Assembly: GCA_040377305.1 (NCBI GenBank)
Contig: JBEIPA010000008.1
Coordinates: 64,001 to 128,000, forward strand
Source of the DNA: Flavobacteriales bacterium
GTDB taxonomy: Bacteria > Bacteroidota > Bacteroidia > Palsa-965
DNA length: 64,000 nucleotides
Reading direction: 5' to 3'
Below, piece by piece: positions 1 through 64,000 of this stretch (position 1 is the stretch's first letter; the number at the start of each line of letters is the position of its first letter). The position numbers were made by a program, and so were the translations under genes. The notes below the pieces were generated by a model that had not been told where the DNA came from, searched no databases, and was given only the letters and a program-made list of their open reading frames with translations.

Positions 1-706
1 TGGGAAGCATACTATCGCGTGGGGCAACTATTGCACGATAACCATTTGAATTTGCGCACCATGATGGCAAGTCCTCGATACCACCCACTCCAATACCATT
101 CACAAACCAATACTCATGAGTTGTGGTCATGCCGCTATCCACATAATCGATGTACTCATGTACCACTCCGTCAAAAGTGAACATATAGGAAGCAGTTCCA
201 ACAAAGGCGTTCATATCACTACGCAAATGAACACCGGTTGGATCTACGGAAGTTTCATTCGTCATGTCAACATAAAAACGAATCAAATTCTTTCCTGCGG
301 GAGCATTTCCGCCGAAACGTACATCTGGTAAGACAAACGTGTCGTTAGAAAGTGAATCGAGGTAAAACCAACGGTTGTCGATGAAGTTATAATTCACACG
401 CGATTCCAACGGAACAAACTCCTGCTGATATCCGTGGATTCCGTTTACGTATTTAAATTCGTAAAGCGCAAATGCAGGAATATCAACCACACACCAATAG
501 ATGTTCGTATCGGCAACACCTTGTGTCATTGCAGTTGTTCCCGGATCCCAATCGGTAGCGAAACCAGCTTCATCCTGAAAATTGCCGGTAACCTGAATTC
601 CCGTAGAATCCTTAGGCCACGATTCCATGTTTACACGAAACATAACTTTCTTCGCCGATAAGGTGAACGACGCGATAACGAATAAACAAATGAAAATTCT
701 TTTCAT
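1..706 (-). CDS. Secreted protein with CBM20/CBM48-like repeated beta-sandwich domains (partial; runs off the window start; not in ORF track)
   Basis: Manual translation from ATG at 706 gives MKRIFICLFVIASFTLSA-KKVMFRVNM...YEFKYVNG...IRFYVDM...HEYWFVNG, open to position 1. It has a signal peptide and two similar F(R/Y)V(N/D)M...Y.(Y/F)VNG modules. Confidence 0.7.
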   Translation of the reverse strand, partial: MKRIFICLFVIASFTLSAKKVMFRVNMESWPKDSTGIQVTGNFQDEAGFATDWDPGTTAMTQGVADTNIYWCVVDIPAFALYEFKYVNGIHGYQQEFVPLESRVNYNFIDNRWFYLDSLSNDTFVLPDVRFGGNAPAGKNLIRFYVDMTNETSVDPTGVHLRSDMNAFVGTASYMFTFDGVVHEYIDYVDSGMTTTHEYWFVNGIGVGGIEDLPSWCANSNGYRAIVAPRDSMLP

Positions 707-725
707 AATAATCTGGTCTTTTATA

Positions 726-2420
726 TTATTTATTCAGTGCTATGCGACGTGAAATAACACCCGCATTCTCCGTGGTAATGTTCACGAAATAGACTCCGTT
801 CTCAAACGCAGACATGTCTACGATTTTCTGGTTCTGAACTTTAATCACTGAACGGCCCGCAGCGTCAATCACTTCAACTGTGAAATTTCCATTTAGAACT
901 TCTCCGTTCAGATTGAGAATTCCATTTGTTGGATTCGGATACGCCGTCAGATTGTGCGCCTGATCGAATGAAGCCACATCCATGATCAATGAATGATCGT
1001 AGAGTGTTGAATAACTCAACCAACATCCGTTTGAATCGGTGACCTGAACTACATACGCACCTGTAACCGCAGCCGTGTGCGATTGGGAAGTTGCGCCCGG
1101 AATCAACACGCCGTCAACAAACCATTGGTAAGTTGTGGCAGCTGTTGAAGTCAACACATTTCCGTTTGAAGTGATTGTTGGAATCGCAGGAGCAGCGCTC
1201 GTAATCTGACAAGCGGAATAACGGAATGCCTGTGATACTGCTCCCGTTGCTGTGTACGACCAAATTGTGTTTCCTGCAGGATCAACTTCATACATCACAC
1301 CGCTCATTGCAAGACACACCAGCTGATTTCCGTTAGGAAGTTGCTGCGAATTGCCCATGTTCGATGTTCCGTTTGTGCATGTAAGTCGTGATGTGTAAGT
1401 AGCAGGCGCATAAGCAACCATTGAAGAATAAGAGTAATTAAATCCCGAATAAGGTGGCATGACCTGATCTACGCAGGAAATATTTGTGGAGATACCTTCG
1501 TTATTTAATGCGACAATGCGTCCTGCGTTCGGACAATCCTGTGGAATCCAATGTGCGTCGTGTATCACATCAAAATTTGCGATACCAGTATGATCATAAC
1601 GGGTAGGATTTCCCCAGCGATAAAGAAAATCTCCTCCTTTGCCGCTGCGTCCGCCTGAATGGCTTGCTGCTTCTGCAGTAGTGGTACTGTGATCAATCAC
1701 ATAAAATTCATTCGTGTTGTGTGCACTTACAACAATCTGATCCAACATGGGGTTGTAATCGATTCCGTTCATGTGCCAGAAATCCTTCGTCTGCGAGGAA
1801 ATCGTTACAGCGTTGATATCATACAACTCCGGATGATCTGCAACATTCGTCACATAGTTCCCGTCATTTGCGTCATCATCCTGACACAAGTGATCCCAGA
1901 GATGCCATTCCCAAACAATCGTGCCGGTTGTAGTTCCGGTTGGCTGTACTTCGACAATGTGATCCGGCCAATGTGTGCCATTGTAATTTGAACCCGCAGC
2001 AGTTGCTGCTGCTGCATTTTTCAGTTCATAAGCGATGAGGAGCACATTTCCATTGGGCAAACAGCAAATATCGTGGTGAGCACAATACGTGGTTGTTGAA
2101 TACGTGTAATCCCACAATATCGTTCCGTTCCAATCCACTTTCTGTACGCGACCAGACATGCCGCCACCTGCAAAAACATTATTTGTTACATCAACGGTGC
2201 GAAGTAGAACTCCGCCAGGTAACATATAATTCGAATATGCAGTTGTTCCGGAAAGTCCAGTCCAGGAATGATATACTGCGTTGGTTGTATCACGGAGACG
2301 AACAGTCGTACTACCATTGATACCAATCAACGTGTACTCACCCCATTGTTGTGCGTTCACATTAGAAAAGCCCAATGCACAAATTGCAAGGGCCAGAAAT
2401 TTGCGGCCAGGAAAATTCAT
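726..2420 (-). CDS. Aryl-sulfate sulfotransferase (ASST)-family beta-propeller protein with T9SS type A C-terminal domain
   Basis: Signal peptide. ASST-like motifs AHHD, DFWHMNGIDY, IHDAHWI, GNSQQLPNGNQL. C-terminal AYPNPT...GVYFV sorting domain. Confidence 0.8.
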   Translation of the reverse strand: MNFPGRKFLALAICALGFSNVNAQQWGEYTLIGINGSTTVRLRDTTNAVYHSWTGLSGTTAYSNYMLPGGVLLRTVDVTNNVFAGGGMSGRVQKVDWNGTILWDYTYSTTTYCAHHDICCLPNGNVLLIAYELKNAAAATAAGSNYNGTHWPDHIVEVQPTGTTTGTIVWEWHLWDHLCQDDDANDGNYVTNVADHPELYDINAVTISSQTKDFWHMNGIDYNPMLDQIVVSAHNTNEFYVIDHSTTTAEAASHSGGRSGKGGDFLYRWGNPTRYDHTGIANFDVIHDAHWIPQDCPNAGRIVALNNEGISTNISCVDQVMPPYSGFNYSYSSMVAYAPATYTSRLTCTNGTSNMGNSQQLPNGNQLVCLAMSGVMYEVDPAGNTIWSYTATGAVSQAFRYSACQITSAAPAIPTITSNGNVLTSTAATTYQWFVDGVLIPGATSQSHTAAVTGAYVVQVTDSNGCWLSYSTLYDHSLIMDVASFDQAHNLTAYPNPTNGILNLNGEVLNGNFTVEVIDAAGRSVIKVQNQKIVDMSAFENGVYFVNITTENAGVISRRIALNK

Positions 2421-2548
2421 TTCAGTTTGGATTTTGTAAACTAAAGATCAAGAAACCTTTAAGTCTTGCTAAATTTAATAGGTAAATCCGGACTTTTAGA
2501 GGTAAAAGTGCGAGATGTGCAGGCTTACTTTACAACTGGTTAATATGC

Positions 2549-3244
2549 CTATTGTTTGTACACCGCATAGAACTCATCTTCATAGCTAGCCCCTAATGGA
2601 ACCTGGACGTTGGGTAGGCAAACCTGCTTGTTCCTTACCGATTGAATCTTCTGCAAAGGCACGATAAATGAACGGTGAACCCGGAAAAACGCCGAATTTG
2701 GTAAGCGTTCGAGGATCTTTTTCATGGTCATGCGCGCAACCACCATTTTCCCCGTATCGAGGTGGATTTTGATATAATCATCCAGTCCTTCGATATACGC
2801 GATGTCCGTAAAATTGATCTTGATCAGACTATAGTCAGCTCGCACCAGCATGTGGTTCGCTCCTTTGTCCTCAGAAGAACGCATCAACTCAGCGAGCTGA
2901 TTCACTTTTTCAACAGCCTGAACAAAACGCTCGTAAGAAAATGGCTTAAGAATGTAATCTGCAGCTTTGAGGTTGAATCCTTCAACAGCATACTCTGCAT
3001 GTGCCGTTGTGAAAATAACCTGTGTATTCTCCGGAATCTCCTTGAACAATTCGAGCCCGGAAACAGAAGGCATGTTGATGTCCAGAAACACCAGATCGAC
3101 AGGAAACTTTTTTAGATGCCGAATTGCTTCCGTAGGTTTCGTGAAAGTTTTTTGCAGCTCAACCAATCCGCAGCGGGATGCAAACTCAGTGATAATACTC
3201 AGCGCAGGTGGTTCGTCGTCGATGGCAATAGCAGATAGTTTCAT
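2549..3244 (-). CDS. LytTR-family response regulator
   Basis: REC domain (IDDE, FLDINMP, FTTAH, KP) plus LytTR domain (FRVHRSFIV). Confidence 0.93.
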   Translation of the reverse strand: MKLSAIAIDDEPPALSIITEFASRCGLVELQKTFTKPTEAIRHLKKFPVDLVFLDINMPSVSGLELFKEIPENTQVIFTTAHAEYAVEGFNLKAADYILKPFSYERFVQAVEKVNQLAELMRSSEDKGANHMLVRADYSLIKINFTDIAYIEGLDDYIKIHLDTGKMVVARMTMKKILERLPNSAFFRVHRSFIVPLQKIQSVRNKQVCLPNVQVPLGASYEDEFYAVYKQ

Positions 3245-4281
3245 AAATCTATTTCTAGGTTCACAAGATATTCCTTATCAAAGCGGCCGGAATTCAGCGT
3301 ATGTTTTCCGGGATATCCCATTTTCAATCGCTGTGCGGCATTCTCCATACCGTGACCACTCTTGTATTCGTCACTGTAATCAACACGCACAATTTTATTC
3401 TTAACGAACATCGTCAATCGCGATTGCTCAATGGTTATCTGAATGTTGATGTAGCTTTCTTCCTCCGGATTTACACCGTACTTAAACGCGTTCTCTACAT
3501 ACGGAATCATCACCAAGGGCGCAATCTGCTTATTTCCTGCTTCACCGTTCACATGATATTCAATAGAAACCGTTTGCCCGAGGCGTATTCGTTGCAGTTC
3601 AACATAATTACTCACGTAATCAATTTCTTTCTCGAGGGGAACGCGATCGTTGTGTGCTTCGGTTGTAACATAACGCATCATCGCCGACAATTTCAAAACG
3701 GCTGTTGGCGCGTGTTCAGATCTGGTAATGGCGAGCGAGTAAATACTGTTGAGTGTATTGAACAAAAAGTGCGGATTGATTTGTGCTTTCAGATAAGAAA
3801 GCTCGGCATCCACTTTGCCTTGTTCCGTTTTGCGAAGTCTATCGTAAATACTCAACAACAATGCTATACTTATAACCATTGCAAAGCGCACAATGTTGCG
3901 TTCCATGGCATACACTAAAGGCGGTCCATCCCGACGCGGAGCTTCGTTCGGAACCGGAGGGTGCATTTCTGTTAGATGCAATGGAGGTTTTCCTTTAACT
4001 AACAAGGGAACACCAGCAACAAGTCCGAAGCACAGCAACACAGTAATTCCATAAATCACGTATTCCTTCGAGTGAAAAAACTTAGGAATGAAGTGATAAT
4101 AGTGTGCATAGAATACGCCGAGTAACAAAACGTACGCGAGAAGATCGCGTCGAAATCCGCCAACTTCCATCAGCCGGAAGCTTAGATCGAAGTCCGGAGA
4201 AAATACCACCGGCACTGCGAGAAAGCACAGCGAAGCAAAAACGTGCAAAAGGATTTTTCCCGTACGGGACTTCATAATCAA
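3241..4281 (-). CDS. LytS/YehU-type sensor histidine kinase
   Basis: Four TM helices, LKAQINPHFLFNTLN, ENAFKYG, G.GMEN. Overlaps the response regulator by 4 nt. Confidence 0.93.
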   Translation of the reverse strand: MIMKSRTGKILLHVFASLCFLAVPVVFSPDFDLSFRLMEVGGFRRDLLAYVLLLGVFYAHYYHFIPKFFHSKEYVIYGITVLLCFGLVAGVPLLVKGKPPLHLTEMHPPVPNEAPRRDGPPLVYAMERNIVRFAMVISIALLLSIYDRLRKTEQGKVDAELSYLKAQINPHFLFNTLNSIYSLAITRSEHAPTAVLKLSAMMRYVTTEAHNDRVPLEKEIDYVSNYVELQRIRLGQTVSIEYHVNGEAGNKQIAPLVMIPYVENAFKYGVNPEEESYINIQITIEQSRLTMFVKNKIVRVDYSDEYKSGHGMENAAQRLKMGYPGKHTLNSGRFDKEYLVNLEIDL

Positions 4282-4331
4282 GGGTGTAGCCTCATAAAGT
4301 TAGTCATGCAAAACTATCTGACAATAGAAGT

Positions 4332-4380
4332 GCGGTAAGTTGAATGTAATTAGCGGTGAAATAGAAGCGGAATCGGGTAA
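4332..4380. promoter_or_regulatory. Candidate LytTR operator (three direct repeats, 21-bp period)
   Basis: GCGGTAA (4332), GCGGTGA (4353) and CGGGTAA (4374) lie upstream of the LytS/LytTR operon. Confidence 0.4.
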
Positions 4381-4456
4381 ACAACTCGTGTATTAAAAAA
4401 ATGAACCGTTCCAACTCTGTAATCACCCCCATTCTATAATTCCTACATTTGATACG

Positions 4457-5920
4457 ATGCGAATCCGCAACTTGTCAGAAACAGCCATACCACCACGTTG
4501 GTTAATTGCATCTCTGCTGGCTGTCGGTATACTACTTTCAGTTTACACGATTGTCAGAGCTGTCAGGATTGAAATGACTATCGACGAGCTCCACTCACTG
4601 GAACACTACGCGAACACGTTTCAGCTTTACCCCGAGCAGTACGGAATCTGGAGTGCGAACCATCATTGGTTGAATTCTTTGAGCATGCGCTGTTCGTTGA
4701 TTCTATTCGGTGACTCTCCACTTTCCCTGCGTTTACCAAATCTGATTGCGCACATTCTCTTCCTATGGTTTACCGCCCGGATCACCTTGCGTTTGCGCGA
4801 CGATATCTTCGCGGTGGCACTATTTGCATTTCTAAATGCCCATCCTTACATGCTCGACTTCTTTTCCCTGGCGAGAGGTTACGGATTGATGTTAGGCACA
4901 ATGGCGGGTAGTATTTATTATCTGCTCTGCTTCGTCGAAAAAAAGAAAACAAAGCTTCTCGTTTACTCGCTGTTGTTCGGCTCATTTTCAGTCCTCTCGA
5001 ATTTCGTCATGCTCAACTTTTTCTTCGTCGTGCTAGCGATCATCTTCATTGCGTTCTTTGCGGACAAAGAGTTGCGCACCAAGTCAAACTTCATTTTTGT
5101 CCTCGTGTTTCCTGTCGGGCTTCTCACCCTCGTCCTTCCTCACATCAGTCAACTGCAGAGCAATGACAGCCTGGATTTTGGATTTACCTCACTTTGGAGT
5201 CAGACGATAGCTGGTCTCTGTTGGGGCATGTTGTATGATGCTCCATACGCTGGCGAAAATTCATTTGCGTCTTCTCAATTACCAATCGTAGTCCTTTTCG
5301 TCGCCGTGCTGGTTTCAGGAGTTATGTTAGTCCGCAAATACAAACTGCAAGGCTACCTGACTTCCTTCCACGGAATTGCGCTTCAGCTACTAATTGGCGT
5401 CATCGTCTTAATGCTCCTGCAATATTATGCTCTTGACTCAAGGTATCCGCCGGCCCGAAGTTCCTTGTTTCTCTTCTTTTTCTTCTTGTTGGCGATTGCA
5501 GCGTCCATTCAATTTGTCAGAGTGAATGAAATGGTCAGAAAAACTTTACTGCTTGTGTTTACTGTTCTGGTTGTCTTACATTTCTTCACTTGCTTCAATC
5601 TCCGTGGTGTTTATGAATGGAAACAAGCCAGCGGCTCACGTGATGCCATCGCCATTATTGTGAAGGAGCGTGCACAGATCAACGGTACAGGTGAAGTAGT
5701 TCTGATTTCAGGCAACATTTCAGGACCTTCACTTCGCTGGCTTGCAGATCAACAGGAATTAAACTGGCTCAGGATTATTGAACACGGAAGTGAAGAACAG
5801 CCCCCGAATGGCGACTACTATTTCGAAGAAGTACAGTTTACACCATTTCACTCCACGAATGACTGGGTTCTATTGAACGATGATCCGTTTGCGCACAATA
5901 AATTGTACAAGGCTAAGTGA
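4457..5920 (+). CDS. Polytopic membrane glycosyltransferase (GT-C fold, ArnT/PMT-like)
   Basis: DE motif after TM1 (TIDE), NH..LN, LRLP, ARGYG and many TM helices. Confidence 0.65.
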   Translation: MRIRNLSETAIPPRWLIASLLAVGILLSVYTIVRAVRIEMTIDELHSLEHYANTFQLYPEQYGIWSANHHWLNSLSMRCSLILFGDSPLSLRLPNLIAHILFLWFTARITLRLRDDIFAVALFAFLNAHPYMLDFFSLARGYGLMLGTMAGSIYYLLCFVEKKKTKLLVYSLLFGSFSVLSNFVMLNFFFVVLAIIFIAFFADKELRTKSNFIFVLVFPVGLLTLVLPHISQLQSNDSLDFGFTSLWSQTIAGLCWGMLYDAPYAGENSFASSQLPIVVLFVAVLVSGVMLVRKYKLQGYLTSFHGIALQLLIGVIVLMLLQYYALDSRYPPARSSLFLFFFFLLAIAASIQFVRVNEMVRKTLLLVFTVLVVLHFFTCFNLRGVYEWKQASGSRDAIAIIVKERAQINGTGEVVLISGNISGPSLRWLADQQELNWLRIIEHGSEEQPPNGDYYFEEVQFTPFHSTNDWVLLNDDPFAHNKLYKAK

Positions 5921-6007
5921 ACTTTTCAAAAGTTGAGCGAAACTGCCGATTGCAACCGCTATGAACCCAGGCTTCAATCGAGCCCTCATCAAACTTTGGA
6001 AAAGTTT
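5920..6007. repeat. REP doublet (REPIN-like) downstream of RAYT
   Basis: AACTTTTCAAAAGTT (5920-5934) and AAACTTTGGAAAAGTTT (5991-6007). Confidence 0.75.
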
Positions 6008-6009
6008 TG

Positions 6010-6621
6010 CTAATATTCCTCATCATCAAGCGAAGGCGGCAACTTGTGAAAAGCTCGAAAATTCTCTGCGTTGTCAAACCAATCAATCACTTCCTGTGCA
6101 CACTCGGAATGACCAGCCAGAATTGCATTGTAAGAAGATTGCATCCAGCCTTCAGGGCTATCGCTCAAGCCTGCTTCAACCGGGTTATTGTGAATATAAT
6201 GTACCAGCTTTTTCAAAAACGAGTCAACCTTCACGTGTTTTCGCTTGAAGTTCTTCATAAACAAGCTTCCCATTCGGAACTGTTGTTTATTAAAAGACTG
6301 GGTATAAGAACTAAAGAGGTTACTGAACTGTTTGCTGATAAACTTCTCCGGATCAGTTTTAAACTTAACTACTAACTGCTCTCCGTTCGTTTCCATGGAT
6401 TCCAGATAAAGAGAGATTTCTTCGATGCTCTTCACTTGAATTAAATAATGAATATGATTCGGCATTAAGCAGTAACAATACGTCTTCACAAATGGACCGA
6501 TGTAATGCTTGTACTTCGCTTCGAAGAATACATAGTTATTCTTCGTCAGAAATATTTTCTCAGAACCGTTCGCACGATTGTAAACGTGGTAATAATGTGT
6601 GGGCTCAAGCGGGATCATCAA
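6010..6621 (-). mobile_element. REP-associated tyrosine transposase (RAYT, HUH Y1_Tnp family)
   Basis: YHVYNRANG, CLMPNHIH (HUH), YIHNNPVEAGL (catalytic Tyr) and SSY motifs. Palindromes flank both sides. Confidence 0.88.
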
Positions 6622-6692
6622 ACGAAACTAGGAAATAAACGAAGACGGTTGTGCTGAATAATTCGCTTATGCCACCTGGTTATTTCCTCGAT

Positions 6693-6778
6693 AACTTTTC
6701 CAAAGTCCGATGAAGGCAAACATCCAGCTTTGGGTAATCTCGTTCGAATCAAGTTTATCGCCCAACTTTGGAAAAGTT
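6693..6778. repeat. REP doublet (REPIN-like) upstream of RAYT
   Basis: AACTTTTCCAAAGT (6693-6706) and AACTTTGGAAAAGTT (6764-6778). The unit is a diverged inverted homologue of 5920-6007. Confidence 0.75.
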
Positions 6779-6781
6779 CGA

Positions 6782-9601
6782 TTACTTCGACAAATACAGA
6801 TTCCGCTCAGAATAAATCTGGTGGAAATACTCGTCATTCAAATCGTCGATGAAGTAAATTGCTTCTCCGGTCGACTTCATCTCCGGACCAAGCTCCTTCT
6901 GAATATCAGGGAATTTCTCGTATGAGAACACCGGAATCTTGATTGCGTAACCGTGCTTGCGCGGATTGAATTTGAAGTCTTTCACTTTCTTCTCGCCCAA
7001 CATCACTTTAGTTGCGTAGTTCACATACGGCTCATCGTACGCCTTCGCAATGAAAGGAACCGTACGCGATGCACGTGGATTTGCTTCGATGATGTACACC
7101 GTTTCATTTTTCACAGCGAACTGAATGTTGATGAGTCCAACCGTATTCAGCGCGAGCGCAATGGTCTTCGTGTGCTTCTCAATCTGGTTCATCACGTTCT
7201 CCGACAAGTCGAATGGAGGAAGCACTGCGAATGAGTCACCGGAGTGAATTCCTGCTGGCTCAATGTGCTCCATGATGCCAATGATGTATACATCTTCTCC
7301 GTCACAGATCGCATCGGCTTCAGCTTCGATGGCACCTTCGAGAAAGTGATCGACCAAGACTTTGTTGCCGGGAATATCGTTCAGCAACTTCACAACGTGT
7401 TGCTCGAGTTCCTGCTCGTTGATCACGATCTTCATGCTCTGCCCGCCAAGAACATATGACGGACGAACCAGCAATGGGAATCCAAGTTCGCGTGCAAGCG
7501 CAATTGATTCTTCTGCATCTTCAATCACAGCAAATTTCGGATAAGGAATTCCGCAGTCACGTAGCAATGCAGAGAAACTACCGCGGTCTTCTGCAAGATC
7601 CAACGACTTATAATCTGTTCCGATGATCTTGATTCCGTAACGGTCCAGTTTTTCTGCAAGCTTCAATGCCGTTTGACCGCCGAGCTGAACAATTACACCA
7701 ACGGGATTCTCGTGCTTGATGATTTCGTAAATGTGCTCCCAGAAAACCGGCTCGAAGTATAGTTTGTCTGCAACATTGAAATCTGTAGAAACGGTCTCCG
7801 GGTTGCAGTTGATCATGATAGTTTCATAACCGCATTCTTTCGCTGCAAGAACGCCGTGAACACAGGAGTAATCGAATTCAATTCCTTGTCCGATACGATT
7901 CGGTCCTGATCCGAGAACAACGATCTTCTTCTTGTCGCTGCGTACAGATTCATTCTCGCTTTCGAACGTGGAATAGTAATACGGTGTGCGCGCTTCAAAT
8001 TCAGCGGCGCAAGTATCAACGAGTTTGTAAACGCGATTGATTCCGAATTCCTCAGAACGTTTCTTGTATACTTCGCTTTCCAGACAACGTAACAAGTGCG
8101 CAACCTGACGATCAGCATAACCTTTCTGTTTTGCTTCGTACATCAGATCCTTCGAGATGTTGCTGATGTTGTATTTTTCAATCTCGCGCTCAAATATCAC
8201 GAGCTCTTCAATCTGAGAAAGGAACCAATGATCAATTCGCGTAAGCTTGTGAATGGTCTTGAGAGAAATTCCCAGCTTGAACGCATCGTAGATCATGAAC
8301 AAGCGATTCCACGATGGTCGTTCTAATCCTGCCAGCAATTCCTGCTGATTGGTATTCTCTTTTCCGTCGGCACCAAGTCCGTTACGTTTAATCTCGAGAC
8401 TTTGTGCCGCTTTCTGCAATGCTTCCTGGAAAGAACGACCAATGGCCATCACCTCTCCTACCGACTTCATCTGGAACCCAAGTTCGCGGTTTGTTCCTTT
8501 GAACTTATCGAAGTTCCATCGTGGAATTTTCACGATCACGTAATCAAGCGTGGGCTCGAAATAAGCCGAAGTGCTTTGCGTGATCTGATTCATCAGCTCG
8601 TCGAGGTTGTAACCAATCGCAAGTTTCGATGCAATCTTCGCGATTGGATATCCGGTTGCTTTCGATGCGAGTGCAGATGAACGCGACACACGAGGATTAA
8701 TTTCAATTGCAATAATCTCTTCTTGATTATCCGGACTCACAGCAAACTGTACGTTACATCCGCCAGCGAAATTTCCGATCGATCGCATCATTTTGATGGC
8801 AAGCGTGCGCATCAGCTGGTAAGTAACATCAGAAAGCGTTTGTGCAGGAGCAACAGTAATTGAATCGCCTGTGTGAACTCCCATCGGATCGAAATTCTCA
8901 ATCGAACAGATGATACACACATTGTCATTGCTATCGCGCAAAAGTTCGAGCTCGAATTCTTTCCAGCCAAGAACAGCTTTATCAATCAGTACTTCGTGAA
9001 TCGGTGATGTTTGTAATCCGCGATTGAGTGCTTTATCAAACTCTTCCTTCTGGTAAACAACAGCACCACCGCTTCCTCCGAGCGTAAAAGAAGGGCGAAT
9101 TACCAATGGAAAACCAAACACTTGCGCCACTTCTTTTCCTTCGAGAAAAGACTTGGCAATTTTCGATGGAGCCATGCCTACTCCAATGCTTTCCATGCGT
9201 GCACGGAACAGATCGCGGTCTTCCGTTACTTTGATTGCGTCGATATCGACACCAATCATCCGCACATTAAATTTTTTCCAGATGCCAAGCTCGTCGCATT
9301 TCAGTGCAAGATTCAATGCAGTTTGTCCGCCCATTGTAGGCAACACCGCATCGATTTTATGCTTTTCGAGAATCTTAACGATAGACTGCGACGTAAGCGG
9401 TAGCAGGTAAATATTGTCTGCGGTGACTTTATCCGTCATGATTGTCGCCGGATTGCTGTTGATCAACGTTACTTCAATTCCTTCCTGGCGAAGTGAACGT
9501 GCCGCTTGTGATCCTGAATAGTCAAACTCGCAAGCCTGACCAATGATAATCGGCCCGCTACCGATGATCAATACGTGTTTTATACTGTTGTCTTTTGGCA
9601 T
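6782..9601 (-). CDS. carB: Carbamoyl-phosphate synthase large subunit
   Basis: GSGPIIIGQACEFDYSG and GSGPNRIGQGIEFDY duplicated ATP-grasp halves. Ends after GPEMKSTGE with no MGS domain. Confidence 0.97.
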   Translation of the reverse strand: MPKDNSIKHVLIIGSGPIIIGQACEFDYSGSQAARSLRQEGIEVTLINSNPATIMTDKVTADNIYLLPLTSQSIVKILEKHKIDAVLPTMGGQTALNLALKCDELGIWKKFNVRMIGVDIDAIKVTEDRDLFRARMESIGVGMAPSKIAKSFLEGKEVAQVFGFPLVIRPSFTLGGSGGAVVYQKEEFDKALNRGLQTSPIHEVLIDKAVLGWKEFELELLRDSNDNVCIICSIENFDPMGVHTGDSITVAPAQTLSDVTYQLMRTLAIKMMRSIGNFAGGCNVQFAVSPDNQEEIIAIEINPRVSRSSALASKATGYPIAKIASKLAIGYNLDELMNQITQSTSAYFEPTLDYVIVKIPRWNFDKFKGTNRELGFQMKSVGEVMAIGRSFQEALQKAAQSLEIKRNGLGADGKENTNQQELLAGLERPSWNRLFMIYDAFKLGISLKTIHKLTRIDHWFLSQIEELVIFEREIEKYNISNISKDLMYEAKQKGYADRQVAHLLRCLESEVYKKRSEEFGINRVYKLVDTCAAEFEARTPYYYSTFESENESVRSDKKKIVVLGSGPNRIGQGIEFDYSCVHGVLAAKECGYETIMINCNPETVSTDFNVADKLYFEPVFWEHIYEIIKHENPVGVIVQLGGQTALKLAEKLDRYGIKIIGTDYKSLDLAEDRGSFSALLRDCGIPYPKFAVIEDAEESIALARELGFPLLVRPSYVLGGQSMKIVINEQELEQHVVKLLNDIPGNKVLVDHFLEGAIEAEADAICDGEDVYIIGIMEHIEPAGIHSGDSFAVLPPFDLSENVMNQIEKHTKTIALALNTVGLINIQFAVKNETVYIIEANPRASRTVPFIAKAYDEPYVNYATKVMLGEKKVKDFKFNPRKHGYAIKIPVFSYEKFPDIQKELGPEMKSTGEAIYFIDDLNDEYFHQIYSERNLYLSK

Positions 9602-9790
9602 AGTGCTGATAAAATCATGCGAATTTACTCAATCGCGAAGTGGGCTCTTTTATTTGTTTTCAACGGTTGTTAATATGTTTATTTACTCTGCTCATCACTC
9701 TGAAATCCGTTGAAATTCCGAATTTGAAGGTCTGTGTTTATCTTGTGCTTTTCTTTCATATTCCGTTGATTTTAACGCTTGTCCGCTGTA

Positions 9791-11170
9791 ATGCAAACAC
9801 CGTATCCAGGTATTAGTAATTTGTACATTTTGTCCAACGAGAACCGCGGCAAATACGTACTGCTGGCCGTAAAGATTTGTTGTTGGCTGCAGGTTCTACG
9901 AATGCTGATTACGATCATGGTCGCGAGGGCCTATGCTACGCAAGGCATGAGGCATAAGTTGTTCAGTAAGCTGGTGTTGCTTGACTCGAGTCTGGGTATT
10001 CCGCTCAATCTTTTTTTTCCGGTCGTGTTTATGATGTGGATGGCACGTGCATATTATAATCTTCATCGTACTGGAATCCAGAAGATTCAATTCAGTGCGG
10101 GTTGGTCGATTGGAGCTTGGTTTGTTCCATTCATGAACCTGGTGCGTCCCTACAAAATCATGAAGGAACTCTGGTACCGCAAGCAACTCAACTTCCGGAA
10201 TGAAGAACATGAACCCATTAAACACACCTCTCTTCGTGTATGGTGGGGCTTTTACATACTTCCAGCGGTCATTGGAGGTTTCTTCGCCGCCCTTGCGCTG
10301 GACACGCTTAACGATGTAACAGTACTTTATGTCTTTCAGGCCTTTGTTCATTGTGGGCTTGCGGTTTCTCTATTCGCACTTGCAGATGTTCTCCGGAAGC
10401 TAACCGTCTTCGAAGCTGAATTCCGGGACCGGTTTCTGATTTCACAAACCCAAAAAGTTGTTGAGCTTGCAGATGCATACAGAACCGAACAGGGAATCCT
10501 TTCGGACGCAAATCCATCATACCAAACATTCACAGTTCCACAATCCGGTACTGAGCTACCGAATGTATTGGTCGACTGGAAAACAGCAAATTCATTCTCT
10601 CGTTCAGCCACCTTTTGTCTGATCGCAATTGTTGCCGGTACGTTATGGAGATTGTGCGCTAACTTTCTTCTGTTCCAGAACGATTCCGTATCAGAGAATC
10701 CTTCAGCAATGCTTCTTACTTCGGCATTCGCATTCGTCCTACTCGCATTTTCAATTCTCGGAACGTTGTATTTTATCCTTTGGTTGAATCGCGTATACAA
10801 AAATCTCATCGCACTAAAATCAGAGTCTTTGTCAGTTAGGCTTGAACAGCTTTCGTATTGGTGGATCATTCCAGGATACAACGTGTACATGCTATTCGTG
10901 ATCATGCGGGATATCAGTCTGTACTATGAAGAACAGTGCAAGAAAAAATCCAAAGTGGAATCTATTTCTGAACCTGGTGTACTTCTTCTGAGCTTTTTAT
11001 TGGGAACAATGTTTTGGATTCTGAGTACTCTGATGGATTCCGGACGCGAATATTCAGACGCTGAAGCAAATCTTGTATCACTCATGATCATTATCACACC
11101 TCTTGCTTTCGGTTCTATGTGTGTTGCGGCAATCCTGTTCATGCGAAAAGTGAAAACGTTGTCTCTTTAG
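9791..11170 (+). CDS. Membrane protein with two DUF4328-like domains
   Basis: Repeated W..R.Y.NL ... W(F/I).P..N.....IM.(E/D) motifs. Start chosen at ATG 9791 (track starts at 9779). Confidence 0.65.
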   Translation: MQTPYPGISNLYILSNENRGKYVLLAVKICCWLQVLRMLITIMVARAYATQGMRHKLFSKLVLLDSSLGIPLNLFFPVVFMMWMARAYYNLHRTGIQKIQFSAGWSIGAWFVPFMNLVRPYKIMKELWYRKQLNFRNEEHEPIKHTSLRVWWGFYILPAVIGGFFAALALDTLNDVTVLYVFQAFVHCGLAVSLFALADVLRKLTVFEAEFRDRFLISQTQKVVELADAYRTEQGILSDANPSYQTFTVPQSGTELPNVLVDWKTANSFSRSATFCLIAIVAGTLWRLCANFLLFQNDSVSENPSAMLLTSAFAFVLLAFSILGTLYFILWLNRVYKNLIALKSESLSVRLEQLSYWWIIPGYNVYMLFVIMRDISLYYEEQCKKKSKVESISEPGVLLLSFLLGTMFWILSTLMDSGREYSDAEANLVSLMIIITPLAFGSMCVAAILFMRKVKTLSL

Positions 11171-11194
11171 TTCACTCGGACTTAGTATGCCCAT

Positions 11195-11227
11195 AAAAAA
11201 AGCCGATTCAAAAATGAATCGGCTTTT
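11195..11227. terminator. Bidirectional rho-independent terminator
   Basis: AAAAAAAGCCGATTCA-AAAA-TGAATCGGCTTTT between convergent genes. Confidence 0.85.
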
Positions 11228-11249
11228 CTATATGGATTGTTTTCAAAAC

Positions 11250-11417
11250 TTATCCTTTATGAGTTGCTTCGTCGGAAACTGTAAGTTTCTTACGGCCACG
11301 AGCACGGCGTGCAGCCAATACGCGGCGACCATTTGGAGTTGCCATACGCTCGCGGAAGCCGTGCTTGTTAGTACGCTTGCGACGTGAAGGTTGAAAAGTG
11401 CGTTTCTGTTTTGACAT
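11250..11417 (-). CDS. rpmH: 50S ribosomal protein L34 (55 aa; below the ORF-track cutoff)
   Basis: Manual translation: [55 protein letters not shown]. Confidence 0.97.
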
Positions 11418-11462
11418 GACCTAAAATCTTTAAAATCTCATCCAGTTCTCGGATTCGGGATG

Positions 11463-11470
11463 CAAAGATA
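11463..11470 (-). promoter_or_regulatory. Bacteroidota sigma-A -7 element for rpmH
   Basis: TATCTTTG on the minus strand, ~45 nt upstream of the ATG. Confidence 0.6.
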
Positions 11471-11598
11471 GTTTTCTATTATTATCTGACAAACACCAAT
11501 GCCGAAAAAACTTAAAAAAGGCTGATTTTCAACGATTTTATTAATCAATTCGCCGATTTTGAGGTCCAAATGCAATACTTTCCGACCTCAAGCGACTG

Positions 11599-11606
11599 TA
11601 TCTTTG
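11599..11606 (+). promoter_or_regulatory. Bacteroidota -7 element for the ABC transporter
   Basis: TATCTTTG, 7 nt before ATG 11614. Confidence 0.6.
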
Positions 11607-11613
11607 CACGCTC

Positions 11614-13461
11614 ATGGCAAAAAAAGGAAGATTTCAAAGCAATTTACGCGCGGAAGAGGAACTACCGAAAGCGAAACTCAATGCAGATTCGCTGAAGCGG
11701 GCATCTCGTTTGTTCTCATTTATGGGCAAACACCGCTGGAAATTCTACTTCGGCATGTTCTTCCTGTTGTGCACGGGTGCCACTGCCCTATTATTTCCTC
11801 AACTTCTGGGTAATCTGATGGGAATTATTGGTCGTGAAAATGCAAGCGAAGAATCTCTCCTCGATGCGGCCGACAAATACGGTTTGTGGATTATCATTTT
11901 GCTGAGCGCTCAGGCTGTTGCCTCGTTCTTCCGTGTCTACTTTTTCGAGAATGCAACTCAAAATATGCTGGCTTCAGTTCGCTTAGCAACGTTTACGCAT
12001 CTCATGCGCTTACCGATGACTTTCTTCTCGAAGAATATGGCAGCTGAGTTGAATAGTCGCGTTAGTGCGGACATCACTCAGATCGGAGAAACGTTCACGA
12101 CTGCGCTTGCTGAATTTTTTCGTCAGTTCATTATAGTGGTTGGGGGTATTGTACTCATCGGATTCACATCCTGGAAACTTGCGTTGCTGATGATTTGTGT
12201 TGTTCCACCCGTTGCCATTATAGCGATGGTCTTCGGCAGAAAAATCAGAGCCATTGCTAAGCAGCTGCAGGAACTGGTCGGAGAATCGAACCTGATTGTT
12301 GGAGAAAGCCTGCAGGGAATTGCCAACGTAAAAGCATTTACAAATGAAGGTTACGAAGGCAAAAGATATCGCAATGTGGCAGACCGGATTATCGCCGTTG
12401 CCATGAAGAACGCACGTAATCGCGGGATGTTCTTCGCTTTCATCATCTTCTGTTTGTTCGGATCCATCATGCTCATGGTCTGGTACGGCGTGCGTCTAAA
12501 AGTGAGTGGGGATATTACTCCGGAACAAATGGTTGCGTTTCTGATGACTACCATGTTCGTAGCGGCTTCAATCGGTGGATTGCCTGAACAGTACGCACAA
12601 ATTCAACGTGCAATTGGTGCTGCAGATCGTGTTTTCGATATTCTGAATGAAGAAGTTGAAGAAGTTAGTCTCGATGAAACACGCGAACGCGCACAACTCA
12701 AGTTACGCGGTGAAGTTGAATTCAGAAATGTGAAGTTTGCTTATCCAACACGGAAAGAATTTACCGTTCTGGAGGAAGTCACTTTCAACGTGAAGCAAGG
12801 ACAAACCATTGCACTTGTTGGTCATAGCGGTTCCGGTAAATCAACAATGGCGGGAATGCTGATGCGGTTTTACAATCCGGACAACGGAAGTATCACCATC
12901 GATGGTAAGAATGTGAAGGAATATGATCTTACTGCATTGCGTGAGAACATGGCGATTGTTCCGCAAGATGTATTGCTGTTCGGTGGTACTATTGCAGAGA
13001 ACATTGCGTATGGTCGTCCGGGTGCATCAAAAGAAGATATTGAAGCCGCTGCACGACAAGCAAATGCTTACAACTTCATCGAAAGCTTCCCCGACAAGTT
13101 CGAAACGAAAGTTGGCGATCGCGGGATTCAGCTTTCCGGCGGACAACGTCAGCGAATTGCCATTGCGCGTGCTGTACTGAAAGATCCAAGCATTCTCATT
13201 CTCGACGAAGCAACGAGCTCACTGGATTCTGAAAGCGAACGCGTCGTACAGGAAGCGCTCGACAAATTGATGGTTGGAAGAACTTCATTCGTGATTGCAC
13301 ATCGTTTGAGCACAATTCGTAACGCAGACAAGATTGTTGTTCTCGAAAAAGGAGTTGTTGCGGAAAGCGGAACCCATGAAGAGTTGATGCAGATTAAAGA
13401 TGGCGTCTATCGTTCGCTGAATAATCTGCAGTTCCAGGATTCTCCTGCAACCTTGGCATAA
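11614..13461 (+). CDS. ABC exporter, fused TMD-NBD (MsbA/ABCB-like)
   Basis: 6-TM domain, Walker A GHSGSGKST, LSGGQRQR, ILDEATS and the H-loop IAHRL. Confidence 0.93.
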   Translation: MAKKGRFQSNLRAEEELPKAKLNADSLKRASRLFSFMGKHRWKFYFGMFFLLCTGATALLFPQLLGNLMGIIGRENASEESLLDAADKYGLWIIILLSAQAVASFFRVYFFENATQNMLASVRLATFTHLMRLPMTFFSKNMAAELNSRVSADITQIGETFTTALAEFFRQFIIVVGGIVLIGFTSWKLALLMICVVPPVAIIAMVFGRKIRAIAKQLQELVGESNLIVGESLQGIANVKAFTNEGYEGKRYRNVADRIIAVAMKNARNRGMFFAFIIFCLFGSIMLMVWYGVRLKVSGDITPEQMVAFLMTTMFVAASIGGLPEQYAQIQRAIGAADRVFDILNEEVEEVSLDETRERAQLKLRGEVEFRNVKFAYPTRKEFTVLEEVTFNVKQGQTIALVGHSGSGKSTMAGMLMRFYNPDNGSITIDGKNVKEYDLTALRENMAIVPQDVLLFGGTIAENIAYGRPGASKEDIEAAARQANAYNFIESFPDKFETKVGDRGIQLSGGQRQRIAIARAVLKDPSILILDEATSSLDSESERVVQEALDKLMVGRTSFVIAHRLSTIRNADKIVVLEKGVVAESGTHEELMQIKDGVYRSLNNLQFQDSPATLA

Positions 13462-13465
13462 TTCA

Positions 13466-13534
13466 ACCACGAAGTTCACGAAGGCACAAAGTTTTAAAGC
13501 GTCCTTTTCTTTGTGCCTTCGTGAACTTTGTGGT
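13466..13534. repeat. 26-bp inverted repeat of CAC(G/A)AAG units; likely also a terminator
   Basis: ACCACGAAGTTCACGAAGGCACAAAG ... CTTTGTGCCTTCGTGAACTTTGTGGT between convergent genes. Confidence 0.8.
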
Positions 13535-13541
13535 GAAAAAA

Positions 13542-14171
13542 CTAGGCCGGCACGTAAATCACATTCTTCGTCTCAAAAAACGGGTCATCAAACATCGTCT
13601 TGATTGGATGATCGACCAGCCACTTTCTCGCCGACTTGAATTCTTCTTTCAGATCGCCGCCCTTGAGTAAGAGCCAACCGTTTGGTAAAGCATTCTTTCC
13701 TTCGTCGTGAATGAGATCCTGTGTCCACTTGTGAATTTCTTCCCACGGAGCAACAGCGCGAGTGACTACATAATCGTAGGTGTTCTCTAATTCTTCTGCA
13801 CGTTTCTGATCGGCAACAACGTTCTTCAGTCCGAGTGCTTCCACAACTTCTTTCACCACCTTAATTTTCTTTCCGATGGAATCAACAAGGTGAAAACGAC
13901 ATTCCGGAAACATGATCGCCAATGGGATTCCGGGAAATCCGCCTCCCGTTCCGACATCGAGAATTGTTGTGCCGGGAGTGAACCGAATTACTTTTGCTAT
14001 GGCCAGTGAATGCAAAACGTGGTGTGTATAAAATGCGTCCATGTCTTTGCGTGAGATCACGTTGATCTGAGCGTTCCAATGCACGTACAAATCTTTCATG
14101 CGCGTGAATAAATCGAGTTGCTCTTCAGTCAACTTCGGGAAATGCTTTGTGATTGTCTCCACTGTTTCCAT
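13542..14171 (-). CDS. rsmG: 16S rRNA m7G527 methyltransferase
   Basis: WN.QINVISR, HVLHSL, LDVGTGGGFPGIPLAI and TRAVA motifs. Likely start ATG 14171. Confidence 0.95.
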   Translation of the reverse strand: METVETITKHFPKLTEEQLDLFTRMKDLYVHWNAQINVISRKDMDAFYTHHVLHSLAIAKVIRFTPGTTILDVGTGGGFPGIPLAIMFPECRFHLVDSIGKKIKVVKEVVEALGLKNVVADQKRAEELENTYDYVVTRAVAPWEEIHKWTQDLIHDEGKNALPNGWLLLKGGDLKEEFKSARKWLVDHPIKTMFDDPFFETKNVIYVPA

Positions 14172-14271
14172 ATACGACGCGAAATTACACAAAGAAGTCA
14201 CAAGGATAGTGTTTCACGGGAATGCTTGGTTCCTCGCAATGCATTTGTGACCACTGTGATTCGTAAAAAAA

Positions 14272-14886
14272 TCAGATTTTGCCCTGCGTATTCTTCAGGA
14301 CGTTATAGAGAAATTCTCGCGCTCTGAATAGTTGCGCCTTCACCGTTCCCAATGGAAGATCAAGTTCAGCAGCGATTTCTTCGTAAGAAAGTTCCTGAAA
14401 GTATCGCATCTCAATCAGCGTGCGATAACGTGGCTTCAGCTTATCAACAAGATCATGAAGCATCATGATTTTTTGCTTCTTCATGATGTGCTCTTCCGGA
14501 TCCATGGTGTCGGAACGGATATCAACCACCATTTCTCCTCCTTCTTCGTCTTCAATCGGACGATCGAGTGAGAAAGTGTTTTTGCGTTTACGGCGAATGA
14601 AATCGATACAGTTGTTCGTTGCAATACGGAACAACCAGGTACTGAAAGCGAAGTTTGGCGTGTACTGAGAAAGTCGTTTGAATGCTTTACCGAATGCTTC
14701 TACCGTCAAATCCTCAGCGTCGTCCTTGTTGTTGACCATTTTCAGCAACATGTAGTAAACTGAATCGCGGTAACGACCCATTAATTCTGCATACGCTTTC
14801 TGGTCACCGTCCTGGAGGGCACGCTTCACGAGTTTGTAATCATACAAACCCTTATCCGATAAATTCTCGTTCTCGTTCAGTTCCAT
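14272..14886 (-). CDS. ECF RNA polymerase sigma factor (SigW/RpoE-like)
   Basis: DAEDL, FSTWLFRIATN, SYEEIA and GTVKAQLFRAR motifs. Confidence 0.93.
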   Translation of the reverse strand: MELNENENLSDKGLYDYKLVKRALQDGDQKAYAELMGRYRDSVYYMLLKMVNNKDDAEDLTVEAFGKAFKRLSQYTPNFAFSTWLFRIATNNCIDFIRRKRKNTFSLDRPIEDEEGGEMVVDIRSDTMDPEEHIMKKQKIMMLHDLVDKLKPRYRTLIEMRYFQELSYEEIAAELDLPLGTVKAQLFRAREFLYNVLKNTQGKI

Positions 14887-16016
14887 GGTGTCTTTCTTCT
14901 AAAGACGCGTGCAAAGGTAATCACCGGGTAGAACAACAAGAAGTACAACTCCATGATTGGCACAAGGAGCAATAAACCTTTCTCATCCAGTTTCTTAAAG
15001 CAACTATTAAAGATAAGCATTTGAATCAACAGGCGTAACGCAAACAGGCCCGTTACGACCATCCACTGAAATTGCAGGATGAGCGAGGTAATAAACCCTG
15101 CGAAGAACAGCCATTGAGCGACGATGTACAATCCAAGCAATAATTTATGCTTGAACTTATACCGTTTTCCGGTAAGCAGGTGTCGTTGTTTTTGTCTCCA
15201 CCAGGATTTGAATGAGTCCTTAGCTTGTGTATACGTGAACGCTTCTTTCTCCATCACTACCGAGACCTTTTGTCCCGGTGCTGCTTCGTTCACAAATAAA
15301 TCATCGTCGCCCGAAGGAATGTGATAGTGCGATGCAAACCCTTTCACCTTGTAGAACAGTTTCTTCTTGTAAGCGAGATTTCTTCCCACGCCCATGTACG
15401 TTGTTCCTGCCATGGAGAACGACAAATACTGAATGCCAATCATCGCTGCATCGAAGCGGATAATACGATTCAGGAATCCTTTCTCCGGAATGAACGGTCC
15501 GTATCCCAGAATAATGTCTGAACCAACATTGAAACGCATTACAATGTGCTTGAGCCATTGATCGGAAGCTGGTTTGCAATCAGCATCCGTAAGTAACATC
15601 AGTTCATGCGTTGCGCCCTTGACTCCCAGCATCAACGCCACTTTTTTTCCGTGCTGATAGTACTCGTCTTCTTTCAGCGTAACGACCTTCACGTTCTTGT
15701 GGCGCTTCGCAAACTCTTCGAGAATATCGCCAGTGTTGTCCCAACTGCAATCGTTTACAATCACAACTTCGAAATTGGGATAGTCTTGAGCAAGAATTAC
15801 CGGAAGATAACGCGTGAGATTGTTCTCTTCATTCTTCGCACAGATCACAATCGAAATCGGTGGTGTTTCCTGAAGTGTAACCGGTGTGGGTTTGTATCGT
15901 CCTACCCTGAGAAAGTAAAAGAGGTAGTAGAAAATGATGAGGACAAAACCCAACACCATTACCCAGAACACAATCATTCCCGGCGAAATCTGCAGCAGTT
16001 GTTCAAGGTTAAACAT
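14877..16016 (-). CDS. Family 2 glycosyltransferase (membrane-bound)
   Basis: VVICAKNE, VND.S.D, LTDADC, GDDDL and Q.QR motifs. Confidence 0.9.
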   Translation of the reverse strand: MFNLEQLLQISPGMIVFWVMVLGFVLIIFYYLFYFLRVGRYKPTPVTLQETPPISIVICAKNEENNLTRYLPVILAQDYPNFEVVIVNDCSWDNTGDILEEFAKRHKNVKVVTLKEDEYYQHGKKVALMLGVKGATHELMLLTDADCKPASDQWLKHIVMRFNVGSDIILGYGPFIPEKGFLNRIIRFDAAMIGIQYLSFSMAGTTYMGVGRNLAYKKKLFYKVKGFASHYHIPSGDDDLFVNEAAPGQKVSVVMEKEAFTYTQAKDSFKSWWRQKQRHLLTGKRYKFKHKLLLGLYIVAQWLFFAGFITSLILQFQWMVVTGLFALRLLIQMLIFNSCFKKLDEKGLLLLVPIMELYFLLFYPVITFARVFRRKTPWN

Positions 16017-16094
16017 CTGCTAAAGGTAGACTGGCGATTCCCGCGAATAGTTGTGAAAATGTGACTGATTTGAACAAACTTCTTAACAGAAGTC

Positions 16095-16169
16095 AGTCGG
16101 GAGACGACAGACGGGAGTAGTTCAGCAGTTCTAAGTCTACTCCCGTCTGTAGCCTGTCGTCTGGCGTCT
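16095..16169. repeat. Palindromic GACGGGAG-family intergenic repeat
   Basis: Perfect 14-bp IR ACAGACGGGAGTAG (16107-16120) / CTACTCCCGTCTGT (16137-16150). The left arm recurs at 34965. Confidence 0.75.
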
Positions 16170-16188
16170 AACACGTATCTTCGTGCCA

Positions 16189-17319
16189 GTGAAATTTACT
16201 CTCCACCACACCGATCCCAAATCAAAGGCACGCGTGGGTACAATTGAAACCGACCACGGTCCGATTGAAACCCCGATTTTCATGCCGGTTGGAACAGCAG
16301 GCACAGTGAAAGCTGTTCATCAGCGGGAACTTACCGACGATATCAAGGCGCAGATTATTCTGGGAAACACGTACCACCTGTATCTGCGACCTGGAACGGA
16401 TGTTATCAATGCGGCTGGCGGACTGCACAAGTTCAATGGCTGGGATAAACCTATTCTCACCGATAGTGGTGGATTTCAGGTCTATTCGCTCAGCGGAACA
16501 CGCAAACTGAACGAAGAAGGCGTTGAATTCAAATCGCATATCGACGGTTCGAAACACGTTTTCACCCCGGAAAATGTGATGGACATTCAACGCAACATTG
16601 GTGCAGACATCATCATGGCGTTTGACGAGTGTACACCTTATCCGTGCGAATACGCTTATGCGAAGAATTCGATGGAGATGACTCATCGTTGGCTCAAACG
16701 TTGTATCAAACAATTCGATTCTACACAACCGAAATACGGCTACAATCAAACGCTTTTCCCGATTGTACAGGGAAGTGTTTACAAAGATTTGCGCAAACAG
16801 TCTGCTGAATTTATTGCAGAACAGGATCGAGAAGGAAACGCAATCGGCGGACTTTCCGTTGGAGAACCAGCAGCCGACATGTACGAGTTGACGGATCTTG
16901 TAACCGGAATTCTTCCTGTACACAAACCGCGCTACCTGATGGGCGTTGGAACTCCGGAAAATCTTCTCGAATGCATTGCACTCGGTATTGATATGTTCGA
17001 TTGTGTGTTGCCAACGCGTAATGCACGTCACGGATTGCTTTTCACGCGAAAAGGAATCATCAACATCCGGAATGAACGTTGGAGAAACGATCATTCTGTG
17101 CTTGATCCTGACGGAACAGCGTGGGTCGATTCAAATTATTCCCGTGCGTATCTGCGTCACCTCATGCACAGTGGTGAAATACTCGCAGGAATGATTGCTT
17201 CAGTGCACAATCTCGCCTTTTACCTAAGTCTTGTTAAAGAAGCAAGAACACGTATACAGGATGGTACATTTGTTGAGTGGAAGAATGCGCTCGTGCCCCA
17301 ACTCACTAACCGACTCTGA
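16189..17319 (+). CDS. tgt: tRNA-guanine transglycosylase
   Basis: TPIFMPVGT, GNTYHL, TDSGGFQ and DMFDCVLPTR motifs. Likely start GTG 16189 (MKF...). Confidence 0.97.
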   Translation: MKFTLHHTDPKSKARVGTIETDHGPIETPIFMPVGTAGTVKAVHQRELTDDIKAQIILGNTYHLYLRPGTDVINAAGGLHKFNGWDKPILTDSGGFQVYSLSGTRKLNEEGVEFKSHIDGSKHVFTPENVMDIQRNIGADIIMAFDECTPYPCEYAYAKNSMEMTHRWLKRCIKQFDSTQPKYGYNQTLFPIVQGSVYKDLRKQSAEFIAEQDREGNAIGGLSVGEPAADMYELTDLVTGILPVHKPRYLMGVGTPENLLECIALGIDMFDCVLPTRNARHGLLFTRKGIINIRNERWRNDHSVLDPDGTAWVDSNYSRAYLRHLMHSGEILAGMIASVHNLAFYLSLVKEARTRIQDGTFVEWKNALVPQLTNRL

Positions 17320-18410
17320 TGTTGTCGAAAATATTCCCGATACTCGATCGATACATCCTGAGAAAATTTCTCGGCACATTCTTCTTTTCAATTCTCCTCA
17401 TCATTTGCATCGTCATCGTTTTCGACATCTCGGAAAAGATTGAGGATTTTATTTCGCATGATGTTCCGCTGGGTGAAATTGTGTTCGATTACTACGCGAA
17501 CTTCATCCCCTACTTCATCAATCTGTTCAGTCATCTTTTCACATTCATTGCCGTGATTTTCTTCACCTCAAGAATGGCCGCACGAACGGAAGTTGTCGCA
17601 ATCCTCAGCGGTGGTGTAAGTTTCTGGAGATTTCTTCGTCCGTATATGGTGGGTGCTGCACTTATCGGCGGACTTTCCTTCTACCTCGGCAACTGGCTTA
17701 TTCCGCAGGCCAATAAAACGCGTCTCGAGTTCGAATCCAAATATGTAGGTGCGCGATTCATCAATACAGACCGGAACATCCACCGACAGATTGCTCCGGG
17801 TGTATTCATTTACATGGAAGATTACGACAACGAAAAGAATGTCGGAACGCGTTTTACACTCGAGAAATTCGACGGAATGAACCGTCCACTTAAAATTGAT
17901 GCCCGCGAAATTCGTTACGACAGTACAACCGAACGTTGGACAATTCTCGATTACGTTGGTCGTTACACCGACGAGCGCGAAGAAGTTCTTTTTGCGGGAC
18001 AACGAATTGATACTGCAATAAATATTAGTCCGAAAGATTTTAGTCGCGCGCAAAACGTGATGGAAAGCATGGAGACATCAGAACTCGTACGATACATTGA
18101 GAATGAAAGACTGAAAGGTTCTGAGAACGTAAAGTACTACGAGATTGAACGTCACCGCAGAATTGCATTCCCGTTTGCTACGTTCATCATGACCATGCTA
18201 GGCGTTGCAGTATCAAGCAGAAAAGTTCGCGGTGGTATCGGATTGCAGATCGCACTTGGAATCGCGATTGGATTCATCTTCGTTCTCTTCATGCAGGTTT
18301 TCACATCTTATGCAGCTTCGGGATCAATGCCAGCTTCGATTGCTGTATGGATTCCTAATGTGATTTTCGCAGGACTCGCTTTGGTGATGCTGAGAATGGC
18401 GCCGAAATAA
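17319..18410 (+). CDS. LptF/LptG family LPS export permease
   Basis: ILDRYI, E..A..S.G.S..R motif and a 3+3 TM layout around a periplasmic domain. Confidence 0.9.
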   Translation: MLSKIFPILDRYILRKFLGTFFFSILLIICIVIVFDISEKIEDFISHDVPLGEIVFDYYANFIPYFINLFSHLFTFIAVIFFTSRMAARTEVVAILSGGVSFWRFLRPYMVGAALIGGLSFYLGNWLIPQANKTRLEFESKYVGARFINTDRNIHRQIAPGVFIYMEDYDNEKNVGTRFTLEKFDGMNRPLKIDAREIRYDSTTERWTILDYVGRYTDEREEVLFAGQRIDTAINISPKDFSRAQNVMESMETSELVRYIENERLKGSENVKYYEIERHRRIAFPFATFIMTMLGVAVSSRKVRGGIGLQIALGIAIGFIFVLFMQVFTSYAASGSMPASIAVWIPNVIFAGLALVMLRMAPK

Positions 18411-18422
18411 TTTGAGATCAAA

Positions 18423-19244
18423 TCACAGGGACATCCCGAATGTTCGAATCTTCGGATCTTCAAATTGCAGATCAGGAATGGTCTCGAAAAGTCCGTATAC
18501 TGCAGATCCACTCCCGCTCATCGATGCGTAAACAGCTCCTGATTCATAGAGCTTACGTTTCACTACTGCAATTTCAGGATGCGCTGTGAATACAGTTTTC
18601 TCAAAATCGTTAACGAGTAAATTCTTCCAGCTTGCTATCGGATGTTTTGTTACGACGTCAAGACAATTGTAAACCGGAATTCCGGGAATGATATTGGCGA
18701 AAGCGGTTGAAGTTGCAACATGAATTCCCGGATATACAATCGCCACATAATACCCCGCAAGCGACAAATCAATCGGTGTGAATTTATCTCCCCGCTCTTC
18801 GGCGAATACCGGTTTGCCTTCCACGAAAAAAGCGCAATCGGATCCAATCTTCATTAATAGTGCTCGCATGTCATCATCCGAAATTCCCAGCGAAAAAAGT
18901 TCATTCATTTTCTTCACGAAGAAAGCTGCATCTGAAGATCCTCCGCCCAATCCTGCACCCATCGGAATTTGTTTGTGCAGATAGAGTTTCACAGATCGCA
19001 CGTTATAATTCTGTCTCAGCAACTGGTAAGCTTTCACGCACAAATTATCGGCGTGCTTTCCTGCAACAGGCAATCCGGTCATGTGCACTTCAATTCCTTT
19101 GCTGTGTTGAGGACCCGGAAGAATTTCCATCACATCGCACCACTGCACGGGATAGAAAACCGTTTCGAGATTATGATAGCCGTCGTCGCGTTTTGAAACG
19201 ACGTTCAGACCGAAATTAATTTTTGCATGCGGATAGACGATCAC
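18423..19244 (-). CDS. ispE: 4-diphosphocytidyl-2-C-methyl-D-erythritol kinase
   Basis: AKINFGL, DGYHNLET, PMGAGLGGGSSDAA and MSGSGS motifs. Likely start GTG 19244. Confidence 0.95.
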   Translation of the reverse strand: MIVYPHAKINFGLNVVSKRDDGYHNLETVFYPVQWCDVMEILPGPQHSKGIEVHMTGLPVAGKHADNLCVKAYQLLRQNYNVRSVKLYLHKQIPMGAGLGGGSSDAAFFVKKMNELFSLGISDDDMRALLMKIGSDCAFFVEGKPVFAEERGDKFTPIDLSLAGYYVAIVYPGIHVATSTAFANIIPGIPVYNCLDVVTKHPIASWKNLLVNDFEKTVFTAHPEIAVVKRKLYESGAVYASMSGSGSAVYGLFETIPDLQFEDPKIRTFGMSL

Positions 19245-19256
19245 GATGTAAAGATA

Positions 19257-19370
19257 AGATGGGAGATCGGAGTTGGGAGACGGGAGAAACACTAAAACCT
19301 TTAAATTAATTGAAACTTCGAAGGTTTGATTAGTTCCACACACCCGTCTCCCATCTTCCGTCTCCGATCT
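19257..19370. repeat. 7-bp-period GGGAGA(C/T) inverted repeat between divergent ispE and accA
   Basis: AGATGGGAGATCGGAGTTGGGAGACGGG ... CCCGTCTCCCATCTTCCGTCTCCGATCT. Confidence 0.7.
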
Positions 19371-19375
19371 ATTCC

Positions 19376-19383
19376 TATCTTTG
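19376..19383 (+). promoter_or_regulatory. -7 element for accA (probably leaderless)
   Basis: TATCTTTG, 4 nt before ATG 19388. Confidence 0.6.
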
Positions 19384-19387
19384 CCCC

Positions 19388-20341
19388 ATGAATTACTTAG
19401 ACTTTGAAAAGCCTATTGCCGAGCTCGTGGAGCTGCGCGATAAAATGAAGACTACTGCGGCGAAGAACGGCGTAGATGTGACTTCATCTTTGGCAGAAAT
19501 CGAAGAAAAAATCGTTACCAAGCAGAAAGAAATCTACGGTAATCTTACACCGTGGCAACGTGTGCAGGTATCGCGCCACCCAGATCGTCCTTATTCAAAC
19601 GACTATATCAAGTATTTCACGAACGGCGAATACATGGAACTCCATGGCGACCGCACAGTGAAAGACGATCACGCAATGATTGGCGGATTCGGATTGATGG
19701 ATGGACAAACAGTCATGTTCATCGGTCAGCAAAAAGGCCGCAACACAAAACAACGTCAGTACCACAACTTCGGAATGCCAAATCCGGAAGGATATCGTAA
19801 GGCATTACGTCTGATGCGACTCGCGGAAAAATTCAACAAGCCGGTTGTAACCTTGATTGATACTCCGGGCGCTTATCCTGGTCTGGAAGCTGAAGAGCGT
19901 GGACAAGGTGAGGCGATTGCGAGAAATCTTCTCGAGATGTCGCGCCTGAAAGTTCCTATCATCTGCATCATTATTGGTGAAGGTGCATCTGGTGGAGCAC
20001 TCGGAATAGGCATTGGTGATCGCGTATTGATGCTACAAAATTCATGGTACTCGGTAATTTCTCCGGAGAACTGTTCTACTATTCTGTGGAGAACATGGGA
20101 TTTCAAAGAGCGTGCAGCTGAAGCGCTGAAGCTTACAGGCGTGGATATGTTATCACAGGGATTAGTTGACGGTGTAATCGAAGAACCTGTTGGAGGTGCG
20201 CACACAAACTGGGATGCGACATTCGAAACAACCAAGCAGACCATCATTTCTCATTTGAAAGAACTTGGAAAACTCAGCGTTGCAGACCGTGTTGAGCAGC
20301 GCATTGAGAAGTTCTGTAAGATGGGTGTTGTCATTGAATAG
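19388..20341 (+). CDS. accA: Acetyl-CoA carboxylase carboxyltransferase alpha subunit
   Basis: LDFEKPI, RHPDRP, PEGYRKA and [10 protein letters not shown] motifs. Confidence 0.97.
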
Positions 20342-20376
20342 TTCCCTACTTCTACTTTAACAACAGCAGCAATCGC

Positions 20377-20467
20377 AATTCGAAGATTCGATAATTTGAA
20401 GATTCGAATAGTGCAACCTTATTTATTTGGGTAGCGCTTGAATTTTCGAATCTTCAAATTTTCAAAT
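20377..20467. repeat. 8-bp-period inverted repeat between convergent genes
   Basis: Perfect 16-bp IR AATTTGAAGATTCGAA (20393-20408) / TTCGAATCTTCAAATT (20445-20460), with extra degenerate octamers. Confidence 0.7.
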
Positions 20468-20469
20468 AG

Positions 20470-21747
20470 TCATCGGTTGTACCACAATTCAATGTCCCGC
20501 ACTGAATCCGCCAGAGAAATCTGATCAATTACATTTGTGCCGGGATAATCATACCGCTTCACGTTTGATCCTTCTGCAGTAAAAACTGTTCCTTCTGCAT
20601 GATCATATCGAACCTGTTGTGCGGAAACAGAATTCCAGACAAGTACTCCTACCGGTGCATACGTGAATGTGTACACGTTTCCATTATCCATGGATAAAAG
20701 CAAAGTGTTTGCATTTATTTCTGCAACAGAAAGTAATTTCCCCGCGGGCAATGCAATCGGCTCCCAGGTTCCATTCATATTGTAATCGTAAATGAGGAGT
20801 TTGCCTTGTCCAGCGAGATTTCCTGCAACGTAAACTGTGGTTTCATCGCGAGGTAGAAGTGCGATCGGATCAATGGAAAGAATGGTTTGCTGAATGGCTC
20901 CTCCACCACCTACATAAACACCCATGATTCTGGAATTCCCCGTAGCGTCTACCTGATCGGCATAGAGCTTACTGCCGGAGAAAGCGAAATTGCGGAAGAA
21001 ATATCCGTTGTTCGCATTATAGCTCGTGCTGATAGTTCCATTCCACGTACAGGCTTTAATTACTCCATCTGCGCGATAATTGATCAACCAATCGCGCTCA
21101 TGTGCAATTACGTTTCCCCAATAAGCACCTGTACTCGGAAAAGGATTGATTGTCCACCCGGCGTAATTTCCCAGCGGAATGCAACGCGTTAAACCGGTGA
21201 CAGCACCAGTCATAACTACCTGTTGCCAGTAATTGCTTACCGCAACATCCGTGAAATCGCCATTGAATGTCCCGAGACTGAATGAAGTCCACGATGTGTC
21301 AATCTTGTGAACAGTAACAAATCCAGGAAGCGTAGTAACCGCAATCACACCTTTTAATTCACGAGGCGATTCCGTGATGTTCAGTAACACAAAATCCTTC
21401 GCATTATTTCGCGCCGCATCATGCACAGTTGCATGCAAATAATATTGACCCGAGAGCAAAGAGAGATCGTCCAGAAAATACTCCAACTGTATTGTTCCAC
21501 CCGAACCGCTGACAGCAATCGTTGCCGTGGACATTGCGGGAATCAGATTTACATCCGTGAGTTTGACTTCGATTTCCGATAGCTCTACATCATCGGCAAC
21601 TTCAATGACGATGCGTATCGTATCTCCTACATCATATTGCGCACCATCCGCAGGTGAGGTAATCTCGATTGCGGGATCCTGAGTGTCCCCGCCCTTCTTG
21701 CAGGAAAAGAACAGGATCAAACAAAGCAAAGAAATGGTCAAACGCAT
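20470..21747 (-). CDS. Lipoprotein with N-terminal Ig-like domain and probable beta-propeller
   Basis: Lipobox FFSC, then P.IEITSPADG...V.D Ig-like start and a beta-rich remainder. Confidence 0.6.
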   Translation of the reverse strand: MRLTISLLCLILFFSCKKGGDTQDPAIEITSPADGAQYDVGDTIRIVIEVADDVELSEIEVKLTDVNLIPAMSTATIAVSGSGGTIQLEYFLDDLSLLSGQYYLHATVHDAARNNAKDFVLLNITESPRELKGVIAVTTLPGFVTVHKIDTSWTSFSLGTFNGDFTDVAVSNYWQQVVMTGAVTGLTRCIPLGNYAGWTINPFPSTGAYWGNVIAHERDWLINYRADGVIKACTWNGTISTSYNANNGYFFRNFAFSGSKLYADQVDATGNSRIMGVYVGGGGAIQQTILSIDPIALLPRDETTVYVAGNLAGQGKLLIYDYNMNGTWEPIALPAGKLLSVAEINANTLLLSMDNGNVYTFTYAPVGVLVWNSVSAQQVRYDHAEGTVFTAEGSNVKRYDYPGTNVIDQISLADSVRDIELWYNR

Positions 21748-21827
21748 ATCATAAAGTTAGGGATTTGACGGCGGTTTCACGAACCTGCATACTCCTAATT
21801 CTCGCATCATTTAACTACTTTAGCCTG

Positions 21828-21941
21828 ATGTACATCCCGCGGAATTTTAATAAGGAAAATCAGAATGAACTGCCGGGATTTGTGCGCACGAATTCATTCG
21901 GAGAGTCGGGATCAACCGGGGTAAAATATCCGCAAAACTGA
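21828..21941 (+). pseudogene. Truncated PaiB-like (FMN-binding negative transcriptional regulator) N-terminal fragment, 37 aa
   Basis: MYIPRNFNKENQNELPGFVRTNSFG resembles the PaiB N-terminus (MYIP..F....... ..F....SF(G/A)). Its TGA overlaps the next ATG. Confidence 0.55.
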
Positions 21942-22855
21942 TGAGAAAATTTATTTACGGTGCGAGTGTTGTGTGCTTTTTATTCTGCACTGCATTCACA
22001 AATTACACGTCAACGGCTTCCGGACTTCCCAACACAGAAGTGTGGATGTTCAAATATTCCTATGAACAAGGAACGTACAAAATGCTGTCGGGATTCAACT
22101 TGAGTAATCACGAAGGATATGATAGTCAACCTTCGTTCTCTGAGAACGGAAGCTATATGCTTTGGACTTCGGAGCGCGACAGCGGACAGACGGAAATCTA
22201 TCGCTACGATCTCACGGGTAAATCGAGTACACGTTTAACACAAACGGGAGTTAGCGAATACTCTCCGACATACATGGAGGGTGGACGATTCATTTCATGT
22301 GTTGTTGTCGAGGCAGATTCCACGCAGCGTTTATGGAAATACAACAAAGTGAGCATGAAGTCGGAAGTGCTATTTCCGAAAGTTACGGGAGTCGGTTATC
22401 ACACCTGGATGGATGACAAAACCATTTTCATGTTTCAGCTAACAACACCGTTCAGCCTGATCATGTGTGATACGCGTACTCAGGTTACACGCACAATCGC
22501 AACCAATATCGGTCGCTGCATGAATACCTACAAAACCAATAAGCGAAAGATTTTGTTGTATGTGCAGATCGATGCGGAAGGGAAGAAATGGATCAAGGCT
22601 GTCGACATCAACGGTCAACCTGCACCCGAGCTTGCACCCATTCCTTGTCTGGATGGATCGGAAGATTATGGTGTCGACAAACGAGGTTTCCTGATGATGG
22701 CTTCCGGCTCCAAATTATATTCCTGGAAAATGGGAGTAGATACCAGCTGGCAACTTGCTGCTGATCTTTCGAGCTACAACGTGACCAATGTTTCCCGAAT
22801 TACTTTTAGTCCGGACGGCACGCATCTTGCTGTCGTGAACAATTCAAATCCATGA
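21941..22855 (+). CDS. TolB/PD40-like beta-propeller secreted protein
   Basis: Signal peptide, GYDSQPSFS, SEYSPT and FSPDG motifs. Confidence 0.75.
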   Translation: MRKFIYGASVVCFLFCTAFTNYTSTASGLPNTEVWMFKYSYEQGTYKMLSGFNLSNHEGYDSQPSFSENGSYMLWTSERDSGQTEIYRYDLTGKSSTRLTQTGVSEYSPTYMEGGRFISCVVVEADSTQRLWKYNKVSMKSEVLFPKVTGVGYHTWMDDKTIFMFQLTTPFSLIMCDTRTQVTRTIATNIGRCMNTYKTNKRKILLYVQIDAEGKKWIKAVDINGQPAPELAPIPCLDGSEDYGVDKRGFLMMASGSKLYSWKMGVDTSWQLAADLSSYNVTNVSRITFSPDGTHLAVVNNSNP

Positions 22856-23199
22856 AATACGAACACAAGGATGCCCCGTTGGCCAGCAAAGAAAAATTCG
22901 CCAAACGATTATGGCGAAACATTTTCATTGCTGCTGTACTAATCGGTATCAGTATTTTGATCGGAACAGTAGGATATCACATCCTGGGTAAACTCCCGTG
23001 GATTGATTCATTTCTGAATGCGTCAATGATATTAACCGGAATGGGTCCTGTTGATAGAATGGAGACCGAGGGTGCAAAGTTGTTTGCCGCACTTTATTCA
23101 TTATTCAGCGGGATTGCGTTTCTCACGACGATTGGTTTTGTACTTGCTCCGTTATTGCATAGGGCAATGCACAGGTTTCACATTGGAGACGAAGATTAA
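22852..23199 (+). CDS. Small 2-TM potassium-channel-like (Ion_trans_2-like) protein
   Basis: TM-GYH..G.L.WIDSFLNASMILTGMGP-TM, a pore-helix layout with a non-canonical filter. Confidence 0.6.
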   Translation: MKYEHKDAPLASKEKFAKRLWRNIFIAAVLIGISILIGTVGYHILGKLPWIDSFLNASMILTGMGPVDRMETEGAKLFAALYSLFSGIAFLTTIGFVLAPLLHRAMHRFHIGDED

Positions 23200-23639
23200 T
23201 GGTAACAGAATTCATCATCAGCGAAGACAAATCAAAACTCGACGTGGAGTTCATTCACCGAGAACTTGCAGAGAGCTATTGGGCAAAGAAAATTCCGCGT
23301 CGCACCGTCGAAAAAGGAATCGAACATTCCATGTGCTTCGGAATTTATGATGGAGCATTACAGATTGGCTTCGCACGTGTTATCACTGATCGCGCAACGT
23401 TTGCATACTTGTGCGATGTGATCATCACACAAAATTACCGAGGTCGTGGTGCAGGAAAACAGCTGATGACTTACATCATGGCTCATCCCGAACTGCAGGG
23501 CTTGAGACGATTTACGTTGGGCACATTGGATGCTCATGATCTTTACAAAAAATTTGGTTTCGCTTCTCCGCGATTCCCTGAACGCCAGATGGAGATTTCT
23601 ATCCCCGGTATTTACGAAAAATTGAATGACAACCAATAA
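23199..23639 (+). CDS. GNAT family N-acetyltransferase
   Basis: QIGFARVITD, DV....YRGRGAGK and LY.KFGF motifs. Confidence 0.92.
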   Translation: MVTEFIISEDKSKLDVEFIHRELAESYWAKKIPRRTVEKGIEHSMCFGIYDGALQIGFARVITDRATFAYLCDVIITQNYRGRGAGKQLMTYIMAHPELQGLRRFTLGTLDAHDLYKKFGFASPRFPERQMEISIPGIYEKLNDNQ

Positions 23640-25731
23640 CGCTATGAAGAACCATACCCTATTCTTCCTTCTCTTCGCTGTAATTGCATTTTCCGGAACA
23701 CCGGCACCACAGCTTCATCCTTCGGTGACAACAGCTAATCCGTTGATGCCACAATGGAATGAACTTTACAATTTTACTGCACTCACTGAAGCACAAATTA
23801 ACAGTGCAGCAATGTATAGCGAGAATAACGTCACCATGCTGATTTCAACAGTGGCCGGCGTTGACAGTGCAAAGCGAACTTTCGAAAACACCATGTTGGT
23901 TGTTGACGATATATTCAATGTCTTGCAGAAACAACAATCCGTGTACGAGCTGCTCGTGAATACGCACACCGATAAAAAGATGCGTGATCTTACGGGACAA
24001 AAACTCGAGCGGTTTACGACATTGATTGATCAGCTTTTTCTGAATGAGCAGCTTTATCGCTCCGTAAGTGAATATTCCGCAAGTGCCGAAGCAAAATCAT
24101 TAAGCGGTGAACGCAAGTTCTTTCTCGATAAAATCATGCGTGACTTTTTGCGCAATGGTATGAAACTGGCGAAAGGTGAACGCGACAAACTGAAAGTTCT
24201 GAATCAGGAAATCAACGAGCTTGGGGTTTCCTTCACCAAGAATATTTCCACGAACAAAGACAAAGTAATCGTGAAGAGCGATGCGGTTGCCGGCCTGACT
24301 GAAGAATTTCTGAAGCCCTATCGCAAAGGAAAAGACACGTTGATCTTCGATTTGTCTACTCCAACTTACACCGCAATCATGTCGCAATGTAAGAACGCTG
24401 CAACCCGTCAGAAAATGTACATGGCGAAAATGAATGTTGGTGGCGCAGCAAATGAAGAAATCCTTGCCAAGATTCTTGCGAAGCGGACTGAAAAAGCCAA
24501 AATCCTTGGTTACAATACGTACGCAGAGTTTGCAACGGGTGATATTATGTCGGGCAATCCGGCTCGTGTCTGGGATTTCGAGAAAGGCCTCGCAGCTGAT
24601 TTACGTCCGAAAGCACAGGCAGACCTGAACAAGCTTCTTGCTCTGAAGTCGGCAGAAACCGGCAATGAAGAAGTGGCGCTCATGCCTTACGAAGCGGCGT
24701 ACTACACCACGCGATTACTCGAGAAAGATTTCAATGTTGATCCGGAAAAAGTGAAAGAATATTTTCCGATGCAGGCGTGTATCGATGGGATTTTCAGTGT
24801 GTACCAGAAAATCTACGATGTACGTTTCGTGAAAGACGAGAAAGCAAATACCTGGCACAAAGATGTTGTTGCGTATTCGGTTTACGACAACAAGTTGAAT
24901 GCGCTTATCGGTTACTTCTATCTGGATTTATATCCGCGTGCCGATAAGTACAATCACTTTGGATGTTTCGGTCTTACCGGATCGAAAACATTCCTCACCG
25001 GTAACAAGCAATTAAAAACGGCCGCGCTGGTTTGTAATTTCCCACAGCCCACTGCGGAAAAACCTTCTTTGTTGCCGCATTCGATGGTGACCACGTTCTT
25101 CCACGAGTTTGGACACCTCATGCATGTAATTCTCAGTGAAACAGAACTCGCTGCATTTGCAGGAACGAATGTTGCAATTGATTTTGTTGAGGCACCTTCG
25201 CAAATCATGGAGAACTGGGCGTGGCAGAAAGAGGTGCTTTCTCTTTTCGCGAAGCACTACAAGACGGGTGAAGTGATTCCTTCTGACCTTGTGGATCGCA
25301 TGATAAGCGCGCGTACCGCAAACTCCGGATTGAATGCGCTACAACAAGTTTACTACGGCACGTTGGATTTCACACTTAACGACAATCCGAAGCCTCCTGA
25401 TGCAATCGGAATTTACGAGTTGAATGCAAGGCTACAGAATCAAATCACACTGTACCCGTGGGTGGAAGGAACCCACTTCGCCGGAGGATTTGGTCACCTG
25501 AACGGTTATGGATCGAAATACTACGGCTATCTGTGGTCGCTGGTGTACTCCTGCGATATGTTCTCCGAATTCGAAAAGAAAGGTGCACTTGCTCCGGAAA
25601 TGGGCGCACGATACAGAACGGAAGTACTGTCGAAAGGTGGAAGCAACGACGCACTGAAACTGGTGTCGAATTTCCTCGGACGTGAGCCGAACAATAAGGC
25701 GTTTTTGAAATACCTGGGATTAGGGAAATAA
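23626..25731 (+). CDS. M3 family (thimet oligopeptidase-like) metallopeptidase, exported
   Basis: HEFGH, DFVEAPSQ.ME and FGHL.GY...YYGYLWS motifs. Signal peptide follows MKNH. Confidence 0.93.
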   Translation: MTTNNAMKNHTLFFLLFAVIAFSGTPAPQLHPSVTTANPLMPQWNELYNFTALTEAQINSAAMYSENNVTMLISTVAGVDSAKRTFENTMLVVDDIFNVLQKQQSVYELLVNTHTDKKMRDLTGQKLERFTTLIDQLFLNEQLYRSVSEYSASAEAKSLSGERKFFLDKIMRDFLRNGMKLAKGERDKLKVLNQEINELGVSFTKNISTNKDKVIVKSDAVAGLTEEFLKPYRKGKDTLIFDLSTPTYTAIMSQCKNAATRQKMYMAKMNVGGAANEEILAKILAKRTEKAKILGYNTYAEFATGDIMSGNPARVWDFEKGLAADLRPKAQADLNKLLALKSAETGNEEVALMPYEAAYYTTRLLEKDFNVDPEKVKEYFPMQACIDGIFSVYQKIYDVRFVKDEKANTWHKDVVAYSVYDNKLNALIGYFYLDLYPRADKYNHFGCFGLTGSKTFLTGNKQLKTAALVCNFPQPTAEKPSLLPHSMVTTFFHEFGHLMHVILSETELAAFAGTNVAIDFVEAPSQIMENWAWQKEVLSLFAKHYKTGEVIPSDLVDRMISARTANSGLNALQQVYYGTLDFTLNDNPKPPDAIGIYELNARLQNQITLYPWVEGTHFAGGFGHLNGYGSKYYGYLWSLVYSCDMFSEFEKKGALAPEMGARYRTEVLSKGGSNDALKLVSNFLGREPNNKAFLKYLGLGK

Positions 25732-26226
25732 TTATCCCGCCTTTTTCCTCGGGATCAGCACATAACTCATTTCATTTGTAGCCTGATCGATGTGCAGGAT
25801 CATTCGTACACCATCGTATGTTGTATCGATGAGCGAACAGGTTCCAAGCGGAACTTTCTTCCCGCAACTCATTTTTGGAAAATCAAGCTTGAGTGATGCA
25901 AGTGCGTTTGCAATTTCTGTTTTACCGCTTACGTACACGAACACGTAGCTCAGGGTGCTATCGCAGAATTCATATTCAACTCTTGAGGCTGAATATCCGT
26001 CGAGCTTTAGATTTTGAGCTTTGCTGTAATACATGTGACAACGCGTGTTACGCAAATAAAGTGCGGTGTCAGCATAGGCCGAAGAAGTATCCAGCATCAA
26101 TTGAGGTGCAATGAGCTCACTGAGCTTCATTCCAAAGCGAATTCCATTCAGCCCGAGATGATCAAGCTTCTGCGCGGAAAGTCCACATGAAAGAAGGATT
26201 AAGAAAACGACCAGCGAACGCCTCAT
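25732..26226 (-). CDS. Hypothetical exported protein
   Basis: Signal peptide MRRSLVVFLILLSCGLSA from ATG 26226. The upstream extension in the track reads through repeat and neighbouring gene DNA. Confidence 0.6.
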   Translation of the reverse strand: MRRSLVVFLILLSCGLSAQKLDHLGLNGIRFGMKLSELIAPQLMLDTSSAYADTALYLRNTRCHMYYSKAQNLKLDGYSASRVEYEFCDSTLSYVFVYVSGKTEIANALASLKLDFPKMSCGKKVPLGTCSLIDTTYDGVRMILHIDQATNEMSYVLIPRKKAG

Positions 26227-26240
26227 CACAGTAAAAATAA

Positions 26241-26270
26241 GAATAAGGAATGAGGAATGAAGGATGTGGG
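26241..26270. repeat. Degenerate 7-bp tandem repeat
   Basis: AATAAGG AATGAGG AATGAAG GATGTGG. Confidence 0.5.
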
Positions 26271-26290
26271 AAGGGAAAGTAGCGTGCTTG

Positions 26291-29107
26291 CTAATCAATT
26301 GTCTTCCCGTAGAAGTTATTACGGATGAGATCCTCAAGCGTCTTGCGTTCCCCTTTGTACCAGCCGGTGATCCATGCATCCTTAATTCCTTTTTTGATGC
26401 ATTGCTGGCGGAATACTTCAGCTTCTTTGATGGTCTTGAATTCTTTCAGCGTGAAGCGTGTTATTCCATCGGGATAAGCGATCACTTTCGCAACGCCATA
26501 CTCAGCGAGTTGCGGATACCTGAAGTTCTCCGGATGACGATATGCACCAATCTGTACGGTGTACGTCAAACCTTCGGTGCAATAATTACCTGTGAGTTTC
26601 AGGAAGCGGTTGTATACTGCAGTATCGTTAAGTGACTTGCCCTGGAACCAACTAAGGTCAACCGGATTTCCATTGCATGGTTCATTGAAGTACTCTTCAA
26701 CTGTTTTGCGCTGACCGAAAAAGAATACAGTCACAATTGACTTCGCTGCAGCACTGTCTTTCGACATGAGGTATCGTTTGAAATCTTCTGCTTCCTTCAA
26801 GGTATTCCACGGCCCAAGTGTATAGCGTATTGTTCCGTCGGGATAAAGCTTCTTCTCTACTTTACCGTATTGTTCCCACTTCGCGAGATCGAACTGCGTT
26901 GAATCCGTTACCGCACCGACCTCCAGCTTGTACGTAAGACCATCGGCCTGAAATGTTCCGTTGTCTTCTACAATCTTATCGTAACCCACACCATTTCCCT
27001 CCGGTGTTGCGGTCACAAGCGTTCCAGTACTACTTCTGATGATCTGTGTTTCTTCCCGTGGCACATAGCCCTTACGGCGGTACTCCGTTCGGTACAACGA
27101 TGGAATTGTCTGCCGCTCTCCGTTCTTAATTGCTACAACTTCCGAAGTAGTTGCAATCAATGAGTCACGTGTGTTCAATCGCGTGCGATAAAGTTCTGCA
27201 TCAAGCAGTGTCTTGAAGGGACCTACTGAATAGCGCGTATATCCTTCAGGTGTCTTTGTTACAATCAACGGACCCATTCCTGCAAACTTTGTTGAGTCGA
27301 AATCTTTGGGATCTACAAATGTTCCCAGCTCAACCATAAACGTTCTGCCCGGGTCGTATTCCTGACCATGCTTCTTGAGCATTTGCTGGTACATCCGTTG
27401 CTCATACACCTGATCGTTCTGTTCTTCTTTGATCTTCTTCAACTGCTCATCAAGCTTTTTCTGAAGTACATCATTCGAGTCCGCAACCATTGGACGGATT
27501 CGTCCGGCAGAGTCGCCAGCAGTCGTATCCGATGTGAAGTTGTAATCTTTACTTACCTGTACATAGGTGTCAATGTCTTTTACGTTGACGTATTCATACA
27601 ACGATTCCTGTCCTTCAACTTCGATCGCAACTTTATACACGTTGCCGGGTTTAAGTGCGATAAGATATTTACCGCTTGATGCGTTTGAGTGATACTCGCC
27701 GTAATTATTTCCTGTTAGAGAATCTGTAACGCTGATTTTCGAATCAACAGGCTGACCATTCAACGTAACGAATCCAACTACGAGAGCAAGAACCGGTGGT
27801 TCACCCTGAAACCCAGGTGTAACGGTGTAAATATCCTGTTGCCCGTATCCACCTTTATTGTCACCGGAATAGTAAGCTGTTCCTCCGTCTGCAGTTAAAA
27901 CATAGTAGCGCTCATCGGCAGGTGTATTAATCGGGAACCCGAGATTGATTGGTTCCGCCCAAATACCTTGCTTCATGGTCGAGTAAAACAAATCGTATCC
28001 ACCCATTGATGTATGCCCTTGCGAACTGAAGAAAAGGTGAATTCCATCAGGGTGAATGTGCGGTGCATCGTCGTTGAATGGTGTATTAACCGACGGTCCA
28101 AGATTTTGTGCCGGGCCCCACTCTCCATCCGATTGTTTGCGTGAAACATAAATATCTCTGCCACCCATTCCACCTGGACGATCACTTGCGAAATACAAAA
28201 GTTGACCATCGCCGGAAAGTGAGCAGCTTCCTTCCCAATACTTCGAGTTGATATTTGGACCTAGACGTTCTGGTGCTGTCCATTCGTTTCCGCGCAACAC
28301 GCTTTGGTAAATATCACCGCCATCTTTGGTTGTACTTTTGAAGATGAAGAGAATCTGTCCGTCGTTGGACAAAGCAATGCTTGCATCGTGCATGTTGGTA
28401 TTCAAAGTTCCGATTGCTTCAGGACTCAGCCAATGGTCCCCAACTCGTTGAGACATCATAATGTCTTCATAATAATCGCCAGCTGTGTCCGGGCGGAACT
28501 TCAGATCCTGTAATCCGCCGGTACTTCTTTTACCGCGGTAAGTGTATATCAGCGTGGTTTCGTCAATGGTAATTACAGGAACATATTCGCCCGCTTCGGT
28601 ATTCACCTCCGGACCGAGATTTCTAATCTCAACCTCGGCTGTATCCTTCATTATTTTCTGGGCGCTTTCGCAGTAAGAAATATATTTTCGGATTTCCTGC
28701 GTTTCGTTCGCATCGTTGTCCGGATCCTGTAGAGCGTACTCGAATGTTTTCACAGCCTGATCGAAACGATAGTTCTGATGGTAAGCACGTCCGAGATAAA
28801 AATCAACCCGCTCCAATTCCGGATCCATCATCTTAGCCTTCTCAAGTTCTATGACAGATTGCTCGCTCTCGTCGTTCTTGTACAAATAGCAAATTCCGAG
28901 GCGATAGTGGTAATACGGATTAAGTGAGTCGAGTTGTGTTAGACTTTTGTAGTAAGGCAATGCACGGAGATAATTTTTCTCTCCGTAGAAAAACTCGGCG
29001 TCTTCCAACAACTGATCTTCCTGCTTCTGCTTTTCTTTATCTCTCGGTGCCGCACTCAAAAATGCCGGACAAACCAGCAGAAATAGAATTACGACAGCAT
29101 ACCTCAT
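26291..29107 (-). CDS. PorE-like TPR + PD40 propeller + carboxypeptidase-regulatory-like protein with three C-terminal SPOR-like domains
   Basis: Signal peptide, TPR helices, PD40 repeats (LYFASDRPGGMGGRDIY, LFFSSQGH..MGGYDLF). C-terminal repeats FMVELGTF, YKLEVGAV and YTVQIGAY, each followed by RY/F..G.F.T...AE. Confidence 0.75.
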   Translation of the reverse strand: MRYAVVILFLLVCPAFLSAAPRDKEKQKQEDQLLEDAEFFYGEKNYLRALPYYKSLTQLDSLNPYYHYRLGICYLYKNDESEQSVIELEKAKMMDPELERVDFYLGRAYHQNYRFDQAVKTFEYALQDPDNDANETQEIRKYISYCESAQKIMKDTAEVEIRNLGPEVNTEAGEYVPVITIDETTLIYTYRGKRSTGGLQDLKFRPDTAGDYYEDIMMSQRVGDHWLSPEAIGTLNTNMHDASIALSNDGQILFIFKSTTKDGGDIYQSVLRGNEWTAPERLGPNINSKYWEGSCSLSGDGQLLYFASDRPGGMGGRDIYVSRKQSDGEWGPAQNLGPSVNTPFNDDAPHIHPDGIHLFFSSQGHTSMGGYDLFYSTMKQGIWAEPINLGFPINTPADERYYVLTADGGTAYYSGDNKGGYGQQDIYTVTPGFQGEPPVLALVVGFVTLNGQPVDSKISVTDSLTGNNYGEYHSNASSGKYLIALKPGNVYKVAIEVEGQESLYEYVNVKDIDTYVQVSKDYNFTSDTTAGDSAGRIRPMVADSNDVLQKKLDEQLKKIKEEQNDQVYEQRMYQQMLKKHGQEYDPGRTFMVELGTFVDPKDFDSTKFAGMGPLIVTKTPEGYTRYSVGPFKTLLDAELYRTRLNTRDSLIATTSEVVAIKNGERQTIPSLYRTEYRRKGYVPREETQIIRSSTGTLVTATPEGNGVGYDKIVEDNGTFQADGLTYKLEVGAVTDSTQFDLAKWEQYGKVEKKLYPDGTIRYTLGPWNTLKEAEDFKRYLMSKDSAAAKSIVTVFFFGQRKTVEEYFNEPCNGNPVDLSWFQGKSLNDTAVYNRFLKLTGNYCTEGLTYTVQIGAYRHPENFRYPQLAEYGVAKVIAYPDGITRFTLKEFKTIKEAEVFRQQCIKKGIKDAWITGWYKGERKTLEDLIRNNFYGKTID

Positions 29108-29346
29108 GCCTAACATAGGGCTAAAATCCAAAAACGTGGTGCACACTTTAAGGTGTAGTCGTCGCAATTACAAACACGAAAATGTGTATAACAACGAAGA
29201 AAACGCATGTTTCACGGCCCATTCCACACATGCGACATCCCTCAAAACAAGCAGTTTAACCCAGTATTGTATGTCAACAACAAGTTGATGTTTTATCAAA
29301 GTTCCACGCAATGAAAGAAGCACCCCGGAAATGGTTTTCTTTGCAA

Positions 29347-29988
29347 ATGCAATTTTTAGATCCAGCACTTGACGCGTATTCGACTTCTCATTCAGCAAAA
29401 GAATCAGAATTGTTGACGGAACTTTCACGCGAGACCCATTTGAAAACCACAATGCCGAGAATGTTGTCGGGTCACTTGCAGGGAAGATTTCTCAGTTTAC
29501 TAAGCAAGCTTGTTCAACCGGAAGTGATTCTTGAGATCGGAACATTTACCGGATACGCCGCGTTGTGTCTTGCGGAAGGATTGAAGACTAACGGCAAGCT
29601 AATCACGCTCGACACGAATGATGAAACTTCTTCGATTGCAAAGAAATATTTTGCGAAGTCGGAGTATGCTTCCCAAATCGAATTAATTAACGCCGACGCG
29701 ACTCAAGAAATTCCGAAGATAAACGAGACGTTTGATCTTGTTTTTATTGATGCTGACAAAGAAAATTACAGCAACTACTTCGACATGATCATTGGTAAGA
29801 TGCGGAAAGGCGGACTGATAATCGCTGACAACGTTTTATGGAGCGGTAAAGTTTTGCAACCCATTAAGGCGAATGACACGGAAACTATTGCGATCACTTC
29901 ATTCAATGAAAAAGTGTGTGCTGACGATCGCGTAGAACAACTGCTGTTGCCTGTGCGCGACGGACTGATGATTCTGCGCGTGAAGTAG
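29347..29988 (+). CDS. SAM-dependent O-methyltransferase (caffeoyl-CoA OMT/YrrM-like)
   Basis: MLSGHLQG, LEIGTFTGY, FIDADK and ADNVLWSG motifs. Confidence 0.92.
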   Translation: MQFLDPALDAYSTSHSAKESELLTELSRETHLKTTMPRMLSGHLQGRFLSLLSKLVQPEVILEIGTFTGYAALCLAEGLKTNGKLITLDTNDETSSIAKKYFAKSEYASQIELINADATQEIPKINETFDLVFIDADKENYSNYFDMIIGKMRKGGLIIADNVLWSGKVLQPIKANDTETIAITSFNEKVCADDRVEQLLLPVRDGLMILRVK

Positions 29989-29989
29989 A

Positions 29990-30544
29990 TTATTTTTCGC
30001 TGAAGTCAACACTCCTCCTCCGATACCGGGTTAACAAATACCGAGTACCGGTTCCAATGGACCTCCACACAAAGTAGAGGAGCAATAATTCGAGCAATAT
30101 CGTAGCGACGATTGGAAAACCTGCGTAGGGAATTACCACAATGCAAAACAGCAAAAGTGCGAAGCCGCCCATCAAGAGCATGAGTCCGATGAATGCAGAC
30201 CAATCGTGACGAACCGGCTGAATGTACGTTTCATTCGTTTTCAACACCGGAACCGCTAAGTGATCCTGCATGGGCGTTGACATTTCATGACCGATCGGTG
30301 CCAGTACGTCAACATCCGACACAACAAAAGTGTCGATCACAATTTGTGTGGTTTCTTGTACAGGTAAAGGGACGGAATCAACCCGAATCAATTTCTTCTC
30401 AAAAGATTTGTACTCTCTTTCTGCGGTGGAAAATTGCTGTGGTGTTGCCGGAACTTTGTCGACGTGACGATACTTCATCCGCTCGAACGAACTGCACGAG
30501 GTAAGCGCAAGTAACGGGAGCAGGATGAAATAGTTCTTCATCAC
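29990..30544 (-). CDS. Hypothetical lipoprotein with two C-terminal TM helices
   Basis: Lipobox LTSC and a hydrophobic C-terminal hairpin. Confidence 0.6.
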   Translation of the reverse strand: MMKNYFILLPLLALTSCSSFERMKYRHVDKVPATPQQFSTAEREYKSFEKKLIRVDSVPLPVQETTQIVIDTFVVSDVDVLAPIGHEMSTPMQDHLAVPVLKTNETYIQPVRHDWSAFIGLMLLMGGFALLLFCIVVIPYAGFPIVATILLELLLLYFVWRSIGTGTRYLLTRYRRRSVDFSEK

Positions 30545-31284
30545 TTGGTGTCAGTGGATGTATCGTCTTCTTCTTCCACATCACCATTGATACGTGTGAG
30601 CTGAATGTCGTAGCCGTAATTCGCCATTTGCTGTAGTGCATGGTTCTTTCTCGTAACAACTCTTCCGGAAGTAGCGTTCACATTATATTCGAGCGGATTT
30701 GGTAATACAGCCGCTAACCGCGCACATTGCTGATTGCTGATGTCTTTCGCATCCTTCTCGAAGAAATAGGTTGATGCAGCTTGGGCACCGTAAATGCCCG
30801 GCCCGAATTCCACGGAGTTAAGATATACTTCCAGTATCCGGTCTTTCGTCCAGAAAGTTTCAATCAGGAATGTGAACCCAGTCTCCGGTATTTTACGAAT
30901 CCAGGAACTTGTGGGCCAACAGAAAACGTTCTTCGCTGTTTGCTGACTTATCGAACTTGCTCCTCCGGATTTCTTACCGCTCTCCGATTTTTCATAAGCC
31001 TCTTCAATGGATTGCCAGTCGAAACCGTGGTGTGTAAGAAATCGCTGGTCTTCCATACAAACCACTGCGAGTCCAAGATTAGGGGCCATTTCGTCGGCGC
31101 TCACCCATTCATGACGGATTGGTGTTTTCTCAGGAATGTCATTACCCATCTCGCGAAAAAACATGAGTGGTGTCCAGCCAATCGGAAGCCACTTGAGGGC
31201 TATGACCAGCAGCACACTAAAGCAGACCGAGAACAATGAAAATCGCCCAAGAAATAGAAAGAAGGTTCTGACCTGATTTTTCAT
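30541..31284 (-). CDS. mtgA: Monofunctional peptidoglycan transglycosylase
   Basis: EDQRF..HHGFD, GASSISQQTAKN, RK..E, KDRILEVYLN and LPNP motifs. Confidence 0.93.
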   Translation of the reverse strand: MKNQVRTFFLFLGRFSLFSVCFSVLLVIALKWLPIGWTPLMFFREMGNDIPEKTPIRHEWVSADEMAPNLGLAVVCMEDQRFLTHHGFDWQSIEEAYEKSESGKKSGGASSISQQTAKNVFCWPTSSWIRKIPETGFTFLIETFWTKDRILEVYLNSVEFGPGIYGAQAASTYFFEKDAKDISNQQCARLAAVLPNPLEYNVNATSGRVVTRKNHALQQMANYGYDIQLTRINGDVEEEDDTSTDTK

Positions 31285-31349
31285 GCGTAAGGAATTTTCA
31301 CAAAACAAAAGTACAATGAAAAAACAGTTCTATCTTTCACCAACTTTCT

Positions 31350-32606
31350 ATGAACATTCTTCAGAAGTTCCTCCGCAAAGGCACCGAAAATACTACCGAT
31401 CAGTTTGATGCCCGGCGGATTCTTTTGCTCAATTTGTTCTATCTGGTAGCCTCGTTCACGCTCCTGGCTTCAATCATACAATCCATTCTTGCGGGAGAAC
31501 CGAAGGAGATGAGCATTGCACTTTCCATTGCGTGTGTGCTCATGATTGGAGTTCCGGTATTAGGACGAAAAAATCCCAATCTTGGTGCGCTCTACATTAT
31601 TTTTCTGGCGAATATTCTGGTTTGGTTTTTCGCAAACTCATTAGGACTCGCATCCGGAACTTACTTCTTCTATTTTCCGTTGTTCTTCGCAAACGGATGG
31701 CTGATGGATTTTCGCAAGCCATGGCATGCTTTCCTGTTGCTGGCAATGACGGTTAGCAGTGTAATCCTGGTGCTGATTGTTCCGGAATTACTCCTTGGAT
31801 TGGATGTATCAAGAGAAATTCAGGAAGCGTCGTTTGTATTTAACCTGACGACTGCGGCAGTAATCATGGCGGGCAATACGGTCGTGATTGTATGGATGAA
31901 TTATCGCAGACAACAGGAGTTAGAAGTGCGTGTCGAGGAGCGTGAAAAAGTAACTGCACAGCTCACCACTGCATTGAAAGAAAAAGAAATTTTGCTTGCT
32001 GAAATTCATCACCGCGTAAAAAACAATCTTGCTGTGGTACGCGGACTGCTCAACATGCAGTTAAATACAACAACAAATGAAGTAGCCAAAGCAACATTGC
32101 GTGAATCGGTGAATCGCGTTTCTGCAATGGCGCTGATCCATCAGAAATTGTATACAAAACAAAACCCTGATTCAATTGCTCTTGCACCTTATGTGAGTGA
32201 ATTAGTTCGTGAAATTGCTTCTTCCTACCATTCAAATGGGTTAGGCATACCCGAAGTGAATACAGACATCCACGACATTTCACTCACACTAAACCGGGCA
32301 GTTCCCTGCGGTCTTATTCTGAATGAACTTCTTTCGAATGCATTCAAACATGCTTTTCTGAGCGGACAGCAAGGAATCATAGATATCAGTATCACGCGTG
32401 ATCTGCAAAAGGCGGGTTATGTAAATCTCATTGTATCCGACAACGGGAAGGGAATTCCTGAAGATTTCAACCCGGAAACAAGTCCTACGCTCGGCATTAC
32501 GATTATTCAATCGCTCAGTGAACAGCTCGATGGTGATTTTACGTTCGGAGGTTCGCATAGCGGTACTCAAATGAAGGTGAATTTCCCGATTTTGAGTGTT
32601 CACTAA
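31350..32606 (+). CDS. Membrane sensor histidine kinase, HisKA_2 type (orphan)
   Basis: EIHHRVKNNL, NELLSNAFKHA and DNGKG motifs; about 6 TM helices. Confidence 0.9.
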   Translation: MNILQKFLRKGTENTTDQFDARRILLLNLFYLVASFTLLASIIQSILAGEPKEMSIALSIACVLMIGVPVLGRKNPNLGALYIIFLANILVWFFANSLGLASGTYFFYFPLFFANGWLMDFRKPWHAFLLLAMTVSSVILVLIVPELLLGLDVSREIQEASFVFNLTTAAVIMAGNTVVIVWMNYRRQQELEVRVEEREKVTAQLTTALKEKEILLAEIHHRVKNNLAVVRGLLNMQLNTTTNEVAKATLRESVNRVSAMALIHQKLYTKQNPDSIALAPYVSELVREIASSYHSNGLGIPEVNTDIHDISLTLNRAVPCGLILNELLSNAFKHAFLSGQQGIIDISITRDLQKAGYVNLIVSDNGKGIPEDFNPETSPTLGITIIQSLSEQLDGDFTFGGSHSGTQMKVNFPILSVH

Positions 32607-32681
32607 TTCCTGAAGCAATTCCCCTATCATTTTCTTATCTTAGTCAGCCTGATTCGTTATTGAAATACGCAAAACTGCTTT

Positions 32682-34409
32682 ATGAGAAAATTTACCGCTC
32701 TGCTTTTATTCGCTTTCGCATTCACTACAAATGCAAATGCGCAGGCATCAGCTTGTCCGGATGTATTTACAACCGACACTTCCATTTGTGGAACTGCACC
32801 TTGTGTGAATCTCAACGCAACAGTACAGGGAACCAATGGCACAAGCACATATAACATTGCCGCTATTCCCTATTCTCCGTATGCGTTCACAGGTGGAAAC
32901 CAAATTCTCATCGCCATCGACGACATCTGGAGTAGTGTGATTCCACTGCCGTTTTGCTTCGAATACTTCGGTGTTACGTATAACAACATCGTGATTGGCT
33001 CGAATGCAATTGTAACATTTGATCAGGCACAAGCAACGCAATACTGTCAATGGCCAATCGCCAACGCGAATCCTTCGAATGCAAATCCGATGAATTCCAT
33101 CATGGCACCATGGCATGACATTGACCCCTCTATCGGTGTTACTCCGAATGTCAACTGGCAGGTTTATGGAACTGCGCCTTGCCGTCAATTCGTTGTGAGT
33201 TGGGCGGATGTTCCCATGTTCTCCTGCAATAGCATGATGGCAACATCGCAACTGGTGTTGCATGAAACAACAAATATCATTGACGTTTATATACGCGACA
33301 AACCAATTTGTTCTTCCTGGAACAGTGGCGCAGCAATTCTTGGAATTGTAGACCAAACAGCAACGAACGGATACACTGTTGCAGGCTACAACTATCCGAC
33401 TATGTGGAGCGCTACGAATGAGGGATGGAGATTTGAGCCTTCTGGTCCATCGAACTGGACATTTGCCTGGTTCGACATGAGTGGAAATCAGCTCAGCACT
33501 TCACTCACCTATCAGGTTTGCCCTCCTGTAACTACATCTTACGTAGCAGTGTTGACTAATACTTCGTGTGCAGGAACAATCATCGCGCAAGACACTGCGA
33601 CTGTTTCGATCAGCCCGGGGAACATGACGGTTACATCTGCTACCACACCAGAGCAATGCGGAAATTGTCAGGGAACTGCTACCGCCAATCCAACCGGTAC
33701 TGCACCATTCACCTATTTGTGGGCACCGGGCGGACAAACTACACAATCCATAAGCGGACTTTGCGCCGGAACCTATTACGTTACCATTGTTGATGGTGGA
33801 GGTTGTTCAATAGTCGATACCGTCGTCATAACTAACAGCAGTCCGGCTATCAATCCTCTGATCACCACAAACACAAGCAACTTGCAGGTAAGTCAGATCG
33901 GACCGGGTGCACCCGTAGATCTTTGTTATAACACAGCAGGTCCGTCAACTATTACAAGTTGGAATTGGTTGTTTAACGGAACCCAAACTTCGAGCTTACA
34001 AGCGCCGTGTTTCACGGTGAATGATACCGGAAACTATTGCGTCATCCTTGCCGTTAGCGATACGTTTGGATGTTTTGATACCGCAACGGTTTGTATTCTG
34101 GTAACGAGTGAAGCAATCTTCTCTTTCCCGAATGTATTCACGCCGGGAAGCGATGGTGTGAATGACTTATTCCTCCCAACGACTGTTGGTGTAAAAGATG
34201 TCAAAGTGTTCATCTACGATCGTTGGGGTGTTCAGATTTACGAATGGACAGCATCTGATCCGAACGTAAATACCACAGGATGGAACGGAAGAACACAAGG
34301 CGGAAAAGATGCCGTTGATGGTGTTTACTATTGGCACGCAACCGTCGTTGATTTCCAGTCACAAGCGTTTGAAGTGAGCGGTTTTGTCCACCTCATCCGA
34401 GGGAAATAG
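32682..34409 (+). CDS. T9SS type B (gliding-motility-associated CTD) cargo protein with SprB-like and PKD-like domains
   Basis: Signal peptide, GTAPFTYLW/GL.AGTY repeat and C-terminal FPNVFTP..DG.ND.F...IYDRWG...WNG...DGVYY. Confidence 0.88.
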   Translation: MRKFTALLLFAFAFTTNANAQASACPDVFTTDTSICGTAPCVNLNATVQGTNGTSTYNIAAIPYSPYAFTGGNQILIAIDDIWSSVIPLPFCFEYFGVTYNNIVIGSNAIVTFDQAQATQYCQWPIANANPSNANPMNSIMAPWHDIDPSIGVTPNVNWQVYGTAPCRQFVVSWADVPMFSCNSMMATSQLVLHETTNIIDVYIRDKPICSSWNSGAAILGIVDQTATNGYTVAGYNYPTMWSATNEGWRFEPSGPSNWTFAWFDMSGNQLSTSLTYQVCPPVTTSYVAVLTNTSCAGTIIAQDTATVSISPGNMTVTSATTPEQCGNCQGTATANPTGTAPFTYLWAPGGQTTQSISGLCAGTYYVTIVDGGGCSIVDTVVITNSSPAINPLITTNTSNLQVSQIGPGAPVDLCYNTAGPSTITSWNWLFNGTQTSSLQAPCFTVNDTGNYCVILAVSDTFGCFDTATVCILVTSEAIFSFPNVFTPGSDGVNDLFLPTTVGVKDVKVFIYDRWGVQIYEWTASDPNVNTTGWNGRTQGGKDAVDGVYYWHATVVDFQSQAFEVSGFVHLIRGK

Positions 34410-34438
34410 CAATCGCTGGCCTTTAAAAAGTTCAAATT

Positions 34439-34471
34439 ATACCGGGTGTCCCTACGCCCGGTATTTTTTTT
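34439..34471 (+). terminator. Rho-independent terminator
   Basis: ATACCGGGTGT-CCCT-ACGCCCGGTAT followed by a T run. Confidence 0.85.
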
Positions 34472-34574
34472 GCACCCTTTTTGTCTGTTCCGGTAAACAC
34501 CAAAGCCGAATTCCGTGGTCTGAAATGTGAAATTAGCGGCGCATGAGGTAACTTGCGGCGTTATTCATGTTGTA

Positions 34575-34964
34575 ATGACCGACGAACAAACCCTTCCGCA
34601 GTCGTATCCGCTTTCACGCATCATGCACATCATTGCATTGGTGATGTCGGCGATTCTCCTTCTCGTGGGGATTCATATTCTCATGAAAGAAGAAGAGTTC
34701 GAATACGAACTTTACTTCTACTGGTTCATTGCATGTTATCTGATTATTGCAATGCTCGTGAAGATGATTCGCGTGGTGCATGGCGATCACGAAACAAAGA
34801 ATATCGTAATCGGCTTTCTGGTCGAATTTACATTCTTCGCCCCTATCGTCTTCAGCGACTGGCAAACGGATAAGCAGGATTTTGCTCTTGCAATGCTTGT
34901 GACGAATGTCGTACGGACCGCGTATTACATTATGGCTGTGATGAGGAATTCGAAGTTAGTCTAG
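34575..34964 (+). CDS. Hypothetical 4-TM membrane protein
   Basis: Four hydrophobic segments. Likely start ATG 34575. Confidence 0.6.
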   Translation: MTDEQTLPQSYPLSRIMHIIALVMSAILLLVGIHILMKEEEFEYELYFYWFIACYLIIAMLVKMIRVVHGDHETKNIVIGFLVEFTFFAPIVFSDWQTDKQDFALAMLVTNVVRTAYYIMAVMRNSKLV

Positions 34965-35053
34965 AGTCGGGAGACCACAGACGGGAGTAACTATGTTAAA
35001 TTCTACTTTAGCACATTAACCCTCCGCCGCGGCGGAAGCACATTAGCACATTA
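34965..35053. repeat. Composite repeat: GACGGGAG arm plus TTAGCACA octamers interrupted by a 14-bp palindrome
   Basis: AGTCGGGAGACCACAGACGGGAGTA matches 16095-16119 at 24/25 positions. TCCGCCGCGGCGGA lies at 35023-35036. Confidence 0.7.
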
Positions 35054-37282
35054 ATTCAGCATTGCGCCCAACGACTTGTTGTACAAATCGCTGTACTCAG
35101 TAAGTGAACCGAAGTTTTCTCCGTCAATAACGAATGAATTTCCTTTCACTGTTCCGATCACGTTGCCTTTAGAGCCGTTCTTCTCCAGCATCTCAATCAC
35201 TTTCTGCTCATCACCTTTTGCACACGTAACTACAACGCGCGACTGAGCTTCTCCGAAGAGGAATGCATCCTTACGCACTTTGTCGTACGATTTGATGTCG
35301 AAGCCAAGGTTGCCTGCAATTGCGCTTTCCATGAGCGTTACGAACAAGCCGCCATCTGAACAATCGTGTGCAGATTTCACAGTGCGCGATTTGATTACTT
35401 CTTTCACCGCGTTCTGCATATCGAACTCTTCATCAAGATCGAAATACGGAGCTGGAGTATTCTTCACACCGTGGAATGAATAGAGATATTCAGAAGATGA
35501 AATATCGTTGCGGCAATTTCCAACGAGGATGATTGAATCGCCTTCGTCTTTGAAATTCAACGTCATGATATTTTTCTTCGAAGGCACAAGACCCAGCATT
35601 CCGATTGTTGGCGTTGGGAACACAGGACCTTCGTAAGAAGACTGATTGTAGAAGCTCACGTTACCACCTGTAACCGGTGTTTTGAATTTCTCGCAGGCTT
35701 TGCCCATTCCTTTGATAGACCCAACAAACTGCCAGTATACTTCCGGGTTGTATGGATTTCCGAAGTTCAGACAGTTTGTAACTGCAGAAGGCTCTCCGCC
35801 TGAACAAACAATATTGCGTGCTGATTCAGAAACTGCGATTGCACAACCGACTTCCGGATCTGCATTCACATAGCGCGCATTGCAATCTACTTTCAACGCA
35901 ATTGCTTTGTCGGTTCCTTTGATGTTTACGATAGCAGCATCAGAAGGAGCATTCGTGCTCATGTTCACCGTTCCAACCATTGAATCGTACTGATTGAACA
36001 CCCAGCGCTTTGATGCGATGTTTGGATGTCCGGCGAGATGTTTCGCTGCTGCTTTCAGATCAGCGGGTTCTTTCACTGAATCGATTGTGAACTTTTTCGC
36101 TTCTGCAAAGTACGCAGGCTCTTTCCATTCACGCTTATAGATTGGAGCGCCGCCACCGAGTACGAGAGAATCTCCCGGTACATCTGCAACGAGTGTATCG
36201 TGCATATAATACCTGATGCGATCGCCATCAGTCACTTCACCGATCTGTACGCAATTCAAATCCCATTTCTCGAAAACATCAAACACCGGTTTTTCCATTC
36301 CCTTCTTCACCACAATCAGCATGCGCTCCTGTGATTCAGAAAGAAGAATTTCCCAGGCCTTCATGTTCTCCTGGCGAGTCGGAACTTTATCCAGCCACAC
36401 ATTCATGCCGCTCTTCCCTTTCGCCGACATCTCAGAAGTCGAACACGTGATTCCAGCTGCTCCCATATCTTGCATGCCCACAACTGCACCTGTCTTGATT
36501 ACTTCCAAAGTTGCTTCAAGCAAAAGTTTTTCCTGAAAAGGATCTCCAACCTGTACAGCAGGAAGATCTTTCGCTGAATCTTCTGTAATATCTTTTGATG
36601 CAAATGCTGCACCGTGAATTCCGTCTTTCCCTGTTGATGATCCCACAATGAAAACCGGATTTCCTGCTCCGTAAGAAATTGCAGAAACCGTCTCTCCTAC
36701 TTTCACAATGCCCGCACTCATCGCATTCACGAGTGGATTTACATTGTAACACTCATCGAAGAACACTTCTCCACCCACTGTTGGAATTCCGAATGCGTTG
36801 CCATAATCGCCAATGCCTTTTACAACACCGCGCACCAGCCATTTCGTTTTCTCGAGTTTGAGATCACCAAAACGCAATGAGTTCAATCCTGCAATAGGAC
36901 GCGCACCCATTGTGAAAATATCGCGATTGATTCCACCTACTCCGGTTGCTGCGCCTTGATACGGCTCCAATGCAGAAGGGTGATTGTGCGATTCGATTTT
37001 GAATGCGCACGCAAGTCCATCGCCAATATCAACGAGGCCTGCGTTTTCTTCACCAGCTTTCGCCAGCATGTGCGGACCTTCTTTCGGCAGCGTCTTCAGC
37101 CAGGTAATCGAGTTCTTGTATGAACAGTGTTCGCTCCACATTACTGAGTAGATACTCAACTCAGTAAAGTTTGGGGTGCGTCCGAGAATAGAAGTGATCT
37201 GATCAAACTCTTCCGGAAGCAATCCAAGTTGTTTTGCCTGTTCGAGTGTTGCGATTTGTGTTTCTGAAGATGTAACTGCCAT
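35051..37282 (-). CDS. purL: Phosphoribosylformylglycinamidine synthase subunit PurL (small form)
   Basis: MWSEHCSYK, KIESHNHPS, QDMGAAG and LSESQERM motifs. Confidence 0.97.
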   Translation of the reverse strand: MAVTSSETQIATLEQAKQLGLLPEEFDQITSILGRTPNFTELSIYSVMWSEHCSYKNSITWLKTLPKEGPHMLAKAGEENAGLVDIGDGLACAFKIESHNHPSALEPYQGAATGVGGINRDIFTMGARPIAGLNSLRFGDLKLEKTKWLVRGVVKGIGDYGNAFGIPTVGGEVFFDECYNVNPLVNAMSAGIVKVGETVSAISYGAGNPVFIVGSSTGKDGIHGAAFASKDITEDSAKDLPAVQVGDPFQEKLLLEATLEVIKTGAVVGMQDMGAAGITCSTSEMSAKGKSGMNVWLDKVPTRQENMKAWEILLSESQERMLIVVKKGMEKPVFDVFEKWDLNCVQIGEVTDGDRIRYYMHDTLVADVPGDSLVLGGGAPIYKREWKEPAYFAEAKKFTIDSVKEPADLKAAAKHLAGHPNIASKRWVFNQYDSMVGTVNMSTNAPSDAAIVNIKGTDKAIALKVDCNARYVNADPEVGCAIAVSESARNIVCSGGEPSAVTNCLNFGNPYNPEVYWQFVGSIKGMGKACEKFKTPVTGGNVSFYNQSSYEGPVFPTPTIGMLGLVPSKKNIMTLNFKDEGDSIILVGNCRNDISSSEYLYSFHGVKNTPAPYFDLDEEFDMQNAVKEVIKSRTVKSAHDCSDGGLFVTLMESAIAGNLGFDIKSYDKVRKDAFLFGEAQSRVVVTCAKGDEQKVIEMLEKNGSKGNVIGTVKGNSFVIDGENFGSLTEYSDLYNKSLGAMLN

Positions 37283-37294
37283 GAGATTTTGCTT

Positions 37295-37376
37295 TTGTCA
37301 TACTTCGGCTCCGTTCAGTCTGACAATCGCCCTCGATTGAGACCCATTGTCAAACCGAGCGGAGTCGAGGATTGAC
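37295..37376. repeat. REP-like inverted doublet (GTCA..C.GA.CGGAG.CGA) in the purL leader
   Basis: The reverse complement of 37295-37326 (TTGTCAGACTGAACGGAGCCGAAGTATGAC) is homologous to 37347-37376 (TTGTCAAACCGAGCGGAGTCGAGGATTGAC). Confidence 0.7.
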
Positions 37377-37488
37377 TTTGTGAGGTGCAAAATTACGCAG
37401 AACCACGCCTCAAAAAAGGCTATTTTTCAACAAATCATGAGCATTTATCCCTCGAAAATGGCTCAAACAGGTACATTTGAGTTGAACC

Positions 37489-38226
37489 ATGTTTCACGAA
37501 TTCACATTACGACCCGATGCGAAAGGAAAAGTGATCCTGAACACTTTTCTGCAGGGAAGTGTATATTTTGTTTCTATCCTGTTCATCTACCTGTGGTTGC
37601 GCTTTCTTGAACCCGCGGTACTCAAACACTACGGGTTTTACGTCGGCTATGTTTTCGGATTTGTCGCGCTCGCAACAGTAATTTTAATGTTCAGACTTTA
37701 CACGACGGGAATTAAATTCCGCATGCTCACATCCGACACCGACCTTCAATTTACAAGACTGGGCAACAGCATTACAGTTAAGTATTCCGATATAACCAGA
37801 CTGGAAAGAACACCGAACAATATTCTGTTGATCTATACTGTTAGTTCAGATACAAAACCGGTGATCGCTGTTTCAGATACAATTACAGATAGGTCGCGTT
37901 TCGAAGAAATCCTTTCGCAGTTCACACCGATTACTGAGATTGATTCAATACCACGCGCATTTAAGAAAGTGCCGCGTATGTTATTTACGTACACGTTTAT
38001 GACGGCGGTGTTTCTGAATCTGATTTCCCGAAATCCGAATACACAAATTGGGGCAGCACTCATTGTTATCGGACTGTCTGTTTATAGTTTGATTTCTTTC
38101 ATGCGCTTTCGTCACGAGATCAAAAGCACCAATGGAGTTGTAATCATGATTCTGCTGATACTGATAATGCTTGTGAGAATTTTCCTGGCATTGCAACCTG
38201 AACTCTTCCCAAACCCCGTAGTATGA
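37489..38226 (+). CDS. Hypothetical membrane protein (possible bacterial PH-like domain)
   Basis: 2 TM, a beta-rich I...DI..L segment, then 3 TM. TACATTTG -7 box at 37472-37479. Confidence 0.6.
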   Translation: MFHEFTLRPDAKGKVILNTFLQGSVYFVSILFIYLWLRFLEPAVLKHYGFYVGYVFGFVALATVILMFRLYTTGIKFRMLTSDTDLQFTRLGNSITVKYSDITRLERTPNNILLIYTVSSDTKPVIAVSDTITDRSRFEEILSQFTPITEIDSIPRAFKKVPRMLFTYTFMTAVFLNLISRNPNTQIGAALIVIGLSVYSLISFMRFRHEIKSTNGVVIMILLILIMLVRIFLALQPELFPNPVV

Positions 38227-38609
38227 ACCGATTTACCGCAATTTTTCTTCTTCTGATTTGCACTGCAGTTTTCTCCTGCGGTCCATCACTCCGTGAAACC
38301 GGAATTCCTACTGAAGGAACGGTTATTTCCAAGCGGGAAACCGGTCGTGGTTCGAAACTCAAATATTACATCACCGTAAATTTCTTCACTCAACCGGATA
38401 AAGAAAATCCGAAACCTGAACCACCAAAGGACACGACACCGAAAACAGCAGATGAAATCATTGAGAGCCTCACACTGGACATGCACATGGGCGATTACCA
38501 GACAGCTGAAATTTCAGTCACCTCCGCTGAGTATGACAAGTACAGCGAAGGTGATGAGGTAAAGATTCGGTACGACAAAGAAGATCCATCCACAGCCGTG
38601 CTCGAATAG
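38223..38609 (+). CDS. Small lipoprotein, DUF3592-like OB-fold
   Basis: Lipobox VFSC, G..TEGTV and GDEV.IRYD..DP motifs. Confidence 0.6.
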   Translation: MNRFTAIFLLLICTAVFSCGPSLRETGIPTEGTVISKRETGRGSKLKYYITVNFFTQPDKENPKPEPPKDTTPKTADEIIESLTLDMHMGDYQTAEISVTSAEYDKYSEGDEVKIRYDKEDPSTAVLE

Positions 38610-38612
38610 CGT

Positions 38613-40202
38613 TTAGTGTTTCAACAACTTGAATGTTCTGGTTTGTCTGCTAACCGTTGTTGCAGTACAGAAATAAATTCCTTCTGCCACAGTAGAGAGA
38701 TCAATTGTTGCAGTAGTTGAATTCAATGTTTGAACACTAACAAGTTCTCCACGAACAGAATAAATTTCAATACGCTGTATATTTTCTGCGGAGTTCAAAA
38801 CGAATACGCCATCCGAAGATTTTAGAGTGAAGAGTGATGTGCTTTCAGAATTTTCATTTACACCTACGGCAGCATTTCCGAATTTTATTGTGTACGTTTC
38901 CTGATCGGCACACCCGGTGAGATAAACGTCTGTCCCTCCTCCAATTGCTATGCAACCTCGTGGTGCATTCATTGTACCGTACGCATACTGTTGAGAACTC
39001 CACAACACACTCCCGTTCTGATTTGACAGACGATATAAAACTGATCCACCCTGGGAATTCGTTGAAATACTGATGGCCGTCAAAATATCTCCGTTCGATG
39101 TAATATCAAGATCCCAATTGTAGTTATGTATGCCGGACACGCCGAGAGCAACTTCCCAAATTTCCTGTCCTGAAGAGTCGAGTTTCCCGACCATTGCTTC
39201 GCACACTCCAAAATAAGTGGGAACGTTGTAGGCAATAAACACATCTCCATTCACGTCGCTAAGTATGTCAACCGGTTGATAAGAGTTAATTTGCCAACTG
39301 TCGTTGATTGTATCACTCCAGATTTCCTGACAAGACGGTGTGACTTTAGCGACGTATGGACTTGTTGGTTGATTTGCGAATGAACCGGACATAAACTTCG
39401 CGAGGACGTACATATTGCCGAATGGATCCGGGGTTAGTTTTGGAGCTCGCAATCCGTCAAGCCCACCATTGTAAGTAAGATTACCTATACCGATTACGTT
39501 ACCAGTATTCACGTCAATTTCACGAACCTGAACCAAAACCGGACCGACTGCTTGTTGAACCGCTGTTGGCATGTACAGGCGATCGAGCGAACTAAAACAA
39601 ATACTGGTCGCATCCAGTGTTCCGTTCACATCACCGTGCTCCCATTGCAGCGTACCGAACGGATCTAATTTGAATCGAAGTGTGTAAGATTCGGCCCATG
39701 TGCAATTACCGTGGAAATGTTTACCAACCACGTACACATTGTCGTTCTTATCAAGTGCCAGATCATAAGCTTCGTCATTCTCATTGCTGAACTGACTATC
39801 AACATGATTGAACAGTGTTGTATAAATAACGCTTCCGCTCGGACTGTACTTTCGAACAATGATGTTTTGACCAAGGTTTACCTGATTCAGTGCAGTCGTA
39901 TTAATCAGCACGTAACAATTTCCGCTTGCATCAGTTTCAACATCAACTACCATTTCGGCCTGTCCATAGTTATACCAGTCCCACCAAACATAATTACCTG
40001 AGGCATCCAGCAAATAACAAATCGCGTCAAAGCCCAACATATCTCCGACCGCGACGAAGACACCTCCTGATGGGTGGGCTTTGCTGTGTTCGACATCAAA
40101 AGCCTGCCTTGATTCAATGTACTGCCAGGCTGGAGTGGTGGATTGCGCATATGATGCAAAACCAAATGCGAGAATGAAGAAATTGGTAACTATCGTTTTC
40201 AT
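38613..40202 (-). CDS. T9SS type A cargo with beta-propeller (SBBP-like) repeats
   Basis: Signal peptide, D..GN.YV...K....G...W repeats and a C-terminal IYSVRGELV...GIYF CTD. Confidence 0.78.
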   Translation of the reverse strand: MKTIVTNFFILAFGFASYAQSTTPAWQYIESRQAFDVEHSKAHPSGGVFVAVGDMLGFDAICYLLDASGNYVWWDWYNYGQAEMVVDVETDASGNCYVLINTTALNQVNLGQNIIVRKYSPSGSVIYTTLFNHVDSQFSNENDEAYDLALDKNDNVYVVGKHFHGNCTWAESYTLRFKLDPFGTLQWEHGDVNGTLDATSICFSSLDRLYMPTAVQQAVGPVLVQVREIDVNTGNVIGIGNLTYNGGLDGLRAPKLTPDPFGNMYVLAKFMSGSFANQPTSPYVAKVTPSCQEIWSDTINDSWQINSYQPVDILSDVNGDVFIAYNVPTYFGVCEAMVGKLDSSGQEIWEVALGVSGIHNYNWDLDITSNGDILTAISISTNSQGGSVLYRLSNQNGSVLWSSQQYAYGTMNAPRGCIAIGGGTDVYLTGCADQETYTIKFGNAAVGVNENSESTSLFTLKSSDGVFVLNSAENIQRIEIYSVRGELVSVQTLNSTTATIDLSTVAEGIYFCTATTVSRQTRTFKLLKH

Positions 40203-40414
40203 GGGATTGTTTTGATGCAAATTAATTTCAATTCACGTCATAAAAAAACGGATCGAGTTCCGCTCTTACCAACCCACCAGAAAATTGATGCGTGAAAAAT
40301 CTGCGTCTGTGATTCAGTGGAGTACATGCCTTAACAGAGACCGGACGAATATTAATACCAGGTCTTACGCCAGAGACTCTATCGTTTGTTCATTTCATTT
40401 CAAGCAAGTCTGTC

Positions 40415-40445
40415 ACACATGTTACCGAAGTGACTACAAATGTTA
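40415..40445 (+). promoter_or_regulatory. Candidate LytTR operator
   Basis: ACACATGTTA (40415) and ACAAATGTTA (40436), 21 bp apart. Confidence 0.45.
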
Positions 40446-40526
40446 TTGATTATGGAACAGGTATTAAGATGACGTTCCATTGGAATTTGAACGGGATAAA
40501 TTCGTTGTCACTAAAATTCCCTACTT

Positions 40527-42599
40527 ATGAAAAAAACAGTACTTGTACTTTCAGCTCTTCTTTTAACGGGCAAGATTTTCAGTCAGACTGCACTTTTTAG
40601 TAACGCCGGACAATACGCCGGTGTTTCCGGAGGAACTTCCGAAATATTCGACATGTTTTGGAAATCTCCAGGGGTTGGTGGCAACATCTATGCAACTGGT
40701 GTATTTACGGGAAGTGTCGACTTCGATATGGGAACCGGCACAACCACATTGACGTCCAACGGAGGAGCAGACATTTTCATTTCGTGCCAGAGCGACAATG
40801 GAAGTTACCAATGGGTAATAGGAATAGGCGGAACCGGAAGCGACACCGCGTTGAAAATTGAAGAAGGTCCCGACGGACATCTTTATATAGCCGGAGAATT
40901 TTCTGATGCAGTAGACTTTGATGCAGGTTCGGGTGTCAGTACGCTGACTTCGTCTGGTGGAACCGATGCGTTCCTATTGAAGTGTGACATTCTGAATGGC
41001 CAATTCATGTGGGCGAAACAAGTTGCATCGGGCACAGGAAATGAAACAGCCAACTGCATTGCATTTTTCAGTGATTCGTCGATTGCTATTGGTGGCAACT
41101 ACGAAGACACGACTGATCTTAACCCAGGCGCGGGTGTAGCAAACTTCATCACTACGGGATACACCGAGGTATATATTTCGCGCTTGACTGCATCAGGAAA
41201 CTATCAAACTGCGTGGTCCTTCGATGGAAACGGTTTCGATGGCATGTACAGTCTGGTTGTGAATACATCCGATCACCTATTTGCGTTGGGCTATTTCGAA
41301 GATGAAATTGATCTTAGTCCCGACGGCGCACTAACACTTGTAAATAGCACCCTTTGGCCGAACGCCTTCATTGTAAGGTTTGATACAACAGGAGCAACTT
41401 TGGACTATGGAACCTTCGACACGCATCTGAAAATGGGAATGGTTTATGATGCCGGAACACAGCGACTGTTTGTAGCTGGCACGTTGCAGGATTCGCTGGA
41501 TGCAAACCCGGGAAACGGAACATGGATGCTATATGGGAATGTTCCAGGATTTCGTGATGTCTTCGTTATTAACCTTGTACAATCGTTGACTCCGATTGAA
41601 ACAGGAATTGCAGGTGGAGCAAATGATGACACATTTACTTCAATCGGCAATAGCGCCAACTATATTGCCATTGGCGGTCGTACGCAAAGTGTAATTTTCG
41701 ATGCAGCACCCGCTCTCAATGATTCGCTGATGCTTGCGGGAACCGGCAACGATCTTTTCGCCATCGCAATCAACGGCTACGATTTACAATTACAAAATTC
41801 AGGATTAGCATCTGATGTTACCGGATCACGGGACTTCCGCGCAATCGATTGCAATTATGAAGCTGCAGGTTTTGTGATTCACGGCGGTGGATCATTCAAC
41901 GATGTTGTTGACTTTGATCCTGCAGGAAACTATACGCTAAGTACGCCCTCATTCAACACCGAAGCATTCATTTTCAAATGGGGTGTATGCGCACCAATTT
42001 CAGTTGGAACATCTATGGCGGTATGTGATACATTCTATTTTCATAACAATGTGATGTATCCGGTTCCCGGCGCCTTTTACGACACATTACAAAGCGTATG
42101 CGGATCAGACAGTTTGGTTACCACAAATCTGTATCTCTATATCGCAGACACCAGCGTGGCAACAAACGGATTCACGCTCTCGTCAAACCAAAGCGGTCAG
42201 TTGTATCAATGGGTTGACTGTAATAACAACTTCGCGGCAATTTCCGGAGCTACCAATCAAAACTTCTCACCCGCGATTGATGGATCGTATGCCGTTGTAA
42301 TTTCCAACGGAACTTGTTACGATACATCCGGCTGTCACACCATTCTGGGAATAGGCATAAATGAAAATGCTTTTGGACTAATAACAGTGAGTCCGAATCC
42401 ATTTGCCGGTACACTTCAGATTTCAGGAATGAATGGGACCACGCAAATATCAGTGTACAATATTTTAGGTGAAGCTGTTATTTCCACTCAAACTTCATCC
42501 ACCACATTGTCAATTAACACAGAACAACTTCCACAAGGAACTTATCTGCTCACCACAGAATCTGCTGGTAAGAAAAATATAATCAGAGTGGTGAAGTAA
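40527..42599 (+). CDS. T9SS type A cargo, SBBP-type beta-propeller surface protein
   Basis: Repeats G.F...VDFD.G.G...LTS.GG.D.F and a CTD SPNPF...YNILGE...GTYLL. Confidence 0.82.
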   Translation: MKKTVLVLSALLLTGKIFSQTALFSNAGQYAGVSGGTSEIFDMFWKSPGVGGNIYATGVFTGSVDFDMGTGTTTLTSNGGADIFISCQSDNGSYQWVIGIGGTGSDTALKIEEGPDGHLYIAGEFSDAVDFDAGSGVSTLTSSGGTDAFLLKCDILNGQFMWAKQVASGTGNETANCIAFFSDSSIAIGGNYEDTTDLNPGAGVANFITTGYTEVYISRLTASGNYQTAWSFDGNGFDGMYSLVVNTSDHLFALGYFEDEIDLSPDGALTLVNSTLWPNAFIVRFDTTGATLDYGTFDTHLKMGMVYDAGTQRLFVAGTLQDSLDANPGNGTWMLYGNVPGFRDVFVINLVQSLTPIETGIAGGANDDTFTSIGNSANYIAIGGRTQSVIFDAAPALNDSLMLAGTGNDLFAIAINGYDLQLQNSGLASDVTGSRDFRAIDCNYEAAGFVIHGGGSFNDVVDFDPAGNYTLSTPSFNTEAFIFKWGVCAPISVGTSMAVCDTFYFHNNVMYPVPGAFYDTLQSVCGSDSLVTTNLYLYIADTSVATNGFTLSSNQSGQLYQWVDCNNNFAAISGATNQNFSPAIDGSYAVVISNGTCYDTSGCHTILGIGINENAFGLITVSPNPFAGTLQISGMNGTTQISVYNILGEAVISTQTSSTTLSINTEQLPQGTYLLTTESAGKKNIIRVVK

Positions 42600-42631
42600 A
42601 GTTGTAGGAATAATTCCCCCTAATCCTACAC

Positions 42632-42664
42632 ACCGTCCGTGAACTCAGTTTGCGGGCGGTTTTT
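42632..42664 (+). terminator. Rho-independent terminator
   Basis: ACCGTCCGTGAAC-TCA-GTTTGCGGGCGGT followed by a T run (with G-U pairs). Confidence 0.7.
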
Positions 42665-42690
42665 CATTTTACGGAATTTAAGAAATACGG

Positions 42691-42761
42691 CACATCTGTT
42701 TGATGGAACTACCGCGTCTGTTAAACACACCGAAATAGGGGTTCCGGTCTCAATAATTTTG
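42691..42761 (+). promoter_or_regulatory. Candidate LytTR operator and -7 box
   Basis: CACATCTGTT (42691) and CGCGTCTGTT (42713), 22 bp apart. TAATTTTG at 42754-42761. Confidence 0.45.
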
Positions 42762-42805
42762 GTGTAATACTTATCACAGTGCTGAAATCAATAATTTCTT
42801 AACCC

Positions 42806-45800
42806 ATGAAAAAGCTCATTCTACTATATGCAATTGGCATTTTAGGTGCATTGCAAACACAGGCACAAACTATTTCCCACATGTGGTCCCGCGCCGCTGG
42901 TGGAAGCAATAATGATGCAGCTCACGGTATTGAAGTAGATGCGTCGGGTAACGTGTACACTGCGGGATACTTCTATGGTACAGTAGATTTTGATCCCGGC
43001 CCCGGAACATTAAATCTGACCTCCGCAGGTTCGTACGACATATTTGTTCAGAAACTAGATGCCAACGGAAGTCTGCTTTGGGTAAAACAAATTGGTGGTA
43101 GCGCTGGCAGCGAAGTTGCATTCGCGCTCGACGTTGATCCAAGTGGTAATATTCATTTTACTGGATACTTCGTCGGCACAGTTGATTTCGATCCTGGTGT
43201 GGGAACTGCAAACCTCACCTCTTCAAGCGGCGCAGACGTTTACGTTTGCAAGCTGGATAATAATGGAAATTATATCTGGGCTGTTGCGAATTCTGCTGCG
43301 AGTACTCAAAACGAACAAGGAATGGGTATCGCAGTTGATGGATCTGGAAATGTTTACTACACCGGCCTATTCCGTACCAACATGGACGTAAACCCGGGTG
43401 GACCAACTGTGACAATCTACACCGGAGCAGGAAACCTTCAGGTATTCATGATCAAACTCGATGCGACAGGTGCTTATGTGTGGGGTAAAGGTTTCAACGG
43501 TACAGGAACATCAGTGGGTAACGCAATTGCACTTGATCCAACCGGATCTGATGTTTACATCACGGGGTATTACAGCGGAACAGTGGATGTTGATCCGACC
43601 GCGCCTCTACTCAACCGTACAGCAGTTGGTCAGAATGATATTTTCATCGAGAAACTGTCTTCAGCAGGAACCTTCGGCTGGTGCATTAACTACGGAAGTA
43701 GTTACAACGAAGCGGGACAAGGTATCGCTATTACAGCAGCAGGAATAACCGCAACAGGCTCTTTCGCTGGCACCATCGATTTCGATGCCGGTGCTGGAAC
43801 AGCAAACATGCAAACTGACCTGATGTCGGGCAACACTGATGTGTATGTTCTTCGACTTACAACTGCGGGCGCATACTCGTGGTCGAAAAGTATTGGTGGA
43901 ACGGGTGTTGATGCGGGGTATGCAACTGCTGTAGATCAAAGCGGAAATGTATATACGACAGGATACTTCTCCGGCACTGCTGATCTCAATCCATCTGCGA
44001 CAACCCAAAATGCTACTTCGGCTGGAGTTGAAGATATTTTTGTCATGAAGCTTGATGGCTCCGGAAATTTTATTTGGAGCGGCGCATTAGGAAGTGCCGG
44101 TGCCGATATGGGCAACGCAATTTTCGGAACCTCTGCAAACAACGTGTACTATGCTGGTCACTACAGCGGCAGCATGGATTTCAATCCGGGTGCAGGAACA
44201 ACAACACTTGCAAACAGCGGTATGCGCGACATTTTTGTGTCGCGTTGGAATCAATGCACTGCGGCTCCATCAGCACCCGGGGTAATTTCCGGTGCAACTC
44301 CTGTTTGCGTTGGATCGACACAAACGTATAGTGTGACTGCGGTTGCAGGAGTAACGTATACATGGACACTGCCTGGTTTATGGAGTGGAAGTTCGAATTC
44401 AAATTCCATCGCTGCAACCGTAGGTGCGGGAAGCGGAAACATTACATGTACAGCGTCAAACGGATGCGGTACAAGTTCAACATCTACTTTGGCGGTGACC
44501 CATGCAACAATGCCAGTAACTCCATCAGCCATTTCAGGTTCGGCTACAGTTTGCGCCGGCAATGTTGTGACGTACAGTGTAACGCCAGTTGCAGGCATAA
44601 CTTACGCATGGACACTTCCGGGTGGATGGCCGGGTGGATCACCAAGCAATGTTGTTACGAGCACTGCAGGATCAAGCAGCGGAACCGTTTCGGTAACTGC
44701 AAGCAACGTGTGTGGTACAAGTTCAGCGTCAACATTGGCTGTAACATCAAGCGCCATTCCGGCAATGCCAAGTGTAATTTCGGGACCAGATACTATGTGT
44801 CCGGGTGCAATCAATACTTACAGCGTAACACCGGTTGCGGGAGTAACATACAATTGGACGTTACCACCAAGTTGGACAGGAAATTCAACATCTAACTCGA
44901 TCACCGCAACCGCAGGAACTGCAAGTGGATTTATTGAAGTTACAGCAACTAACTCTTGCGGAACAAGTGTACAGAGTTGGATAACGGTTGTTGTCAATAA
45001 CATTCCAACTAATCTTGGACCACTAACAGGTCAATCGCCGATCTGTGAAGGAAGTACACAGGTGTATACGGTAGCGAGCTATCCAGGCGCGACCTACACA
45101 TGGACACTACCTGCAACATGGACCGGTAACTCCACAACCAATTCACTTACCGCAATCGCAGGTTCTGCTGGTGGAACACTTTCCGTTGTTGCATCCAACG
45201 CCTGCGGAACCGGAAATCCGTCCTCGTACAACATTGCTGTAACAAATATTCCTGCGTCTCCTGTAAACATTGGCGGACCAGATACAGTATGTGGAAATTC
45301 CAATGCGACGTACTCTTGTTCCTCAATGCCAGGTGCAACATCATACACGTGGACCTTGCCTGGAGGTTGGAGCGGCTCATCAACATCAACATCAATAAAT
45401 GTTGTCACAGGAAATATCAGCGGAACTGTACAGGTTACTGCGAATAATACGTGCGGCAGCTCCGTCCCTAATAGCTATTCTGTCTTCACGGACACAGTTC
45501 CACTCGCTCCTGCCGCTATCACCGGAACAAGTGTTCTGTGCGAAAACAGTCCGTATGTATTTACATGCAGTTCAGTTGCGAATGCGACAACGTACAACTG
45601 GACTTATCCTTCAGGATGGACAGGAACCACTTCAGCAAATTCACTGAACGGAATAGTTGATAGTAATGGAGGATTAGTTTCTGTTTCGGTGACCAACCTC
45701 TGCGGAACATCAAACATGGCAACGTTAAGCGTAACAGTAAATCCTATGCCGGTTACATCAATCACAACAACAGGTGGAGGAATGGTTGCGGATGAACTCA

Positions 45801-46198
45801 ACGCAACCTACCAGTGGCTCGACTGCGTAAACAGTATGAGCACAATTGCAGGTGCAACAGCACAACAATTTGTTCCTTCATCAAACGGCTCCTATGCAGT
45901 TGAAGTGAACCTCAATGGTTGTATAGATACCAGTGCATGCGACTCATTCCTTACTGCCGAAACCCTTGAATTAAACCGTAACATCATGCTCGTGTATCCG
46001 AATCCTACATACTCAGAAGTTTATTTGCCGGGAGTAGCAAACAATACGTTAATTGAAGTGTGTGATCTTACCGGTCGCATCGTGAAAGAAGTCTACTATA
46101 GTGGCGCTCTTTCGCTCAGTGAACTTGCTGCGGGTACGTACGTACTTCGCGTTTATACAGAAGACGGAACATTCACGAAGAGCATACAGAAACAATAA
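42806..46198 (+). CDS. Large T9SS type A adhesin-like protein: SBBP propeller plus six Cys-containing Ig/PKD-like repeats
   Basis: DFDPG.G repeats, six ~82-aa P..ISG...VC...Y.WT.P..W.G...N.CG repeats and a CTD VYPNPT...GTYVL. Confidence 0.85.
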   Translation: MKKLILLYAIGILGALQTQAQTISHMWSRAAGGSNNDAAHGIEVDASGNVYTAGYFYGTVDFDPGPGTLNLTSAGSYDIFVQKLDANGSLLWVKQIGGSAGSEVAFALDVDPSGNIHFTGYFVGTVDFDPGVGTANLTSSSGADVYVCKLDNNGNYIWAVANSAASTQNEQGMGIAVDGSGNVYYTGLFRTNMDVNPGGPTVTIYTGAGNLQVFMIKLDATGAYVWGKGFNGTGTSVGNAIALDPTGSDVYITGYYSGTVDVDPTAPLLNRTAVGQNDIFIEKLSSAGTFGWCINYGSSYNEAGQGIAITAAGITATGSFAGTIDFDAGAGTANMQTDLMSGNTDVYVLRLTTAGAYSWSKSIGGTGVDAGYATAVDQSGNVYTTGYFSGTADLNPSATTQNATSAGVEDIFVMKLDGSGNFIWSGALGSAGADMGNAIFGTSANNVYYAGHYSGSMDFNPGAGTTTLANSGMRDIFVSRWNQCTAAPSAPGVISGATPVCVGSTQTYSVTAVAGVTYTWTLPGLWSGSSNSNSIAATVGAGSGNITCTASNGCGTSSTSTLAVTHATMPVTPSAISGSATVCAGNVVTYSVTPVAGITYAWTLPGGWPGGSPSNVVTSTAGSSSGTVSVTASNVCGTSSASTLAVTSSAIPAMPSVISGPDTMCPGAINTYSVTPVAGVTYNWTLPPSWTGNSTSNSITATAGTASGFIEVTATNSCGTSVQSWITVVVNNIPTNLGPLTGQSPICEGSTQVYTVASYPGATYTWTLPATWTGNSTTNSLTAIAGSAGGTLSVVASNACGTGNPSSYNIAVTNIPASPVNIGGPDTVCGNSNATYSCSSMPGATSYTWTLPGGWSGSSTSTSINVVTGNISGTVQVTANNTCGSSVPNSYSVFTDTVPLAPAAITGTSVLCENSPYVFTCSSVANATTYNWTYPSGWTGTTSANSLNGIVDSNGGLVSVSVTNLCGTSNMATLSVTVNPMPVTSITTTGGGMVADELNATYQWLDCVNSMSTIAGATAQQFVPSSNGSYAVEVNLNGCIDTSACDSFLTAETLELNRNIMLVYPNPTYSEVYLPGVANNTLIEVCDLTGRIVKEVYYSGALSLSELAAGTYVLRVYTEDGTFTKSIQKQ

Positions 46199-46210
46199 TC
46201 CCTACAATGC

Positions 46211-46246
46211 AAAACGAGGAGCTTCTGTTGAAGACTCCTCGTTTTT
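46211..46246. terminator. Bidirectional terminator
   Basis: AAAACGAGGAG-CTTCTGTTGAAGA-CTCCTCGTTTTT between convergent genes. Confidence 0.85.
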
Positions 46247-46264
46247 GTCATTTTCTGGATTAGC

Positions 46265-47008
46265 TTAAACCGATTTCAGATACTCCAACAACGCATCTTT
46301 CTTTCTGCTCGACACAGGAACCGTTTGTCCACCGTCGAGCACCAGACTTCCACCATCGGTTTTATCGAAGCGAACTATGCGGTTCAGATTTACGAGATAC
46401 GTGTTGTGTACGCGCATGAAGCCAAATCCTTCGAGCAGTTCCTCGTATTCCTTGATATTTTTTGAGACCATCACTTTCTCTCCATTACCAATGAAAAAGT
46501 GTGTGTACACTCCTTCTGCCTGTAGATAAGCAATGTCGCTTACCTTGATTACATAAATTGCCTTCTGATCCTTCAGCACAATTTTCTTCTCCTCATCCGA
46601 ATTGCGCATGCGGTTGTTCAGCACACTCAACTGACTCATCAATTCGTTTTGTTTCGCGCGGAATGAAGCACGTTTTACCGCTTCTGCCAGTAAATCCGGC
46701 TCAACGGGTTTCAACAAAAAATCGATCGCACTGAAACGAAATGCATCCACCGCGTATTTGTTGTACGCAGTAATAAATACCACCTGAAAATTAATGTCCT
46801 GAACTTTATTCAGCATGTCCATTCCGGTTCCGTCCTGCATTTCTACATCGGTAAAAAGCAGGTCCGGTTGAATTTCGTGAATGGCGCGTATCCCGGCCAC
46901 TACTCCGTCGGCTTCGTGAATGGACGTAACCTGCGGACAAAATTTCTCAAGCATCAAGCGCAAGCCTTCGCGAATTTCTTTTTGATCGTCTACAATCAGT
47001 GTTTTCAT
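46265..47008 (-). CDS. LytTR-family response regulator
   Basis: REC domain (VDD, TDVEM, FITAY, KP) plus LytTR domain (FMRVHNTYLVN, VPVS). Confidence 0.93.
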   Translation of the reverse strand: MKTLIVDDQKEIREGLRLMLEKFCPQVTSIHEADGVVAGIRAIHEIQPDLLFTDVEMQDGTGMDMLNKVQDINFQVVFITAYNKYAVDAFRFSAIDFLLKPVEPDLLAEAVKRASFRAKQNELMSQLSVLNNRMRNSDEEKKIVLKDQKAIYVIKVSDIAYLQAEGVYTHFFIGNGEKVMVSKNIKEYEELLEGFGFMRVHNTYLVNLNRIVRFDKTDGGSLVLDGGQTVPVSSRKKDALLEYLKSV

Positions 47009-48870
47009 GCGTTGATCAAAGGTAGTTTAACCAAAGCAGAAAAGCCGCGTTTTTCATTGGTAAAACCAACTTTAATTTCCGACTTCGAACCCCGCGATTT
47101 ATCGAGAAGCATCAAGCGATCTTCAATGATCTTTCCGGCACGTGAAGGATACCCTTCATGGGCATTGCCACCGGCATTCGCAGTCCCGTTATCAAGAACC
47201 TCTACAACCAGGGAGTTATCTGTTATTGAGAACAGAACCTTGATCTCACCTTTATATCCAATCTTTTTGAAACCATGCTCGATGGAGTTTTCCAGAAACG
47301 GTTGTACAATCATGGACGGAACCATGTATTGTTCCGGATCAAGTTCCCCAATGTCAATGGAAAAATCAAAAACATCCGGATACACAAGTTTTTGTACTTC
47401 CAGATAACCGGTGATGTATTCCACTTCTTCTTCAACAGATACGAGTTCGCTGTAGGTACTTTCCAACGTCTGTCGCATCACTTTCGCATAACGTGCGAGA
47501 TACAAAGGCACTTTATCCTCATTGCCCTTCTTCATGCTGAAAGTTTGCAAAGTAGTCAACGCATTGAAGAAAAAGTGTGGATTCATGCGCGCACGATTCA
47601 AACGCAATTCTGCTTGCAGATTTTCCTGTGCCGCCTTGAGTGAACGCTGACGAAACAACACAAATATTGCCACCAGCAAAACGACGAGAACCGAAATTCC
47701 CAGAATCAGAATATTGATACGAAGACTCTTTACCTCGGCCTCGTGGTTCAGCCGTTCAATCTCCTCTTCGTTTCTTGCTTTGTTGTATTTCTGCTCAAGC
47801 GTATTGATAATGTCCGTCCTCTCCAGCGACGCAAGACTGTCATTGAGATGAGTCATTCTGCTTTGCGCAGCAAAAGCTTCCTTGTAACGATCAAGTTTCA
47901 TCAGCGCCTTCATCTGAATTTCAAGGGAAGCGATGATGAGATCAACTTGTCCCCATTCTTCGGACAGTGCAACGGCAGAGTCGGCATACATCAACGCTTT
48001 TTCTGTATTGTTCAGCGCAAACCACGATTCACTTTGCGTTCCGTAAATCCGGATCAAAGTCACTTTATCCGACTTGCGATTAATGCTCATCAGCGCGCTA
48101 TCACAATATATCAAAGCACGTTCGTTCTGTCCGGTTGCCAGATAATATTCTGCGAATAAATCATAGGAGTGAATGAGTGCTTTCCTGTTACCGGCAGATT
48201 TCGCCAATGGCAACGCGATGTTGAGGTAATAAATTACGCTGTCAAGGTAGGTTGAATCATGTCCTTCCTCGAAGATCGTTCCGTACGTGCCGGCAATCAA
48301 AGCCGATATTCTCGCTGTACCGGAACTATCATTCAACTCTCCAAGTACATTCAGTGCTTTGATCTGATAGCTCACGGCTTTAAATGGCTGATCCATATCA
48401 GTAAGCATGATGCCTAGATTTGCATACGATTTATACAACAGCTCGTTGTAATCATGAAATTCACAAATCTCACTGCACCGTAATTGAAAATCTACCGCAG
48501 AATCCTTGCGATTGGTCTGGTGAAAATCTTTCGCCAAGAGAAAATAGAACATGGCCTTAAGCGAATCATGACAACCATCGTCGGAAATCCAAATCCTTGA
48601 GTCGAGAAGTATCCTTTCGCTTTTGCGGTATTCCGATTGTTTAAACTGAACGTCTGCATGAGCAAACTCAGCAAGATATTTACAGTTGTCGTCTTTCAGA
48701 GTGTTCGCGAGACTATCAGCACTTGCAAATGCTCTTGCCGCAATTAATTTCGCATGTTGACTGAGATAAGAGCCGGTTTGTACACAACCGCACTCAGTTT
48801 GCGCACCAAGCCGCAGATTGCCGATGATAACAGCAGATACCACGAGTAGAAAAATTCTTAGCAGGGGCAT
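47005..48870 (-). CDS. LytS-type histidine kinase with periplasmic TPR sensor
   Basis: TPR-like helices, one TM, RARMNPHFFFNAL and QPFLENSIEHG. Confidence 0.9.
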   Translation of the reverse strand: MPLLRIFLLVVSAVIIGNLRLGAQTECGCVQTGSYLSQHAKLIAARAFASADSLANTLKDDNCKYLAEFAHADVQFKQSEYRKSERILLDSRIWISDDGCHDSLKAMFYFLLAKDFHQTNRKDSAVDFQLRCSEICEFHDYNELLYKSYANLGIMLTDMDQPFKAVSYQIKALNVLGELNDSSGTARISALIAGTYGTIFEEGHDSTYLDSVIYYLNIALPLAKSAGNRKALIHSYDLFAEYYLATGQNERALIYCDSALMSINRKSDKVTLIRIYGTQSESWFALNNTEKALMYADSAVALSEEWGQVDLIIASLEIQMKALMKLDRYKEAFAAQSRMTHLNDSLASLERTDIINTLEQKYNKARNEEEIERLNHEAEVKSLRINILILGISVLVVLLVAIFVLFRQRSLKAAQENLQAELRLNRARMNPHFFFNALTTLQTFSMKKGNEDKVPLYLARYAKVMRQTLESTYSELVSVEEEVEYITGYLEVQKLVYPDVFDFSIDIGELDPEQYMVPSMIVQPFLENSIEHGFKKIGYKGEIKVLFSITDNSLVVEVLDNGTANAGGNAHEGYPSRAGKIIEDRLMLLDKSRGSKSEIKVGFTNEKRGFSALVKLPLINA

Positions 48871-48945
48871 TTTCAAAATTAATCAATAAAGGACTACTGA
48901 ATACTTCACACTCAACTGCTGTTGCTGACTTCTCTTTAGTTATTT

Positions 48946-50448
48946 TTGGACATGTCCTGGCTCCTCTACACAATTTTTCTGCTGATTGCCTGTTGGGTCA
49001 TTTTCCGTCATCGCTATTTTCTGTTACCTGGATTACCACGCACCTCCGCAATCTGGTTTTTCGCCCTAAAGCTTATTGCCGGAATCGCAATTTGGTACGT
49101 GTACACCTACTACTATCCGCAGCGCGAGTATGCCGACATCTGGAAATACTACGACGATAGTGAAGTCGTTTACCGTGCACTCGACAATTCAACAGGGGAT
49201 TATTTCCGTTTAATTTCCGGAATCGGAATTGACGAACGCATGCAACACCAGTATGTCGATAAGATGCAGCATTGGGATCAGCAGTTCGAGAATAACCTGT
49301 TCAACGATTCACATACGATCATCCGATTCAATGCAATTCTGCGTTTGATTTCCGGTGGAAATTATCACACGCATTCATTGGTTATGTGTTTCCTTGCATT
49401 CATCGGATTGTGCGCGTTGTATCACTGGCTGTACAAGTTTCTCTGGCAATGGAAGAAAGTTGTCGCGTTCATTTTGTTTGTCTCTCCTTCCCTCCTCTTC
49501 TGGAGTTCCGGTGTGCTGAAAGAAGGAATTCTTTTTTTCTCATTGGGGATGCTGATTCTTCATGCATGGAGATTTGCCGAAGACAAAAAGAAATACCGCC
49601 TCATTTGGATTTGCATTTCGGTTGCTCTTCTGGCCATGACGAAATTGTATATGCTGGTCTTTGTGATTCCGTCGTTATTGTTTGCACTGCATCTGGTGAA
49701 ACATCCACGCTTTGCTTTCGTGAAGTTTGTCAGCTTACTCGTACTGCTTTTTGGAATTGCATTGGGTATCGACAAAGCGAAACCCGAATTCTCTCCATTC
49801 AAAATCATCGCGAACAAGCAAAATGACTTTTTGAATCTGGCGCGTGGTGGAACATACCTGATGGATTCGATGTACGTGGTTTATATCCGCCCGGATCAAT
49901 CAATCACGACTCAGAAATCGAGAATATTTTATGAATATGTAGTTGCTCCTAACACGGAAATTATTTACTGGAATATCGCTGATGATTTCAGAGATACATT
50001 GCGAAGAACAACCACAAAACATGAAGCATACAAGATGTTGTCATCAACTCCGGTTGCGGGAAGTCTGATGAACGTTAAACAACTCCAACCCAATGTGAGT
50101 TCTGTTCTGCGTGAAGTTCCCGGTGCGTTGCAACGAAGTATTTTCCGTCCGTGGCCCTGGGAAATAAGTCCGGTGATGATCATTCCTGCGACGCTGGAAA
50201 ATATTTTCATGTTCGCACTCATTCTAGCGATGCTGTTGTGGTACAAAAAACCATCATCAAAAGCTTTGTTCTGGTTTTGTGTTTGCTATGCGCTGATTAC
50301 GTTAACGGTTACAGGACTCACAACTCCGGTTCTGGGTGCATTGGTGAGATATAGAATCACAGCGGTACCGTTCCTGCTTTTTGCAATACTTCTGTGCATT
50401 GATCGGGAGCGATTGGTAAAAAGATTCCCTTTCTTCAGAACATTTTAG
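48946..50448 (+). CDS. Polytopic membrane protein (possible GT-C/polysaccharide-related)
   Basis: About 11 TM helices with AD..KYY, PSLLFWSSG.LKE and GALVRYR motifs. Confidence 0.55.
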   Translation: MDMSWLLYTIFLLIACWVIFRHRYFLLPGLPRTSAIWFFALKLIAGIAIWYVYTYYYPQREYADIWKYYDDSEVVYRALDNSTGDYFRLISGIGIDERMQHQYVDKMQHWDQQFENNLFNDSHTIIRFNAILRLISGGNYHTHSLVMCFLAFIGLCALYHWLYKFLWQWKKVVAFILFVSPSLLFWSSGVLKEGILFFSLGMLILHAWRFAEDKKKYRLIWICISVALLAMTKLYMLVFVIPSLLFALHLVKHPRFAFVKFVSLLVLLFGIALGIDKAKPEFSPFKIIANKQNDFLNLARGGTYLMDSMYVVYIRPDQSITTQKSRIFYEYVVAPNTEIIYWNIADDFRDTLRRTTTKHEAYKMLSSTPVAGSLMNVKQLQPNVSSVLREVPGALQRSIFRPWPWEISPVMIIPATLENIFMFALILAMLLWYKKPSSKALFWFCVCYALITLTVTGLTTPVLGALVRYRITAVPFLLFAILLCIDRERLVKRFPFFRTF

Positions 50449-50668
50449 GTGTTGTGCTGTTTTCAATTCGCTGAGCGAATGAAAAATCTAAATGATATAA
50501 AAGGGGTGTTGCTTCGCAACACACGTCAGGCTCCTATTGGGAGCCTGTTACGGTCAGAAAACGGTCAAGTTTCATTGGAAAGGACCCGATTTTTACCACT
50601 TTCTGCGCCCCGTTTTTCCCTATTTTTGGCTCTCATCAAACTACCCTACAGGTACTCCTGTTCCGCCT

Positions 50669-52339
50669 ATGTCTTTTTTCACTTCCCTTTTCAGAAAAAA
50701 ATCAGCCACTGCAGCCATCGGCGACGAAGGTCACGGTCATGGCCTGAATAAAGTCCTCTCTGTTCGCGATCTTACATTCTTTGGCGTAGCTGCGATCATA
50801 GGCGGCGGTACATTCAGCGCAATCGGCAATGCATGTTTCAATGGTGGGCCTGCTGTAATTCTCCTATACATAATCTGCGCAGTTGCTTGTGGATTTACCG
50901 CGATGTGTTATGCAGAATTCGCGGCTCGTGTTCCTGTATCGGGCAGTGCGTACACGTATGCGTATGTTTCTTTCGGAGAATTATTCGCATGGATTATCGG
51001 TTGGGCATTGCTTATGGAATATTCCATCGGTAATATTTACATCGCGTTTTCCTGGTCGGGATATTTCACAAATCTCCTCGGTGGATTCGGAGTGCATCTA
51101 CCCGAGTTCTTAACGATCAATTACAAAGCAGCACACGCCGCATTCGACGCCAACGCGGTAGGAACAGAAGGTTATCTCGCGTGGACAAACGCTCCGATGA
51201 TCGGAAGCCTGCGTGTCATTTTCGATTTGCCGGGAGTAATGATCAACTTCTTCATCACCTGGTTGGTGTTCATCGGCACCCGTGAGTCGCGTAACATCAG
51301 CAACATCATGGTGTACATCAAGCTTGCTGTGGTTGTTCTGATTATCATCGTTGGCTTCTTCTATATCGATATTGACAACTGGACGCCTTTCATGCCGAAA
51401 GGTTTTGGAGGAGTAATGGCGGGTGTATCTGCAGTATTCTTTGCTTACATAGGTTTCGACGCAGTATCTACACTTGCAGAAGAAGCGAAAAATCCACAAC
51501 GCGATCTTCCGAGAGGAATGATCTACTCGTTGGTTATCTGCACAGTCGCTTACATCCTGCTTGCTCTTGTCCTCACCGGAATGGTTTCTTACACACAGCT
51601 TGGCGTTACAGATCCGTTGGCAGAAATCTTCGCTATCAAAGGCGTGAAGTGGATGCTCTACATTGTTTCCGTTGCAGCTGTAGTGGCTATGACAAGCGTG
51701 ATGCTTGTGTTCCAAATGGGCCAACCCCGTATCTGGATGACGATGAGTCGCGACGGATTGATGCCGAAGAAATTCTCCGAAATTCATCCGAAACATAAAA
51801 CACCTGGATTTGCGACGATCATTACCGGGCTCGTAGTTGGATTGCCCATGTTCTTCACCGATGAAAATTTCATTCTCGATTTCACAAGCATCGGAACACT
51901 CTTCGCATTTGTTCTCGTTTGCGGCGGTGTATTATTGTTGCCGCAAATGAGCAAGGCAGAACAAGGTGAAGCCACAAAAGGAAAATTCCGTTTGCCATAT
52001 ATCAATGCGAAGTTCATTTTCCCGGGAATCGTAATCGCAACATTTGGATTCCTGATCTTCCAGTTTCCGGAGTTCTTCAGAGACACATTTGTGTTTACTG
52101 AAGACACCGTATCGCACAACATTCCAATGATTGGCTTCTTCATCGTGTGTTTCGTGATGACAATTCTATCCTTCCTCAAGAATCTGTCACTGATTCCTGT
52201 GCTCGGTCTTGTATCCTGCTGCTATCTCCTAACCGGAATGGCTGGTTCAAACTGGCTGTGGTTCGGAATCTGGTTCGGAATCGGATTAGTTGTGTATTTC
52301 CTCTACGGGCGCAAGCACAGTAAACTCGCAGGGAAGTAA
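50669..52339 (+). CDS. APC-family amino acid permease (cationic amino acid transporter-like)
   Basis: GVAAIIGGG, CYAEFA.RVP.SGSAY.Y and FFAYIGFD..ST.AEEAKNPQRD.P motifs. Likely start ATG 50669. Confidence 0.92.
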   Translation: MSFFTSLFRKKSATAAIGDEGHGHGLNKVLSVRDLTFFGVAAIIGGGTFSAIGNACFNGGPAVILLYIICAVACGFTAMCYAEFAARVPVSGSAYTYAYVSFGELFAWIIGWALLMEYSIGNIYIAFSWSGYFTNLLGGFGVHLPEFLTINYKAAHAAFDANAVGTEGYLAWTNAPMIGSLRVIFDLPGVMINFFITWLVFIGTRESRNISNIMVYIKLAVVVLIIIVGFFYIDIDNWTPFMPKGFGGVMAGVSAVFFAYIGFDAVSTLAEEAKNPQRDLPRGMIYSLVICTVAYILLALVLTGMVSYTQLGVTDPLAEIFAIKGVKWMLYIVSVAAVVAMTSVMLVFQMGQPRIWMTMSRDGLMPKKFSEIHPKHKTPGFATIITGLVVGLPMFFTDENFILDFTSIGTLFAFVLVCGGVLLLPQMSKAEQGEATKGKFRLPYINAKFIFPGIVIATFGFLIFQFPEFFRDTFVFTEDTVSHNIPMIGFFIVCFVMTILSFLKNLSLIPVLGLVSCCYLLTGMAGSNWLWFGIWFGIGLVVYFLYGRKHSKLAGK

Positions 52340-52341
52340 TC

Positions 52342-53427
52342 ATGAAGAAGTTCTCAGTTGATGCGGATATCCGCAAAGCATCGACCATTGATTCGGAGTT
52401 TTATACTTCGGATGAAGTCTTTGGTGCATCAAAAGAGAAAATCTTCGCGAAGAGCTGGCAATATCTCGGTGATAGCGATGAGATAAGAATCAGCGGACAA
52501 CTTTCTCCGTACACACTATTGCCCGGTTATCTCGACGAACCAATTGTGCTTTCACGCGATAAAGACGATGCAATTCATTGCTTATCGAATGTATGTACGC
52601 ACCGCGGAAATATTCTCGTAGAACATAACTGCACCGATTCACAAATCCGCTGTCGTTATCATGGCCGTCGCTTTGAGATGAACGGAAAGTTTAAATCCAT
52701 GCCCGAATTCGAAGGCGTGGAGAATTTCCCTTCTACCAATGATGATCTTGCGAAAGTTCCGTTTGCACAATGGGATCGCTTGTTGTTCGCGGGAATTAAA
52801 CCTTCCGCTGATTTCAATATTGTATTCGGTGATATGATGAAACGCATGTCGTTTCTCAATCTCAACGAATTCAAACAAGATGCAACACGTTCTCGCGATT
52901 ACCTCGTGAAATGCAATTGGGCTTTGTATTGCGAAAATTACCTCGAAGGTTTTCACATTCCATTCGTTCACGCAGGATTGAACGCCGCAATTGACTACGG
53001 AACTTACACCACCGAACTTTACAAGTATTCCAGCCTGCAGTTTGCTTTGTCGCGCGGCGATGAAGATGTTTTTACATTGCCTGCAACACATCCCGATCAC
53101 GGAAAAGCAGTTTCGGCTTATTACTGGTGGGTGTATCCGAACATGATGTTTAACTTCTATCCTTGGGGATTGTCGTTGAATATCGTTCGTCCGATGGGAA
53201 CTTCATTGACGAAAGTTTCGTTTATCACTTTCATCAACGATTCGTCAAAGCTCGAACGCGGCGCCGGTGCCATGCTGGATAAAGTAGAACGTGAAGACGA
53301 AGCGATTGTAGAGAATGTACAACGTGGTGTTCGTTCTCGCTTTTACAATCAGGGGAGATATTCTCCAACACGGGAAACGGGAACGCATCATTTTCATAGG
53401 CTGTTGTGCGACTCGATAAATCATTAA
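52342..53427 (+). CDS. Rieske non-heme iron oxygenase alpha subunit (choline monooxygenase/CntA-like)
   Basis: Rieske CTHRG...CRYH, mononuclear Fe site ENYLEGFHIPFVH and ED..IVE.VQRG. Confidence 0.9.
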   Translation: MKKFSVDADIRKASTIDSEFYTSDEVFGASKEKIFAKSWQYLGDSDEIRISGQLSPYTLLPGYLDEPIVLSRDKDDAIHCLSNVCTHRGNILVEHNCTDSQIRCRYHGRRFEMNGKFKSMPEFEGVENFPSTNDDLAKVPFAQWDRLLFAGIKPSADFNIVFGDMMKRMSFLNLNEFKQDATRSRDYLVKCNWALYCENYLEGFHIPFVHAGLNAAIDYGTYTTELYKYSSLQFALSRGDEDVFTLPATHPDHGKAVSAYYWWVYPNMMFNFYPWGLSLNIVRPMGTSLTKVSFITFINDSSKLERGAGAMLDKVEREDEAIVENVQRGVRSRFYNQGRYSPTRETGTHHFHRLLCDSINH

Positions 53428-53436
53428 ATATTATTT

Positions 53437-53463
53437 GCCGCAGATGCGCAGATTACGCAGATT
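53437..53463. repeat. CGCAGAT tandem repeat (three copies)
   Basis: GCCGCAGATGCGCAGATTACGCAGATT. Confidence 0.65.
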
Positions 53464-53477
53464 AAAAACAATAAAAA

Positions 53478-54230
53478 GTGATAGCATTCATAACAGGAGC
53501 AAGTGCCGGATTCGGAAAAGCAACAGCAGAACTATTCGCGCAGAATGGTTGGGACATTGTAATTACTGGTCGTCGTAAAACGCGATTGGAAGTTCTGGAA
53601 CGTCAGTTAAAAGAAAAGTACAATATTGATGTGCTCGCGTTGACCTTCGACGTTCGGAGTCACGATGAAGTGAAGAAAGCCGTGGAGTCTCTTCCCGAAA
53701 AATGGAAGAATATCGATTTACTCGTTAACAATGCAGGACTTGCAGCCGGACTTGGTCCGATACAGGAAGGTGTACTTTCTGATTGGGAAGACATGATTGA
53801 CACCAACGTGAAAGGTTTGTTGTACATGACGCGCAACATTGCTCCGTTGATGGTCGCGAATAAGAAAGGGCACATCATTAACATTGGTTCTATCGCAGGC
53901 AAAGAAGTGTATGCGAATGGAAATGTGTACTGTGCTACGAAGCATGCGGTTGATGCGTTAACGAAAGCGATGCGCCTTGACATGGTGCAGCACGGAATTA
54001 AAGTCACGCAGATTGCTCCGGGCATGGCGGAAACAGAATTCTCTATTGTTCGTTTCAAAGGTGATGATGAGAAAGCGAAGAACGTTTACAAAGGATTGAC
54101 ACCGCTTTCTGCACAAGACATTGCAGAAACAATCTGGTGGGTGGCGACGCGTCCTGCGCATGTGAACATCAACGATATTGTCATTATGCCGACTGCTCAG
54201 GCGAATTCAACAACAGCTATACGGAAGTGA
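53478..54230 (+). CDS. SDR oxidoreductase (YdfG-like NADP-dependent 3-hydroxy acid dehydrogenase)
   Basis: TGASAGFG, NNAG, YCATK, PG..ETEFS.VRF and P.HVNIN motifs. Confidence 0.9.
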   Translation: MIAFITGASAGFGKATAELFAQNGWDIVITGRRKTRLEVLERQLKEKYNIDVLALTFDVRSHDEVKKAVESLPEKWKNIDLLVNNAGLAAGLGPIQEGVLSDWEDMIDTNVKGLLYMTRNIAPLMVANKKGHIINIGSIAGKEVYANGNVYCATKHAVDALTKAMRLDMVQHGIKVTQIAPGMAETEFSIVRFKGDDEKAKNVYKGLTPLSAQDIAETIWWVATRPAHVNINDIVIMPTAQANSTTAIRK

Positions 54231-56074
54231 TGCGAAACAACTTGACACTGTTGATTGGTATTTTTACCGCGAAGACGCCAAAACGCCAAGAACAAAGCTG
54301 GCCAAACGTCATTGCGAGCCACGCGACGCAATCCCACGAGCGGACGACAGCTTTTCAATTTTATACTGATCTTTCAGCGAAGTACGCTGTGCCGGCTAGC
54401 TTTGTGATTGGCGCATTCCTGATCCTGATCTTGTACGGTTGCGGCTCAAACAAAAAACAAGCGGCCGACTACATTGTAACGAATGCAAAAGTTTACACCG
54501 CAGATGCATCGTTCACCGTTCTGGAATGTTTTGCTGTGAAAGATGATCGGATTATTGCGGTTGGAACGGATACTACTATTCTGGCGACATACGAAGCAGA
54601 CAGTATCATCAACATGGATGGCAAAGTAGTTCTTCCTGGATTGATTGATGCACATTGTCATTTCTACGGATACGCGAAAGGATTACGGGAGTGCAATCTT
54701 GTTGGTACAAAATCATTTGACGAAGTTCTTGATCGAGTAAAGAAATTTGCGGAGACGAATAAACGCGCGTGGATTGTTGGTCGTGGTTGGGATCAGAACG
54801 ATTGGTCTGTGAAATATTATCCTGACAAGGATATGCTGGATAGTTTGTTTCCGAATACACCAGTCATGCTGAAACGTATTGACGGTCATGCAGCGTTAGT
54901 GAACTCTGCGGCATTGCGTGCGGCGAATATCACTGATTCCACAGAAATATCAGGCGGAGAAATCCTGCGTGAAATAATTGAAACGCCCGGTCAGCGCAGA
55001 CGTGAAGTAAAAACCCGTGGTGCTGCAACCGGAATTCTCATCGACAATGCAGTTGATCTGGTTGATCGTGTGATTCCTCCGATGGATGAGAAGCAAATAC
55101 GCGAAGCAATTCTTGAAGCTCAGAAAAATTGTTTTGAAGTCGGTTTAACTACGCTCGATGATTGCGGCCTGATGAAAGAAGAAGTTGATCTGCTCACCGC
55201 AATGGAATCGTCCGGTGAACTGAAAATGCGTTTGTACATCATGCTGAGCGATAGTTCACCAAACTACGCGTATTACATGACGAAAGGCCCGACGAAGACA
55301 CCACACATCAATGTTCGTTCATTCAAGTTTTATGGTGATGGCGCACTCGGTTCACGCGGAGCATTTTTATTAGAGCCGTACGAAGATCTTCCCGGTCACA
55401 GCGGATTTCTGTTGCGTACGCCGGCACATTACAGAGAGAAGTTCACACAGTGTCGCGATAAAGGCTTTCAGGTGTGCACACATTGTATTGGTGATTCTGC
55501 CAATCGTTTAGTGCTGCAAATGTTTGGCGAATTACTGCCGGAGAATAACGATGCCCGTTGGAGAATTGAACACGCACAGGTTGTAAATCCGGATGATCGC
55601 GTTTACTTCAAAAAGTATGGCGTGATTCCTTCTGTGCAGCCAACGCACGCTACTTCCGACATGTATTGGGTGGAAAAACGTTTAGGTATTTCGAGAATGG
55701 CGGGTGCTTATGCCTACCGTTCACTGCTCGATGAATGCGGTATCTTTGCACTGGGCACTGACTTCCCGGTTGAAAATATTAATCCCATGTACACGCTCTA
55801 TTCAGCTGTTGCCAGAAAGGATCTGAAAGGATTTCCGGCTGAAGGATTCATGTTGCAGGAAGCGGTTGATCGTAAACAGGCAATCTGGGGTATGACATCG
55901 TGGGCTGCATTTTCCAACTTCGAGGAAAAAGAAAAAGGACAAATTGCACCCGGAATGTTTGCCGATTTCATTGTGCTAAGTGCCGATCCTCTTGAATGTC
56001 CGGTGAATGAAATTCCGAATATCGCAGTACTTGAAACATGGAGCGGTGGTAAAAAAGTATACGAGAAGAAATGA
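54230..56074 (+). CDS. Amidohydrolase (Amidohydro_3/YtcJ-like), lipoprotein
   Basis: PGLIDAHCH, DGH, DGALGSR.A, H.IGD.AN, RIEHAQ and LGTDFPV motifs. Lipobox LYGC. ATG 54230 overlaps the SDR stop (TGATG). Confidence 0.9.
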   Translation: MRNNLTLLIGIFTAKTPKRQEQSWPNVIASHATQSHERTTAFQFYTDLSAKYAVPASFVIGAFLILILYGCGSNKKQAADYIVTNAKVYTADASFTVLECFAVKDDRIIAVGTDTTILATYEADSIINMDGKVVLPGLIDAHCHFYGYAKGLRECNLVGTKSFDEVLDRVKKFAETNKRAWIVGRGWDQNDWSVKYYPDKDMLDSLFPNTPVMLKRIDGHAALVNSAALRAANITDSTEISGGEILREIIETPGQRRREVKTRGAATGILIDNAVDLVDRVIPPMDEKQIREAILEAQKNCFEVGLTTLDDCGLMKEEVDLLTAMESSGELKMRLYIMLSDSSPNYAYYMTKGPTKTPHINVRSFKFYGDGALGSRGAFLLEPYEDLPGHSGFLLRTPAHYREKFTQCRDKGFQVCTHCIGDSANRLVLQMFGELLPENNDARWRIEHAQVVNPDDRVYFKKYGVIPSVQPTHATSDMYWVEKRLGISRMAGAYAYRSLLDECGIFALGTDFPVENINPMYTLYSAVARKDLKGFPAEGFMLQEAVDRKQAIWGMTSWAAFSNFEEKEKGQIAPGMFADFIVLSADPLECPVNEIPNIAVLETWSGGKKVYEKK

Positions 56075-56817
56075 TGCTGCGTAAACACATATTGATTGCA
56101 TTCGTGTTGTTGTTAGCGCAACAGGCATTCGCGTTTCGTCCTCCTTTGTCTTCACAATACGAGCGAAGAATCTATTCTTTCAGTCTCGCCGCCGGATCAG
56201 GCTATTCTTTCTTTGGAATTGACGAAAGACACAGTGAAGCAGCCTCTCCTTTGCTCCAATTGAACGGAATGTTCCGCTTTCACTTCTTCGTAACGCCCAA
56301 CGTACACATTCAATTGGGACTGGAAGTACTCAGTCAGAAATGCAAATTCAACACCTACTACTTCGCAGACGGGCATTCTTTCTTCTACGACCGGTCTTTC
56401 GGGTACACGCATCGTATGCGTTCGTATGAATTATACATTCCGGTAATCGCCAGAATTGGCCTAACTCCGCAGGAAGAAAACGCGCGTGCAATTTTCCATA
56501 TCGATGCAGGCTACGCAATTAAAACATTTCTCTCTTCATCTGCTGTAGTCACGCGCAATTCCGACGGCAAAGACATCTGGGGCGGCACAACCGAACTCAC
56601 CTTCGAACATTTTCTGATTAGCGAACAAACCAGCAGTGTTGCAATTATAGGAATGGGTGTCGACAAACGAATCGGATGGACGCAGAAATTTATTTCGTTT
56701 GAGTTGTTCTATCGGTATAATTTTTCGCGGTATCGTTACCAGGGAAATTATAATACGAATGATTTGATGATAAAGAATTCGTGTTTGACTCTTCAGATTG
56801 GGTATCGGTTTCAATAA
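56071..56817 (+). CDS. Outer-membrane beta-barrel protein
   Basis: Signal peptide, amphipathic strands and C-terminal LQIGYRF. Confidence 0.72.
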   Translation: MMLRKHILIAFVLLLAQQAFAFRPPLSSQYERRIYSFSLAAGSGYSFFGIDERHSEAASPLLQLNGMFRFHFFVTPNVHIQLGLEVLSQKCKFNTYYFADGHSFFYDRSFGYTHRMRSYELYIPVIARIGLTPQEENARAIFHIDAGYAIKTFLSSSAVVTRNSDGKDIWGGTTELTFEHFLISEQTSSVAIIGMGVDKRIGWTQKFISFELFYRYNFSRYRYQGNYNTNDLMIKNSCLTLQIGYRFQ

Positions 56818-56883
56818 ACTTTAGGACGCCTGCCGCGGGCCACCACGGCGACGGGCCGTAACGGCGCAAAAGATCGGTGCGCA

Positions 56884-57387
56884 TTATTTCAATAAGAAAC
56901 TATCAATGTAAGTAGCAACTATTGAATCAGTGAGGATGGGAGCGGAAACTAGTGAATCAAAAACAATATTTGCACCGCCGACATTTTTTACAAAAGCAAA
57001 TACCATATCAGAAGGGATTCCATTGTGATACAAAACTCTTAATGAGACTGTATCGTGCTTGAAAACTTCCTTAGATTTTATTCTTCCGTCAATTTCAAAC
57101 ACAGTCTCCAACCCATCCTTCTTACCGTCAACATAGAAGCAAGTCCTTTCAACCGTGCCATTATCATGGTAGCAAGAATCAACTCCTTGATAAACATTGT
57201 CTTCACTTGTAACCTTTCTACTTACTACTCCATTTTCAAAATAATACCACATTGTATCTAAACAGTCCGGTTCATTGCATTTTTTATACACGCTCTGAAT
57301 AGTTCCGTCATCATATTTCGATACCACAGTATCACTGCAACAGGCAAGTAGGATAATTACGGGTATGGTGAGAAAGATTGACTTCAC
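56884..57387 (-). CDS. MORN-variant repeat lipoprotein (YwqK-like)
   Basis: Lipobox LLAC and repeats YFENG, YHDNG, DGKKDG, FEIDG. Visibly AT-richer than its neighbours. Confidence 0.7.
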   Translation of the reverse strand: MKSIFLTIPVIILLACCSDTVVSKYDDGTIQSVYKKCNEPDCLDTMWYYFENGVVSRKVTSEDNVYQGVDSCYHDNGTVERTCFYVDGKKDGLETVFEIDGRIKSKEVFKHDTVSLRVLYHNGIPSDMVFAFVKNVGGANIVFDSLVSAPILTDSIVATYIDSFLLK

Positions 57388-57471
57388 GGTTTATGATCTG
57401 TTATACAACTTTTGTTCTTTGACAAAGACGCTCAAATTGTTTGATATTGCCGGTTCGTCTTCCAAATATTG

Positions 57472-60105
57472 TTACTTCCCACCATACCTATACCCCATAC
57501 TCGCCCTACTCTTCTCCTCCTTCACCACAAACTCCGCCACATCTTCCAACGCCAACGTATGCAACACTTCCTTCGTTCGCTTGTCTGAATCCATTGCAGC
57601 CATTCGTAAGTGCTGGTTCTTCACTGCTTCGCCGATGATCTGACGAACGGAGCGCGCGTTACCGAAATACTTGTCGCGGTTGGTGTAAAGCTGACCGAGA
57701 TAGCTCTGCAAATGTTCGAGTGCTGCAGGTGAAGGTGTAAGTCCTTCTTTTTCTAGCAGGGAAAGTGCAATGGTGTAAAGCTCGTCGGCCGTGTAGTCCA
57801 TGAACTCGTAGTGACGATCGAAACGCGATTTCAATCCCGGGTTGGCTTCGATAAAATCTTTCATGTTGTCCGGATAACCTGCAACGATGACACCGAATTT
57901 GCCCCGGAGATCTTCCATCTTTTTCAGGATGACCTGAATGGCTTCTGCACCGAAACCATGTGACGTATCGCTATTCGCAAGTGCGTATGCTTCATCGATG
58001 AAGAGAACTCCACCTTGTGCTTCCTGAATCCGTTCCGCAGTTTTGATTGCAGTTTGTCCGACGTATCCGGCAACGAGTCCTTCACGATCAACTTCTACCA
58101 CGTGACCTTTCTCAACGAGACCAAGTCCTTTGTAGATTTTGCCGATGATACGCGCAACAGTTGTTTTTCCTGTTCCCGGATTACCAGTGAAGATCGCGTG
58201 TAATGAAAAACGATTCATCACTTCTTTTCCGGTCTCGCGGTAGAAACGAACCAACTTCACGAGCTCGCTAACTTCAGCTTTGATGTTGCTCATCCCAACC
58301 AGTGCATTGAGTTCATCAAGTGCTTCCCGCAATAATTTCTCGTTGATGCCAATCTCAATCTTCTTTTTCGCTCTGCCACCGAATGCTTTTTCAACATCGG
58401 CAACGGTTAACGTGCTCAATGCGTCGTTATCCATCGTTGCAACATCACCGGCCTGCATCAAACGCAAAGCCATATTCATCTTGGCAGATTCAACAACACC
58501 CAACGCCATACGTGCATTTCCGAAAGTGCGATCACGTGTACGATAAGCTTCGATAAACGCTTCCTCCAAAAACTTAATCGCGTCTTCGGCTAGCTTCACG
58601 CCTTTCTTCAGTGTTCCTGAAGTGGCGATCGCGAGAAGTTCGTCTGGCGTATAATCTTCAAACTCATAGTAGTGAGAGAAACGCGATTTCATTCCGGGAT
58701 TCGAATCCAAAAATGCTTCCATCTCCTTCGGATAACCTGCGCCCATGATAGCAATATCACCTGTGCCGTCCGACATTTCCTTCAGAAGTATTTCGATTAC
58801 TTCTTTTCCGAAATCTTTTGAATCGTCACCTGCACGGGCAAGTGCATATGCTTCGTCAATGAAAAGTATGCCACCTTTCGCCGACTCAATAATTTTCTTT
58901 GTCTTCGGTGCTGTTTGTCCGATGTATTCACCCACAAGATCTGCGCGATCAACTTCCACCACATGTCCTTTCGAAAGCAATCCCATTTTCTGGTAAATCT
59001 TTCCGAGCATATTCACCACGGTAGTCTTTCCTGTTCCCGGATTACCAGTGAAAACACTATGCAGATTGATTTTGCCGCTCTCTTCAAATCCTTTTTCCTT
59101 ACGGACTTTTAAGAAGTTGAGATAGCTGATGTGATCGCGAACACTTTTCTTGATGTTGGTTAATCCGATGAGAGAATCCAGCTCTGCTAGCAACTCTTCC
59201 ATCGTCTTCTCTTCAACAGTTGCTTCGGCCTTCTTCTCCTGCTCGCCAGTTTCTCCACCAGCAGCAGATTTCACCAGCATTTCATTTCCAGTCAACAACT
59301 CCGGGTTGCCTTCCACATCGACATTGCTCACATCGAAACGTACCTGGGCCACGAGCGTATCCATGAAAAGTACTTCCACAAAATACACATCGTCTTTCCA
59401 GGAACCTGCAGTTGCATTTCCCCAGCCAACATCGAATGTGTATTTGTAATCTTTCTTTGCCTTATCGACTTTTCCTTCACGCTGCACTTGTCCTTTCAAT
59501 TGGTGCGCATCATCGAGAAAATTGAACGTGAGTTCATACTCCCAATCCATCTCGCTCTTGTTCGCGATTTCCATTTCAGCCCACACGTATTGCGTTTTAT
59601 CGCGATTGATCTGCTTCAGGTAAACACGATCTTTACTCTCCCATCCGTTAAAATCACCGGAGTAGAGTTTCAAGTGATTCACTTTGAAATACGGATTGTA
59701 CTCTTTCGTCACCTTCCCGATTTCATTCACCACGAAACGGGTTTCAGCAGCTTTCTCACTGTCAATCCACGCCTCCCAAATGTATTCACCCTTCTTCCAA
59801 TACACACCTTCTTTCGGATTGCCCCAACCATCGCGCATGTATACGATGTTTTCGTCCATCTTTATCTCGCGTTTTGTATCGAGTGAACAAATTTCTTTCC
59901 GCTCCACTCCCAATATTTCGAAACACTTGAGAATGACAGTGCACTCCCAGGTTTCTTCATCGAACAATTTATTGTAGAACGAAAACTCGCAACGAACATA
60001 CGCGAGCTCTGCTTTGTCGAAAATCTTACGATACTTCTTGGTCGAATTCGCCATCCACTCATCAGAGGAGAATGTGCGCATTTCTTTTACTTTATATTTC
60101 TTCAC
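57472..60105 (-). CDS. Double AAA+ ATPase of the CbbX/SpoVK/EccA clade with a duplicated N-terminal beta domain
   Basis: Two copies of L..L.G...IK, H.(V/I)FTGNPGTGKTT, LV..Y.GQTA.KT, GG.LFIDEAYAL, AGYP..M..F...NPG.KSRF and FGNAR. Confidence 0.92.
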   Translation of the reverse strand: MKKYKVKEMRTFSSDEWMANSTKKYRKIFDKAELAYVRCEFSFYNKLFDEETWECTVILKCFEILGVERKEICSLDTKREIKMDENIVYMRDGWGNPKEGVYWKKGEYIWEAWIDSEKAAETRFVVNEIGKVTKEYNPYFKVNHLKLYSGDFNGWESKDRVYLKQINRDKTQYVWAEMEIANKSEMDWEYELTFNFLDDAHQLKGQVQREGKVDKAKKDYKYTFDVGWGNATAGSWKDDVYFVEVLFMDTLVAQVRFDVSNVDVEGNPELLTGNEMLVKSAAGGETGEQEKKAEATVEEKTMEELLAELDSLIGLTNIKKSVRDHISYLNFLKVRKEKGFEESGKINLHSVFTGNPGTGKTTVVNMLGKIYQKMGLLSKGHVVEVDRADLVGEYIGQTAPKTKKIIESAKGGILFIDEAYALARAGDDSKDFGKEVIEILLKEMSDGTGDIAIMGAGYPKEMEAFLDSNPGMKSRFSHYYEFEDYTPDELLAIATSGTLKKGVKLAEDAIKFLEEAFIEAYRTRDRTFGNARMALGVVESAKMNMALRLMQAGDVATMDNDALSTLTVADVEKAFGGRAKKKIEIGINEKLLREALDELNALVGMSNIKAEVSELVKLVRFYRETGKEVMNRFSLHAIFTGNPGTGKTTVARIIGKIYKGLGLVEKGHVVEVDREGLVAGYVGQTAIKTAERIQEAQGGVLFIDEAYALANSDTSHGFGAEAIQVILKKMEDLRGKFGVIVAGYPDNMKDFIEANPGLKSRFDRHYEFMDYTADELYTIALSLLEKEGLTPSPAALEHLQSYLGQLYTNRDKYFGNARSVRQIIGEAVKNQHLRMAAMDSDKRTKEVLHTLALEDVAEFVVKEEKSRASMGYRYGGK

Positions 60106-60164
60106 GAAAGCGGGTTTTAAGAAAGATGAAATTAAGAAATAGATCGTGAATCTGGATGGAAAAA

Positions 60165-60366
60165 GGAACGCGGATTTTGATGTGCTTTTGGTGTTAGCGG
60201 TGTGCTCGGATCTGTGTGGTAGTTAGATCGTTTCGGTATTGGATTTTATGAGATAAGCCCAAAGTATAGCGAGTTTATCTCATTAGATCCAAATACAAGC
60301 TGAAGTATACACCGCAGTGATCCGAGATCAGTACTAGAAAACAACGAACATAAAAATCCGCGTTCC
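60165..60366. repeat. 202-bp imperfect hairpin element 1 (arm A1 60165-60257, arm B1 60275-60366)
   Basis: Terminal IR GGAACGCGGATTTT/AAAATCCGCGTTCC, middle CTCGGATC/GATCCGAG and inner ATGAGATAA/TTATCTCAT. Confidence 0.92.
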
Positions 60367-60378
60367 CATGGCCACGAT

Positions 60379-60756
60379 CTAGGCCATGCGGCTCACATAA
60401 TGACTTCCGAAATCAGTCAGAGCCAATTCGGGACATACACCCTTCTTCCAGTGAAAAGAGCCGTCTTTTTGCTTTGCCAAATTCTTGTGGAGTCCTCCAA
60501 AATCGTAGAGGGAAGGAAACTTGCTTGTTGTGGGAGCGTCATACCGAAGTTCCACATATCCCGTCCTCAAGAGCTGCTCTACGGCTTCAGCCATGCGCTC
60601 TGCCAGCATGATCGTATCCGGATTTGTTTGATTGTTGAACAAGGTTGTGTACAACACCGAAACAGGCAAACAACCGCCACCTTCGTTACGCAACCATCTT
60701 AAGATCTGGCGCTGAAGGGTGGTGAGACGATTGAGTTCGGGTTGAATCTGCTTCAT
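60379..60756 (-). CDS. Small hypothetical protein, winged-helix-like
   Basis: LT..Q..IL..L start, L...GYVE and terminal LT..G pattern. TATCTTAG lies 4 nt before the ATG. Confidence 0.6.
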   Translation of the reverse strand: MKQIQPELNRLTTLQRQILRWLRNEGGGCLPVSVLYTTLFNNQTNPDTIMLAERMAEAVEQLLRTGYVELRYDAPTTSKFPSLYDFGGLHKNLAKQKDGSFHWKKGVCPELALTDFGSHYVSRMA

Positions 60757-60788
60757 GCCGCTAAGATAGTGATGCGCTGGAGAAAAAA

Positions 60789-61219
60789 GGAACGCGGATT
60801 TTGATGTGCTTTTGGTGTTAATGGTTATCTCGGATCAGCGCAGTGCATAAAAGATTTCGGTATTGGATTTTATGAGATAGGTTTGCTAGTGCAAGGCAAT
60901 AAAAAAGGAACGCGGATTTTGATATGCTTTGGTGTTAGCGGTTATCTCGGATCAGCGCGGTGCATAGAATCATTCGGTATTGGATTTTATGAGACAGGTT
61001 TGCTAGTGCAAGACTACAGAATAGGAACGCGGATTTTGATGTGCCTTTGGTGTTAGCGGCTGTCTCGGATCAGCACGGTGTATAGAACGTTCCGTTATTG
61101 GATTTAATGAGATAAGCCTAACAAGTCTATCTCATAAGATCCAATTCTCAGTCGAAGTATTTACCACAATGATCCGAGAGCAGCATTAGAAAACAACGAA
61201 ACACAAAAATCCGCGTTCC
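60789..61219. repeat. Tandem array of arm A (60789, 60907, 61024; period 118/117 bp) ending in 196-bp hairpin element 2 (B2 61128-61219)
   Basis: Each unit reads GGAACGCGGATTTTGAT.TGC..TTGGTGTTA...CTCGGATCAGC...TTGGATTT.ATGAGA. Linkers begin GGTTTGCTAGTGCAAG. Confidence 0.93.
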
Positions 61220-61230
61220 CTTCCTAACTT

Positions 61231-62892
61231 CTACTTCGTAATGCCCGTGATTGGAGTACCCGTACACCCATTCGGACTCTGAATGTTCAGCATCAAACAA
61301 AGCGTTGGAGCAATGTCTTCGATGTAAACGGGCTCATCCGATTTTCCGTTCTGAACTTTCCAGCCCCACCAGTAAAGCGGAACGTGTGTATCGTATGACC
61401 ACGGAGTTCCGTGAGAAGTGCCTGTGCTGCGGTGCCAATCCGATAACCAACCTGGATTGAGAATTATTGCAACGTCACCTGAGCGACGGAAATAAAATCC
61501 TTTTTGCACAAGATGCTTCGGGGTTTCGTTGTATTCGTTGGCTGCGAGATCAGTTGAAGTCATGGTCGATGCAACACCGGGAAAACGCATGAGGAAATTA
61601 GCAACGTAGCGCTGAAGTTCTTCCTGCTTGATTCCTTTTGCTTCCATCTGTTTGTGATTGAAGTACACCTGGTCGTTCGCAATTCCCCAAACGAGTGTAT
61701 CACCGTATACGCGTTTGAGATTTCTCTTGAGGGAATCTTCTACAATGTCTTCACGAAAAAATCCACCTGGAATTCCAGCGTCAATGAGAAACTGGGGATT
61801 TTCAACAGCGCCATGATCTGCAGTAAGGAACACAAGTGCGTTGTTTTTCCCAACCCAGTTGTCAATGAACTTCAGAAAATCTGCAAGCTCTTTGTCCATG
61901 CGCAGGTAACAATCTTCAACTTCAATGCTCTGTGGACCGAACATGTGTCCGATATAATCGGGTGAAGAAAAACTCACTGCAAGAAAATCCGTGAACTTTC
62001 CTTTGCCGAGATTTTCTGCCTGAATAAGAGCTTGTGCAAAATCGCGCGTGTATGTATTTCCGCCGGGAACAGCGCGAATCAATCCCAGATTTCCATTCTG
62101 CGCTTTCAGTGAAGGAATATTGTGCGGAAAAGTGGGTGATGTTTCTCCCTTCCACATTCCTTCGTAGGGCGAATTATCCGGAAGACTTTCCGTGTACTGT
62201 TCGATCGGCAGCAACGTTGTCCATTGTGTCGAAAGATATTGCTCAGGTAATTTCCGGCTGTTGAATTCATTGACCCACGTAGGAAGTGTAGTCATATAGT
62301 GCGTGCTCGTTACAAAACTTCCGGTCGAACCGTCGTACCAATAAGCAGCATTAGCAGTGGGTCCAGCAGGAAGAATTGCCGAACGATCCTTCAACGCAAT
62401 TCCGAAAACTTTTGATCCGTTGTTTGATGCCAGATGAAGTTGCGATCCAACTGTTGTGGTGAGCAAACGTTTCGGTGAGCGTTTTCCTTCATCCGAACCT
62501 GTGCCAACACCTTTCACGCTTTCATCCTGAACACAGTAAACCGATCTTCCGGCTTCACGATCAAGCCAATCGTTCGCGATAATTCCGTGTACCGCCGGAG
62601 TTGTCCCCGTGTAAATCGAAGCGTGACCCGGACCCGTGTACGTTGGCATGTAATTGTAATTCGTGTTGCGGCACTCGTATCCTTGCGACAACATACGTTT
62701 GAATCCGTCGGTACCGAGTTTGTCCCAATAGCGGTAAACATAATCGAAACGCATTTGATCCAATACGATTCCCACTACCAGTTTTGGTTGAGCCGGAACA
62801 ACTGCCGGAGCTGGTGGTGGATTCTTTTTCGCCTGCGCAGCGAATGCAAGAATGATAAACAATGCGGGAATGAGTACGAGTGCTTTCTTCAT
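61231..62892 (-). CDS. pafA: PafA-type alkaline phosphatase
   Basis: PKLVVGIVLDQMR, TYTGPGHASIYTG (Thr nucleophile), KDRSAILPAG, DYIGH, LTADHG and HG.PWSYDTHVP. Start ATG 62892. Confidence 0.9.
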   Translation of the reverse strand: MKKALVLIPALFIILAFAAQAKKNPPPAPAVVPAQPKLVVGIVLDQMRFDYVYRYWDKLGTDGFKRMLSQGYECRNTNYNYMPTYTGPGHASIYTGTTPAVHGIIANDWLDREAGRSVYCVQDESVKGVGTGSDEGKRSPKRLLTTTVGSQLHLASNNGSKVFGIALKDRSAILPAGPTANAAYWYDGSTGSFVTSTHYMTTLPTWVNEFNSRKLPEQYLSTQWTTLLPIEQYTESLPDNSPYEGMWKGETSPTFPHNIPSLKAQNGNLGLIRAVPGGNTYTRDFAQALIQAENLGKGKFTDFLAVSFSSPDYIGHMFGPQSIEVEDCYLRMDKELADFLKFIDNWVGKNNALVFLTADHGAVENPQFLIDAGIPGGFFREDIVEDSLKRNLKRVYGDTLVWGIANDQVYFNHKQMEAKGIKQEELQRYVANFLMRFPGVASTMTSTDLAANEYNETPKHLVQKGFYFRRSGDVAIILNPGWLSDWHRSTGTSHGTPWSYDTHVPLYWWGWKVQNGKSDEPVYIEDIAPTLCLMLNIQSPNGCTGTPITGITK

Positions 62893-63254
62893 GATGCTTT
62901 TTTTGTCAGCACAGCGAGGATGATCATGCAAAGCGAAATGCTCAGCAGAATATTTCCGGCTGCGAATAAATAATTTCCTCTTCGGAATAATTCCAATGTC
63001 TCGAAACTGAACGTGGAGAACGTACTGAAGCCTCCGCAAAAACCAATGATGACCAATGCACGCAACGATTCGCTTTGCATTTTCTCAGCGAAGAATCCGA
63101 GTGCGAGTCCCATAACAACAACACTGGCAACATTAGAAATCAACGTTGCCATTGGGAATTGTTGTTCGGGTGTAGCCAAAATCATCTTCGACACCCCGTA
63201 TCTGGTTATGCAACCGATTCCGCCACCGATGAATATGAGCAGGAGGTTAAGCAT
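62889..63254 (-). CDS. crcB: Fluoride efflux channel
   Basis: GGGIG..RY, P.ATL..N and GFCGGFSTFSTF motifs. Confidence 0.95.
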   Translation of the reverse strand: MLNLLLIFIGGGIGCITRYGVSKMILATPEQQFPMATLISNVASVVVMGLALGFFAEKMQSESLRALVIIGFCGGFSTFSTFSFETLELFRRGNYLFAAGNILLSISLCMIILAVLTKKAS

Positions 63255-63828
63255 TTCGTTTTTCGAGATAAACTTTAGTTAACACAAGATAAACGCAGGC
63301 TGCTGCAATCGTTCCGAAAATTGCTCCGCACAAAACATCTCCCGGATAATGAACGCCGAGATAAATTCGGCTCCAGGCAACTGCGAATGCCCATGCGAAC
63401 ATCCACAACCACGGTCGCCATCCATCCAGATTTTTCCGTTTCACCAGCAATAACATGATGAGTGCCAATGAAAAACTGTTGGAGGCGTGGCCGGAGAAAA
63501 ATCCGTAAGGTCCGCCGCATCCTTCCGGTGAGAGCACTTCATGCTGAGCCAACAATTCTGTATTGTGACACGGTCGCGGACGCTTGATGCCATTCTTAAA
63601 AAGGTTTGCCCCCTGATCACTGATTACAATCATGAGTACAACAGCAAGAATGACTGCCCACGATTGTGATTTGTAATATTTCACAACCTTCCATGCAAGC
63701 CAGAGATATAGTGGAATCCAAATCCACCGATTGCTGAACCACGGTGCAATGAAATCGAAAAATCCGTTGCGGACATGATGTATTCCGAGGAATAGGTCAA
63801 CATCCGTTTGCATCAGCGATTCGAGCAT
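63247..63828 (-). CDS. PAP2 family membrane phosphatase
   Basis: K....RPRP, F.SGHA and SRIYLGVHYPGD motifs. Likely start ATG 63828. Confidence 0.92.
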   Translation of the reverse strand: MLESLMQTDVDLFLGIHHVRNGFFDFIAPWFSNRWIWIPLYLWLAWKVVKYYKSQSWAVILAVVLMIVISDQGANLFKNGIKRPRPCHNTELLAQHEVLSPEGCGGPYGFFSGHASNSFSLALIMLLLVKRKNLDGWRPWLWMFAWAFAVAWSRIYLGVHYPGDVLCGAIFGTIAAACVYLVLTKVYLEKRNA

Positions 63829-63843
63829 GCGATAAAGGTAATC

Positions 63844-63911
63844 GTTCCCTGTTTCCGGTTCCCTGTTTCCGTCAAAAAATAACACACCACCGGGAACGGG
63901 GAACAGGGAAC
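63844..63911. repeat. 7-bp-period GGGAAC inverted repeat
   Basis: GTTCCCTGTTTCCGGTTCCCTGTTTCC ... CGGGAACGGGGAACAGGGAAC between divergent genes. Confidence 0.7.
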
Positions 63912-63943
63912 ATTTGAGTATGTTTGAGGTAGTAAATCACGCT

Positions 63944-64000
63944 ATGAAATCAACACTTCTACTGCCCTTCGCCCTCACTGCTATATTAGGATTTTCTTCC
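63944..64000 (+). CDS. Start of an exported protein (partial; runs off the window end)
   Basis: MKSTLLLPFALTAILGFSS is signal-peptide-like. TATGTTTG -7 box at 63919-63926. Confidence 0.5.
   Translation, partial: MKSTLLLPFALTAILGFSS

Follow-up and report, generated by a model that had tools for sequence, protein, structure and literature searches.

Dispersed long-armed hairpin repeats associated with a GxxExxY gene in a Flavobacteriales genome

Introduction

REPIN-RAYT systems combine hairpin doublets, singlets and arrays of short repeats with a single-copy, syntenic RAYT gene, as described in excerpts of two reports (PMC3116915; bioRxiv 10.1101/2021.07.10.451892). Related arrangements are found in BIMEs and tandem REP arrays, where ordered arm arrays contain two arm types that pair within an element (PMC3116915, in part), and in prokaryotic MITEs, which are non-coding, intergenic, bounded by terminal inverted repeats and of the 50–800 bp size class (PMC11602168, in part). 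Subclasses of TnpA-REP with atypical repeats are known from Bacteroidetes, and those treated in the relevant sections of PMC6006769 are all HUH enzymes. GxxExxY/PDDEXK_3 (TIGR04256, PF13366) is a widespread protein family whose function is not known, and it is listed as 'Unknown' in a table of PMC3424549. No link of this family to repeats was found in the literature covered, most subscription journals and supplements being outside that scope.

Here we describe a repeat that shares with REPIN-RAYT systems the extragenic inverted hairpin doublets in many copies, the singlets and the tandem arrays (simple doublets make up 49 of 70 clusters), as well as a repeat cluster flanking a single-copy, syntenic gene whose clade matches the repeat type. 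This gene is a GxxExxY gene, found so in genome G000, which holds the DNA under study, in its relative G015 and in metagenome locus L156. The repeat differs from REPIN-RAYT systems in three respects. The partner has a predicted PD-(D/E)XK fold and is not an HUH/tyrosine transposase, the arms are ~95 bp long compared with 20–60 bp for REPs, and they meet with almost no spacer in an element about twice the typical ~100 bp. With BIMEs it has in common the ordered arrays and the pairing of two arm types, but its sequence is different, its unit is longer (108–118 bp) and it has no RAYT link. It resembles MITEs in being non-coding and intergenic with terminal inverted repeats in the same size class, but lacks a target-site duplication (TSD) of 2–10 bp, has an inverted repeat running through the whole element, and no parent IS was found between its facing arms. 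The repeat can be regarded as a long-armed variant of a GxxExxY-hairpin system that is analogous to REPIN-RAYT and apparently unpublished.

The repeat cluster in the window

The window is a stretch of 64,000 nucleotides on contig C60 of G000, a genome of 5.18 Mb. Its repeat cluster, the neighbouring genes and the partner gene are as follows.

57472..60105, minus strand: 877-aa tandem AAA ATPase gene, flanking, context only
60165..60259, plus strand: arm A1, ~95 bp, 5' half of hairpin element 1
60272..60366, minus strand: arm B1, completing hairpin element 1 as its 3' half; the stop codon of the 125-aa gene is 13 bp from the outer end of the arm
60379..60756, minus strand: 125-aa gene, a core gene with a predicted winged-helix-like fold (weak match), bystander between the two elements
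60789..60883, plus strand: arm A2, extra tandem arm
60907..61000, plus strand: arm A3, extra tandem arm, 89% identical to A2
61024..61118, plus strand: arm A4, 5' half of hairpin element 2
61124..61219, minus strand: arm B2, completing hairpin element 2 as its 3' half; the phosphatase stop codon is 12 bp from the outer end of the arm
61231..63039, minus strand: alkaline-phosphatase-family gene (PF01663), flanking, context only
G000:C60:144503-144901 (contig positions), minus strand: partner GxxExxY gene, beyond the window, 19 kb from B2

An earlier note on this DNA had described the arms, and its four forward starts (60165, 60789, 60907 and 61024) and two inverted ends (60366 and 61219) are exact. 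A1 and A2 are identical over a 32-bp prefix, the array periods are 118 and 117, and the common linker sequence GGTTTGCTAGTGCAAG occurs at 60880 and 60997 with no other copy genome-wide, all in agreement with that description. The same applies to the absence of a covering ORF, as the array is overlapped only by mechanical ORFs of 50 and 57 aa, and to the statement that it is no CRISPR, since the two ~22-bp linkers have a 16-mer in common and the spacers are thus not unique. The cluster was also said to bracket one small gene; this gene does lie between the outer ends of two separate elements, but not inside a hairpin.

Both window hairpins are much more stable than shuffled sequences, none of 200 coming up to them either in DNA folding (z -7.75) or in RNA folding (z -8.75), and arm B2 is predicted to pair with either A4 or A2. 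The A2-A3-A4 array may have formed by local duplication of single arms, through slippage or unequal recombination. Three further contigs were compared with this region, and the whole stretch is spanned by no single one of them. Contig X2, from another study, covers 60655-61085 gap-free and with 3 differences, X3 matches 60901-61089 without any difference, and X1, which may be the source sample, spans 60852-61800. As the tandem arms recur free of gaps in contigs of other studies, the array is no assembly artefact and misassembly was ruled out.

Closer to the end of the window, at 63844-63911, there is a separate 23-bp inverted repeat similar to the exemplar of the genome's largest repeat community.

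Dispersal and placement in the genome

The feature is real and not specific to the flagged locus, which is not special in itself. An iterated profile applied to the whole of G000 retrieved 145 arms in 70 clusters, 139 of these arms being outside the window. Besides the 49 simple arm pairs (about 193–195 bp) there are 11 lone arms, 2 tandem hairpins and 8 clusters with tandem same-direction arms like those of the window array, which bears out the proposal in the earlier note of a long REPIN/MITE-like element that amplifies single arms. Arms rarely overlap a long mechanically called ORF (4 of 145). Where a gene faces an element with its 3' end, the distance is at most 20 bp in 68 of 81 cases (median 6), and for facing 5' ends this is so in 8 of 50 (median 62).

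The absence of a TSD was confirmed in 35 complete elements, none of which has a consistent one; the longest flanking direct repeat was 0 bp in 17 elements, 1 bp in 4, 2 bp in 9, 3 bp in 3 and 4 bp in 2. Dozens of dispersed copies, which had been said to make the repeat an ordinary REP/MITE family, are indeed present. The ordinary label does not follow, because there is no TSD and because the only linked gene encodes a predicted GxxExxY nuclease, not a RAYT or transposase.

Dispersed repeats of one kind or another occur in 965 of 2586 spacers (30–600 bp) of G000 and form more than 20 communities. Many of these touch one of the 8 GxxExxY, 9 four-helix-bundle (TIGR02436) or 10 Y1_Tnp genes, which suggests that four-helix-bundle genes also have cognate repeats.

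Arm sequence and pairing

Conservation of the arm is arranged in blocks, at positions 2-13 (GAACGCGGATTT), 28/31/32, 44-47 (GGAT) and 78-91 (GAT.T.ATGAGATA). Columns 2-13 are at least 85% conserved in both arms, a terminal inverted repeat of the length expected of MITEs (at least 10–15 bp). No significant helical periodicity of ~11 bp was found in the conservation, the observed value being reached by 629 of 1000 shuffles. Overall identity among copies is ~65%; the copies are old and diverged.

Two arm types, A-like and B-like, pair within an element. The arms of a hairpin have opposite sign on PC1 in 45 of 51 hairpins, with a correlation between them of r = -0.80 (n=51). An arm matches its partner at 94% of conserved columns and 39% of variable columns, and permuted partners match better at the variable columns (45% vs 39%; higher in 501 of 501 permutations). 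Compensatory covariation between the arms was accordingly absent from the 51 hairpins, the trend being opposite. Since it is sequence words that are conserved and not base pairs, the arms would fit recognition of DNA by a protein better than a structured RNA. The idea that the array consists of ncRNAs or loading sites belonging to the neighbouring genes is likewise not supported, given the dispersal of the copies, the missing covariation and the lack of strand bias.

Arms also match their own partner worse than they match the arms of other elements (mean rank 0.18; 73% fall into the lowest quartile). This may be due to selection against long perfect palindromes or to hidden subfamily structure.

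A GxxExxY gene between facing arms

Of the 8 GxxExxY genes of G000, the one at C60:144503-144901 is bracketed by inward-facing arms of the 195-bp repeat. Facing arms more than 30 bp apart occur at four places, one with a gene-sized gap (423 bp, holding this gene) and the others with gaps of 37–106 bp, so the C60 GxxExxY gene is the only gene between facing arms. One element, at G000:C11:90407-90701, has a 106-bp loop. When all repeat-bearing spacers were clustered, a community of 59 (57 of them long-arm) touched the C60 GxxExxY gene on both sides and 0 of 26 other GxxExxY, four-helix-bundle or Y1 genes. None of the 10 Y1_Tnp matches in G000 comes closer than 2249 bp to an arm or is in contact with the repeat community.

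Two of 35 family genomes, with 33 and 28 copies, have the hairpin-centre pattern (the reversed-pattern control gave 0), and BLAST found the element in 2 of 41 relatives. Among 27 genus genomes G015 has the only close orthologue of the C60 GxxExxY protein (79% identity, others at most 59%). This orthologue is intact from an MLH start and flanked by long arms of the same type, and a protein search of the 27 genomes returned the long-arm GxxExxY clade only in the two repeat holders. A metagenome scan added 8 loci, including L156, an arm-GxxExxY-arm arrangement at the same syntenic site encoding a 78% identical protein. Of 78 rows only the proteins of G000, G015 and L156 are long-arm ones, and they group as one clade (SH-aLRT 99) in what is a quick tree only, with 6 short rows and 1 duplicate row excluded; the unpublished genome G012 enters the tallies as single rows only. 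As the three holders belong to one related lineage, the co-occurrence of repeat and GxxExxY clade is one evolutionary event and not three independent ones. The C60 gene is under purifying selection (dN 0.15–0.19, dS saturated).

The C60 protein passes the family cut-off (130.8 bits vs 35; TIGR04256/PF13366) and keeps catalytic-type residues. Its structural model (pLDDT 94) has a predicted restriction-endonuclease-like fold. Invariant residues include E27, D66, E76, K78, Q90 and Y94, of which D66, E76 and K78 make up a D...E-x-K arrangement; QxxxY is a motif of the RecB family. The best Foldseek match was SSO0001 (E 2.9e-4), a Cas4 protein, followed by LHK-Exo, MGME1, lambda exonuclease and Hjc, while VIA-align gave BpuSI (Z 8.3, rmsd 3.1, 96 aligned) with many near-ties. 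By sequence no solved relative was found, the sole match having an E of 0.75. The protein is thus predicted to have a PD-(D/E)XK nuclease fold, and a shared fold does not give the substrate.

Flanking repeats of other GxxExxY genes

Inverted repeats flank 55 of 72 other GxxExxY loci with full flanks; in the controls they were found at 0 of 62 shifted windows and at 3 of 200 small ORFs picked at random. The remaining 17 GxxExxY loci have no flanking inverted repeat at E<1e-3. A first control had given flanking inverted repeats at 8 of 120 random ORFs, and these eight included the C60 GxxExxY gene, the 125-aa gene of the window and two four-helix-bundle genes. Within G000, a script found a flanking inverted repeat at seven of the eight GxxExxY genes; that of the remaining one (C19), whose ORF start was over-extended, was recognised by eye. 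Six of the seven repeats found by script have 7–49 dispersed clusters, and the C53 seed has only 2.

Many related GxxExxY genes, in several phyla, have repeats in which the terminal word GAAC(A/G)C(G/T)GAT leads into 9-10-nt repeats. Their arms are usually short (~30–60 bp) and built of 9-10-nt words, whereas in the long-arm clade the arms measure 95 bp and the GGAT words are spaced by 36 and 33 nt. Since the terminal word is common to the short-arm relatives, the long arm looks like a stretched derivative of short-arm repeats, as judged from sequence. Single short-arm relatives with the same terminal word and 9-10-nt repeats are present in G000 at C7:71029-71074, C32:3956-3991 and C6:1399-1439, slots where G015 has a long hairpin.

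Gain, loss and copying

Forty element loci of G015 were taken from 91 motif matches, and 32 of them could be mapped on both sides to G000. The element is common to both genomes at 13 of these 32 syntenic slots and absent from G000 at 19. Exact junctions were unreadable from the filled-empty pairs of G000 and G015, because the spacers are too diverged. Tandem arrays with a 108-109-bp period at unlinked loci are 92–99% identical (G000:C35:18017-18462 vs C12:34700-35271 and C2:47767-47999), which points to recent copying or conversion. The old age of the copies at large, together with the 13 of 32 slots common with G015, implies that present activity of the repeat may be low.

The array ends on C12 and C2 (L005 and L006) probably belong to a single locus that the assembly broke in two. 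Elements of about 216–221 bp make up a second size class in G015 (loci L110-L149). Another repeat fills the slot at C43:36382-36480 and is similar to the inverted repeats visible at 5920-6778 of the window, which the earlier note took for RAYT REPs; a PF01797 search listed no match on contig C60, which carries the latter.

Origin and spread of the repeat

We hold with moderate confidence that the window contains one cluster of a dispersed hairpin repeat that owes its maintenance or spread to a cognate GxxExxY nuclease, by way of cuts and their repair by the host. In favour of this reading are the dispersal of the copies, their position just past stop codons, the missing TSD, the GxxExxY gene in a hairpin loop, the joint occurrence of the repeat and one GxxExxY clade, and the gain or loss of elements at orthologous slots. 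The enzyme would recognise the arm blocks (terminal GGAACGCGGAT, central GGAT and inner GATTTTATGAGATA) on a hairpin or cruciform and cut there, and host repair would then copy gene-less hairpins into new spacers, as is thought for RAYTs and REPINs. Mobilisation by GxxExxY is proposed by analogy with those systems. We know of no strand-transfer chemistry for a lone PD-(D/E)XK nuclease, and the 10 Y1/RAYT-type genes of G000 could act on the repeat in trans, which counts against this reading. So do the age of the copies, the single event behind the co-occurrence, the 17 GxxExxY loci lacking a flanking inverted repeat and the unreadable junctions.

GxxExxY-linked hairpins touch on the question of how REP-like repeats originate and spread outside RAYT-bearing Proteobacteria. 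In G000 an intact GxxExxY gene is found with a clearly defined putative cognate substrate, of which 145 natural variants are available with the conserved positions mapped, and the seven paralogues with different repeats are ready-made specificity controls. This makes it possible to test directly what the family does and how the repeat spreads.

A wider proposal is more tentative. GxxExxY could represent a second, non-HUH class of domesticated repeat-propagating enzyme, in which each paralogue spreads its own hairpin family by cut-and-repair copying into post-stop spacers and the families compete for slots. The 95-bp-arm clade would then be a case of enzyme and repeat changing together, with the recognition words moved from ~10-nt to ~35-nt spacing.

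Alternatively, the hairpins could be kept for an RNA-level job after stop codons, as 3'-end stabilisers, terminators or processing sites, their spread being incidental recombination; GxxExxY might then bind or cut the hairpins as RNA, or the arms flanking its gene might serve its autoregulation. A stop codon lies within 20 bp at 56 of 70 clusters, a short T-rich run (at least 4 T in 8 nt) follows the stem at 50 of 100 ends, and where G000 lacks the element, a different dispersed repeat is often present (13 of the 19 slots vs 909 of 2529 comparable spacers, 36%, the BLAST settings being slightly different), all as this explanation would have it. We nevertheless regard it as unlikely. Orientation relative to transcription is unbiased (15 vs 13), there is no clear one-strand G-U excess (435 vs 373), partner arms fall below permuted partners at variable columns (0.39 vs 0.45), and terminator-like sites are not enriched (1 found vs 1.3 expected). 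Nor did any Rfam family reach the gathering threshold; the best-scoring one, a miRNA precursor model, gave 32 bits where 144 are required.

Equally doubtful is an ordinary REP/MITE that is moved in trans by a RAYT, an IS transposase or host recombination, with GxxExxY a passenger that has no role in the spread. The 10 Y1_Tnp matches and the abundance of other repeat families in the genome (the 965 of 2586 spacers given above) are in line with it, and the window itself shows that an unrelated gene can come to have elements on either side. Against it, no Y1 gene lies less than 2.2 kb from an arm whereas GxxExxY directly abuts arms, a TSD is lacking, every GxxExxY gene of G000 has its own flanking repeat, including the one recognised by eye, and GAAC(A/G)C(G/T)GAT recurs at related GxxExxY genes of several phyla.

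The gene between the two elements

The 125-aa ORF is single-copy and was found in 25 of 27 genus genomes. In 20 loci examined, the phosphatase gene lies upstream in 17 and the AAA ATPase gene downstream in 19, and arms stand beside the gene in only 2 (G000 and G015); in the other genomes the slots around it are spacers of down to 16–56 bp or hold different hairpin repeats. Capture by the repeat, which the earlier note had suggested, is rejected for this single-copy, syntenic core gene, around which the spacers of relatives are empty or filled otherwise. The local clustering of six arms around the 125-aa gene is all that speaks for a locus-specific array of structured RNAs, or a cassette that captures genes, belonging to the AAA ATPase and the small winged-helix-like gene. 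With 139 of 145 arms elsewhere and arms at only the 2 of 20 loci, this reading is highly improbable, and it is refuted by the dispersal and the empty syntenic sites.

The protein has no match in Pfam. Its winged-helix-like fold is predicted from weak matches (best E 0.012), and its named homologues point to Bacteroidia. As a binder of the arms it was ruled out, the gene being present in 25 of 27 genomes vs the repeat in 2. Together with the gene for the 877-aa double-AAA ATPase, whose N-terminal third is unannotated, it forms a conserved pair (window 57472-60756) that is adjacent in 19 of the 20 genus loci examined.
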